From the NCBI GenBank assembly GCA_964106915.2, contig OZ066920.1: DNA of 64,000 bases; one strand, given 5' to 3'. The position numbers were made by a program, and so were the translations under genes. Positions within the stretch are counted from its first letter, which is position 1. Each line of letters starts with the position of its first letter. Origin of the DNA: Podarcis gaigeae. Taxonomy: Eukaryota. The notes under the pieces were generated by a model, which saw only the letters and a list, made by a program, of their open reading frames with translations, was not told the origin of the DNA and did not search any database. Positions 1 to 64,000 of the stretch are shown piece by piece.

Positions 1-34
1 AAACGAATTAAGTACTTAACCTCAGGTACCACTG
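1..34 (-). mobile_element. End of a Tc1/mariner(pogo)-type MITE, truncated by the window edge
   Basis: aattaagtacttaacctcaggtaccactg followed by TA; same terminus as the 7585-7826 copy. Confidence 0.75.
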
Positions 35-399
35 TATAGGACTTCTGCCATGTCTCCCATTGATGGCTAAAGTATTTCTATTATAGTGTTATACGATACT
101 ATATAACAGGTGAAATCCCTAATAGGTATGGTGCAGAGAAACCACACTTGCACATCATGTTCTGCATCTTTAAGCAAAAAGCATGTGGAGATTCCTACAG
201 TATGTAGGATGCACTAGACATCAGATTCTGCACATGCTCAACACATTTTGTCATTTACTTGCAAGGGCACAGAGCACAGCCCTGATACATCAAAATAACA
301 AACTGTCAGATCCGTATTTAATACGCTATACAGAAACGTTTACAAACATAAATGATTCAACCCCTTAATGCATTTGGTGAATTGAAAAAATTGATTTAC

Positions 400-474
400 C
401 CCATCAATTGGCGACTTCCCTGGGGTAAAAACCACTCTAACAAAGCGCTTGTTCACCACTTCTAGCTTGTCCAC
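400..474 (-). CDS. AFG3L2: AFG3L2 coding exon 6 (gene continues beyond the window)
   Basis: 75 nt, [25 protein letters not shown]; canonical AG/GT flanks. Confidence 0.97.
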
Positions 475-1632
475 CTGTGAAAGCACAAAATACATTTCAG
501 ACAGTAACTTTTTCCTCTTGGGAGAAGCCAAAGATTGAACCACAGACCTTCTGCATGTAAAGCATCGTCTCTGCCCCTGAGCTAGAGACCTTCCCTTATG
601 CTGTATGAACCTGACCCTGTGAGATGTGAGTGTACTGAAACTGCGGAGGACTGTTTCAAAATCAAAACCATCCAAAATCTGCTTTTAAAAGTCTGGCCCA
701 ATACATTATAAGTTCAAAATCTTTCTTCCAAAAGCAGAGACCCCCAAATATGAAACTGATTCCTTGGCAAGGTACCAATTCTTTGACCCTACCATGAAGC
801 ACAGAAGGTTGCAGGAAGGGCCTTGCCTTCACTTGCACTCAGGGCTTGAATAAAGAAACTATGCTGATTCTGCTGTTCCTTTCCACTTTGTCAAAGCTCC
901 CTGCAAGTGGGACAAAACATTGCTTCTCCTCTGATCCTTCTAGCAAGCATGCAGGGACACAGGGTAAGGTGGAGTGCTGTTTCATATTGCTGCCCAAGGA
1001 CACAACAGGAAATAAGAATGTGTCAGTGGGGTCTTGACTCAGCTTGTGTCAGACACAAAGAAAACAGGAGATCAGCCTGCTGTTGCTTTTCTTATCCAAA
1101 CTATGTGAGTGAGAGTTCTGCCCTCTCTTGCCTCCGTGAGCAAGCAAGTCCTGAGAAAGCAGGTTCTCAAAGTAAATAACCTGTCCATTGAAGAAAATGC
1201 AAACTTATGATCTCTCTTTTAGCCCACTACACTCAACTTATTCTTGAACTCTCTTCAAGAGTTTTAATAGCTGCTTGTTGTGTTTTTTTAGCTTGCTATT
1301 TTTATATTTTAAATTATTTTCCTTGAGTTTTTTGAAGCAAAGGCAGGAAAAGTTTCAAATAAATAATATGCCCTTAAAAAGAGCCGTGGAGCTCAAAATG
1401 TCTTAGACCATTTTCTAACAATATGGCTAACCTCTACTTTTTGCCTTTTGTTTCTGGAATAGAAGTTCTGACCACATGCAGTAATTTTCTTCTTCTTTCT
1501 TTAATACAAATTCATCCTCAGCCTTTCCAGCTTCAATTAAATTATAGCCCACCCTGGTTTACATTCAGTCACAATGGATAACTTATTCTGTGAAATGTAC
1601 ATTTCAGCTGAAGATGCCTCAGTGCTACTTAC

Positions 1633-1785
1633 CACTCCTTTGGAAAGGTAGTTGTTGGCAAAGTCCTTCCATGTTATTTCTCTCCCAGCATTCCTGAAGA
1701 AAACATAGTATGTAGCAAAAGCCCAGAAAATTGCAGTGCCCATGAAATAAAAACGGAACTCTTTGTCATCCCAGGGAAAGTCACC
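1633..1785 (-). CDS. AFG3L2: AFG3L2 coding exon 5 (first transmembrane segment)
   Basis: 153 nt, [51 protein letters not shown]; donor GTG|GTAAGT. Confidence 0.97.
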
Positions 1786-2311
1786 CTAAAGGGGAAGAGG
1801 AAGAAGGAATACTGGATTGAGATTGACTTTTGTATGTGAAAATGGTGGGTTTTCTGATCTGCTGTCACAAAAGCAGCCCTATGTAAGCACCAATTTGTAA
1901 AAGATTTTTTTTACAGAAGATTTATTCATAAAAACATGAAAAAGTGTCTGGAATTACAGCCATGCCTTCATTCCCACCTACAAACCCTTTTCTACTAACT
2001 TGGTGGAGAGGCAGATTCACATATGAAATGTGCTGAGCTTTTCTGAGGTGAATGGGAATGCTTCCTTTGCAAAAGCTTACAAAATCTACTGCACTGCATA
2101 CTGGGCCACTATAAATCTTAGATTCATATAGTCTTTCAGAGAAATTTAAGAAACACGTAAGTAACTGAGTTTAAAAAACCATAAGTCAACAGCATCCCCA
2201 TGGTGAAAATAATCTGAATAACATTTAGAGAAGTAATAATATTTTACAGAACTGCAAAACACAATAAAGCAGGTTGATAAAAGCAGTGTCACAAAAAATA
2301 TGAATTGGGAC

Positions 2312-2475
2312 CTTTTGCATTCTGGACCACCAGTTAGTATCTTCTTTCTTGCCACCTTTTTTCCCTCCTCCTCCACTGCTTCCTCCTCCTCCTCCTCCTC
2401 CTCCTCCTCCTCCTCCTCCTCCTCCTCCTCCACTGTTGGTTCTGGAAGGGCGCTGGGTGTTGGCTTGCTTTGCAT
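2312..2475 (-). CDS. AFG3L2: AFG3L2 coding exon 4 with polyglycine tract
   Basis: 164 nt, DAKQANTQRPSRTNS(G)17SSGGGGKKGGKKEDTNWWSRMQK, matching human ...[21 protein letters not shown]. Acceptor tttttttgtag, donor AAG|GTCCCA. Confidence 0.92.
2381..2431. repeat. (TCC)17 coding microsatellite, (GGA)17 on the AFG3L2 strand
   Basis: 51 nt of uninterrupted TCC. Confidence 0.97.
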
Positions 2476-3692
2476 CTACAAAAAAAGTTCACACGCATGT
2501 TTCTACAAAAAATAGAAAGCAAGCAAGCCTATGTCCCTGTAGTTCTTTTTTTTGTTACTTCTGTAATCTTTACACAACACTGATTCTTACAAGATTAACA
2601 GCTAGATTAGATGTTACAACACACACCCGGCTGTCTACAAAAATAGCGTTCACTCATCTAATCCCAACCTTTACTCCGTACCATGGAACAGATCTTACTT
2701 TATGCTGTGACAGCAAAACGTTCTGCGCCTCCCCACCCTGTATCACTGACTGCTGATGGCATGGTGCAGGGAACACAGAACATCATGATGTCACAGCATA
2801 GCAAAGCTCTACCAGAAAGCATCAGGGGGTTGGGTGGGCCTAAATGTGTGCAAGCTGTTTACAACAGAAGTCACATATTTAATGTGCAATTTGTTTTTAA
2901 CACTCAGAATCTGGACTAAGTTACAGAGATGTTACAAAGACTACTTATATCATGTAAATGATGTCCTTTGAGGATTCAGTAAAGGCAGTATATAAAGATT
3001 ATTATGATGCATCACGCCAGGCCATGTGTTTAGGTGGGGAACAGTAATGATTATGTAAGAACTCACAACACAGTGAGAGCCTATTAGGGAGAAAACCTGG
3101 TGTAAACTGGTTATTGTTGGGGTGTCTCAAACAACGTATCATGGTACATCCAGATAATGCTTTTTGATTAGATAGAATCCAGTTTTTAGTGGAACGATAG
3201 TGCAAGCTCAGTTTTCCCAATCCATTTCCAGCTTTCAGCTCCCTTCTTTATTATGTTTAAATACAGTACCCATGTCACTGTAGCTTTGGCCCTCTTTCTT
3301 AACTGATACAAAGTACTCAATTCTTTAACAAACATTAAAAGGCACACAAACCAGGGATATAAACAGGCCCAGTTAATGTAGATCGTTAATCAAAATGCTC
3401 AAGGAAAAAATAACACCACCACAAACATCTAACAGAGAATTCAGAAATTGAATATTGTGATGCTGGAGCAGAAACATATCAATTCTACAATGTGAAGACC
3501 TGGCACATAAAATGTGACAACAGAAGTCACAAGACAGAAGTAAACTGTAGGAAATAGTGACCACTTTCATGGCCATTGTCAAAACTAGGACACAGCAACA
3601 TGGGGCTTGTATATAAGAGCAGTCAAAATTAATAATAACCAAAGTGACATTTATTCTACATATGAGCCTCAAGTGAAAAAGCAGACTGGTAC

Positions 3693-3761
3693 CTTTAGCT
3701 TCTCCTTCTGAGCCCTTTGTTTCATTAGGTTTCTTTTCATCAGGGAAATATTTTTCAAAAC
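3693..3761 (-). CDS. AFG3L2: AFG3L2 coding exon 3
   Basis: 69 nt, GFEKYFPDEKKPNETKGSEGEAK; contains the conserved GFEKYFP motif; AG/GT flanks, phase 1-1. Confidence 0.95.
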
Positions 3762-4209
3762 CTAATAAGGAAAAAAGCAGCAATAAAAATTGAGTATATT
3801 ATATTATGCTTGAGGCAGTCAAGTCTCATCAAAAATAGCCTCACCATGTGTTTCAGGGAACAGGAAAAGAGGTGGAAATGTGAGTTTCACATATCTGATA
3901 AAGCTAAACAGGAGGGTGGGTGGGTAAAGGAGGAGATAAAAGCATGTGTGTCATTTAAAAATATTTCTGATAAAGAATAGTAACTGCCCAAGTGCCTATC
4001 AAAAGTGCCTACCCTCTAGTTTCTAGAAGAACTACATTGCTGAAACAAGAAAAAGGTAGGAAAGTGGAAAACTGGAAGCAGACTTTTTTGTGGAGAGAAA
4101 GGAGGACTATTCTGAGAGCTCAGTCAGCCCTTGGACTGAAACAGGTGAGTCACAGAACATATGTAGCTTGAGATAGGGACAAAGAAAGAATAATATTCCT
4201 GTCCAGCTT

Positions 4210-4775
4210 CAGGCCTGGGTTTAGCTTGAAAAACACCTTGACTGGCCTTGGTGGTTGACTTAGACTGGGGATGGAACTGAGCACAATCCTACTGGCTGTC
4301 CTGGATCTCTTAGTGGCTTTCAACACCATCAATCAACACTATCCTTCTGAGCTACTTGACTGGGTTGGACTTGGAAGGCAGAGTGTTCTGCTGGCTCTGG
4401 TGCCTCCTGGATAGCTGATTCCAGATGGTTGTGATGAGGGGACCTTCTGTTTTACCCCTTGAGTTTTGGCTTTGTTTTGTGTTCTGTCTCCCATGCTTTT
4501 CAACATCTGCATGAAACTGCTGGGAGAAGTCATTCAAAGGTCTCAGCTGCCATATGCGGATGACTTTAGCTCTACCCCTTGTTTCCATCTACTCATCTCA
4601 GGGAGGCTGTGGGACTCCTGAACTAAATGGTTTGTGATTAGGTTACTTGAAAGACTGTCTACGTATGTATCAATCTGTCAGGAACCCATACTCATGTACC
4701 CACCAGTGTGATCATTTAGGTTGGTGGGCATGAAGGAAAGGCCCTTCTCAGTGATGGTCCAAGATTGTGCAACAA
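4210..4775 (+). mobile_element. Decayed L2-clade LINE reverse-transcriptase fragment
   Basis: Frameshifted RT motifs: LDLLVAFNTIN (compare LDLSAAFDTID), VLSPMLFNI, and YADD (TATGCGGATGAC, 4553-4564). Boundaries approximate. Confidence 0.7.
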
Positions 4776-5155
4776 TACGAGAGGGGAGTTTTGTGGGAGA
4801 TTGCTCTCTGACTGCACATTATGCTGGAAAGACCGCAGGACAGCTGTGCTTAACTTCTAAAGAGTAAAGTGCTAGGGCTCAGGCCACATCTTTCATTCTG
4901 AGTGAGGAAGCAATGCAATTAAGGTGTAATTGTTCTGCAGCAAGGCAATAGGTCTCTGCACATTCTCAGAACTATGCTCCTTGAAACATTCTAGTGCAGC
5001 TCTGGTATTGGGGAAAAAAAACATGTTTATTTCTATGCTGCTTCCCATAAAATTGTGCCTAAGCAGTTTTAAACATATAAGATGAATAAGCATAGTAGTC
5101 AATAATATAATAATAATAAGCTACACAATATTATTATTTTACAGCAAAAAATTAC

Positions 5156-5255
5156 CTTTTGGCGGTTGGGAGAAGAGCTTCCTGTAAACAGCAATTACAC
5201 TTGCAAGGACATTGCTTCTGTTTGTAGGAACTTGTGTGGCCACATGGTCATGAAG
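5156..5255 (-). CDS. AFG3L2: AFG3L2 coding exon 2
   Basis: 100 nt, ttttttcag acceptor, AAG|GTAATT donor. Encodes LHDHVATQVPTNRSNVLASVIAVYRKLFSQPPK(G), homologous to human ...AAYQRFCSRPPKG. Confidence 0.92.
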
Positions 5256-5402
5256 CTGAAAAAATGAGAATTGTCACTAAAAAACAAAGACAGATCCTCA
5301 GCATCTTTTCAGCACAATCCTATGCATGCTTAATTGCAAATAAATCCCAGAGATTTCAATGGGGCTTACTTTCTAGTAAGCATGCACACAATTGCTGCCT
5401 TA

Positions 5403-5774
5403 GGCTGCAACCCAAACCCTAGCTGGAGAGCAGTGGGACCACCAAGGTATCCACAGCCCAGTTGCTCATGCTAGCCCAGAAAGGGGAGATGGCAGGCAAA
5501 CAGCTGCCCAAGCCTGGAGCTGTGCCAGAGATCAGGCCCATAATGGGACTAATAGTGTTATGTGACTGCTGCAGGACCAGCTTGGGATCCACTGGATCCC
5601 AGGCTGACACAGACCTTCCCTGACCCCAGAACACACGGTTTCAGGGCTATCTGTCTGCATGTTTGTGCCAGTGGATACAAACTGACATGGGTACAGGGCT
5701 GGCAGGGCTGGACACAGCACCATCTCTGCCCAATATAAACACCCTTTCTGGAAAAGGGTGTTTTAATTGCAGCC
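5403..5774. mobile_element. Harbinger-like MITE
   Basis: Terminal inverted ggctgcaa...ttgcagcc flanked by TTA on both sides. Confidence 0.5.
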
Positions 5775-6325
5775 TTAGACTACATTCATACATGCGAGTA
5801 GGTTCCACTTGAAGGCCTGTTTTTGCAATATGAAATAATGGTTATTCATTTAAAAGCAGCCACTCTCCCAGTTTCACAAATATCCTGGCACTTTTTTTTA
5901 CATCATCGGAGGTTCTCCTGCACCACCCCTGATGTAAAAGATGTCCTTTGGTTTCATTTCTCAATGGGTACTCTGGATAGGTACCTCTGGAATGTTGCCT
6001 GGGGATGAAATATCACAAAATAACAGGGTAAGGGGGATAAGCAAAGAGAGTGAAAGTTCCCTCCACAGTGTGAGTAAAAGCAGTTTACTCCATCATTCAT
6101 CCTCTTACTTTTCCAAATGAGATGCTGAAGCAAGTTTACAAAGAACAGATAAAAGCAACTCTCAACTCACCTGAGCAAGAAACTAGCTCACATATCACTT
6201 CTGTTATAAATTTAGCAGGTGACGTTAAATAAACCACTGTCTCTCAAACTCACACTTTGCCCTCAACCCAATATACAACAGGGGGATAATGATGATATGC
6301 TTTACAGGGTTGCTGAAAGATAATA

Positions 6326-6567
6326 CAGTGGTACCTCGGGTTAAGTACTTAATTCATTCCGGAGGTCCGTTCTTAACGTGAAACTGTTATTAACCTGAAG
6401 CACCACTTTAGCTAATGGGGCCTCCCACTGCTGGCGCGCCACCGGAGCATGATTTCTGTTCTCATCCTGAAGCAAAGTTCTTAACCTGAAGCACGATTTC
6501 TGGGTTAGCAGAGATTGTAATCTGAAGTGTATGTAACCTGAAGCGTATGTAACCCGAGGTACCACTG
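6326..6567 (+). mobile_element. 242-bp Tc1/mariner(pogo)-type MITE
   Basis: Perfect 18-bp TIR cagtggtacctcgggtta; TA target duplication on both sides. Confidence 0.9.
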
Positions 6568-6778
6568 TAATTATAAAATTACAAGAGAGTGTACAGGAAG
6601 CTCTTTGAACACTCAAAAGCACTATACAAATCCTTTTGCATACAAGAAGCGCAGTTCAGTGGTAGAACCCATTTTCTTCATCTGTAAAAAGTTCCAGATT
6701 CACTCTCTGACATCTCCAGGCAAGACCGGTCAAAATTTGCTTTTTTAAAAAATATTTCTCAAAACCGTCAAGAACCTC

Positions 6779-6812
6779 TGTCAGTCAGTCAGTCAGTCAG
6801 TCAGTCAGTCAG
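6779..6812. repeat. (GTCA)n microsatellite
   Basis: About 8 tandem units in AFG3L2 intron 1. Confidence 0.9.
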
Positions 6813-6959
6813 CGAAGCCCATTGTGATCTTGTTGTGACTCGGTAAAAAGCAAAACCCGCATATGCCTATACCGAGTATCCTTGATTCAGGCTAGCAAAG
6901 GTGAGATGCTAAGCATTTCTCACCGTCACCATTACGGTGCTGAAACAGCCACGACACAA

Positions 6960-7560
6960 GTCGGTTCTCTCTTTTAACCTTCGGGGGGATAAGAAACGTC
7001 AGCTGCCAAGTGACTCCACGGGGACGGGACTCCCTCGTGGCGGCGGTGGCGGTTCCGGACCACCTCCGGCAGGCGCTGCCAGGAAGGGCGGCGGTGCCCG
7101 GCAGGCGCACCCCATTCCCCTTGCGCCCTGCCCTTGCCTGACACGCACGTGACTCACCAATCTCAGGTAGCGCGAAGGCGCGGCGGGGCCTCGGCCCCAA
7201 AGCAGCCGCTGGGCGGCCCCGGAGATCCCGCCGGGGGAACGCCGGCAGCAGCCCCGCGACAGCCACAGGCAGCGGTGAGCCATAGTCGCCGAAACAGGTC
7301 CGGCGGCCCCAAAGCACCGCTCTCTTCACTCACTCAGTTACACAAACAGGCGAGCGGGTGGTTGGGGGACCTTGGCCACGCCCCCGGCGCCGCGCGTGAC
7401 GCCATCACGGCGCCCCATGACCCCTCCTGCGCGTGCGCGCAGCCTTCACCATGCTCCGCCTTTTTTCGTAAGCCCCGCCTCTTTTGGAGGTGTTGCGCGT
7501 GTTGCTCTCCGCCAGCCTGGTGCAAGAACGAGACGACCCTGTTGAAGACTTGCATGCTAC
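6960..7560. promoter_or_regulatory. CpG island / AFG3L2 promoter
   Basis: High GC and CpG density around exon 1; SP/KLF-like GCCACGCCCCC near 7375-7385; NRF1-like TGCGCGTGCGCG at 7428-7439. Boundaries approximate. Confidence 0.75.
7158..7283 (-). CDS. AFG3L2: AFG3L2 (mitochondrial m-AAA protease subunit) coding exon 1, N-terminal presequence
   Basis: Translates MAHRCLWLSRGCCRRSPGGISGAAQRLLWGRGPAAPSRYLRL (human begins MAHRCLRLWGRG). Arg-rich with no acidic residues, like a presequence. Donor TTG|GTGAGT at 7157; lies in a CpG island; phase 0. Confidence 0.93.
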
Positions 7561-7584
7561 CTAAAAGACGACTCCTGCTTGGTA

Positions 7585-7826
7585 CAGTGGTACCTCGGGT
7601 TACATACGCTTCAGGTTACATACGCTTCAGGTTACAGACTCCCCTAACCCAGAAATAGGGCTTCAGGTTAAGAACTTTGCTTCAGGATAAGAACAGAAAT
7701 CGTGATCTGGCGGCGCGGCAGCAGCGGGAGGCCCCATTAGCTAAAGTGGTGCTTCAGGATAAGAACAGTTTCAGGTTAAGAACGGACCTCCGGGACTAAT
7801 TAAGTACTTAACCCGAGGTACCACTG
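7585..7826 (-). mobile_element. 242-bp MITE, same family, opposite orientation
   Basis: Same TIR and TA TSD; the body is the reverse complement of 6326-6567 with scattered substitutions. Confidence 0.9.
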
Positions 7827-8849
7827 TATTTGGTCTACAAGTTTTGCCTGCTGAGGCAGGTTGGCACCATCAGGAGTCCGTGAGCGCCGAAATCACATGG
7901 CGTCTAGGTCGCTTACGTAGGCTCCGACGGCATTAGTTAGTTACATATATGTGGAAGGGGAAAGAGTGATGCCTTTGAATTTTATTTGCAAGGTCAGTCG
8001 GATGGAGACACGTGGCTCTGGTATAACCTTGACCCAGGAAAGTGGAAGAGTTCACCAATGAAAGGTGCCGGAAGCTGCAATTATCTGAAGTATTTTAATC
8101 CTTTTTGATTTTAAATTGTCCCAATCCCACGGTCGCTGCCCACTGATTTCGGATTGCATCTCTCATGACATTATCCGCGCAGAAACTCTGTGAGACAGTT
8201 CGTTGCAAATTGCAAGCCTAAGCACATTTACTGGGTAGTAGAAACTGAACACAGTTACATAAAGTTACGTAATCCTATGTTCGGTATTTTCGAGGACTCT
8301 GTTTCGATTACTGTCAAGTAGTTGGGCTTAAATCGCATAGAATACAGTAACATTTTCTCCCCAATTATGTATGTGTAAGAACTGACATCGGTAGATGTTA
8401 ACTCTGATAATCCAGAGGCGAGTCCCCGCCCCCCCCGCTCTGCTATGTATTCTAGCGATGGCCCTAGAAATCAAGGCCAGTCATGAAACCAGTTTGCTTA
8501 ATTTTCTCTAATGTAACATGTCTGCCTTAAGTCAACTTGAATTTATTTTTGTTGTAAGAATGATTTTACAATGCGTTTGCAAGCGGCTTTGTACAATCTC
8601 ATGTATATACAATGAAAATCATTCATTCTAAGTATGCGTGCATAAGACCGAACCTTTCCCCCTTTAATAAATACGCGCTGCAGAAAACGTGGAAGATTTT
8701 ATTCCGTGAAAATGTGTGACCTGACTTAATTCGCACCCTAAACCCAGTGAGACTGAAGTCAGTAAGAGTCAGAGGCGACACAAGATGCCACTCTTCTGCT
8801 TTCTGTTCGGGCAAAAATCAAAACACACCCTATGCCAAGGGCAGCCTAA

Positions 8850-9720
8850 GAATCCCACGCTCGGCTCACGCCTGATGCAGCCGGCGCAGAGGCGCTTCGG
8901 ATCTGCAAACCCGCGAGGCAAAGCGAGTAGATCCACCGAGGAGTCACGCAATTGGCAAGAAACGGCGCGTTTCCAGAGCCGAAGCCCTGACGTCACTGGC
9001 GAGGAATGTGAGCTGGGCGTCCCCTGTTCAAGGTCTTCACACGGACTCGACGCGTCCTTTCCCCGGGCATCGAAGGGTGCAGGGAGGCGGGAGCGAGCGG
9101 GTGTCTTTCCAGCGGACAGGAGCGGCGATTGGCTGGCGCGGGGAAGAAGGGCGGGTGGGAGGCGGCTGACGTCATCGCCCATCCTTCTCCGGGGAAAAGC
9201 ACCGCCCTTTCCTTTGGGCAGAGAAGCCGGTTCTTTCCATTGAGCCGCCATTAACGCCGCTGCTTTTACAGATAGGATGAAGATCTGGAGCTCGGAGCAC
9301 GAGTTTGGGTAAGGCGAGGACGGGAGTGGTGCGCGTTCCGTCCTTGACAGCAGCAGTCCGCGCTGGCGGAGGGACAGAAAAACCGCTGGTTCTTCCGAGC
9401 TCAGTGTTGCCTACACTGGCTGGCAGCGGCTCTCCAGGGGTCTCTCTCCGTCCCATCGGGAGATGCTGGGGGTTGAGCCTGTGCAAAGGAGCTGCTTTGG
9501 ACAGTGAGCTACAGCCCTTCTCTAGCTGAGCTATGGAGCTTCCTATGGAAGGGAAAACGAATAAAATGCCCTTCTTCCCTTCTTCGTTTCCGCTTGGTAT
9601 ACAACTCGTGCTTTTTGGTCACCGGGCGAGGACGTCGGTAACATCCTGTCCCGGCGCGCTTGCTCCCTCACCAAGGGCTTTAAAGGCTTCAACATGATCT
9701 GTCGTGGGTTTGCGCTTGCT
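8850..9720. promoter_or_regulatory. CpG island / PRELID3A promoter
   Basis: Two perfect CRE palindromes TGACGTCA (8988-8995, 9167-9174); inverted CCAAT boxes (ATTGG at 8951 and 9128); GC box GGGCGG near 9149; YY1-like GCCGCCATT at 9244-9252. Boundaries approximate. Confidence 0.75.
9277..9308 (+). CDS. PRELID3A: PRELID3A (SLMO1) coding exon 1
   Basis: ATG AAG ATC TGG AGC TCG GAG CAC GAG TTT GG = MKIWSSEHEF(G); donor GG|GTAAGG; in a CpG island. Confidence 0.95.
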
Positions 9721-11639
9721 CCCAAATGCCTGCCTTATGAAAGACCTTTAAAAATGTCTTAGCTGCCCTTTAAGGTCTCTTAAGTGGTGTTGTGTGACTC
9801 ACATCTTCCTTGACCATGGGCTGAGGACTGTTGGGTTGATGCAGTTTGAAACAAATGGTGGTCTCCAGGTTGGGGACGGCTGGCCCGTGCGCTCTGCTGC
9901 GGTCTTTTTATTAGCGTTTCTCCATGCACTGAGCTGCCGTGCAAATGCCTGTGATATCTGGGGCAAAGGTGACAACTTCCTTTCTTCAAGGTCGTGTCAT
10001 GGTAATACGCCTTTGCTGCATAAACTGCTGAGTAGAACTGGCTTCTAAAAATACCTCAGTGTAACTAAAGTATGTTGCTATTGCCATGGATGTTGCAGAC
10101 AGAAACTTGGTAGGCCTTTGCCACTCTCGTCTCCTTCAAGGGTTAGAACTGCTACCCAGAAGATGTTACTCTTGAGACTTCAGTTCTGCTTTCCATCATT
10201 TTAATGGGAATGGGGCTTGGAATATTTTTGAGTGTCAGAGGCCCTCAGACTTTTTGGCTGGTCATGGTTACCAAAGCTAAGCTGGTGCTTGCCAGGACTC
10301 TTTGCTTCCCTTTAGGATTAGGATTGGGCTGCTGGTCCCTGACCTTCCCCTGCATCTGTGCGCAAGGACACCAGCAATACCCTGTGTGGTTAAAGTCCCT
10401 ATTACAGTGCTTACAGTAATAACAGTAATTGCAGTGGTTACAATGCTGAAGTTCAGAAGACCTCATCTGTGTGGACAATCTGTTTTCTGATTACTTGGGA
10501 CATTAATGCTGCCAGTGGCTCAAATGGCCCTACTCTGGAGCTAGAGAGAATGGCTGGGTTTTTGTTTTTTTTTAAGGTGCCTGAAGAGACCTGAGCACCA
10601 AAATGGGAAGCCCCAATCTTTCTTTTCAGCTTGGAGCTGAGATGAGGGCATGGGATCTTCCTCTTTGATTTATTATGCCCTCTGAAACTCAGTTGACCTC
10701 TGGTTAATGATCTCTGACTCCTCATCTAGAAGCTGGAGCAGAAGGATGGGACTTTTCTTGTCACTCTTTCCAGGAATGATGGAATACTAGTGGGGTGCAT
10801 AATTGTGGACTGCTGTGAACTGTACCTTTTTGTTCTTCTAAGAAATTGAGCTGTAGGACATGAGGGACATGGAGGCAATGGTGCAATTGTTCTGTCTAGC
10901 AATTTAAGAGGGAATTTTCTTTAGTACTCCAGGAAAGGGTGGTTGAAAATGGGAGGAGAGGTTGCCACATCTTGCCTCTGTACAGATGTGTAGGAAATAA
11001 CATCATGACAGTGGCTTCCTGGAATTTTGCAATAAAACAAGCTGAGACACTACCTGTAATAGCTTGTAATTAAATGGGTGGGAAGTAGGTTATGATGTGT
11101 TCAGTGGGTTCTGTTTTTTGCATTGCCATAAAAAAGGCATATTCTTCTTCCAAAGAAAGAGGGGTTGAGACCCTATGGCATGAGTATACTGAATTAGCAG
11201 TATGGCTTTGAAGGGCTCCTGAGACTAACTAGCAGTTAAGTGCAATACCAGATCACTGATGATGTTGTTGGCATAAGCTACTTGCAAATAGCCAAAGTGT
11301 CATAAAACACTTTCCCAGTAATGAAGGAAATGCTTAAATTGCAACACCACACTCTTATTTTTTTTTTAACTAATGCAAAAGTGTGTTTCTCAAAAGTGTG
11401 AGATAGCAGTGGAGCTATGCAGGCTGATACTGAATAAGTGTGATAATCTCTGAATTTAAGCATAACTCTCTCTCCCTCCCCCAGTCTTTATCTTTGTGAA
11501 CAAGGACAGCCCAATGTTAACTTCCTTTACTTAGTCACTGGGTTTCATAAGTTCTTATTAACTTACTGAAAATATTTCACCACCGAGTTAATGTTACTTA
11601 AGCAATGAATGTTTTCTGGAAATGAAAGATATATGCTAC

Positions 11640-11810
11640 ACAGGAACATGGAATGTAGAAAGCTGGTGTATACCAAGCTAGACCATTTGTCCATCTAGCT
11701 CAGCTTTTTCAACACTGAATGGCAGTGGCTCTCCAACATTTCACATGGGAGTCTTTCCCCGTGGTTCTTGAACCTTGGAGCATTTTCATGCAAACCATGT
11801 TCTATAAATT
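11640..11810 (-). mobile_element. Decayed squamate tRNA-derived SINE
   Basis: Segments agaccatttgtccatctagctcag...actgaatggcagtggctctcca and gaacct...catgcaaa. Related remnants near 535-600 (-) and 6650-6790 (+). Confidence 0.5.
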
Positions 11811-12736
11811 TAACCTACAATTCTTTCTCTTATTTTGTTATTGTGCATAATACTTATACTCTAAGCATGCTTGAGAGTGTCCTATTGAAATCAGTGGGAC
11901 CCAGTTCTGAGTAAGCATGGCTAGGATCCAGCTGTAAGAATTGATTTCCTATTGCTGTGTCAAATGCTTCCTCTCCAGAGGAGAACTTGTGCTAAATAAG
12001 TGCTGAAAATTGAAAGTTGTGTTTCTTACCTTTAATATCTGTCACTCTGCTGTGCCTAGAAAGAGCTGCCATCTAAACTAGAAGTAGTCAACGTTGTGCT
12101 CTCCAGATATTGTTAGACTGCCACTCCCGCCTTCCCTGACCATTGGCCAAAATGGTTGGGACTGGTGGGGGTTTCAGGACAAAAGCCTTTGAAGAGGACT
12201 AGATCGGCAAATCTCTGATCTGCCCAAAGTTTATATAGCACTATATTCTGAAACTTACTAATTGTGCTGGTCATTTGGGGGTGTCACTTAAACTGTAGGT
12301 GCTTGAAGGGTTTGTGAACTGTCCTGAGATCTTTGGCTAAGTATATAAATTTAATAAATTATTATTATTACTATTATTATGATTCAAAAGTGTTGCTCGC
12401 CAGATGTCGGCACTGGAGGATTTCCCAACTCTTTGGAGTAGATTTTAAGGATGGAGGGTTGCTGCAGGGGGACGAAGGGGAAGTCTCATTTTTGCAAGCA
12501 GAAATCTGTTCTGCTCTTGCAATTTCAGTATTGGATACCACCTTATACGTATACTACTCTTATGCCAATGTGCTTACAGTAGTTAACAACCTAATAGACC
12601 AGATATGAAGAAAGTGACAGGGGAGGAAGAAAAAAATAAGCACATTCAGGTACCAACTCTTACATGATATTAAATACTGTGTTTCGGAATGTATGCTTTG
12701 TATACCATAAATGCAAACCAAAATGTTCAGCTTTAA

Positions 12737-12985
<249 letters not shown>

Positions 12986-13219
12986 TAACCACGGTGGCTA
13001 GTGGTAGGCTGAATCTTTTTATGAAATAAAAAAAGATGTTCTATTCTTGACTACATTGCACATAATGACTCTCATAGTAAATGCTCAGGCTAAATTTCCT
13101 TAAGAGTTGCAACACACCTAGAGAACCTGGCTCAATGAGACTCTTTGTTCGGACAGCAGCTGTCACTGCATGCTTTACAGGAATACATTTATCACCAACC
13201 TTTTAGATACTTTGCTTGA

Positions 13220-13444
<225 letters not shown>

Positions 13445-13536
13445 TGAGGCAATCCTTGCTTATGTTGGGAAAACGTTGCTGTAAGGGCATAGCAGGAACC
13501 AAGACTAGCATTCTCTGTGTATGCTAGATAACTTTA

Positions 13537-13588
<52 letters not shown>

Positions 13589-13597
13589 ATTTTTTAA

Positions 13598-13845
13598 AGA
13601 AACAGGCAGAAGATATAGAAGCATGATTAGTTACACCAACAGGGTAAAGAACAGCTTCTATCCGTGGGCTGTTAGGCTGCTGAATGAAAAGATAACAAGA
13701 GGGCAACTGACTTTTGGGTTTGGTGGGTGTGGGTCAGTAAACAAGGGGAATTAAGACTAAGAGAGCTGAGTGGGGGGTGCTCGTGTAATCTCACTGTATA
13801 CAAGTTGTACAAGTGACAATAAAGTATTTCAATCTCAATTTCAAT
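13598..13845 (+). mobile_element. Rex1/Babar-type LINE 3' fragment
   Basis: Encodes GRRYRSMISYTNRVKNSFYPWAVRLLN, a typical Rex1 ORF end; followed by gtgacaataaag and a short-repeat tail; preceded by (ATT)n at about 13537-13587. Confidence 0.7.
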
Positions 13846-14467
13846 TGCTAGCTTTACTTTCTCTGATGAAATTATTTCTAGAGGATCCAAAAGTTCTTTA
13901 TGGGCAGAATCCAACTTTGCACGAGTAGACTTCTATTCATGCAGTGGGACTTCACCATCTCCCCCTCCTCCCTTTGTGCAGTCCCAAAGTCTGCTTCAGT
14001 GGGCCCCCAACTCTCTGGAGCAGAATTTGAGGGTGGGAGGGCTGCTGGGGGGAGAGCAGGGAAAGGCGAGTCCTTCCCACACACAAGCAGCTTTGGCTAT
14101 GTGTGTGTAATTTGACTGGCTATATGCTACTTGAGGCTTGTAGTACAAGGCCAGGGAATTGAAGCAGGCCAACAGGCCAAATCCATATATCCCGTACTCC
14201 CCATACGTCAATTCTGGCAGCTGGGTGGGGCTGCCCACCAGTCAATCACCTGGCACCATCCTCAACTTATGGGCCTGAAATTCCTTACTCCTTCTTTAAA
14301 ATGTGACTTTAATTCCTAGAAAGTTTGCTTAGGATCCAGCCTTAGTTGTTTTTAAAAATGCAGTCTATCATTTTCTTTAAGTAAAGTAGACAATCTTTTT
14401 TATTATGTATTATGCTAGATAATACTAAGATTAGTTAAACTAATATTTGCTTCTTTTTCCCTTTAAG

Positions 14468-14538
14468 ATAACACTTACAAATCTTATATCAGTTGATGAA
14501 AGGTTGGTATATACGCCACACCCTGAGAACCCGGAAAA
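14468..14538 (+). CDS. PRELID3A: PRELID3A coding exon 4
   Basis: 71 nt, [23 protein letters not shown](K); donor AA|GTAAGT. Not in the ORF track. Confidence 0.96.
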
Positions 14539-14568
14539 GTAAGTTGGAATGTCTTTGACTTTCAGTAA

Positions 14569-14787
<219 letters not shown>

Positions 14788-16829
14788 TAAAACCTAAAAC
14801 TCAAATGTTTAAGTGCATTATGCTAGCATTGGTATCCCATAAGCCCAGGGTACTCTCAATTATACACAATTCACTGTAAGACTTCAGGTCAGATAATGAC
14901 TTTTCTTGTACTTGTGATGGTCTGTAGAGCCAGTTGTGTATTCTCAGTATTTCCTTTTAAGATTCAAAACCATGTAAGGTATGAAGTCAGGAAAAGTGAT
15001 TGTTGTCTCTCACTGAGACAACAGCAGCTTAGAGCTAGAATGGGGGTAGGGCTGATAGTGTCTGGTTGTGTGATCAGATTAGTCTTTCTTTCAGCTTGCA
15101 GTTCACAGAATCTCTTCTCAGGTTAGCTATTGGCTTACACAGTAGGTTGCTTGAGCCAAATAGGTTAAATGGGAAGCGGGCAAATTGCCTCCTTACCCTT
15201 TTCAGTGCTGAAAGCAGAGGAGAGAACTAAGGAGATGTCATATCTGAACTTTCCCTCATAACCCAGACACTTAATATGTACAGATGTCTCTTGTTTTCTA
15301 CTGTGTACGAAATGGTGGGTGTGAGCACATGTTCTAGTTGTCCTATTTGTAGTGTTGGAAAGGGAACTTATTCCACTTCTGATGGACAATAAACCAAATG
15401 CATACATAGGCTGTTAGTAGCAGAATAGGGGATAGATGAAAAGGAACTGTTCCCCTAAATGCTATGGGGGAAGAAGTTCTGCCATTACACAGACTTCTGG
15501 CTGTGCAGTGGAACTTTCCATTCCTTTCCTTGTGTGCCCTCAAATTAAATTTGTATACTGTTCTTCATGCATAGATCTCAGGGCGGTTCACAGCATTAAC
15601 CTGTTCTGGGAATTCCCTCAACCCTCCAGAGCATACTTTATATGCAAGCACTCCATGCATTAAAAGATACAGGAAGCTGAACTCCTGACATCTTTCTCTG
15701 GCCCTCACCTCCCTCCTTGCCTTTCCTGCAGCTAGAAAACAACTATCCTGTTGGAGTAAAGATTATTTTCCCCCTTGCCTAAATGCAGCTGGGATGGGGA
15801 TGGTCAATCCTGCCTCCACATGTGTTGGTTCATCACCATGCTCTAAAGCACCCTCCCCATGCTGCGGTTAGGTTTGTAAAAAGGTTCCTAGTGACTCTGA
15901 CCTAATCGTGGCAGGCAAGGGGAGTGTTGTGTGTGGTGTGAGAGAGAGCATGGCATGGCCATGCCCACTGCTGACACAGGGCCCTCAGAAATGGGCTATA
16001 AGAGAACGTGACAGGCCCATCCCTGTTCTCAGCCTGCAACAATTCAGCATGCTACACAATAAACCCTTTATTAAGTTCCATGGGACTTCTGTGGGTACAT
16101 GGTTGGGATTTGACTATAAAACAGCAAATGAATAGCTCAACCTTATAAAGAGTATTATTAAGGGGGAAATGAGCATTTCAAGTATTGTAATCCTAAACAA
16201 ATATTTCTGTTCTCAGTCCTCCATGACTTCTGCACTTGTACAACAATAGATTACCATTACATTACAGGTCTCATTCGGGTGCTTTATTGTTTCTTCTTCG
16301 TTCTCTTTTAATGCTGTATAATGCAGCCTGTTTTAACTAAGTTTCCTTACAGGTGATCCCTCTCTCTTTACCTTTTCAACTTAGGGCCACTTCACACTGG
16401 CGTACTACCAGATTTCTAGGCAGAAGTTGCTCTATAGGGATCTGGTAGCATGTCAAGAGATCCCAAGTCTAGGATGAGATGCATCTGTCAGAAGCATGCA
16501 TGCTCAGCTTGCTTTTACCTAACTTATTCTACTGGGATGCCTATTTGTGTGTCTTCAGCATCCTGCTTTGGCACTCAGTTAAACCTTTACATGGTATAAT
16601 TGCTTGTTACCAATATTTGATAAGCGTGGTGCTCAACTAAGTCAAACTCAAGATAGGCTTAGTCATAACAGTTACATCCATTCACTTTCAGTAGGTTTAC
16701 TTGGACTTAGTTGGATATCACTCTCAGTTTACAATGCTTGATTTTCCTGTAGGCTCTTGAGATTTACAAGACTGTGATGGTGGAATAACTTTTTGTCATA
16801 AGCTGTACATCTTTTCTGTGTTACTCCAG

Positions 16830-16883
16830 GGGTGGGATGCTATTGAGTGGACAATTCAACATTCTGACAGTGTTCTAAGATAG
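16830..16883 (+). CDS. PRELID3A: PRELID3A proximal terminal coding exon (6a), giving a 172-aa protein
   Basis: Acceptor ttactccag; GWDAIEWTIQHSDSVLR-stop, like human PRELID3A GWAAIEWIIEHSESAVS. Total CDS 519 nt. Confidence 0.92.
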   Translation, partial: GWDAIEWTIQHSDSVLR

Positions 16884-17794
16884 CAGTCTCTTTCTACAGC
16901 TGCATTTTGTACTAATTAGTGGTAATACCAGCATTTGTTACCTTGGTACAGCATTTCAGCTTCTAGCAAATCTGTGCATGTTGTTGTCATGTTACTTGAA
17001 AGCCTGCATGCCTCATATATATACACACATTGCATATAGAGGAACAGCACTCTTATTCTTTAACTCTGGAATTTGGAGGCGTCCATACTGTCTAATGCTT
17101 TGACGCAGGAAAAGGTTCTTAAGAACCTGCATGTGTGGGCCACTAATAAGGCCCACCTTCTGTTCTTTGGTAAATCTCTTTTGAGTAAGTGGAATACTGT
17201 TAGAAGAACTGTTGCATCTTGGCCCCAGAGTTTTTTGGGAAGTAGGTGAAGCTCTGAACAACCAGTCCTCTTGATCCAATGCATGGATGCTTTGGGGTGA
17301 AATACTTGAGGTTGTTAACTAGTTCACACTACTGCTGGACTTAGCCTACATTATGGCAGTTCTTGCCTATCAGTGTAGAAATACAGTCCCATCACTGCTT
17401 GGACAGAAGGGTTTTTGTTTAAAAGAAAGCAGTTTATGAAGTCCCAATTAGAACATTTGCACCTGTTTCCTTGGTCCTTGTTGGTTTTTGCTTTTGAGGC
17501 AGCTTAAAATCCGTTCAAAAAGAATGCAAAAAGAAGAAACTGGTTTTCAAAAGTGCCAGCTATTAAGCTTTATTGTCGCTCAGCGCATTTTGGAACTGTC
17601 ATTCCTCCCTCTTGGTGCCTGAGAGGCAGCTGCATTTATGTAAGTTGCTTCAGAAACTCCAAGATTGATCCTGAAGAAGGAACGTCTGTTCTGAAACACA
17701 TTGTACTATCATAAACTTCAGCAGTTGGCACTTGTGAGAATTGGGTTCTACTTTTTCTCTTCTCTGCATTATTTCTAGTGTCTGGGCCTTCCTT

Positions 17795-17865
17795 TGTTTA
17801 GTCATTTAGTCGTGCCCAACTCTTCGTGACCCCATGGACCAGAGCATGCCAGGCACTCCTGTCTT
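17795..17865 (-). mobile_element. BovB (RTE) LINE extreme 3' end
   Basis: tttagtcgtgcccaactcttcgtgaccccatggaccagagcatgccaggc is the reverse of the BovB-type 3' terminus. Confidence 0.7.
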
Positions 17866-18660
17866 ACTTTATTTTAATAAGGCAGGAATCATGCAAAACC
17901 TTTTGGCTGCACATTTTTGTTATGAGCACCAGCCTCACTCTCCTCTCCCTGCATTTTGTGAGGGGAGGTTAGAAGTGTTCACTTGCAGTTTTGCCCCCAA
18001 CATGGCCAACTGTGGTTTACTTGTTTGCAAAACCAGGATTGGATCCTGGATGTGGGGGAAGATGAATTGAACATATCAGTTTGTTTTCTGATCCTGTTAT
18101 AGCAAACTACAATTTGTTGCAGACTAGAAGTTGAAATAGCTTCTCTTCCTTCACATGTAAATGGGGAACACGGGGAAATATATGAACAACAAACCATGAT
18201 TCATTTTTTCACATCTAAAATCCAAGCTTTTATCTAAACATACACTAATATATAAATAATTTTGCTATAACAAAGCAGATGTTTTTGTCTAAATGCATTG
18301 TTTTAAGAGGCATTGCTAGCATCTGTTTGACTTGCGAGGAACTTCAGTGACCACCTTTTTCGTTCCTTGAGCTTGACTGCCAAGCTTGGAAACCCTCAAT
18401 TTTCATTTGCAGAATACAGTTACCAAACATGCCTTAGTGTTGTATAATACTTAACTACTCCCAATTTTGGAGTGTGTGTATATATTACAAAAAAAAGTAA
18501 TAATAGTAAACTCTCACTGTATGTTTTCAGTTTTACCATTAAGCCTGTGAAATGTTTCAGAGTTTAAAATTTTATGCTCTCAATCGTTTGTTAAGTAGTA
18601 ACCACTGAAATTATGTCCAGTTCTTAACTCTCATTCTGTTTGTTCAGTGTGCTACCACCA

Positions 18661-18679
18661 TGTACGTAAATATATTAAA
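18661..18679 (+). terminator. Candidate polyadenylation signal of the PRELID3A proximal isoform
   Basis: ATTAAA at 18674-18679 preceded by TGTA, at the end of an AT-rich UTR-like segment. Confidence 0.35.
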
Positions 18680-19751
18680 AGGTGCATGCTTTAATTGGAA
18701 ATATGCTTGCTCAAGTCATATACTAATATGCTGTTTTATGGTACAACAGAAACTCAGTAAACCAATCCTCTGTCAGATTGTTTTTGCTAGTTCCGTGCAT
18801 GTTAAAAAGAACCCCGGTCTTTTTGGTCCAGCATTTTTTTTTTAAAGGCTTGCCAGATGTCTATGGGAAGCAAATAAGTAAGTCATCAGCCCAATAGACC
18901 ACTCTAAATAAGGTCATTTCAAACTCAACAAAATTGTGCAATGTGCTCAGTTACTATATAAACGAATGACTAGTCCTCCCAAGAAACGCTGGCCAGACTG
19001 GATCAAACTTGACATCTGCTCAATTATGTCACATGCAGCTGTATATATTGTTGTTCCTGAAATAATTACTGGCATGGGGGAGTCTGATGGGGACTTTTCC
19101 CATTCAGATCATGGTGAGTGGGTGGAAAGATAAGCCTCCTCTCCCTACTGGTTGCCTTCCCAGTAAGAATCTGTCTCCCTGTGAATGTAATATTTAAGAT
19201 GCATACTACATATTAGGCAAATGTCTAGTTTGGTCCTAAAAAACCCACAGAGTTCCACCCTCTCATTTAAAGAAGCTGCAACCTAGTTCACCCCACCAAT
19301 GTGCTTAGAATCTACTCAAACCAAGCTGCCATTTCATTTCTTAGAAGCCCCAACACTTGTATTTAGTGTTATAGCATGGAGGTTTGTTGATCAGAAGCAC
19401 TTGGTGCAATAATTCCTGTTAGTTGCTATCTCCCATAGCAATCCTGTGAATTTCTTCATTTGACATGTCATATGTCTGTTATTAGTGGGGCCCTTTTTTA
19501 TTCTTATCTAATGCTTTGATTTTTAAATCCAACGTGTGCAGTTTCTAATGCTCAGAACATCATTCAGTTGAAGGATTGGGCTAAAGGTGGTTAGTTCTGA
19601 CCCGAGGCCAGGAATGGAAAACACTTCAAACTAAATGGTGTTTTCAAAAGTAACAAATAATTGAAGAAATTCAAATAATTCTGGCCAAGTGCTTTGGGTC
19701 ATATGCACACTACAGTCTTTTCTGCAGGAAATCATCCAGTAACAATTACTA

Positions 19752-19940
19752 TATAGTCCAGTAGCACCTTAGAGACCAACTAAGTTTGTTCTTGGTATGA
19801 GCTTTCTTGTGCATGCACATGAAAGCTCATACCAAGAAGAAATTTAGTTGGTCTCTAAGGTGCTACTGGACAATTTTTTAAAAATTTTTTATATATATTT
19901 CTACTGCGTCAGACCAACATGGCTACCTACCTGAATCTAG
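19752..19940. mobile_element. Penelope-like element remnant containing a 116-bp palindrome
   Basis: gtagcaccttagagaccaac...gaaagctcat...gttggtctctaaggtgctac, with tail cagaccaacatggctacctacctg; 8-bp flanking repeat aattacta (19744-19751 and 19941-19948). Confidence 0.7.
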
Positions 19941-21850
19941 AATTACTAGAATTGTTTGGAGAAAAACATGGTTGTGATATTCTTAGAAGCCCAGTATGAG
20001 AATACAGTGTAGATAAGCCCAACGGCTGTTTCTTCAATCTATTGGTTCATTACACTTTTTATTTCAAAACTAAGGGTGACTTCCAGTTAACTTGTTCCAT
20101 CAGCACAAGGATTTTCACTTGCAGAAGGAAACTTCCCCCTATTCTTTCACTGTGCGTGCCCCATGCCCTCCCCAAATCTGCTTTATAGGGTTGGGGGTAC
20201 AGCAGAACAGATTTAGGGGGGGTGCCAGGGAAAGGAGAGGGGGTTAGTTCTGTTGTGCATATGGAAATCTGCACACTGACAGAGCAAGCTAGTTGCTTTG
20301 TCACAGTTTAGAAACAACAAATGCAAATAATATAGCCATCTCTCTCTCTTCCAGGAGTGTTGACCTGAGCTGTTAAGTTTACAGATTTCAACTGAGCACA
20401 TTTGTATCCAGAAAGATTATGTAATTGTCATTTAATCCAGTATGTTCTGTTTCAATTAAAACAAGCATCTATATATATATAAAATAAGTTGGTAGTTAAA
20501 GCAGTCATGGTGTAGTACAGGCTTAAAACTAACAGCAATTTGGCTCGAAATGTTAAGTTTTAAGCTATTTAGTATTCTGTACAAATACCGTGTTCAGGCT
20601 TTTCATAATGCAGATGTGTGCACAGTTTCACTGTATATTTATGTTTCAAAGAAATTAGCTATAGTCCAGCTAATAAGAGGAGAGGCGGTTCTTGAACAAA
20701 GGTATCTTTTGATCACATGCTAAGTGGCCTTTTGCATCTGGCCAAGTGATTAGGCTCCTAGCCTGAAAACTTATGGAGGCTCTCACTTTTTTGTTGAGTT
20801 TCTCTACTTGAGCTTACTGAGGTTTTCTCCTCAGTTCCACTAGTGCAAGCAATTTTAACTATGCATAAGAACTTACCCCACCTGCACACCCTCTAAATCT
20901 GCCCTGAAGGGTTGAGGGCAAACTCAGAAATATTTAGAGGGTGTGAAGGTTGAAGCAGTTCCATTGTGCAGCCAGGAGTGCTTGCACTGGTGCAACTATT
21001 GAGTTGAATACTTCCCAGCATGTGTTTCAAGCTCTTCTTATTTAGGTTTGCCTTCTGTCGCTGGGGTGTAGCTGGTCTTTAGGCCCAGTTAAACTGAATT
21101 CTTGCAGAAGCGGTGCTCTTGCTTCCTACGTTGCTCTGTACTGAGCATCAGTGATGGTAATTTAGTGTTTCATGATAGAGAGTAAACAGGATGGGAAAGA
21201 AACCATAAACTATAAGTTCATTAATAACGTTCATTAGGACTTGTAACAACTTTTCCATTGCTAGGATGAAGCGGAAGAAACTGAAGGGGGGAAATATTAT
21301 TGGTGGGAGAAGGGCTAGTATTAGGCCTCATGTCTGTTCTGTTGCAATCTTACCATGGTAATGGAGGAAGCCACAGAAATGTGATAGAAAAAATTTCAGG
21401 TTGTTCAGAGGCATGCTAGGGATAAGAAGCAAATGATGCTTTGCACTTTGGGAAAAGTGGGTAGTCAAAACTCTCTCTAGCACTGATCCAAGTACAACAG
21501 TCTCTTTGTAATTGTGCCTTGCTAGACAGATCTAGCATTTGTACTCTGCAAAAGAGCTAGCTTGTGGTCTTGTAACTTTGTTGGCCTATTATTACTAAGA
21601 AAAATGTATTGTCTAAGCAGATCACCCTTCAATTTAAGGTTTTCTTGTTACAGAAGCAAAGGTGGATTAGAATGAAATAACCTTGTCGTACAAATTCAGT
21701 GGCACAATTCATTATGATACATTCATAATTCAGAAGACAACAAAGCAGTTTGCTTTGGAAGATCTTTTGGTGTCTGACAGAGGAAAGATTTAGAACTTTA
21801 ACATCAATGTATCTGGTCAATCCACTTAGCTCTTGTGCCTTCTTTAACAG

Positions 21851-21943
21851 GGTCGAGAAGCCTTGGAATGGGTGATTGGCGAACTAACTTCGACGCGAGA
21901 GAGCATGAAGTCCGCAATGGCAGCAGCTTCAGCGGAGGACTGA
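21851..21943 (+). CDS. PRELID3A: PRELID3A alternative distal terminal coding exon (6b), PRELID3B-like C-terminus, giving a 185-aa protein
   Basis: Acceptor cttgtgccttctttaacag, phase 0. Encodes GREALEWVIGELTSTRESMKSAMAAASAED-stop, resembling PRELID3B [9 protein letters not shown]...MAAAAFAEK as recalled. Confidence 0.8.
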   Translation, partial: GREALEWVIGELTSTRESMKSAMAAASAED

Positions 21944-24900
21944 TGGAACTGTGACAGAACTTTATTTTTCCATTATATTTTCTCCTTGCCAGGATGGATA
22001 TTCCATTGTTTTTTATTTAGAAATATATATGTTTATATAATGAAATTTTACAGGTCAGAAGCAATCCCCCCCCCGCACCAATTTTTAAGCCTTTGTAGGG
22101 CCCTCTATTTGTCCACAGTGTAAGTTAACAGATTATTATTATTTTTTTTTGGCTTTCCCGTGGCCTCTAGTTACAAGTGCCCAAATTTGATAGAGTATAG
22201 TGACCTTAAGTCCTACTGAGGTTAAATGGATGTGGAACTGGCAGAGCAGATTGAAGATCGACATCTACATAAGTACCAAACTGTGCCTTGATCAGAGCTG
22301 AGAGAATAGACTTCCCATCTTATATAACCATTTTCTTGTACTTGAAATGTATTTATTTATTTCTTTAAAAGTGCAGCTGCCGTTCTTATTCTGTAAATGA
22401 CAAATAGGTACAGAAAGCACTGGGGATCTCTCTCTCTCTCTCTCTACAGGCTAGATAAGTATAGTGAGGAGGTGAAATGTGATGGCACAGGAGGTTGACT
22501 GACACCTGATGTGATCGTCTATGTGGTTCTGCAACACAACCTTCCTTTTACTTAGTGGAGCCTAAAAGAAGATCTGAACAACCTTCCCTGAAATGAAGGT
22601 TGGTGTGCAACAAAGTTCCATGGTGGATTGTGCCCTTTGTTGGAGGCTGGAGATCTCCTCCTGAGACTTTGGCTTTGTGGATATTAATTCTTCTTTGCAC
22701 TGTTCAAATGCAGATTCTGAACAAGGTGTTCTAGCACGTTACCTCCTAGTATTTATACTGAAACCACTGAGAGCAACCATTTTGTTGTGGTAAAAATGGC
22801 TTGTCAATTTTTGTTTTTATTTTTCAGTAGCTAGTTTATTTCCATATATGTGAATATACCCTCTTCACTTATTATGTGAAGACAATTGATACCTCAGTGG
22901 GAAGTACTAGGAAACTTATTTTCTATATGTAATGGGCATATGTTTGAAGTACTTAGTTGTGTAATTCATTTCTTTTAGCAATGGATACAAGACCATAAAG
23001 GATATTTATGGCCCACCCCACATTTCACACCCATCTTCTGGCACTCTGTTTAGCAGTTCCAGGGAGGAGACTGTTTCATAGTGGTAGGGGGAATGTGATG
23101 TTGTGAAGCACAACCGCCTCTCCCACCAAGCCAACAGCTTTCATCATTGAGCAAGTTCAAACTCCATTTCTGACCTCTGATTTCAATGGAATTTTCTTCT
23201 GTACAACATCTAGAAGTAGTTCTATTGAAGCCGATACGGAGAGAGCACTTGCTTAAAACTAGGTTATGATGGTAGTAGCCCTAGATGTTCCACATAGAAG
23301 ATTAGAGGAAAAAGAAGAGTGAATAGCAAGCTTTTCAATGGAATTATTTTGGAAGCATGCAGGTCCATGTAACTTCATAAGTAATTCATGGTGTTACATT
23401 TTGTGTGATTCAAGTTTTGTTAACAGTTCATTCATTGATGAAAGCCAACCTCCGTGGAACAGAAAGCTGCAAACATCTATAAATTAATGCACTTCCAAGC
23501 ATTGTAAAGTTCAAAACTGTAGTTTAAAACTGTGCAAGATGAAAAGTTGGAAAGCTCCTGATTTACAGAGAACGACAAATATATCGGGCATGAACACAAG
23601 ATGTCTGCCTACAATCCAGTATGATGAAAACAATTCCTTTCTCTTCAAACTTTGCTTGCGGTCTATCTCTTCTGAATATTTTGCAGAAAGCTGAAAGAAA
23701 AAACTGAAGGCTGAAATCTTACTTGTTTAATCTTGGGGACTGGGCACGGTGTGGAATTTGTGACAAAAATAAGAAAGATGCCAAAATTCAGCATACTAGA
23801 ACTCTTATGTGGAAGCAAAACAACATGCCAAGAAAATTTAGGATGTAGCTAAGCTGCATGTGCATCTAAGTGGAATGGCGATGAATTGTTACTGGAGCCT
23901 TTTTTGCTCCCTGCCTGCCTGTCCCCCCCGCCCCCACCGGCCTGAATAACCCTTGGCATTAACAATTTTTAAGCCCTGGCAGAAAAAGAGCTTTTTTTAA
24001 TATGACCAAAGCATTTTTCTTCCGTTTCAATATATTTTGTACAAAGAATAGTTGGATTACAAAGAGCCTGCCTTCTGTGAAGGGTATCAGGCCACCACGT
24101 CATGGAAGAGGTGGTGTGGCTGAGGCAGAGAAGTTCAGCATTCTAGCCCATATGTGTGTTCATTTCAAGAAGTGGACCAGTTAACCAAAGTCACCAGCTT
24201 TCATATGGAATCCTTCACCCCCCCCCCTTTATTTTGTGTGAAGGTAAACTTGTCCGTGCTTATTCATGTGCACTTCTTTCTTCTGTCTTCTATAGAATCG
24301 TGGTTGAGTTTCCTTTAATAGTCCTACTCCTGTCTCCTAAAGGCGATTAAACACTGTTTCTTACCTTTGTTCTTTCTTGTTCCTTCCACGGATCTTGGCT
24401 GATGGAACTCTCATATGACTGCAGCTCCACAGACTGTCACTTGGTGTCTTGCTTGGTGCGATGTTGTCTCTTAAGGCTGTTCTCTTAGTTCCCTAGTGGA
24501 TCTTGGAGCCCACAAACCTCCGGGCAGGCAAGCTTGGCACTATTGCTTTTATATTGTTTGCTTACCAAATAATGACCACAGTCTTACATTTTCCTGGCTA
24601 ACACATATTTATTAGATATTTAACATGGCACAGGAATATGGGCTCCTTTGGGAGGAAGAGCAGGATAGAATCTAATAATAAAATCATGGAAAATAAAAAT
24701 ACGTTGCATTTTCACTCCTTAGCATGTGAAAATAGAGCATGTGCTCTTTCGATCATGGCTGCCACTACCCTTGCTTCTTGCCCCTTCACATCTTCAGTAA
24801 AAGCACTCCATGCTTTTCCTTTGTCCTTGAAGGCCCCAGCATTCTCTGTTCTAGGTGACTGGAAATCAAACCTTTTTATATCTAGTAGCTTATCTACCTT

Positions 24901-26267
24901 CCTGAAACTTACCAAAACCTCACCTGTAGGGTTTTTTTTCTTTTGTTCTCTCTTGCTGTACCATCTTCTGCCCCTGAATATTCCAAATAACCCACCCTTG
25001 AAGCTTTATAAAATCAAAAATACATAAGCTGAGAGAATCTGCATCGCTTCCCACACAAGTATTGGCTGAGTGGGACAGTACACAAAGGGATGGTGGGGCA
25101 ACGTTTAGGACTTTGCCCATTCAGCCTTTTCCTTCACTCTGCATGGTCAGGATTTGCTTCACTTTAGGAAGAAGTTATTCTTCCAGTGACAGCACCTTTC
25201 TGAATAGGACTCTGAAGAGAGCATTTTAAAACTTGTTTCCAGGCTCTGTCTCACAACTGTTACATTCAGTGAGAAAATTGCCATGCATGCCATGTGTCAT
25301 TCCAGGGTAAGGAGAGTCTCTAGCTACTAAATCTCTTCCTGTCTCGTGGTTATTTAAAGGAAAGACAGTAGTTTTCAACAGATAGCAGTAACCTTAACTG
25401 ATACCTAAAGTTCTGTTGGCCAGTTTCACTAACAAATACTGATATTTGTCTGGAGAACTGGGTGTTAGACAGTACACTGTCTTCTGCTGCACGTTTTGTT
25501 TCTATGTGCAAATAAAGGCAAAGCTTCTGTACTTCTAAGAGTTATGTAGCACAGGGAGCTGAAGCATGTCAAGCACAGACGAGGAGAAAACTGCAATTGT
25601 TGAAACGGTATAGTAGTCCTGTCTTTCTTGGCATTTGGTCACAATTCTTTGTTTAATCCGAACTACCTTGATAATTCAAAAACCACTGCTTTTCATTATG
25701 TAAACAACCTTGATTAACACTGCTTTCATGCAGGTGCCATTAATGTGAAGGTGTGCTTGTGGGGAGGGGAGCGAATGCTTAATCAGCTGTGCCTTGAAGG
25801 ATAATTGCATGCAGAAATGTTTCTCTTCCTGTATCTCTTGCCTTTTTCCACCTGCGTTTAGACTGTAAGCTCTTCCGAGCAGAGCATCTCTCTAATTGAA
25901 ATGTTAAATGCTATGGACATCTGGGGCTATAAATAACATGACCTACTTAAAAATAGCAAACTGTCTTTTCTTTTTTCTATATAGTAAAACAAAAGACTGC
26001 TTTTGTGTTAATTGCCAAATGGGATGATCATGCAGTGCACAACTGAGTCACAAACACTAAAAATAGCACAAGGGAGGCCGGTAGGTGCCGCCCTGGAATT
26101 AACCAGCCCATCATCGCAGTTAAGAGGTTTTGGGAGAGTACCTTGGCACTCATTAATTGTGGCTGAACTATTAATACAATGCTTTTATGTTATTGCCACG
26201 GCTAGGGCACACAGCAAATTTAACTTACTTTGTTATATCGGTACTGCTAAGATGTACCCTTTTAAAA

Positions 26268-26273
26268 AATAAA
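26268..26273 (+). terminator. Candidate polyadenylation signal of the PRELID3A distal isoform
   Basis: AATAAA with TGTA upstream and T-rich sequence downstream. Other AATAAA hexamers occur near 24.7 kb and at 25511. Confidence 0.35.
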
Positions 26274-26615
26274 ACTTTAGTCTTCACTTCCTTTTCTCCC
26301 AGAAGTTGGAAGCCACTTACCTATGAGTAAGTCCTGCTAAATACAAGAGGTATTATTTTGCATAAACATGCAAAGGATTGTATTGTGTATCTATTGAGAA
26401 AGCGGAGCTTGTACATTAGCTTCCTTAAAGAGTTATTGGTGCATGGAGACATGGACTAACCGGAAGTACGATTTAACAAAATAAGATGATGTACCCGTCT
26501 TAATTGTGCAGCCATCAAGGTGGTGATTGTAAATCTTGTGAAAACCATCAATGAAACTTAATTCTAACCTTTGGGGGAAGTCCCATTCTCGTGTTTACAA
26601 TAAAAGGGGAAAAGT

Positions 26616-26991
26616 CCTTTGAAGAAGTGTGCATGCACACGAAAGCTCATACTAATAACAAATTTAAGTTGGTCTCTAAGGTGCTACTGGAAGGAATTTT
26701 CAATATAAACAATATAAAATCCCGGGAGAGGCTGGCGCTGCAGCAAAAGGCTGCTAAACACGCCCCTCTCAAGCACCTGGTTGGATGCCTGCCGAGGGGC
26801 GTGGGCGCCAGCCAGGTGAGGTGGGGGCAGGGGGCTAACGCCCCCTGCTAGGGGCAGAGCTCGGGCTCACGCCCACAACCACTCCCCTCTCTTGCAAGGA
26901 GGAGAGTCTCTGGTCTCTAAGGTGCTACTGGAAGGATTTGTTTTATTTTGTTTCGACTACGGCAGACCAACACGATTACCTACCTGTAGCA
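26616..26991 (+). mobile_element. Penelope-like element remnant with an internal GC-rich insert
   Basis: Same family as 19752-19940; 7-bp flanking repeat gaaaagt; internal 26-bp direct repeat. Confidence 0.7.
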
Positions 26992-27584
26992 GAAAAGTAT
27001 GCAGTGGTACACACAACTTACTCTCTGCAATATTAGAAAACGTATTGATCTGATGAAGCAATGAAGACATCAATACAACTTTTAGAATAGGTTTTTTTTT
27101 TAATTTGTAATGCATAAACTGCATATCAGTATTACATAACAGGAAAACAAGCAGAAGAATTCTATTGCCTTTTTCATTTACAAATGGCTACCCTGGTGCA
27201 TCAGAAGCCATACAAAAACATGCACAGTGACATCACATAGGAGGAATTGAAGAACTAACTTTATCTTGTGCTTCCAGTTGTTTTTCGTAAAGGTATGCTG
27301 TTCCTCAACCCTGCAACTATACATAATTAAGAGGATTTTGAGGGATGCAAATTTGACTGAGAATTTTGCTTTCTAATATATAAGGTTACACTGCTGAGAT
27401 TTGAAACTTATGCCTAAAGGAAGTTATAAAATGGGATTTAAAGGATATTGAGTTTTCTTAGCCTAGTATGCTGATAGAATTTAGTTATTAAACGAAGCAC
27501 TAAGATGAACATGTTTTTTAGAGACGAATCTGTGAGTTATTTCTCCTGCCAAATATATTTCAGCTTAGTTTTACCTTTCACTAT

Positions 27585-27745
27585 CTTTACTCCCACTCTT
27601 CTCTCAAGGAGCTCAAGCTGGCAGGGCTGGGTGGCTTAAATTTATCCTGATGACAGCCCTATAAGCAGGTAAGACTTTTTAAGAGTGGTGAACCCAGGGT
27701 CACACATTATGACGGAGAAGGAATTTGAACATGCATCTCCCTATG
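27585..27745 (-). mobile_element. Ancient MIR-like SINE remnant
   Basis: tttatcct...acagccct...cccagggtcacac...gaatttgaac; similar remnants near 41130-41230 and 62020-62170. Confidence 0.4.
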
Positions 27746-29186
27746 GTTGGTGGGTAGCTTGTAAGTTGCTTTGGGTTGCCTTGGGCAAGATAGTGACTGA
27801 CTAATTTAATTCATTAATAACAATATCCATTCACATGATGTTTGTAAATTAATTCACCTGCATACACACCACAAAAATGAGCATGTGTTGCTTGTTGATT
27901 TAGAGGCCACATAGAGCTTCTTTTGCCACCCCTGCTTACAGGTGCAGAGCTCTAGCCTTAGTTCTCTGCTTGCTTTCTAAAGCCAGCTAACTAGGAGTTG
28001 GCAACATAGCTGAAGACAGGCGTGGGAATTGAAAGCAGCATTCCGCTTCCTTCCCTGGGGCAATTGGTCCTTAACACGGAAGGAGATCTAGGTTTAACTA
28101 CTGTTTTCACACTTGCAGTGCAGGATCAGTAAAAACAACAACCAACCAAACACTAATTGTTGAGGTAGTATGTTTTTATGTTTATCTCTTTATACTACTT
28201 ACGTTTTTGTTGTCTGTGGTTTCTTTTTGTCTGCTGCTTAGATTTTTAAACCAGCAGTTTTAAATAAATTTCAAAGTACCGATTATAGCAGCCACCACCA
28301 ACTTTATTGTATAAACTTTGTTCTGTAGGTGCTCCATTAATGGATAGTGCTGTCTAAAAAAAGCCTGTCAAGACATTTGATGTTACTTTAGCAGAGATAC
28401 TTCACATATCTTTAATATGTACCCTTCTATGGACACACTTTGTTAGCAAGTGCAGATCTCTACATGCGCGTTTTCCATTAATTCCGTGTCTCTTAGTATA
28501 GAATGATGATCTCTGATACTAGTTTAGAAACAGAAATCCAACCAATAGGGGAAAAGTCATAGCACAGGAATACTGCAATACTAAATTCTGTCAGCTGTAG
28601 CAACTTATTGCTACAGAGCCTTTCTACCACGAAGCATTCAGCATTTAAAGTCTTTGTAAGTGCAAATCTAGCTGGAATTCCACAAGGGTGCTTGTATAGT
28701 CATTATACTCTTAGTGGCTTTTGAACAATATTTATTTATTTAGTCTTTTTAATAGCAAAAAGATAAATGGGTTCCCTATATTATAATTCAGAAAGATGTC
28801 ATTTAAAAACAGTAAACTAAACTGCCAGGTATGTTCTTCTTTGGCACACATCAGATTGTGGCAATATTAATTACAAGCTACTTTTGTCTGCATGATAAAT
28901 TTTATATCCAATTTTGTAAGACCTACCGATCAATTGTATTCTAAAAACTGAAAAGTACTTAAGCTGGTGCTTTTAGAATCGGTGGTGTGGAGGACCTCAC
29001 CTCCTGCCCAAGTGATGGCTAGATTTGCATGCAAGTTGTAACACATTATAATGGGTATTTTCCCCCTGCTTAGAATTTTCCTTAGCATGGCATTACATCA
29101 TGCTCATTCCAGAATATCACTTTGTGTTAGCTTAAGCCAAGATACACTTTTTAAATGGGTACTATAAATCAGGTGATCAACCCCCC

Positions 29187-29258
29187 CCAACCAACCAACC
29201 AACCAACCAACCAACCAACCAAATACATACATACATACATACATACATACATACATAC
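29187..29258. repeat. Compound (CCAA)n(TACA)n microsatellite
   Basis: Directly visible in the sequence. Confidence 0.9.
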
Positions 29259-32248
29259 CAGCAATGTAAAATTAGTTACATGGTCCTTTGGGTCCAAGTG
29301 TGGTCAATGCCATCTTGGGGGGAAAACATCCACCATGTATGAAACAATATGCAAATTCAATCCTTCAGGAGTCAAATTGGTGTCACAGATAAAAATTTCT
29401 TCAAAAAATACGCAATACAAATACCAGGTAATTTGGAGCAGTGTTACATATATATTGCAAATGACAGAATGTCGTTTGAATTTGCTAACATCATGTAACC
29501 TTCAAATTACTAAAACAAAACAAAACAAACCAACCACCAAGTATTTGAACGTGAACTAAAGTTATTTTTGGGAAGTAATCCTGAATGCATAAATAATATG
29601 CAACAGTATTCTTGATTATCTCATAAACAAAAGATGAAGAGTGCAATCGTAAGCATGAGAGAATAAACACAGTAGGATGCACCATGTGAATATGCAGAAG
29701 ATTGTGCTGTGCAGTTTGCATCTAGAGTATTTAAAAATTCTTATTCTATAAGCCACAGTAGCTTCTGCTTTTCCACAGCAACGGACACAGTCAATAAGTT
29801 GCATGATATTCTAAAAATCTTGCATTTGGTTTCCAGTGCAACTGCAATCTTTTAACTGGTGAGGGGAGGGGGGAGAGCACTTGTTCTTACTCTTCAAGGC
29901 AGAGAAAGAGTTGTGGAAATTGCGGAGGTGAGGGAGGGAAAGATGGTCTACAATTAAAATACTTGTGCTGTTAGAATTCCAAAATTGTGCTAACAAGTAC
30001 CCACACATGATGCCATCGCTTGCCGAATACCTGCTTGGTGTGTCAGTATTTCACAAATGAAAATGTGAAACCATGCGTTATTAAAAGGGAACCTCGTTTG
30101 ACTCGCTTCGCGTGCAGTAATCACAGAACTTTTTATTAATAGGGATAGGCAGAACAGAAGGGGTTGGGGAAGAGGGGTGATAAGTTTGAATTAATTTGTT
30201 ATTGAATATGATTCCTTTGGTAGAAAGGCCAAATTAATTTATTTTCTGACAGAATTTACACAATTAATGTAAATGTAGTAGTTGCAGAGACTAAGGATTC
30301 AGCACAAATGACATGTAATTAGAAAAGCAGCTTGAGGTACAGAAATGTTTTTGGGAAAGTTTTTTAAACTTCGGTTTGTGAATCTTGTGCCAATTAAATG
30401 CTTAAAAAAAATAGCCCATCAAAATTGCTTTATTGCTGTTCTTCAGATACATCTGATAGATTTTCTTCCTTTCATGCAGCCCAAGCAAGTACTAAAATAT
30501 TCATTTCAAATATTGTACAGAGTTATAACAAATTATTAACACAGACAAAAGCTATGACAGAAAGGTGTTTTTATTTTCCTCATATTTCATATTTAAATAA
30601 AGGATTTCAACCAAAATAATAATAGAGTAACATTGTCACCAGGGATGCATAAAAGTTCTGTCTGCACACCAAGGCATTGCAAAGGCTTGTCGCCACCTTC
30701 TGCAGAGCGGAGCTAGCTTGGAATTTCCCACAAAATATTTTCATGTACAAAACACACAATCATTTTACTGGATGCAGGTTTTCTACAATACACTTGGGGT
30801 ACGTCCTAGATTTATTAGTAATTAGAAAAATAAATGCTTTAAAGTTCTTATGGTGCCAAGTTTGCTGTTCTAGATAGCCTTTCTCCTCTTTAAAACTCAT
30901 TTAAACATTGGTATGATTTCTGATAACACAGAAGTTGGCTCATTTAGCTTATTTTAAATTTCCTCTTCACTCTTCATGAGAAGGTTGATTCTCACTACAA
31001 AGAGTGGTGGTTCTCCAAAGTTAATATATTTTACACATATTTACAAGTTGATATGACTATGTTGAAACAGTAGGGCACCAAAAAGCTTCACGTTGCAGGC
31101 AGCTTCCTGTGATATGGAGAAACAGAGTGAATATCCTTATTACTTGGACCACAGTTGGAATATTAATGGCAAGGTGACAAGAATGTTATGTCACATAACA
31201 CAACACTCAAGGAACCAAATTTCTCCTCAGGCTTCAAACAACAACTTTGTGGAACTTCCTCCCCCAAATTAAAGGCCGGCATATTTCCTTCATCCTGACA
31301 GAAGGAGTCAAAGAGGAAATGAGAAAGGCAAAGGGCACTTGGAAAGTGGTGACTGAAAAATATTGAGCTTGCTAGTGGCAGTTTCTATTAAGATCGAATA
31401 CTGCATGTGGCTGTAAGTGCATTGTCAAAGGGAAAGAAAGAAGGAATTGTGTTGTCTGTGTGCAGGGATAAAATTATTGAGACAAGTAAGCGGCCTCCGC
31501 TTATATCGCTGGCATTCAAGGTGACTCACACTGTCAGCACTTCAACCTCAAACCCCTCACCTTAGAATTTGAGGGGCCCTCTACCAGAAAGATCCCCACT
31601 TCGCTCCCTGTAATTTGACTGGACCCATAGGAGCACCAAAGTTCATTTGTGCAATACTAATAAAGAGCCTAGAAAATCTAAAGAATATTTAATAGAACGA
31701 GGCGACGACATGAGTCCCAGCCACATTTCACAAAGAGAATTCAGGCATTTGTCTGAACACGTGAACTCTGTATCTGTAGGCAGGAGATGGCACATGCAAG
31801 CCCTGCCCCACACATTTGTTCCAAAACTTCTCCACGTTGAGCAGGATAGGTCTATAAGGGCATAGTACTTGCATTCCCTTAAATGTGAGTAGAACATCAT
31901 GCATGATTGGGTACTCTGCTCAACCTGGGGAAGGCTGGAGACTGAGTGTGTGAGCTGATATAGATGGGGTTGTTGGGAGTAGGCTTTCCATCCATAGATG
32001 CATTTGTGTGTCCAGGCACATATCAGAATACACCTTATTTCTCTAGAAAAGTGGCTAGACAACCGGTTCTTGATAAAGACCCCAGATTGAGGAAATAGAG
32101 CGGGTTAGCTGCATGGAAGGAGAAGAGATGACATAGAAAACCTGGAATGGTGAGAATCTCCTAGCTGATGCCTCACCTTACTGGGAGCCATTGCTGATGC
32201 CTTTGTGAGCTGTGAGGTGACCCCTTTGCTTCCATAAAATTTGTGGCA

Positions 32249-32254
32249 TTTATT
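32249..32254 (-). terminator. Candidate SPIRE1 polyadenylation signal
   Basis: AATAAA on the - strand about 1.9 kb after the stop; further candidates at 30429-30434 and 30132-30137. Confidence 0.35.
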
Positions 32255-34183
32255 AATAAACTGTAGCAAAATATAAAAGGAACAGGTGCTCTCAGTACAT
32301 TTTTTCCAAGCTGATTAATGGAAAAAAGACTATAGTCTAACAATACTTCTTGGTCTGATGTCATCACAATGCAATTTTATCATGTCAATTAACAAAGTGA
32401 AATTTAACTTCTGCTGTTATTGACCATGGGTTATGTCCATTGCTGGAACTCTTGTGGCTTTCCCTGTAGGAGTGTTTTATTTTGCCAGTGAGAATTCCTC
32501 AATTGTGCCAACAGTGCCAGTTTTGTCTGTAGTGTAGACACGACCTACATTTGTTTACCAATGAAAATAGAGTAGTCCCACTGTCTTGGCTGAGTTGCTT
32601 AAGAATAATTGGACCAGAGACCCCATTGCATCCTAAGACCCCAAACATTGGTGCTTGTGCAATTAGTTAAATTTCAGATATTAGAGCAGCAATATCAGGC
32701 TTTTAGTCTTTACATAGTAGCTCTATTTCTTGGCCTCTAATGTTTTGGTTTTCTTGGAAGATAAGATTCATTTCTCAGCATATTTTCATTAAAAAAATGT
32801 CAGGATAGAGGTTGCATTAAAGCAGATTCTGCTTATTTTGGAAGTGAACTGAGATGTATCTCATCAAGCTAAAATGTGAAAATGAAAATTCAAATATTTG
32901 AATCCTTCCTATCATATACTGAATGCTGATATTAAATATGGACCTAGCCATTAAAAACGTGAAAGGATTATTGTTCCTGTCCACTGGATGATTTGCAAAT
33001 ATTTATAACTGTGCTGTTATAAATATAAAAACAACCTAGCTGCACACTCGACACTAAGCCCCAGTTTGTTTACATTTAAAAATCAGAATATAAAAGAGTG
33101 CAAAAATGTAATGTTTGGTAATATTCCTGGAACTTCAAAACAGCTAGACAGTGTTTCTCCAAACCTTAAAAAAAAACTACCTCTCAATCTGAGACACTCC
33201 TGCCTCAAATTTTTGCAGGGTATAAAATTTCTTTACAGCCAAGATACAAACCCCTATAAAAATGGGGCTTATAATGGATATGCTTCCAGACCCTTAATTA
33301 TAGCAGTACTTAGGTGTTCTACTATAATACAAATATACATATGATCTATTTTCTCAGGATTGTCACCCAGAGAATGTTCTTAATTTTACAAAAAACTCAT
33401 TAATATTAAAAAGTTGCACTTATCTTGCATCCCCTCCATAGAGAGTATTTTGCTTATGTCTAAAAGCTACAACTAACAACTACTGCAACTAACATTCAGA
33501 ATACATTCAAGATAGGGAAGAAACTGCTATTACTTTAGACATAACACACTTATCATTATACTGGAACAAGTAGCAGCTGCAGGAAATAGTTACCCAATCC
33601 AGGCTTCTTAGCTTATTCAATATTTTATTCTAGAACCCAGACAGTATGAACTATCTAGTTTGGATTGATCGACCATGCTGAGCACATCCTTTAAAGCTTT
33701 GTGCTATACCATAAGGCATTAAGAGCCATGGCCCCCGTCAATTTTCTGTACAAGCATGGGCTTGTACAAAGACTGAAATGTAAATGTTAGTTGGTAGTAA
33801 ATGCCAGCATAGTTCGATAATTACAACTGTGCTAACACCATTGTGTAGTTCCGTAACTATATTTTGACTCTTCTTGAAAATGATCGAAGGAATGAACACT
33901 AGAAAAAATAATGCAAGTAAAGGCGCTCTTTGTACACTGTGCCACATACAAAAAGGCAACAATTTCAAATGGACATTTTCTTCCTGTGCAAACAGTTTTA
34001 TCTACTGACCTGCTGCATAGCCCAATTTCTTACTTTCTCTCTGTGTATAAATTATGGAGTGGCAAAACCAGTGATCTAATGCAAATGTAAGCTGTCAGGT
34101 AGAACAACGGAAAAAAGACATTCTGGTTTCACCGAGTTCTCTCAAGACTTCATGAATACAAAGCAAAGAGAAAGGCACACAGC

Positions 34184-34442
34184 TCAGATCTCATTGATAG
34201 TCCTCTCAGAAGGGCAATACTCCGAGGTGCCTGGGGAGGACATGTAGAATGACTGGGTTTTCCTTTTTAATCTGGCTCGCTTGTTAGCCAGGGAGAGGCT
34301 GCGGCGGCTTGAATTGATGATTTCCGAAATGAACTTTTTGCAGTCCACACATACTTCCATGGTGCTCCAGTCCTCCATTAGCTCTTTTGGAAACAGTGCT
34401 TCTTCATCTGATTTATCTACAGACTTGGACTTTGAGGATAAC
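34184..34442 (-). CDS. SPIRE1: SPIRE1 last coding exon
   Basis: [42 protein letters not shown]...PSERTINEI-stop. Confidence 0.97.
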
Positions 34443-34616
34443 CTGAAAACAAAGCAACAATTCTATTCTTATTAGGGTTATTTAGTTTTCCAATTGTACT
34501 AGAGAGGTGAACTCTGTGCACTCTAAAATAACAAATCTGTCTCTCACATGTCTTTTTGCTTCCTAACATACTGTGTCAGGGGAGAGAGGTGTTTCTTGTG
34601 GCCAGATATGATTATT

Positions 34617-35067
34617 ATGACTGGGAGTGGCGACCGGGACCACATAACACTGGTTCTGAGAGATCTGCATTGGCTCCCAGTACATTTCCGAGCACAATTC
34701 AAAGTGTTGGTGCTGACCTTTAAAACCCTAAACGGCCTCGGTCCTGTATACCTGAAGGAGCGTCTCCACCCCCATCGTTCAGCCCGGACACTGAGATCCA
34801 GTGCCGAGGGCCTTCTGGTGGTTCCCTCATTGCAAGGTTACAGGGAACCAGACAGAGGGCCTTCTCGGTAGTGGCGCCCACTCTTTGGAACACCCTCCCT
34901 TCAGATGTGAAGGAAATAAGTAGCTATCATATCTTTAAAAGACATCTGAAGGCAGCCCTGTTCAGGGAAGTTTTTAATATTTAACGCTGTATTGTTTTTA
35001 ATACTTGAATGGGAGCCACCCAGAGGGGCTGGGGAAACTCAGCCAGATGGGCGGGGTATAAATAATA

Positions 35068-35118
<51 letters not shown>
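34617..35118 (+). mobile_element. L2 LINE 3' fragment with (TAT)n tail
   Basis: Encodes DHITLVLRDLHWLPVHFRAQFKVLVLTFKTLNGLGPVYLKERL; ends gggcggggtataaataat plus (TAT)n; lies in the last SPIRE1 intron. Confidence 0.85.
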
Positions 35119-35637
35119 CAACCACATCAACTGTTAATGAACAGCCAGGTTAATGCATTATGTCAGATTTAAAGAGAAAAGCCAAAGATAAGATAAATTT
35201 GCCACAAATTGGCAGCCATTTATGGACTCAAACAAAGCTCTATGGTTGAGCAAAATATATTGTTGTTTTATACTGATTTGAAGTCAGGTTTGGCAAGGAT
35301 GGTTAAATTACTATTTAATCCATTTTATATAGATTCTTGCCTATTTTCCCACTTTTAACTTTGGTTATTTTCTTTTGAAATAGAATACAATTTTGTGTTT
35401 AATTTTGCAAATGTCACCTAATTCTGCAGTGTTTTATTTAAATTTTGACAGCTCCCCCCATTTAACTGTATTTTTTTTTAAGAAAGAGAGAATAATAGTA
35501 AGCATCTGCAAGAGCATCTTAGAAATAAATATATGTAACAATTCACTGCCCACAAATAAAATGAACTATGGAATATAGTCCATGAAAGTAGCTGGTAGTA
35601 GATAAGCAGTCTAATCTTAATCAGAAGTATCACTTAC

Positions 35638-35774
35638 CTTGGCATACCCCTAAGGGACCGGTGATGGCTAGTGGAAGGTTTATCTGGCCTCATAAAACTC
35701 TCTCCTTTCTGTAAAGCCGAAGGTCCCAGAGAAAAGATGGGAAGTGTAGAATATGGCTTTGATGGCAGGCGCAT
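35638..35774 (-). CDS. SPIRE1: SPIRE1 penultimate coding exon
   Basis: 137 nt, [45 protein letters not shown](R). Confidence 0.95.
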
Positions 35775-36199
35775 CTGTTACAAAGGAAAGAGAATAACAA
35801 TTATAGATTGAGCTATCTAGAGACAGTGCCATTATGTGGGCTTGTACAACTTTCGCAAGCATATTCCCAGTGGCAATGACTTAGAATTTTTGAACTATAG
35901 AGATACAAAGCAATACATTCCCTGCAGACTTCTACAGGAGTCCCATTTTAAAAAATGTTGCAAATACATATATTGCAAATGTTGTAAGAAAAGAAATACG
36001 AGTGCATGAACACTACTGTGTATATATGGCAAGTATATACAAAGCAGGGGATGAGGTAAACTGATTTTTTGGGGGGTTCTGCTGAATTTTTTTCCTGTTG
36101 TACTTTGTAGTTTTGGATGAAGATAGTAAAGCAGCTGTTCCTGATGAATCACACCACAGATATTAAGAAGATAAAGGATTTAGAGGTTTCTGAACTTAC

Positions 36200-36227
36200 C
36201 TTCTTGCAACACTGTGAGCATACAGGC
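36200..36227 (-). CDS. SPIRE1: SPIRE1 28-nt coding exon (FYVE, part 2)
   Basis: PVCSQCCKK; donor AAG|GTAAGT; phases fit the flanking exons. Confidence 0.94.
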
Positions 36228-37226
36228 CTATAAAAGAAAAAGAAAATATGTGACTTACTCAGTTAAATGTAGTAATACTTTTGCAGGACAGCACTGGACA
36301 CATCTCTTCAAAAGTTGTATTGTTCTTTCCTAGTAAAAATGTTTTACGAGCTATGAACTATTTTTGAATTTCACTGGCTTTGGCTTAAATACCAGAACTC
36401 AGGAGGAGGCAAAAAATAAAAACATTGTCATCCAAAGAATCTTGAGCGCATGGCCTGGGTCTTGCCCATCTTCATGTTTCAACTGCAGTCCTGAGCTACA
36501 AAAGTGTTGCCTAATGTTAGGGCATACTATAGCTTAGATGAGAAGTTTAGGGACCTCACAAGCTGCGATTGGCATGTTTCCATAGGCAGTCCTATAGATC
36601 TTAACCATTATCAGGAAATTAGGAATGGAATGTGTGAAAAACCCAAGACTTGACATCAGCACTCTTTTTATTTAATCACATCCTATAAGATTAGATGGCA
36701 AATTTTAAATGACTCTTACGGGAAACTCGCAGGAACATTAAACTTGAGTGGCAATGTTTTCTTATACTTTCATGCAAGCAGTTTGTATTAGTGAGCATGT
36801 ATGTGCAGACCAAGGGGACTAAATATCATTCATCCATTTCCTGCTCTTAAGATATTGATTCTGAGAAACTTGCACAACCATGGCATTTGAGATACGTTGT
36901 TGCAGCATCTTCTCCCTTCTTTGGCAACTTGTTCTTTTTATGTCATTCTACCAACTTTAAATATTAACACTAAATCTGAAAGTGCTTTTATTCTGTCTTA
37001 TGTCCTATCCCGTAATGAGCATTTGATAATCATCCCTAAACATTATCTACAAAAACACAAAAACTTCCTGTTCAAATTCTCCTTTACTCCTAAATACAGT
37101 ACAAATATCACCTTTTTTCCTTCAATTACATACTAAATGTAACACAAAAAGTTAAAAATAAAACAAACAAAATTCTGCTCCAGTGCCTTCACTAGTTATT
37201 GGTTACTATGAAAACCAAAGGCTTAC

Positions 37227-37297
37227 CTTTTACAAAACTGACAGGTATAGGACCAGGTGAAGAAAGAAAACCTCCTTGTTCGGCAACAAAAACAGAG
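37227..37297 (-). CDS. SPIRE1: SPIRE1 coding exon (modified FYVE zinc finger, part 1)
   Basis: 71 nt, LCFCCRTRRFSFFTWSYTCQFCK(R). Confidence 0.96.
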
Positions 37298-38286
37298 CTA
37301 TATAAATTGAGAAGAGCCCATAGCATTAGTAGGTCTTTCTAGAAAATCAATTTACTAACATCTAAAAAATATCAGTAAAGATCAAGGGTAGAAATTGATG
37401 TCACACTATTACGAATGTTCTGTCTGCACAAGTATATCAGCTTGGCAAATGGAACAATCCCTGACCCTGCAGAGTCAATTTCCGGGAGCATGCAGTGGGG
37501 GAAACCCAACTGCACAAGCAGAAGCCCTTGCACAGGACTTATGGAGTTTATGAAGAGCAGCACAACTCCCTCCACTTTTTATCTCCCTTGCAACCAGCTG
37601 TTCAACCTCAAAATGTGCTTTAGAGAGTTGGGAAAGATTCTGGAACAGATCTGGGTGTCAGGCAAGGAGGAGAAGAAGTTTGCAGCCCAATACATCCAAA
37701 GTGTAAAGTTAACCAGCCACCTTATAGATTAAATCAGTGCAATTAAATTTGTGAAATGTTTTCATAGTCCTTTACTTAATCTAGAAGAAAGCACTCAATC
37801 AGTACTCTGACAACACAATCCTAAAAGCATTCTTACTCAGAAAGAAGTTCCAAAGAGTTCAGTAAGAACTGACTGAAGCATTTCCACCATTCTCAAATGA
37901 CTAGAATTACATGCAACTCAACAACTCAAAGAAATGTATGGTTTTATGGTACTATTCTTGACTTTATCCAATATAGCACTAAGTAAGTGTACTGTTAGCT
38001 CAAAAACATACACTTATGTAATGGGACTTTCCTTCCTTCCCAAATCTGCTTTGGAGGGTTGGGGGAAAACCCATAACATATTTAGGGGATGTGCAAGGGG
38101 AAAAGGTGAGAAAATCCTATTGCAAAAGAATAAATCCTTGAGCTGAGGGTGGGGGAAGATTACTTAACATGACATTGGATGCAGGCCTTAATTTGTTAAT
38201 TTCAGGAGCTCTAATAACATTTAGCTGAATTTCTTCTTCATCATTCACTCCCAGTTCTCTGGGAAAATCAGCATAAGCATCCTTAC

Positions 38287-38424
38287 CTTTCCTTTCTTGA
38301 GGGCAGTATAGACATCTTTATACTGCTGGTACTTCTCTAGCTCGGCCTTCACTAGCACTTGACGGATGTGCATTACTTCTTCCACTGTAAGAGCCAGGCA
38401 TTCCACTGGGTAACAAAATTCCTC
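38287..38424 (-). CDS. SPIRE1: SPIRE1 coding exon (Spir-box)
   Basis: 138 nt, [46 protein letters not shown]. Confidence 0.97.
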
Positions 38425-41400
38425 CTGAAAGCCAAAAGGTTCTATTTTAAATATGTATCTCACAGAATTTCATAGCCAGCAGCCTAGAGAGCCAGTCACC
38501 TGGTTAGTAATTTGAGGAGAGAAAAGATTTCACCACCCAAACCAGAAGTGTATATCTGGTCCAGAGGCATCACATGTTTCCAGAAGGCTAAGAGTTTGGA
38601 ATTTGCAACCAAAGGGGTCTAATGCTCACTAAAAACATATTGTCATTTATTAAGCCAATCACTGTATCATGAACCTCACATTATAGATGTGTGTTCTGAT
38701 GCAGAAAAATGCAAAATAATGTTGCCTGCCACTGAAAACACAGGTGCATATTTTCACTGAAATGTCTGACACTCTGTGATGCCTAGAACAGACCGAGAAA
38801 TGGTTAGTAGTCCAATCCCAAAGAAAACTTTATTCTGTGGTATCATATGTAGGTAACATAGTATTCTAAATATCCAGTACAGTTAACATTACACACAGGT
38901 TATATTGTTCCCGTATAATGTTACACAATCAGTTTAAACTTCTTACAGTTACATACAGTGATATTTGTGACGCAAATATAGTATTGCTTTCTGACACTAA
39001 AACTCCCTAGCAAATTGATGCTAAGCTGAATACACATTCAGCACTGATGGTACCACAGGATAAAACACCAATTCCCAATTATTTGTAATTGATTAAATAA
39101 ATCTAGCTAAAAGACAGAAATTATTTGCACATCCCACTATGTTGTGCTTTCTAACAGGGCACAGTAAGTCTTGCAACATGGCATGTTGACCCTACTGGTT
39201 TGTACAAGGGCCACCAGTCGTCTATGGTGTGGAGCTAGGACTTTAGCCTAGATCCAACTCCAACATTATCAGCTGTCAGAAACAATGGCAGGAAATTTCC
39301 ATAAGCATAGAAGCATAATACTGCACATTTGGAAATCCAATTTGCAAACCAAATATGCAATTAAGATCAGCTGCAAGTTATTTAATTTTACAGTCTAAAG
39401 ATTTTCTGTCTTTTCGGAAGAAAAAAAATCAATTATGATGTGTACCAGATAAAAATGTGCATTTAGGAGCCACCATATATATATATTAAAAACTGCAGTC
39501 TTACCAATCTAGAAATGGAATACACACAGAAACTTCGTCTTGCTTAAGGTGCCCACAAAGGTCTATAAACTGAGTGAAATTTGCCTTTGTAATCATTACT
39601 TTCTTGGTATTGTTGAAGATGCCATTTTTCTGAAGAGCCAAAATTTAATACAGCTTGCTTTGAAGGATACTTTGCTTCAAAGCAAAGTCAAATGTGTTTC
39701 ATAACCAACACATTTCAGAAAACAATTATGCTTTCTAATGTGTTTCCAATGCTAGGTAAAGACCTTTTATTTCCCAAGCTTTTTAAATTAAAAAACACAC
39801 ACCCTTTTATTGATCTGTTTTATTTTGGATACTGTTTTTAAAGAGTTTTTGTTTCTAGTTTTTAAATGCATTAGTTATTTAAGGCTTTTAATATTTTATT
39901 ATAAGGTCTTGGGTTGGATCTTGAGTTGCTTTCAACGAATAGAAAGACTCCTCCTATTCACAGAATGGATTGCAATCCAAAAAGAGCAAATAAGAATAGG
40001 TGGCTTTTGCCTGTTTCCCCTTCCAATCCCTTACCACACTGCCTTTGAGGCCTTCAGGCCCCCAGGAGGGATGTAGGGCTAAGGGAGAATAAACAAAAAA
40101 TACTTATTTCCATTTCTTCAAGTGAGTGGAGTTCTGTTCTTCAGAACTCTGGATCAAAGCCATTGTATCTGATTGGCAGGGAATCTATCAAAATAAATAG
40201 TGATAGAGGATGACCCAAGGCCTTGCTTCATGTTCCAACACCAGGAGAGACACATTTTGTTGCAATTGTGACAGGGCTTTTCAGTTGGGGTACCGGATTG
40301 TGCAGCTGCCTCTTCCCAAAAAGATTTGATTAGCCTATTCAGCGATGATTGTTAGGTGGGTGGTTAAGATTTACTTTATTTTGGAAGGCTTTTGATTAGT
40401 TTTTAATTCATTCCTGCCTGTGGATTTGTTCTGTTAACTTGTTTTAAGACTCTTGGCTTTCATAACATTGTCTAAGTGGTATCAATGTTGTAAATTGCCT
40501 TGACTGAACCTTTCAGGACTGAAATCTATAGTGTATCCAGTTGTGTCTCCCTGCTGACAGAAGTGACAGAAGGCACTTTGATCCAGCAAAGGCTTCATTA
40601 GCTGAACAGTGGGCAATCTGCAGCCCCCTCCAAATCTGATCAAGAGGGTTTGGAGACCTTTTGGCAGATGAGTGTATGGACCAGCAGGAGAAAGGGAGAA
40701 TTTGCCAAAACCACCTCCCCACCTTTCATCAGCAGAGAGGCACAACTGTATACAATTCATAAAATATCAAGTAGAGGAAAGTGGTTCAGTTTTTAATGCA
40801 AAAGGGATGCATGCGTGGCGGTACTAAATCCCCTCCCACCTGTGGTTGACCTCCATGCAGTAGTTATGTCCCCTACCCCCAAGAACATTTCTTCTGAGCA
40901 TATCTATTTCCCTCCTTTTAACAGCAGACTAACACCATATCAATATACTGACTATACCCCAATGTTTCAAGAGAAGTCCATGATGCCGCATTGGGATGAG
41001 GAACACAAAGCCAAAATCTAATTGGACATGCAGAACTGAACCATTACTCTGAGCTGGATGGCTTTTGAAAGCTAGTCCACCATATTCAATGAGAATTTGT
41101 ATACTACATCATTATTATATTTATCTCTGCCACCCCCTCATCACAAGGCAGCTTAGGCTGAGAGCATGTGCCCAGTCCAAGGATAGCCAGTGAGTGTCAG
41201 GGTTAAGTAGACTTTTGTCCAAGTCTCCTAGTTTACTACTATTAGGACAACACTATTTATTGTGCTAAAATTTCTTCTATTTAAGTATGCTTAGGATTAC
41301 ACCAAAGTGATACACATACCATTTCAGAGAATGAGAGAGAAAAATTCAAGTTTGGAAATGTGTGCACCATACAGACACACTCACTAGAACGCCAGTATAG

Positions 41401-44400
41401 ACCACAACCTCAACCTTTTCTGCTTTGTAATACATGGCATAGCCTTTTAAAAGATTTCAGTTCTAATAGTATTTGCTTAAATTCTTCCCTTAGCTATCTT
41501 TACTGACTGCAACCAATTAAAATAGCACTTAGGACCCATTACTACCAGCTACACTGGAGTTCTGTAATAGCTTTATTTGTACAACTAATAAGTGAAAATG
41601 TGAACTATGCTATGTTTCTTAAGGATTTTTTCTTTAATATGCTCTATTGTTCTCCACTACAGAAGATAAAGAAAATATTTTTCCATTAAAAAAATAATCT
41701 ATGTACAACTACAGATATGAGCAAAAAAATAATAATTTTGGTCTAAATGCTTTTTTTGTATTTTCAAGAAGTTAAAACAAGGACAACCAAACTGCAATGC
41801 AACATTAAAACAAATGATAGAGATACTGAGTTCTTATGGGAATATATTTTGAGATGTTGTAATGAGATTACGTATCAGCTAATATCCTTTTAATGAAAGC
41901 AAGTCATTGAGCAGTCCAATTGAAGTTTATTGAAAGAGGCATTTGGCGTTTCCAGTTCCATACAAAATCCATTCCACTATCATGAGTACATGTAAATGAG
42001 TGTACAACATTGTCTAATATCTTTTTATTTTTAAGATTTTTAAAATGAAAATAATGAAAATCCACTATTTGCTGGATTTGAACACATGTTAATATTGAAT
42101 AAACTTGATATAGCAGAAGCACAAGCAATCATGAGTTCAAAATGACAAGCATGTCTGCCTGCATTCCCAGAACCTGGGAACCAGAAGGTCAGTTATGTAA
42201 ATTCTGATGTTTATCTGAAAAGGACCACAAAGTCTTTAGTGCTTGAAGGAGGTTTTTCATCATGTGAGTCTCAGTATGTCTTGACTGTATCACTCTGCGT
42301 GTCTCTAATAATATTGGCCAGGATCCAAACAACAAGGGAATTACTCCCATGATCTCAAAAACTCTACTGGACTTGTGTCCCCGCCCCAACAGTCCCCCCC
42401 CCCTTTTTGTATGGCAAACTGTTTTTGAAACTGAAAGGAGCTTCAAAATCATGATAGGACTTGGGAGGTCAGATATGGGGGTGGGGCAGGGAATGATGGA
42501 CAAAAGATCTATTTAGATCCAAGCAATTTAATTTCCATCTTATGTTAATTGTACCCAACAGGCTGTAAAACGTGACTGTGATTCATCACCATGTATTTAA
42601 AATAGTTGCTAAAATATACTTGTAATGCCTTTTCCGCAATCCTCATTAAAATGCATGGGAGACGCACTGAGCATTGTTATGCCTTTTCATTTTTCCTAAG
42701 GAGAAATTTCTCTGGTTTGTGCCTAGCAACTTCCCCACAAATAATTAAATATCTATAGTACTGTTGTTTTTATGAAAGTTTAACTTTCGTTTCTAAATAT
42801 GTACTGAATCCATTTTTTTATTGAACATGACAAACAGTTTCAGTATGGAATAGTTTAAGAGTGCTTCTAACTGGGCTCAGCGTTGTAAATGAGTCATTCA
42901 GATTTCACATATGGCTTCACTGGCAATGGGTGTTTTTTAAAAATTAATTTATTGCATTTTCTGTGGAAAGGGTCTAATTACATGGCAAAAAACAAAGGCT
43001 GGTGTTTTGATGCTAATGACACTGTGTGATCACTGCAGAAAAAACTTGCAGTCTCCTAATAAACACCCATCTGGAAGCACCTTTTATGATCAGGGATTTT
43101 TTTAGGGGTGGGTAGCTCATAACCCAGCCTCATGGAGCTGTTGCTAGAAGTATCTCAGAATCCAAAGTGAGGGAAATCCATTCAGTTCCACTCTATATTC
43201 TAATCTGGGGTGTGTTCATACTACCCCTTACTCTGCATCCAGTGCGCCCACACTGCTAATTTTTGAAATCACATTCACATGTTGTTAGCCACAATCCTTA
43301 CCAATCCTGTGGTTTCTTGACAAGTATTGCTGAGGTTTCATGAGGCTTTTCCCTCCTCAAACCAGATTCAATCTGATTAGAAAACTGGATGCTGAGTAGG
43401 CAGGAACGTGAACATAGCCTAACAGTGGTTGTTCAGGTGTGGATGACAGCTTCAGGAACAAGGGTTCCAGGGGGGTTGCATGGCAAAAATGCCATGTGCA
43501 TCAGTTGAAGACATCCCTGGCCCCTCACTAATGTGGAAAACTCTGTGCAAATAAGACTTGAAACACAGCAGAGAAAAATGAACTTGCTGTGTTTCAAGCC
43601 ACTAATATGAGTGAACCCACAGGCTGCTGCTAGTCTCGCTTCCACTTGGCTGAGACAGAAGGTCAGGGTACTTGCTGATGCAATTCTGTTTATAGTTCTT
43701 CCTGCACCAGAAACAATTTAACTAGCTTTGGGGTTTTACTAGTAGGATGGAGCCTTGAAGCTAATAGCACTGCTTTCATGGTGGAAATGGCTCATTCGAC
43801 TGGACTGAAAGTGTCCCATATATATCTTGCGCTCTTATATTGCTACTTATCAAAAACTAATAAAGGAGTAACTTTAATCAGGTAAAATATAGTAAATATT
43901 GATAGATTGGTAGAGAAAGGAAACCTACATTGTATATATTCTGCAATTCAATGTTACTGTAACAAATATATTAAAATTTCCCTCAGATGTCCTTACACAA
44001 ATCCTCAGAATCCAATATGCTTCTTAAAGCTACTTGATTTATAAACACTGTTTTGTGATTATATTTGCTTGCTGAGTTGGCACACACAAAGAGAGAAATA
44101 ATGTATAAATATCAGAATTTGGGCAAAACTGGACATCTTTGCTTTCAGATAAGTGGTTTTAAAACAATTTTTTAATTCTTCTGAACTGGCTTTCCACTGC
44201 TTTCTATTTTTATTTTTTTTTAATTCTACTGATTTAAGATTATGACAATTCCTTCCCTAATAATCTTGTGATGTTGCATTTTTAGTTTGCTGTCCTTTCA
44301 TAAGTGATTTCTGTTCCCCAGCAAATTGATTAGAGAATCTACACATGCACAGAAAAGACTACAGATGTTGAAATCAACTTGAATCAGAATCCAGTGACAA

Positions 44401-44500
44401 TCTAGGCTGTTAATTCTTGTCATAGCTTTGAAAGCTCTCCCCTTTTTGAGGGGAGAAAAAGATGGCTAAGAAAGTATATAGGCAGCAGTGCAAGGCAAAC

Positions 44501-44674
44501 CTTTGAGAGTGTCCACTTGTTGTTAAAAGCTCTCTCACAAAGATAATATATAGTCCTTGCCACCCCAAATAAGGCTGCTTCAAAGGGATGGGAGCTAAGC
44601 TGAGAGGCTGTATGTATGGCTGGGAAAAGTGTTTTGAGCGTCATCCTTGGAAATAAACCTGTTATCCTGGGAAC
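44501..44674 (-). CDS. SPIRE1: SPIRE1 alternative exon C / exon 13 (mitochondria-targeting Spire1C exon)
   Basis: 174 nt = 58 aa, phase 0-0: VPRITGLFPRMTLKTLFPAIHTASQLSSHPFEAALFGVARTIYYLCERAFNNKWTLSK. Matches mammalian exon C (VPRIT...LSSHPFEAAMFGVAGAMYYLCERAF) in length and position. Confidence 0.9.
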
Positions 44675-47600
44675 CTGAACAACAGACAGGAAGGAGAAAA
44701 GGGAATGCTGAACACAAGCAACAATTTTACCCGTGCTTCTGATTATGTAACTCTAGCTCAAGTATTAATTTCCTTAGCATACTAGCAAGCCAGTTTAATG
44801 AAAGTGTAGCTAGTATGTGAAATAGGACGAGTGCCCTTCTAATCCTGCTGAAAAAACAGGCAATTTTCTGTTCACCGGAAATGATGGGGTTTCTTTCACC
44901 TTGGGAGACCAACTGCCATCATTGGAGCAGAAGATAAGCCATGAAATTTCATCAATCCTGGGGGAAGGGATGAAGAAGTTTGCCATTAAATTTAAAGTAG
45001 GTAACATCTTGAGCTTACTTATGTCTCTTCCTTCATATTTTGAGCCTGTCCAGTAATGGAATTGCATCCCTAAAGCCATATGATAATTTGAAGTAGCTGC
45101 TTAAATTTCTACAGTTTTTTAATTGAAAAAATGGTTATGAAATGTCAGGTATCACCCCTAGGAGGCACTATCACACAATACAAATACATTTATCACGAAC
45201 AAAACACCATAATAATCTATCTTTTCTCACATCGTCTTTTAAAATAGCATGACTGGGCCACATTTGTTTACAAAAATGTATGAAGTGTGCATAAGGCTAC
45301 AAGTATTAACACAGAACTATATTTCATTGCCAATATATGTGATGCTTTCTGATACTACAGAAATTATTGCAGCCATTCTTATGTTATGTTAGGCATATTA
45401 AATGGACATGAACTTTCAAATTCTCTTTCTCTCAGCAAAATAATGAACCAAGGAGAAAACTATTCTATGGCATGAATAAACCTTATAACATTTGTGCGTA
45501 CTACTTCAAATCCAGTTCCATCAAGGAATTTCTTTGACATTTGATTAAGTAAACTATACATTTTCTGGATTAGTTAATGGTTGAAACACTGGGATGCAGA
45601 TGCACCAGAGACATACACTCTGCAAATCTAAAGGAACTGCCTTCTCTGTATGTATCACTTCCATGCACTCTTTTCAATATCACACACAAACATTTCCTCA
45701 GAACAGAGTGCTTTCTGTTGTGGCACACTGTGAAATGTTCTCTTTTAAGAAATTCCATCAAGCCAAGAACTTAAATGGGTAAAGGCCACTCTAAATAAGA
45801 TTCTGAGCTAAACTGAAATTTGGATTTTTATTTTGTTTTCTTTGATTTGGCCAATTGCTATCAATTTATACTTTTTATTGATAATTTTGTGGGGTTTTTT
45901 TTGCTTTGGCTACTTTGGCTTTTTCATTTTGCTATGTTGTTGTTTTAATGATATGTTGTAGCCGCCTTTAGTTGTTTTACAAGTAAGGCGGAATACAAAA
46001 TTTTAAAATAAAAAAATAATGATGAATACTTACAAGAAGCCTTCTTATTCTCATAAGGCCAAACAAGAACAGAAATAGGGGGTGCTCCTTTTGATAGTAC
46101 AAGATATAAAATATTAGATTGTTATTCAGAAATATTTGTAGATGTAAAGTTCTCCATCTAAATTTTGTTTTTCGTATCTGCTGTAATTTTATCAACAGAT
46201 ATTATATTCACAGTTCTTGCTCCCATCTTACCTTAGATCTCAAGAACTAAACACAGCTGCCAAAGAACATCTTTCTTCCACAGATAGAGCTCTAAAAGTG
46301 AAACCCAGCTAGTACCTGATATCAGCTGACAGTAATGTAAAAAGGCAATAAATTTGATTCTTTTGTGCCTTTTTATTTAAAAAAGAGAGCATAAAAGGTC
46401 CCTATAAATGAATAGTAAAAATACTTAAAGAAGACAATCAATAAAGCTTTCAGATTATTTTATAAAAGGATGGATGAGCTGGGAAGTGTTTCAAAAGCAC
46501 AAAAAATAAACTCCAATTTTGTACAGGATCAGAATAATGTTAATCAGAAACGGCAATCAATTAAATACTCCCAAACAATCCCCCCCCCCCCCCGTGTAGA
46601 TATGTGGCTGTGATAGGCCTCAGTGGAAACAAACATTTTTGTACCACATAAAAAAGCCAGATTTTCTGTATGTTGATTACTTCCCTCAGTCATACTTCAA
46701 ACAAACTCTCTCTTATGTGTAAAACAATTACTCTCTTTAGCTAACTCTTCAAAAAATAATACTTTTTGTGTTGTACTCTGCATGCTGCACTAACAAATAA
46801 GCTTAAGGTTATTGAAATTCCATTTACCTAGCATCATAAGATGTACTCAAGTTAGAATCATATGACAACAAACTGTTTGATTTCTTCTTGGGGAATAGAC
46901 TGTGCCCTCTACATTAGTGAAGTATATTATTTAATACAAGTTAACCTCAGCACCTTGAAGAGTTGGCATCCAAATCATGGCCTCTTGAGCCAAGGAGGAA
47001 TAAGAAGGGCTCTCTTCAAGTTAAGCAATGCAAATAAATTTACTTGAAGAGCTTGAAAGTGCCCCCTGTTCTCTCAAAAACTTATTTCAGTCTTCCTCAG
47101 TTCTAAGGGACACTCTTGGGCCCTTCTGGCAAGGAACAAGAGACTAAAAAGTGAACTTGGAACTCTCATATGAAATCCAAGTTATTTAAGGCACAGTGCC
47201 AGCCCCAAAGCAGGCATTTTGTTCCTCCATCACACTTACGTGCTGTCAGAAAATTGCTTTCAATTAAAGCCAATTGGCTAATCTGTTGTACTTTGTTTTC
47301 AAGAAAAAATTAAAAAATTGTCCTCAATGGATTCTTATATTGCCATGCGATCACATCTGCTCTGGGCTTTTAAAATCAAACTAACGTGAGAGAGGGGAAA
47401 ATATCAACCTTCTTGTTATTTAGAAACATAATAATTTTGTCAGCGTATTTAAATAAAAATGTCATCAACGCTTAAGCACAACATTCAAAACTTGAATCAG
47501 AAAGTTCAGAGTTTTCTCCTGGAGTTTCCGATCAGTTTACAGTGGATGAAGCTCAAGTGCTGATTCAAATTCTCACACAGTTCAAGGTAGTATTACATCT

Positions 47601-47698
47601 GGGTTTCAACACAGCATTTCATTATCCTCTCATTGTTGTGGAGCTGTTGTGTCTTTACCCATCAACCAGTGTCGAAAATTATCTACCACGCTACTTAC

Positions 47699-47841
47699 AA
47701 GTGATCTGGAGCTCTGCTTTGTAGGTGGCAGGAACTGTCGAACATTGGTTGGTGTTTCCTTTTCAATGGAATGTCGCCTCTGAGGTGGCTGTCTCCTCTC
47801 TGGCTGTGGTGTGGATGATATTGGCAAGAATTTCGGAGGCA
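47699..47841 (-). CDS. SPIRE1: SPIRE1 coding exon
   Basis: 143 nt, [47 protein letters not shown]; donor CTT|GTAAGT. Confidence 0.96.
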
Positions 47842-49216
47842 CTATAAATTCAATTAGCATCAATTAGTTCTAAGTAACAGTTTACTTTGCTAATAATCAG
47901 ACATTTTCTTTTAAGAACAGGACCAATGACATCAAAGGAACCCAATCCTATTGTTCTACTCAGACTGTGGTGATGCTTTAATAAGTGGAACTGCATCAAG
48001 TGTTGAACACAATTTTCAGTGTATTTATTATGGTGGTAAATTTATAAAAACGATTCCAAGTCAGCTTCCAAGCCAAAATCTAATAAAATTCTTCTATATT
48101 TATTTTAACACCTTCACGGGAAGATAACAAAAATGTGAGCTAAGGTTTCTTTATAAACCACATACCTTTGTGTGAAATCAAGCCAGAGTGAGGCTAAACT
48201 ATTTCCCCAACAATTCAGGAGGTTAGTTGACCTAATGATTTAACTCCCTTACTCAATCCACATCTAAACCACTACATTGCAACATTTCTTCACTACATCG
48301 GTGGTTGCTATAAAGATACAGCTTCAAATAATTAACATATGTACAATTGTACAGACTGTTAGCTGTATTTTCTAATATGGCTAAAATGATTTCTTGCTTC
48401 ATTATACCCCATCCCTACAGATTCACATGACTACCAGTGGATTTTGCTACAGCAGGATTCTACAACTAATGAGTAGAAATATTCGGCATTGCTCCCTAGT
48501 AATCACAACCTCATCTGAAAGTGTGAAGAGCTTTTTTAAAAAAAGACCATGGAATTACAAAAGCATAATCCTCCCCTCTCCACAGGCATCACTCTTAATG
48601 TTTTGACCTCAAAAGAGCACATTTGTCGCTACCCCATAAATGAAAGGGCATATACCAACACAGCTGTTTTGATAGAGGTGATACACAAATGTGTTGCTCA
48701 AATACTCCTCATATGGCCAGTACAAATCTATAGAATCACAGGAGGCCATAAGGATTTCAGATGTTCAAGACTTAAAGGTTGATGCAAAGGTTGTCAAGTC
48801 AAATCAAGTAACCTTTATTGGCATCACATAAGAACATTCAGAATACATTCAGAATAGATAGGCCAGTATGATCTCGTCGCCTCCCCAACTGCACAGCAAA
48901 GGTTGTTAATAGATCCTGAAGTATCACACCTGTATTTTCCTTTAGACTGTTCCAGATCAGACTCCCTGGACTCCAGGACTTTCCTTTTTTTGCCAATTAT
49001 TGTTATTTATTTTACAAATTATTTTACCAAATTAATTCAACTTAAAAGAATTTTCTACAACTGGTTTCCTGCTCTCCTTATGAGATATGTCTAAGATAGA
49101 CCCATGTTGCTGTGTAAGTTTCCTTTAACTTAGTGAATTGGGTGTCCCTTGCTGGAGTCATCTGCTCCTAGAAGTTCCTACTGTACTGCACACTTTTTCA
49201 AAGGTTGGATTCTTAC

Positions 49217-49307
49217 CCTTTTTCCCACATATGGTCTCTGGAAATGTATCTTCCATTTGGGAGGGAGAAATACTACTGCTGCTGGGTGATTTCTGTACAT
49301 ACTCCTC
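49217..49307 (-). CDS. SPIRE1: SPIRE1 coding exon
   Basis: 91 nt, EEYVQKSPSSSSISPSQMEDTFPETICGKK; phase 0-1 fits both neighbours; donor G|GTAAGA. Confidence 0.9.
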
Positions 49308-51797
49308 CTAGAAGAAAGAAAATAGGTCATTTAGATGTTCTTGTTGATCAATTGCTTCCACTTTAATAAGCAGACAACACCTACAATACTTTATTTAACA
49401 AGTTCCAATTAAAAGAAATGCTTTAGCATTTCTACTTTCCAGTTATTAGCAAATTTTTCATATGCCATGATCAGAGTTTTTATCAACACAAGGTACTGAA
49501 AAACACTAGTATATATAGTCATTGGATCACATTAATAAAAATATTGCTAGAAGACAACAGATTACAAAATCTTGTGGTTGTCCCCCCACCAACAGCTTTG
49601 CTCATGTACCTCTTTGCTCTGTTTCCATAAATTTTCTTATGTATATACTCAACAAATATTACTTATAAAGTATAACATGATTACTTAGCTGGTATTTCTA
49701 CCCAATATAGCATTTTTCTTATTTCTTTAAATTGTATTGGTAATTTACTTTCAATTTATTATAACATGAAATTCAACCTAAGGTCTTATTTACATGATAT
49801 ACAATCCAAGCTGTATTCTCCTGGCTATAAGCATTGACTAAATCACTGTCCCCAGCCAGTAACAGGAGCTTTACATTTTTCTTTTATGGCATCTTCTTTC
49901 AAAAATGGAATTTCAAGTTAAATAAGCTATAGCCCAGAAATTACACTCAAGCCCTTTCACTGATTGCTGCTATTGTTTAAATACTTTATCACCAAATCAT
50001 GACATGGCATGGTGGAAATTTGCACGTCCATATTCCAAAGCAAACTCACTTGATACACAAACAAAGATTTCTGTGCAGGTCATAACGTGGTTCACTTTGG
50101 AATCCAGATCCACAACAAATACTACAAGGTGGTTCAAGAGCTTCATTTTAACTTTTTTAAAAAAGGTACAAGCCATTCTGAGCAGCTACAAAGTACAGCT
50201 CCTGTTGCATGGATTAAAAATGGAGCTGCAAAGGCCCCCGGAACAATAGTTTGTGATTATGTGTCATCACTCTGAAGAAAATTATATGGCAGGGGGTGGG
50301 GATGACATGATTGTCTCTATGGGCTGAAACACACTTTTTTTAAAAAAAAAAGTGAAACTGGCATAAACCAAATTTGAACTATCTATCCATCTGTAATCAA
50401 GACTTCTATGTCAAAACTTTAGAGAAGAGAGCTGTAATTAATTCAGTTTCTGTTTAAGTTAAATAGGAGTTAACTTTAACTGAGACACTTCTTGTTAGCA
50501 TTATATATAAACAGTGTTAAAACCTTGATGATTTTATCACAATGCATTTTGTAATAAAAATATTCTGGTACTGTAAGTTTGCCTGTTCCAACTCCTCAGT
50601 AGCTGAGGGTGGGGTGAGAAAGAGGTGAATGCTTCTGTTACAAGCATGCCTGACCTGGAAATTTTTATAGGCATCAGGAATGCTACCTGGCTTACTGGTG
50701 CATGGAAGTTTACCTGCTTGATGGCGCGTCTCCTTGCAATTGCCTCGTTAGCCAAACAAACTGAATCCCCATAGAACATCCCTTAAGTCGCCTGTTCAAG
50801 TATTGCTTTGACCTTGAGTCCTAGCAAAGGTTCACGGAAACCTACTTAGGTTTTGTTCACTAAATTTTAGAACTGGGTTGTGAATCTTAAAAAGAAATGT
50901 GGAAAACCTCACATTTTGTCAAGACTGATTCATTACTTGTTTTATTTAGGGGAGGGGATACAGCATTATAACCCAACTGGAAAGTATCACTGAATACAGA
51001 CAAGAGCAAAAAGAAGGTTGAACTCTGATAGACCTGTGACAGATAGAAACTGTTATTCTACAAGAAATGCTATGTGCTGTTATTCAGCCTGAGCTTCCAG
51101 AATTTGGAAGGGCCATAAAGTTCCCTGGGACCAGAACAATCAGACAAAACCATGCCAGCACTCCCAAAGACACCAAACATGGACAGGCAAATATTGCAGT
51201 GCCTCCTCTTCACTCAGGAGTTTAAAGAATGTGCAGTGCTGGGCACAGGAATCACACGCAACTTATTGAAAGACACAGCCCAAAGTCTCTCCCGTCTCCA
51301 CTCTAGTTCCTGAGCCACCAACCTTCAAGGGATGCAGGGCCACCAGCTTTGCTGAGAAGCCAGACACCTCCATATGATCATCATCTAACAGTGGCTATTC
51401 CACAAGGCAGAAGGGAAGAGAAGGGATATAGACCAGTTCATTGGCAGAACTGAGAGACCAATAACTTTGGCTACGCCTGTTCTTGAACTTCTTCTACCCC
51501 CCCCCCCCCAATGATTATTAGAGTAACTTGTAACTTAAACCTAAGTTTGCTTATTTCCTTCTCCCTTAGTCCTTTTCCTTTTTGTGTCATGTCTTTTTAG
51601 ATTTTAAGCCTGGGGGCAGCAACTTGCTTGTATTGATCTCTAATTGCTCTGCAAACCTTTTCTGGCTTAAGGTAAGATTTAGAATTATTCAAAAAACAAA
51701 TATATAATACCTTGAACAAAAAAAAGTCTGACAAAATAGAAATTAATCAACAAAAATGTAAATCCTGAAAAGAGGTTCAGACCAACCAGCACCTTAC

Positions 51798-51964
51798 CTC
51801 TGAATCTGAGCTATCCAGTTCAGCCAAAGTGGGAGCTTTCAAAAGTCTCTTCCGTTGTACTGTCAACTTAGTAGCACCAATGCCATTCACCTTTGCTTCT
51901 GATGAAAAGCTGCCATTCTGACAGCTTTCTGAAAGATTTTTGGAGGCCTCTGGTGTTGATACAT
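51798..51964 (-). CDS. SPIRE1: SPIRE1 coding exon (includes the myosin-V-binding GTBM region)
   Basis: 167 nt, [11 protein letters not shown]...[20 protein letters not shown]; donor GAG|GTAAGG. Confidence 0.95.
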
Positions 51965-52361
51965 CTAGGGGGGGAAAGAGAAAAATTATTGTGGTGGCAC
52001 AGTAGAAAAGTATACTCCACTTATACTGTACTTGTTTCTCACAGCGCAATTAATACTGAAGTTTCACAACTGTGAAATTTATCTCTTTTTTCTATAAAAT
52101 TACAGACACTGGAGTGCAATGTGGATGTGATGCAACAGAAAAGCATTAGTGGATCTGAGGAGGAAGGGAAGCATGTGACTTTCACAAATGTACTTTCAAA
52201 AACCTGATCTCATTCAAATTATAAACTTATTTGTGTTTCTAGCAGATAACCCTTTGCTCAAAGTTCAATAAAACCAATAAAATGTTAAAACTTGGGGGGC
52301 ACTTTTGCCCATGTGAACCCTCCTGTACCTCTACTAGACTTCAGTTGTGCTGAAAGGTACC

Positions 52362-52492
52362 TATGTCAGTAGAGCCCGAGACATCTTAATTCCAGGGTTG
52401 TGGGTTCCAGCCCAATGTTGGGCAAAATATTCCTGTGCAGGGGGTTGGATTATATAGCCCTCGTGGTCCTGTCCAATTCTATGATTCTATGA
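52362..52492 (+). mobile_element. tRNA-derived SINE with a CR1-like 3' tail
   Basis: tRNA-like head gtcagtagagc...agggttgtgggttccagccc and tail attctatgattctatga. Confidence 0.75.
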
Positions 52493-53209
52493 CCTATTTT
52501 TCACTCTCTGCCCAAATGCATATTCTGAATCACACACACACACACACACACACTCCCTTCATGGGGTGAAGCAAGTGCCTACTGTCAGCTCCACATGGCC
52601 GGAGGGCAACAGGGAAGCAAACAAGATTGGCTACTAGGTGGGGAAGCCACCCCTGATACTTCTGCCCCCTGCCCAAGAATCCTTGAAAATCAAAAGACTT
52701 TGAGCTCCAGCAACTGCTCTGCAATTACAAACTAAAAAACTGAAGGTCTCCAACCTGGTGCACATGGGCACCAAGGAAGGCTTGGGAGGGAGTCAGGTTC
52801 ATGATTTCTGTTTACGAAATATCCCAGGCCCTGATTGGATGGGTGTTGTAAATAATCTATTCCAATTATATAAATCTGTGCTTCTATTTTTAGAGGCAAA
52901 TCTACTTTGATTTTGTGAAACTGTGGATAAACAAATCATCCATCCAATATTGCTAAAAATAGTTTTAGCATATCAGCAGCCAGCTACTTACACCTTGCAG
53001 AACCCAAAGGAAATTCACAAGGAAACATACACACAAACAGAAAATATAACAAAAAGAAAAGAAAAAAGCTCAAGGATAGCTTGAAATGCATTTTACCAGA
53101 CTATTTTTTGGTCACACTTGTAAGTATTTTCCAACTGATATGTAGTTGGGAAAAAACATTTGTTTTTTACCTTTAAATAATTCTATTACCACTTAAGATA
53201 TAGATTTTA

Positions 53210-53725
53210 AAAAACCAGGAGTCTTGTGGCACCTAACACATTTTTGTGGACAACAGCCAACAGATGCACGAAGGGAGCTAAGGGAGGAGGATTCTAAACA
53301 GTGAAGTGCAAGGAAAATGATATGCAGGTAAGTGCAGACTGTGATAGTTATGCTATTTCCACCATCCTTTGCTTTCCTTCAACTTCACTCTTTACATTCC
53401 TCTTCCCTGCCAAATGTGTGTATATACCGTATGTGTGTGCATACATGTGTGTGTGTGTGTGTATAGATAAACATACAGACACAACTGCAGGTAACATTTG
53501 ATGAAGAGGACTAGTCTATGGAAGTTTATGGGGGATTGCTATGGGTTAGTTTTGTTCTTGTTCTTGTTTTTATTATGTGTTTTGTGTTTTTATTTTGTAT
53601 TTTGTATTTTAATGCGGTGAACTGTCCAGAGAGCTTCTGACAAAGAGCATCAAACAAACAAACATAAAAATGAATTTGTTAGGTATTTAAGGTCCCACAA
53701 AACACTCTATTGTTTTTGCTGCAAG
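53210..53725. mobile_element. Older Penelope-like remnant
   Basis: aggagtcttgtggcacct... and the inverted ...taaggtcccacaaaacactct...tttttgctgc; degenerate tgatgaagaggactagtctatggaag core. Boundaries approximate. Confidence 0.4.
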
Positions 53726-54614
53726 ACACTTGTATCCCTCTGTCATATGATATATATCCCTACCGTTTCCCAGCTTTTAGTAATCTCAAGAGAATCAAGG
53801 CCACAATGTCTTCAGACCAGTAAAAAATAGAATAAAATATTGGAAGCAACTGCTTATAACCAATTTTCAGACTGAAAATAATTCAAACAGACGGTAAAGG
53901 GCAACTAACTTAAATTTACAGCAAAAAATACAGCTAGCTATTTGATCTCTCACACACCACAAAATTACTGTAAATACAGGGCTTTTAAAGGCTGTTTTTT
54001 GTCAGTATAAACTCTGAAATGATAATTAATTAATTCAATGCAGATTAATTTAGTCAGACAAATGGGAAGCAATAGCAGTTACTTCCAGTGTTAGTCAGCA
54101 ATTCCAAGACAAACAGTAGCCTGGCTGCAGAATATACATTTCTCATCTTGCCAAGATGGAAAAATAGCTATCAAATATCACAGGCTACAATCTTTTTTGG
54201 AAAATGGCTAAGTTGGATCTCTTTATAGTGCAATCCTATACATATCTTCTCAAAAGTAAGTCCATTTGTTTTCACTGGGGCTTATTCCTAGATAGGTATG
54301 CAAGAGCCTTAATGCTATGACATTTTGTATCAGTGTCTACTACTAATGTGTAAAGAAAGATAATACAAACCAAAATGGAATTCACCTTTTCTTTCTAGGT
54401 ACAGATTACTGTGCTTACCAAATGAATCAAAGAGAACATAAATTATATATGAACATGAGCAATCATGTACCCATATGCTGTTTGTGTTCAAGAGCAGCTT
54501 TCATTGGAAATGACAATTAGAATAGATGCTTAGGATTTTTAATATGCTGTTTGCCTAGATATGGGTACAATCTGGAGACGACAGAAAAATAAAAATAAGT
54601 CACAAGGTGACTTA

Positions 54615-54789
54615 GGGATTATCCAGACTTCCTCTTCCAGGCACAACTCTGGACTTTAAAGTGCTCTGTGTGCAGAAAACCTATTGTTGTTTGCCCCGAT
54701 TCAGTGGTAAAATGCAGGTTTGGACACAGAGCTTTAAAGTGCTGACCTGTGCCTAGAAATGTGGCACAAAAGGAATTGTGGACGAGCCC
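54615..54789. mobile_element. Harbinger-like hairpin MITE
   Basis: TTA|ggg...ccc|TTA with internal inverted arms (aggcaca/tgtgcct, ctctgtgt/acacagag). Confidence 0.5.
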
Positions 54790-55160
54790 TTAGATAAGAA
54801 TGATTGTGTGGCTAGTCCATACTTAAACATGTTGCTAATTACAACTTGAAAAAGACAACTTCAAAGCTAGGGTTATGAATTTGACTTGTTTCAATAAACC
54901 ATGATTTATGATTAACCACGTCAATGTAACCCCAGATGCTGCTAATCAAAATCAAAATTAAAAACAACTGATGTCCTCTGTGTGGCTATGCTGGAGTAGC
55001 AGTAGGGTGGCTGGGTGGAAAAGAGGACAGGGCACCAGCACTTCTAGAAGAGAGAATTTCATTATAGCTAAACCTGCTGGAATTCCTTCTTCTTGAAAAG
55101 GAAAATGTTATGGATAGTTGTAGCCCAGAGCTTCTACACCTTACCAAATTAATCTGTGGA

Positions 55161-55376
55161 GGACGGAAGCCTATTAGAGAAGAAAAGGAATTGGGATTAA
55201 AGAATAGGGTGACATAAATCTGTATATAAGAACATACAGATTTATGGTTGTATGTATGCTTTTTTTCATTTTTTCCCTTTTTTCCTTGATGTTGTCATTT
55301 TTTTATTTTGGTTATTTTATTGTCTGTGTTTGTTCATCAAGTAAGAAAACAAATAAAAAGCAAAATAAAAAACACA
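55161..55376 (+). mobile_element. 5'-truncated retrotransposon 3' end (L1-like)
   Basis: 16-bp TSD caaattaatctgtgga (55145-55160 and 55377-55392); T-rich body, AATAAA and an A-rich tail. Confidence 0.7.
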
Positions 55377-55641
55377 CAAATTAATCTGTGGAAATGATGT
55401 TTGACAGATCTCCCTAGGCATAACTAGGTTCACGATCCTAGTCATGAAAACCTTTGTCCTGGTTTCTTTTGTCATTCTCCTTGATGACCAAGTAATTGAT
55501 TATCAAGGAAATTAGAAGTCTCCTCTTTCAATAAACTGCACTAGATGGTGAGCAGGGCAGAAGTAGGGAGGACCATCTATTTCTTAGTTAACATAATGTC
55601 TTTGATCAAATCCACTTTCTTAGGAGAAATCCTAGTTCAGG

Positions 55642-55700
55642 TTACAGATAGGTAGCCGTGTTGGTCTGCCATAGTCAAAACAAAAAAAAATTCCTTCCAG
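55642..55700 (-). mobile_element. 59-bp Penelope-like terminal fragment
   Basis: aggtagccgtgttggtctg...ttccttccag, the reverse of the family end; 14-bp TSD aatcctagttcagg (55628-55641 and 55701-55714). Confidence 0.75.
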
Positions 55701-57512
55701 AATCCTAGTTCAGGCCTTTTCATTTAAAGATAAAATTCCTGATTCAATTAAGTAGCTGAATACCAGGAATTGTGCACTGATATTAAAGAATCTGTTCCTA
55801 ATCTTCTTAATTTCCATAAACAGCTTCCTCTGTAACCTCCCTGTTAGTATACAGTGGGTTCAGAGAATAAGAGTTATCGTTTCCTCTGAAAATAGTTCCC
55901 TGGTGGGATCTTTGTTAAATTATTAATTACTGAATCCTCTTTGCACAGCTGGTCGAAACATCAAGTAATTTATTTGAACCATTTCAAGATCAATTGAATA
56001 ACTGCTTCAGCTTCAGACTTAAAAAGTATTTAATTTACAAGCTCTATGGAAGTGGATTTCCAGTTACATTTTGGGGGATCGGATAATCCAAGAATAGCTG
56101 GGTTAGGGGAACGATCCATCTCTCCCTTTCTTGTACCTCAGCTTTTCTATCTTCTAGTTAGAACCTGAATTCAAACCAAAATAAAATGGGCAGCACTTCA
56201 CATACATAAATAAAATTGCATATAATATGAAATACACTCCCTGTCACCCTCTTTTACATAAAACCACTGAAATGCTCATCTTTAAAATAAGAAAGCAGCA
56301 CTTTTAAGCTAAAAACAGAAACAAACAAAAAACCTTCCTCTCCCAACACTTCTGTCTAGCCAGCTGCTAAAACTGACCAGAAATATCAATTAGAAGGAAT
56401 GTCTAAATTTAAGAGGCGAGGGAAATGTGAACAGCAAGCATGACCAATGTAGTAACATACTATGATTAAAGTTATTATGATTAAAGTCAGTGGCTCCATA
56501 GGCATCCCTATGTTCCTCTAACACACATTGGCACACACCAAGAGATGGAACAGGTCTTCTGGAGGAAACCAAGTATGACAGCAAAGGCTTAAAGCAACAC
56601 CTTCCTGGAGGGAAAATGTCAGAAACCTGAGGGAACTGTAGTGGTTACAGGGTGGGAGACAACTCTCAGATGGGAGAACTGGATGGACTCACTTTCCTTC
56701 CTGTTGTACCCACTCACTAGTTCACACAAATTCAATAAAAGGTGGCTAGCATGCACCACCTCCCCTTTCTGGTGACAAAGACAGCCTCATGGAAGGTTTG
56801 ATGGGCCATGAGATTTGATTCCCTATCCATAGTGCTTCCTCCCCAAAAAACATTCCAATTTATACAAGGGAGATTTCATAATAAAAATCAGTATAACCAG
56901 TATAACCAGGCTGTGAAGTATAACCAGGCTGTGAAAATTACACAGCCACATATGTTTTTGGCTAGTGGCTTGTCCACTGTTGAAGGACTAATGTAGAGTT
57001 GTGGTTCTGTGGCAACCTGTTGGAAGTATAAATAAAACAGGGGCCTTTTTAAACCAATGATCCTTGTTCCATCTGCATGTGCAGACTAATCTTCATGCCC
57101 TTGATCTTCCCAAGAGTCTATCTGATAGTTGACACACTTTGGTGTCACCTTCAACAACAGGATTATGAAGAGCAGCTGCAACTCTTTTCAGCTCTTGATA
57201 GAGATGAGACCTTCCATTACTTAAAGCCTTCTTATTTACTCAGTCCTCTTTACTCAAAACACTGACCTCTACTGCTGCTCAGACCATCTCAAAATGCTTC
57301 TTCATCCACATGTCCACTCTGACTTTAAGCCCTTGTTTCCTGTTACAACCCTTCCCCCAGTTCTACCAATCTTCTGCACTTTATTTCCTTCCCTTCCTTT
57401 CTTGCCCCCTACTCTCAGTTTTAAGACAGTAAGCTCCTTGTAGGTAGAGACTTGGCTGTTCTTTACAAATGAAACTCTAAGGTGTCACGTATAGCAATGG
57501 TACTGCATAAAC

Positions 57513-58018
57513 CAGAGGTGTGCAACCTTTTTGGGTCCATGGCTCCTTGACCAACTACATTCTTTCTGTGGCACCCCGTATGGCTCAGGAGCCCAGTTAT
57601 GCCACCCTTGCCTGCAAAGCTGGCAGCCACTCACCACTTTTTGAACACCCCCCTTGTGGAGTGTTCATCAGCCTCCTCTCTTCTCCCGTCTCCTTGGGAG
57701 TCCTCTGGGCAGCTGCAGCTACCATCACTGGTCTCTGAGCTGCTCCTCCTGCCCCAAAGAGATATGCCTCCTCTCACTGCCCCACAGGGGCCTGAGAAGC
57801 ACCCCCTGGCCAGCCCCAGAGGCACCATTTGCCTGGAGAGATTGTAGCCAGGGCTGCTGCAACAAACAGCTGTGCAAGCCTTTGGGAGGCAGAAACATGA
57901 GAGGGCATCAGAGGTAGGAGGGAGGCAAAGAAGAACAGAGACCAGTGTTGCACATGGCACCCCTGATTATCATTCAAGGCACCCCAGGTTGCCATGGCAC
58001 ACAGGTTGAAAACCACCG
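57513..58018. mobile_element. Non-autonomous hAT DNA transposon
   Basis: Imperfect TIR cagaggtgtgcaacct / aggttgaaaaccaccg; 8-bp TSD gcataaac / gcataagc. Confidence 0.7.
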
Positions 58019-58848
58019 GCATAAGCGATTAATAATGATAGTGATGAAAATAACAGAGCCTAATTCAAAAACAAAAACTATACTTAAACTATTTGGACAA
58101 ACATTGTAAAAAATAATACAAATAAGACTACTGCTCTCCTTTTTGAGGGATTCCCTATTTGTAAACATCAAATCATCAGACAAAACAAGCAGGTAAGTTG
58201 ATGATGATGAAAGCACCAATTAACATGGAAGCAAATGAAAATATCCATTTTTAAACAATTGAATAAAACACACACATACAGCAACACAGTTAAAGAAAAC
58301 TCCTGAATACAGCCTATTCTTCCTTAATCCAAAATCATCATAACTGAAGCTTGTGCTGATCATGTGCTAGCCCGCTTCTATCCACAAACTCCTCAATTTG
58401 CTCCCCAAAAGCACAACTCAGAGGAAGGTTCAGAATTCAGACGATAAAGTACCAACATCACATTTCTGTGTGATGCACATGCCTGCCTGTATAAAACTTT
58501 TAAAACAGAAACGGAAAAGCAAAAGCTCTTTAGATAATATTCAAATCCAAAGCATGGTTAAAATCTGTAACATGTTAAATAGTAAATCTGCAGCATATTA
58601 ATGTATTAGTGTGAAAGGTTATGGGTTAGATCCAACATATTACAAGTGGGTGTCCATTTGTGCAACAGGATTTCACCTCCCTTTCCTCCCCACAGCAGCC
58701 CCTCTGGAGCAGATTTTGGGGGCATGCAGGGGGGCTGAAATGGGGAGAAGAGAAACACAAAGCATTGTTGCGCAAGCAGGCAGATATCACTGGATGTCAC
58801 CCTGTTTAATGTAGCACATATAATTTTAGTAACAGAAAAAAGAGAGTA

Positions 58849-59060
58849 CAGTGGTACCTCTGGTTACGAACTTAATTCATTCTGGAGGTCCGTTCTTAAC
58901 CTGTGGTACCACTTTAGCTAATGGGGCCTCCTGCTGCTGCTGCTGCGCCACCAGTGCACAATTTCTGTTTTCATCCTGAGGTAAAGTTCTTAACCCGAGG
59001 TACTACTTCCAGGTTAGTGGAGTCTGTAACCCGAAGTGTTTGTAACCCAAGATACCACTG
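58849..59060 (+). mobile_element. MITE, same family, older and internally deleted copy
   Basis: cagtggtacctc...gataccactg with TA flanks; shares the core ccactttagctaatggggcctcc. Confidence 0.85.
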
Positions 59061-59982
59061 TATCTATTGAAACAACCTTATAAGGTTATGAGTTCAAGAA
59101 AGAATAGTAAGTTCTCATTTTATCACCCTTCCTCCTCCCCTATTCCATGTGAATTCTCTCTCTCTTAGATTTTCAGAACTAGCTATGGCTAATGTTATGC
59201 CTGCACAAGAATCTTTGCTAGCCCTGCTTAGCTCTCCCCAGAGTTCTGAAAGCTACTTTTAATGATAGTTGCAAACTCTTATTTGGTGCTTACCATGGTT
59301 AGATGAAATACTAGTACACATGTGCTATTACACTACATCATGGTTCAGGCCCACTGTGAGCACCTGCAATGGTCAGGTAAATTCTGGGACTCATAGGCCC
59401 CAGGAAGGCCATTCAGGGCTAATGCTAGACTCTGAAATAACGTTTCACTGTCTTTGTTAATTTTTTATTTTTTTTACCAAAGTGGTGTCCATGCTGCAAA
59501 GTGGCTGCCAAGGCTGCATCCACCCACCATCTGCTTTTCCTCAGAATGCTTCTGGAACCTGATGCCAAGAGGTATTCTGGGAAATGAAAATGGCAGGTGG
59601 CAATACCCTCAGAAAGTGCTTCACTTTGCAGTGTACCTGCCACATTGAGAAAACATGTTAAGAAGTGACAAAGCTACTTGTTAAGCTTACTTGATGCAAA
59701 GACCAGGGTGATATGGGAGGTCCTAGGAGGAGATTTTCTCCTGGACTCCTTCAAACCTAGCTCTGATCTTGCCATATGAAAATAAAAGGGAAGGAAAATT
59801 CACATGTGGAAGTGGAGGAAAATTGCATGAGCCTAGAGGCCACTGCTAATCGTGGTTAGAAGATCATGCCTGTCATTGGCTCAAGTATGAAGGGAGTTCT
59901 GGACCAACACTGTTGTGGAGCATTGCACTGGTACAGTGAACCAACAGAACCAATCTTCTATAAATGGTTTGTGAATAAATTT

Positions 59983-60520
59983 ATAAGAACCCAAGAAGAG
60001 TCTACTAGATCAGGCCAATGGCCCATATAGTCCAGCACCCCATTATCACAGTGGCCAACCAGATGCTTGTGGTAAATCCGCAAGAAGGATTTGAGCACAA
60101 GATGATTCTCCCACCCTGTTTTTCCAGCAACTGGTATCCAGAAGCATTATTGCCTCCAACTGTGGAGGCAGATAAGAGCCATCATTTGATAGCCCTTTCC
60201 TCCGTGACTGTATCTAATCCTATTTTAAAGCTGTCTAAGTTAGTGGCCATCACTGCCTGCCATGGGTGCGAGTTCCATATAACTTTGTGCTGCATGAAAA
60301 AGTACTTTCTTTTACCTGTCCTGAATCTTTCAAGATTCAGCTTCATGGAATGTCCACATGTACTAGTGTTATTAGAGAGGCAGAAAAACTTTTCTGAAAA
60401 ACTTATTCCATGCCATGCATAATTTTATACTTTTCTATCATGTCACCGCTTACTCACTTTTTCTCTAAACTAAAAGTCCCAAATGCCGCAACCTTTCTTC
60501 ATAGAGGAGTTACTCCTTCC
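59983..60520 (-). mobile_element. CR1 LINE 3' fragment
   Basis: ataagaac...gatcaggccaatggcccatatagtccagca...gtggccaaccagatgc is the reverse of the CR1 3' end; followed by ORF2-end-like aagaagtacttt segments. Confidence 0.75.
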
Positions 60521-60798
60521 CTTTGGGTGCCCAGTGAGAGTAATGGGTATTTACTCAAATATATTATACTAGCTCTGCACTCTTCTATAACTACAGTATT
60601 TTTTAAAATAAATATTTACACAAATGCTAATGATTTTAGTGTGTATCTCAGATGATATTTAAATTAATCTTAAAATCTGCAGACTAGGATTTGGAAAAAC
60701 ATCCTTAAGATGTTTTTCTTACATTAAACAAAGAAATGGAATGGAACACGATTTACAGTTATCACAATAACCACGTCAGGTGCTGTAGCACTTTTTAC

Positions 60799-60840
60799 CT
60801 GACAAGTCAAAACTGTAAGACATGCTAAGAGGCCGGATTG
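60799..60840 (-). CDS. SPIRE1: SPIRE1 42-nt cassette micro-exon
   Basis: Phase 1-1, AIRPLSMSYSFDLS (human AMRPLSMSYSFDLS); long polypyrimidine tract, CAG|GTAAAA donor. Confidence 0.9.
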
Positions 60841-63544
60841 CTGGAAAAAGAAAAGAAAAGAAATCAAAATGACAAAAGAAAAACAATCTGTTTTTAAGGG
60901 AACACAAAGAAAACAGAAGGTTAGTTTAAATGAGAGACATTTCAAATTGTATTATACAGGCCAATCTAAATCTGAAATGAGTCAGACACTTTTTCTTTAC
61001 AGCAGTAAAGGTGTAAGTGTAAACACTGCAACAGCATCATGGGAGGTTGGAAATACATTAACACCTGGATCCTAAACATGTATTTCCCTGGAAGGGCCAG
61101 TTTAGCTAATATTAACTCCACATGCAGAGCACAGTGAGTATGATATTTAAAATATATTTACTGCATTTGCAGCCCCCAATATGTGCGTCTATAATATACC
61201 TATCATTGTTGCACATTCTCATCAGGGATGATGCTGGTGTACAGATACTCTGCATAACTGGGCTGCACATGTGGTGATAATCTTTTAAACATTACACTGC
61301 CTTCACATTACATAGCCATAAGTAAAGGCTTTCCTGAAGCCTGCATGCAGGATTAATACCTTCTAATTTGGCCCAAAGTCACATCGATTTCAGTAAGGGC
61401 CACTTGACACATGACAAATTACTTAAATGAGTGTAGAAAATTGCATATAAATCTTTGTGTACACTGTTGCATACAAAAAAATACACATTTTTGTTGCTTC
61501 ACATGTTTAATTGCAAGGAAGTTCTGACTGCTAGCAGGTTTCTGTGGCATATACACATGGAAAAACAGATCTGCAATTTTTCAGCTTTGATTTTGTAAAT
61601 TCTATTTTATATTTCAAAATTATTTTGGTATAGGGAATTTGTCATGTTAGAAATGGCTATGAATGTACTTAGGATCACTGGTAAAGTAAAAAAAAAAAGA
61701 ATCCTGTCACAAAGATGCTGCTGAAAAAGTTATTCTGTAATAGAAATACATGCATAAATACATAAGGAGGGTGAGGGACAGTGGCAAACATTATGGCACT
61801 ACATTTCAAGGAGGTAGGCACATGCAATTGCAGAGGTACTCAAAATAGTTCGGTCAATTAATCTCAGTCCTGGCATAAAATCCCTGACTCTACTCCCAAC
61901 TGTAAATTGCCAAATGCACAAAATAACTATTCTTCAAAGATATCTATCATTTTTTTGATGAGAATAAGGTCATCTTGGCGGTAAAAAGAGCAGTTATTGG
62001 TGATTATAGTGTTTTCTCTAAATGCTTAAAGTGCTTCACATACTTCACTCAGTAATCCTTACAACAACCATGGAATGTAGGCCTGTATTATCCACAAATT
62101 ACAGACGCGGAATTAAGATTGAAAAATGGTGGTCTGCCTAAAGCTGCCCAATATGCTAAAATTTGAACTAAAATTGGTTTACAACTCATGCTTTTAATCA
62201 CTTGACTATGCTCTCATGAAAACTGAAAATAGGCAACTGCTGATAATCAGAGTATGCACTGCTGGTGCATAATTATATACTGTAAAGCTGGATGTGTAAA
62301 TAGATAACTTGAACTGCAATAGTATTCAGACTGAATATTCTGACACTATAATTTAGGGGTTGCTAAACTCCACTTTGGAAGAAAAGATCCATCCTCCCTA
62401 AGCAAAATTTTCTGCCTTCTGGTAGCAGCAGTGAAAACAACAAAAATTAAAGAAACACTGTGCTGGTATAGGTGGAGCCTAGCGCCCTGATGGGGACGAA
62501 GATGGTTCCCTCCCCATTTATAGGCATTTCCTTCTTTATTGCCTGTGACATTAATAGTAGATACACAAGTCCTCTCATGGTGGTGCTGTTTTATGACTTT
62601 TAAATAAAAGTTTTAATATGTGAGAGTTTCAGCATTTATTTATTTTTAAGTGTCAGACAACAAATATCTCTTTCCAGTTGCATCAATGCCCTATAATTTC
62701 ATTGACTTGTTTTTATTTAGTTTTTGAGAGGATGTGTGTTCTTGTGTCCAATGCTGCAGCATATATCTACCTTGATTTTTATTAATGTAGAAAGTGGTAT
62801 GGGTATCACTCTTCTCCAAGCTGTTACATGTGGACTAGATATCACACTATTGCATTTAAATGGAATCTTGTAGGACTACTGTGCAGAAATTGGAAGAGAA
62901 GTTAAAAACACACACCCCATACACCAAAAGAATAAGTGACATGTTGCTTTGTACAAAAGGAAAGCAACCACTGCTACCTGTCAATAAATTAGTGGAAAAC
63001 TACTCCATGTGTCCAGCAAAGATCACTGTGGCAATTATTATTTTCCTAGACCAACATAAGAAAAACTGAAAATTGAAATAGCTGGTCTAAATCACTGATC
63101 ATTATTATTACTTTAATAAACACAGAGCCCATGTGCCTTTTATCAGAGCTCCTGAGCTTGCAGACATTCTATTTCACTTTAATGACTATTCTTATGAAGA
63201 GAGCTCAGTGAACATACTGGTTTTTTCACTCCTACAAGAATCAAGCAACTTAGGTACAATCACCACCTATCAAAATCAGAAGGTGGGTTTTGTTTAGCAA
63301 TTTCCTTCCCTCTTTAGCCCCTTATTCCCCACACCCCCAAATCAGCACAAAAGTGTGCAGGTATGTGGGGAATCACTGGAGAATGTCTCATTCCCTGTTC
63401 TCGTGATAGAAGGCTCTGCTTCATCAATGAGCCTTCAGTAAGCGGAATGATACCTGTTGGATACAAGCCATTAGCAATATGCAATAATTTCATCAGCAGA
63501 GTACCACCCAGGACTAATATAATCAAAAATCAAAATCAAAATAC

Positions 63545-63674
63545 CTAGCCTGCTGCGCCTGATCTCATCAGGAGAGACGGGTCTCAGTTTTCTTTCAGAC
63601 TTGATTTCTTCCAGTATTCTTTCATGGAGGCTACGTGGTCTTGGTGGGGTTGGTTTTAGTTTTCTTGCAGAGGC
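63545..63674 (-). CDS. SPIRE1: SPIRE1 coding exon (WH2 region; upstream exons lie outside the window)
   Basis: 130 nt, [43 protein letters not shown], containing a WH2 motif. Confidence 0.95.
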
Positions 63675-64000
63675 CTTGTGAACATTAATACAAAAGTAGA
63701 GAATTGATGCCAAACACTTCACAAGAGATGTGTACAGCAAATTATTATCATGGTGAAGTCTTTCATAAACTAAAACACACAGAGGGTTATGGGATGGATT
63801 CAGGCATTGATCCAGACAGGCTTATATAATAAACCTTACTGGTTCTGAACTAGATCAAATTCAAGATAGCAGGTCTGATAGACTTTGTTTCTTCATGTTG
63901 TTTCTCCTCAGTGCTCAATGCAAAGGCAGCTAATTTTTTGGTAGTAATTGTACTTGCCCCATTTAGAAATTAAAGTATTCCCCCACCCCCTTTCAAATAA

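What the first reader, a model, noticed from the sequence alone, without database searches (positions are those of the whole stretch)
16830..21943. PRELID3A has two alternative terminal exons, one PRELID3A-type and one PRELID3B-like, swapping the C-terminal helix of the lipid-transfer domain
Seen: after exon 5 (phase 0) there are two in-frame terminal exons, each with a good polypyrimidine-AG acceptor. 16830-16883 encodes GWDAIEWTIQHSDSVLR* and 21851-21943 encodes GREALEWVIGELTSTRESMKSAMAAASAED*. Both begin G-x-x-A-[IL]-E-W-x-I, which points to tandem exon duplication. The distal exon is missed by the ORF track and keeps several CpGs in a CpG-poor area, as expected for constrained coding sequence. 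Established: PRELID3A and PRELID3B are Ups2-like, TRIAP1-partnered phospholipid-transfer proteins of the mitochondrial intermembrane space, with a START-like fold whose C-terminal helix closes the lipid cavity. The human PRELID3B tail, as recalled, is [39 protein letters not shown]. Inference: the distal exon is the ancestral tail shared with PRELID3B (here internally shortened) and the proximal exon is the derived form used by mammalian PRELID3A. This reptile gene could switch between 172-aa and 185-aa proteins, each with its own 3' UTR, that differ in lipid handling, membrane docking or protease turnover.
Basis: partly seen in the sequence, partly recalled or inferred. Interest (0 to 1): 0.8.

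Follow-up and report, generated by a model that had tools for sequence, protein, structure and literature searches.

The report
PRELID3A two alternative last exons
This lizard's mitochondrial lipid-carrier gene PRELID3A really has two alternative stop-bearing last coding exons, but both are ancient, conserved and already in public gene models of other vertebrates, and RNA from two related species shows only the distal one in use.

Summary
After exon 5 (ends 14730, phase 0) there are two in-frame, stop-bearing exons with good acceptors: 16830-16883 (GW type) and 21851-21943 (GR type).

- The distal GR exon is the ancestral SLMO-type tail. It is the usual annotated C-terminus of PRELID3A in more than 100 birds and in crocodile, turtles, tuatara and geckos. 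Here it lacks 8 residues.
- The proximal GW exon is not a mammalian novelty. It is the nearly invariant PRELID3A tail from elephant shark to mammals, and it is intact in turtle, emu and gecko DNA.
- Both isoforms already exist as RefSeq models (emu X1/X2, elephant X2/X3; GW or GR models in geckos, a snake, turtles and ostrich).
- In four RNA or RNA-like runs from two related species, only the distal exon is covered. Stranded reads start at 21850. One 3.5-kb contig carries 493 upstream letters, the size of exons 1-5. The proximal exon has no spliced coverage.
- Only the second half of helix alpha3 is exchanged, and its invariant G-A-EW-I residues are kept.
- The proximal exon is followed by GCAUG motifs conserved from catfish to lizard, which suggests RBFOX-type tissue regulation (inference).

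Verdict: real and conserved, but not new. No earlier follow-up of this gene turned up in the scan's notes.

The parts
9277..9308 (+). PRELID3A exon 1, coding part (MKIWSSEHEF + 2 nt of the Gly codon), donor GG|gtaagg
12805..12973 (+). PRELID3A exon 2 (G)[20 protein letters not shown]...LPSIVKA
   Evidence: Pfam PRELI E 1.7e-16. 96% identical to bird and crocodilian PRELID3A.
13274..13363 (+). PRELID3A exon 3 ([30 protein letters not shown])
   Evidence: boundaries read from aaag|ATT ... AAT|gtgagt. Pfam PRELI.
14468..14538 (+). PRELID3A exon 4 ([23 protein letters not shown] + 2 nt of the Lys codon)
14628..14730 (+). PRELID3A exon 5 ([34 protein letters not shown]). It encodes the last strand and the first half of helix alpha3, and its donor is AAG|gtaggt in phase 0.
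   Evidence: AF2 models of emu and pigeon orthologues place the start of alpha3 at residue 138.
16830..16883 (+). Proximal stop-bearing exon, GW type (GWDAIEWTIQHSDSVLR*). It gives the 172-aa product and is the pan-gnathostome PRELID3A tail.
   Evidence: PDB match to human PRELID3A. Orthologous intact exons in gecko, turtle, emu, frog, catfish and camel. No spliced RNA coverage in 4 runs.
16884..17076 (+). Conserved block just after the proximal stop. It holds TACTAAT...GTG|GTAAT (16910-16926; 5'-splice-site-like and ACUAAY-like) and (U)GCAUG motifs at 16975 and 17005, with further ones at 17128 and 17280.
   Evidence: 85.5% identity with gecko over 317 nt, 88% with turtle and 83% with emu. 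The GCATG at 16976-16980 is invariant in 6 species including catfish.
18436..18788 (+). Second conserved non-coding block between the two exons. It holds ATTAAA at 18674, TGCATG at 18683 and CCAATCCTCTGTCAGATTG at 18762. It is either a candidate proximal 3' UTR or poly(A) region, or an intronic regulator.
21851..21943 (+). Distal stop-bearing exon, GR type (GREALEWVIGELTSTRESMKSAMAAASAED*). It gives the 185-aa product and is the ancestral SLMO/PRELID3B-like tail, 8 aa shorter than in tuatara, gecko and turtle.
   Evidence: PDB match to PRELID3B. Orthologues. Expressed on the + strand in relatives.
21944..24715 (+). 3' UTR of the distal isoform; the end is approximate. The first canonical AATAAA signals are at 24677 and 24692. 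Only 21944-22640 was actually laid with reads.
   Evidence: depth 4-23x in raw stranded reads as far as the end of the laid stretch (22640). The X1 contig has about 3,016 letters after 21849, which implies an end near 24.7-24.9 kb. Poly(A) signals are listed.

Best explanation
The + strand carries PRELID3A (SLMO1), a PRELI-domain phospholipid carrier of the mitochondrial intermembrane space. After exon 5 the pre-mRNA can join either of two homologous exons, each carrying its own stop codon.

- The proximal GW exon (16830-16883) gives a 172-aa protein with the tail found in PRELID3A of all jawed vertebrates.
- The distal GR exon (21851-21943) gives a 185-aa protein with the older SLMO-type tail shared with PRELID3B and invertebrate homologues. 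In this lizard it lacks 8 residues.

Both exons supply the second half of helix alpha3. Both keep its invariant G-x-x-A-x-E-W-x-I residues, so the core fold is the same. The products differ in the exposed helix end and in the tail: the GW form stops at about residue 171, while the GR form continues as a longer helix and flexible tail.

The arrangement is ancient and is already modelled in RefSeq for other species. In the lizard lineage sampled, the distal exon is the default. The proximal exon is probably included only in particular tissues. This last point is an inference from its strong conservation and from the conserved (U)GCAUG motifs 90-130 nt downstream, the classical position for RBFOX-type enhancement.

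Shown: anatomy, conservation, distal expression, and prior annotation elsewhere. Inferred: proximal use in this species, RBFOX control, and any functional difference between the two proteins.
For: Anatomy.

Family and orthology:
- Pfam PRELI hits on exons 2, 3 and 5.
- Exon 2 is 96% identical to PRELID3A of Buteo and Gavialis.
- SPIRE1 lies tail-to-tail downstream.

Distal exon is the annotated sauropsid C-terminus: more than 100 bird species, Crocodylus, Chelonia, Sphenodon, Eublepharis, Paroedura and Gekko.

Distal exon is expressed:
- Stranded raw RNA reads of X23 and X24 give depth 0 at 16650-17649 and at 20050-21649. Depth is 0.75 and 0.1 in bin 21650-21849, then 4-23x from bin 21850 onward.
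- All these reads have the first mate on the - strand, which means a + strand RNA.
- The X1 contig (3,509 nt, depth 72.8) aligns from its letter 494 at 21849. The 493 letters before that match the size of the 465-nt CDS of exons 1-5 plus a short 5' UTR.
- X1 depth over the proximal exon is 0-0.46, so that exon is not part of this contig.
- In X13 a contig ends exactly at 21849, and an unspliced contig crosses the site at lower depth.

Proximal exon is conserved:
- Intact 54-nt exons with identical acceptor tracts occur in gecko, turtle and emu.
- The block 16775-17076 is 83-88% identical to these species. That is higher than exons 4-5 (72-78%) and the distal region (68-70%).

GW tail is annotated from Callorhinchus to mammals, including emu X2, ostrich X5, Pelodiscus X2, Heteronotia X2 and Thamnophis X3.

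Both tails are annotated within a single species in emu (P0302/P0303) and elephant (P0271/P0270).

Structure: alpha3 spans residues 138-171 (GW form) or 138-190 (GR form, with pLDDT falling after about residue 175).

Motifs: the GCATG is invariant in six species, and the motif is enriched after the exon.
Against: - No read or contig shows exon 5 joined to 16830 in the four runs laid. Use of the proximal exon in this lineage is therefore not demonstrated.
- The junction 14730>21851 itself was not displayed. The 6-kb limit kept exon 5 out of the laid stretch, and the loose-end rows at 21851 were crowded out by repeats. The splice is inferred from the depth step, the strand, and the 493 unaligned upstream letters.
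- The runs come from related species (about 1.6% and about 4% diverged) of unknown tissue, not from the window's own animal.
- Within the lizard proximal exon, 5 of 7 differences from turtle change the amino acid. Coding constraint in squamates may therefore be weaker than nucleotide conservation suggests.
- RBFOX control rests on motifs only.
Confidence: 0.8

Rival explanations
1. Cassette-exon model. The proximal exon is not a terminal exon with its own poly(A) site. It is an internal 92-nt exon (16830-16921) that uses the conserved GTG|GTAAT donor and is spliced on to the distal exon. Inclusion gives the 172-aa GW protein. Its stop lies 38 nt before the junction, too close to trigger nonsense-mediated decay. 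Skipping gives the GR protein. Both mRNAs would then share the distal 3' UTR.
For: - No AATAAA occurs between 16884 and 24677; there are only ATTAAA at 18674 and 20455.
- A 5'-splice-site-like GTG|GTAAT is conserved in lizard, gecko, turtle and emu, and appears as GTG|GCAAGT in the frog.
- GCAUG motifs lie 50-100 nt beyond that site, the usual position for intronic enhancers.
Against: - No transcript evidence exists either way, because one search shows no coverage of the exon.
- Conservation continues for about 150 nt past the putative donor, and a second conserved block with ATTAAA lies at 18436-18788. Both fit a 3' UTR.
- From my own recollection, not tested here, the GW exon is the terminal exon in mammals.
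- In Ascaphus the distal exon looks dead, yet the motif is kept.
Confidence: 0.2
2. The proximal GW exon is an unused relic in this lizard lineage. The gene makes only the 185-aa GR protein, and the conservation of the block reflects some other non-coding role.
For: - Depth over 16650-17649 is zero in two deep stranded RNA runs and near zero in X1. In X13 there is only an unspliced contig at intron-level depth.
- There are three lineage-specific residue changes (E>D, A>V, S>R) relative to gecko, and the nonsynonymous to synonymous ratio against turtle is 5:2.
Against: - The reading frame, exon length (17 codons plus stop) and acceptor are intact, and the acceptor tract is identical to gecko, turtle and emu.
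- The block shows 85-88% identity over 170-320 nt, where the introns do not align at all.
- GW isoforms are modelled by RefSeq in two other squamates, Heteronotia X2 and Thamnophis X3.
- The tissues of the four runs are unknown.
Confidence: 0.12
3. The distal exon is not part of PRELID3A. It would be a fragment of a PRELID3B retrocopy, or an exon of another transcript or of the SPIRE1 antisense region.
For: - The peptide is closer to PRELID3B than to human PRELID3A.
- It lies 5 kb beyond the proximal stop, towards SPIRE1.
Against: - Homology stops exactly at a polypyrimidine-AG acceptor, which is not retrocopy-like.
- The same exon sits at the same place in turtle, emu and gecko PRELID3A loci.
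- Hundreds of annotated PRELID3A proteins join ...SSNARK to GR(D/E)ALEW.
- The RNA is on the + strand and starts at the acceptor, and one contig carries 493 nt of upstream sequence.
- The SPIRE1 stop is 12 kb away, at about 34187.
Confidence: 0.01

Closest known systems
RefSeq/UniProt isoform models of PRELID3A in other vertebrates. Examples: emu XP_025950116.1 (GR tail) and XP_025950117.1 (GW tail); elephant XP_010585171.1 (GR tail) and XP_023399771.2 (GW tail); Heteronotia binoei X2 and Thamnophis elegans X3 (GW); Eublepharis and Paroedura X2 (GR).
   Same: They share the same gene and the same exon-5 donor. They carry the same two alternative C-terminal peptides, in the same genomic order where I could read the locus (turtle, emu, gecko).
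   Different: The window's distal exon lacks 8 residues (KLNTEFE plus one S) that gecko, tuatara and turtle have. The proximal peptide has three private changes. These are computed models, and no paper in the library describes or tests the switch.
PRELID3B (SLMO2) and invertebrate Slowmo
   Same: The distal exon has their tail type (GR-A-EWVI-KLN-E-E-L...MAAA...). The PRELI fold and the TRIAP1/Mdm35-type partnership are established for the family (PMC6408443, PMC4515122).
   Different: The body of the window's protein is PRELID3A, not 3B: exon 2 is 96% identical to PRELID3A against about 80% to 3B-like proteins. As far as these searches show, PRELID3B has no GW exon.
RBFOX-regulated alternative exons and alternative last exons in general
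   Same: It is a small, strongly conserved alternative exon with conserved (U)GCAUG about 90-130 nt downstream. Its flanks are more conserved than the constitutive exons.
   Different: No binding, tissue or knock-down data exist. It is not known whether the motifs lie in an intron or in a 3' UTR.

Membership tests
PRELI/MSF1 domain family (Pfam PF04707) | Sequence match to the PRELI profile above the curated threshold | tested here: met
   Exon 2 alone scores 60.9 bits (cut-off 27). Exons 3 and 5 score 21 bits each, at profile positions 58-82 and 107-142. Full-length orthologues P0302 and P0195 score 180-185 bits and cover the profile to position 155-156 of 157.
PRELID3A orthologue (as against PRELID3B) | Highest identity to named PRELID3A proteins, and conserved neighbourhood (SPIRE1 tail-to-tail downstream) | tested here: met
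   the best matches to exon 2 (96%) are PRELID3A of Buteo and Gavialis; the SPIRE1 C-terminal exon lies on the - strand at 34462-34187. That SPIRE1 neighbours PRELID3A in human 18p11 is from my own knowledge.
PRELID3A orthologue (as against PRELID3B) | GW-type C-terminal exon (GWDAIEWIIQNSES...), found in PRELID3A of all jawed vertebrates sampled | tested here: met
Alternative last exons (two mutually exclusive stop-bearing 3' exons) | Two exons, each with an acceptor and an in-frame stop, downstream of one shared donor | tested here: met
Alternative last exons (two mutually exclusive stop-bearing 3' exons) | Both exons used in mature transcripts of this lineage | tested here: inconclusive
   the distal exon is used in 4 of 4 runs and the proximal exon is not seen. 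Tissues are unknown and only 4 runs of related species were laid.
Alternative last exons (two mutually exclusive stop-bearing 3' exons) | A separate cleavage and polyadenylation site for each exon | tested here: inconclusive
   Distal: AATAAA at 24677 and 24692 fits the X1 contig length. Proximal: no AATAAA, only ATTAAA at 18674 inside a conserved block. No 3'-end data are available.
RBFOX-regulated exon | Conserved (U)GCAUG within about 300 nt downstream of the exon | tested here: met
   the GCATG at 16976-16980 is invariant in lizard, gecko, turtle, emu, frog and catfish. A second motif lies at about +122 to +134 in the five tetrapods and at +86 in catfish.
RBFOX-regulated exon | RBFOX binding, and RBFOX-dependent inclusion of the exon | not testable with these tools
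   No CLIP or perturbation data are available. No paper links PRELID3A or SLMO1 with RBFOX.
Ups2/SLMO-type TRIAP1-dependent lipid transfer protein | Complex with TRIAP1 and phospholipid transfer activity | not testable with these tools
   Known for the human proteins (PMC4515122, PMC6408443). Here only the fold is inferred, from AF2 models of the emu and pigeon orthologues (pTM 0.83 and 0.77).

The most novel reading that the evidence does not exclude
PRELID3A has carried a regulated two-way switch of the outer half of its lid helix alpha3 for more than 400 million years. The GW exon would be included under RBFOX-type control in excitable tissues, and the ancestral GR exon used elsewhere. Lineages would have since flipped or lost the default: mammals mostly GW, sauropsids mostly GR, with the GR exon dead in a frog and not found in catfish or camel. 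The two forms would differ in membrane docking, lipid release or turnover of this intermembrane-space lipid carrier. No paper in the library describes this.
Probability: 0.3. Interest if true: 0.5.

Novelty: already known. Interest (0 to 1): 0.25.

Why it matters
For genome annotation, non-mammalian PRELID3A needs both 3' exons modelled. Many public models instead read through the exon-5 donor into the intron (P0001, P0002 and P0007).

For biology, almost all work on SLMO1/PRELID3A uses the 172-aa mammalian GW form. Birds and reptiles mostly express and annotate a form with the PRELID3B-like tail. Both exons have been kept for hundreds of millions of years, which suggests that the end of alpha3 and the tail have a separate, selectable function. 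That could be tested with the existing TRIAP1 lipid-transfer assays.

As a discovery it is modest. The isoforms are already in RefSeq, and alternative last exons are a common device.

Tried and rejected
1. A retrocopy or foreign-gene origin of the distal exon was rejected.

2. I could not show the junction 14730>21851 directly. The 6-kb limit of read laying kept exon 5 off the stretch. The loose-end table was filled by two repeats (17794-17865 and 19757-19819) that attract thousands of reads.

Exons were searched one by one by reference. Full-length comparisons used database proteins only.

4. The look-up of encoding contigs found nothing on record for P0267, P0261, P0270, P0302, P0370 and P0271. 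As a result I obtained no non-gekkotan squamate locus, no elephant locus and no GW transcript contig. The genomic order of the two exons in a mammal is therefore unverified. Whether the 8-aa deletion is shared beyond the window's close relatives is also unverified.

5. No GR-type exon was found within 8 kb downstream in catfish or 10 kb downstream in camel (tblastn E<0.2). This does not prove absence.

6. A rough dN/dS on the proximal exon (5 nonsynonymous to 2 synonymous against turtle) rests on too few sites to use.

7. Literature searches for PRELID3A/SLMO1 isoforms, terminal exons and RBFOX gave nothing relevant.

8. Proteins that looked human or primate (P0059, P0339, P0381) were only listed by the searches and were not pursued.

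Full report
**What is in the window**

The + strand carries PRELID3A. The coding exons are 9277-9308, 12805-12973, 13274-13363, 14468-14538 and 14628-14730. They total 465 nt, or 155 codons, and exon 5 ends in phase 0 at AAG|gtaggt.

Two exons can follow it.
- 16830-16883 encodes GWDAIEWTIQHSDSVLR*. Its acceptor is ttttctgtgttactccag|.
- 21851-21943 encodes GREALEWVIGELTSTRESMKSAMAAASAED*. Its acceptor is gccttctttaacag|.

The products are 172 and 185 aa. The distal exon has 7 CpG in 93 nt (observed/expected 1.04), against 0.11-0.23 around it. Pfam PRELI matches exons 2, 3 and 5. SPIRE1 ends tail-to-tail at about 34187 on the - strand.

Each exon was searched by reference, and all full-length work used database proteins.

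**Identity of the two tails**

phmmer against PDB pairs the proximal peptide with human PRELID3A (8ag0_A and 4xzv_B, GWAAIEWIIEHSESA). It pairs the distal one with PRELID3B (6i4y_B, [21 protein letters not shown]).

An exhaustive search with exon 2 gave full-length relatives. A word search with the C-terminal part of one of them followed (P0005, Passer montanus PRELID3A X1).

That search showed that the annotated PRELID3A ends ...[43 protein letters not shown]. This holds in more than 100 bird species and in Crocodylus porosus, Chelonia mydas, Sphenodon and geckos.

The 'PRELID3B-like' distal exon is therefore the ordinary annotated last exon of sauropsid PRELID3A. The window's version lacks 8 residues that tuatara, gecko and turtle have. 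For example, tuatara reads GREALEWVIGKLNTEFEELTSSTRESMKSAMAAASMEH.

I fetched genomic loci for green turtle (L001), emu (L002), the tailed frog Ascaphus (L003), a catfish (L004), a camel (L005) and Gekko kuhli (L006).

Between exon 5 and the GR exon, three species carry an intact 54-nt GW exon:
- turtle and emu: GWDAIEWIIQNSESALS*, identical in the two
- gecko: GWDAIEWTIQHSESALS*

The 21 nt before the acceptor are identical in lizard, gecko, turtle and emu.

The block 16775-17076 is 85.5% identical to gecko over 317 nt, 88% to turtle and 83% to emu. It is better conserved than exons 4-5 (72-78%) or the distal region (68-70%).

A word search with emu isoform X2 (P0302) found the GW tail annotated widely:
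- elephant shark (GWDAIEWIIQNSESAVI), teleosts and many frogs
- Pelodiscus X2, ostrich X5 and emu X2
- the gecko Heteronotia X2 and the snake Thamnophis X3
- mammals

The GW exon is thus the pan-gnathostome PRELID3A tail, not a mammalian derivation.

Both tails are modelled within one species in emu (P0303 and P0302) and in elephant. In elephant these are P0270...[29 protein letters not shown], and P0271...KKGWAAIEWIIQTSEGAVS.

In Ascaphus the GR exon survives only as a probable relic after a good acceptor. It reads G*DAM--VMDKLNSDIG..., with a stop at codon 2 and the invariant E-W lost (tblastn E 4e-4). I found no GR exon within 8-10 kb downstream in catfish or camel.

**Expression**

The run search was seeded with the distal exon and the start of its UTR. 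It listed 14 small, RNA-like contig sets of two related species, labelled organisms A and B. From the shares of words held, A is about 1.6% diverged. From the laid contigs, B is about 4% diverged. The search also listed raw stranded RNA-seq runs of organism A.

Laying four runs on 16650-22640 gave these results.
- In both raw runs (X23 and X24) depth is 0 over 16650-17649, which includes the proximal exon, and 0 over 20050-21649.
- Depth is 0.75 and 0.1 in bin 21650-21849. From bin 21850 onward it is 4-23x.
- Every read pair has its first mate on the - strand. In the usual stranded libraries this means a + strand RNA.
- The X1 contig of 3,509 nt (depth 72.8) aligns from its letter 494 at 21849. 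The 493 preceding letters match the size of exons 1-5 (465 nt) plus a short 5' UTR. Its remaining roughly 3.0 kb reaches about 24.7-24.9 kb, where the first AATAAA signals lie (24677 and 24692).
- X1 depth over the proximal exon is 0-0.46, so that exon is not in the contig.
- In X13 (organism B) one contig ends exactly at 21849. An unspliced contig crosses that point at half the depth, as expected for a splice branch. Over the proximal exon X13 has only an unspliced contig at intron-level depth.
- The only listed difference inside the distal exon is a synonymous C>T at 21880.

I could not display the junction itself. Exon 5 lies outside the 6-kb stretch, and the loose-end rows were taken up by two repeats.

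Conclusion: the distal isoform is real and is the default in the samples seen. Proximal use is unproven in this lineage.

**What the swap does to the protein**

AlphaFold2 models were made for the two natural isoforms: emu P0302 for the GW form and pigeon P0195 for the GR form (pTM 0.83 and 0.77). Helix alpha3 runs from residue 138 to 171 in the GW form. In the GR form it runs from 138 to 190, with confidence falling after about residue 175.

Exon 6 starts at residue 156. Only the second half of alpha3 and the tail are exchanged, not the whole helix. Pfam's PRELI profile runs to about residue 168 in both.

G156, A159, E161, W162 and I164 are invariant across GW tails, GR tails, PRELID3B and invertebrate homologues. 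The part of the helix that packs on the domain is therefore preserved. The lizard's 8-aa loss falls in the extension beyond it.

PMC6408443 describes alpha3 and the omega loop as the mobile lid of the lipid cavity, and describes the Ups2 C-terminal region as unstructured and dispensable for some activities. A difference in docking, release or turnover is plausible but untested.

**Regulation (inference)**

Just after the proximal stop lies TACTAAT..GTG|GTAAT (16910-16926). It is conserved in lizard, gecko, turtle and emu, and reads GTG|GCAAGT in the frog.

It resembles a 5' splice site. The exon might therefore be an internal 92-nt cassette spliced on to the distal exon, with the stop 38 nt from the junction. 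It might instead be a U1 or STAR-protein site.

A GCATG at 16976-16980 is invariant in six species including catfish. A second lies at about +122 to +134 in tetrapods. The 500 nt after the exon hold four TGCATG, a count reached by only 4 of 1,270 sliding windows of the 64-kb window.

Downstream (U)GCAUG is the textbook signature of RBFOX-enhanced exons; this is established knowledge and was not tested here. It would fit use of the proximal exon restricted to brain, heart or muscle. No paper links the gene with RBFOX or describes its isoforms.

**Verdict**

The feature is real, and both exons are under long-term constraint. It is an already-annotated property of vertebrate PRELID3A rather than a discovery of this window.

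New here are small points:
- the 8-aa-shorter distal tail of this lizard
- the RNA evidence that lizards, like the bird and reptile annotations, default to the GR exon
- the deep conservation of the GW exon's flanking motifs

Interest is low to moderate.

Noticed in passing
window 16910-16926: TACTAAT..TAGTG|GTAAT lies 27-43 nt after the proximal stop. It is conserved in lizard, gecko, turtle and emu, and reads GTG|GCAAGT in the frog. It looks like a 5' splice site and also fits an ACUAAY...UAAY (QKI/STAR-type) element.
   Followed up: partly
window 16975, 17005, 17128, 17280: Four TGCATG occur within 400 nt after the proximal exon. The first GCATG is invariant from catfish to lizard. The second is conserved in position in the tetrapods.
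   Followed up: partly
window 18436-18788: A non-coding block between the two exons is conserved with gecko (68% over 359 nt). Its core, GTGCATGCTTTA...TGCTTGCT and CCAATCCTCTGTCAGATT, is also conserved with emu. It holds ATTAAA at 18674. It is either a proximal 3' UTR end or an intronic regulator.
   Followed up: partly
window 17794-17865 and 19757-19819: Two short repeat fragments attract hundreds of partly matching RNA reads, with contig depths in the thousands, in all four runs. They are probably pieces of abundant, transcribed interspersed repeats. They masked the loose-end table.
   Followed up: no
L003 (Ascaphus truei) 52616-52723: This is a probable dead copy of the GR-type exon behind an intact acceptor. 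It has TAG at codon 2 and has lost the invariant Glu-Trp. The frog's GW exon at 49861-49914 is intact.
   Followed up: partly
window 34187-34462, - strand: This is the last coding exon of SPIRE1 (...[17 protein letters not shown]...SERTINEI*), tail-to-tail with PRELID3A, about 12 kb beyond the distal exon.
   Followed up: no
database proteins P0001, P0002, P0007, P0015, P0021, P0022, P0036: Many public PRELID3A models in birds, gharial, frog and mammals read through the exon-5 donor, or into unrelated sequence, after ...SSNA(R/K)K. The 3' end of this gene is often mis-modelled.
   Followed up: no
database protein P0245 (Cyrtonyx montezumae): This is a GR-type tail that begins [16 protein letters not shown]..., so the quail's distal exon has Trp at position 2, like the GW exon. 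It may be a single R>W change or a model artefact.
   Followed up: no
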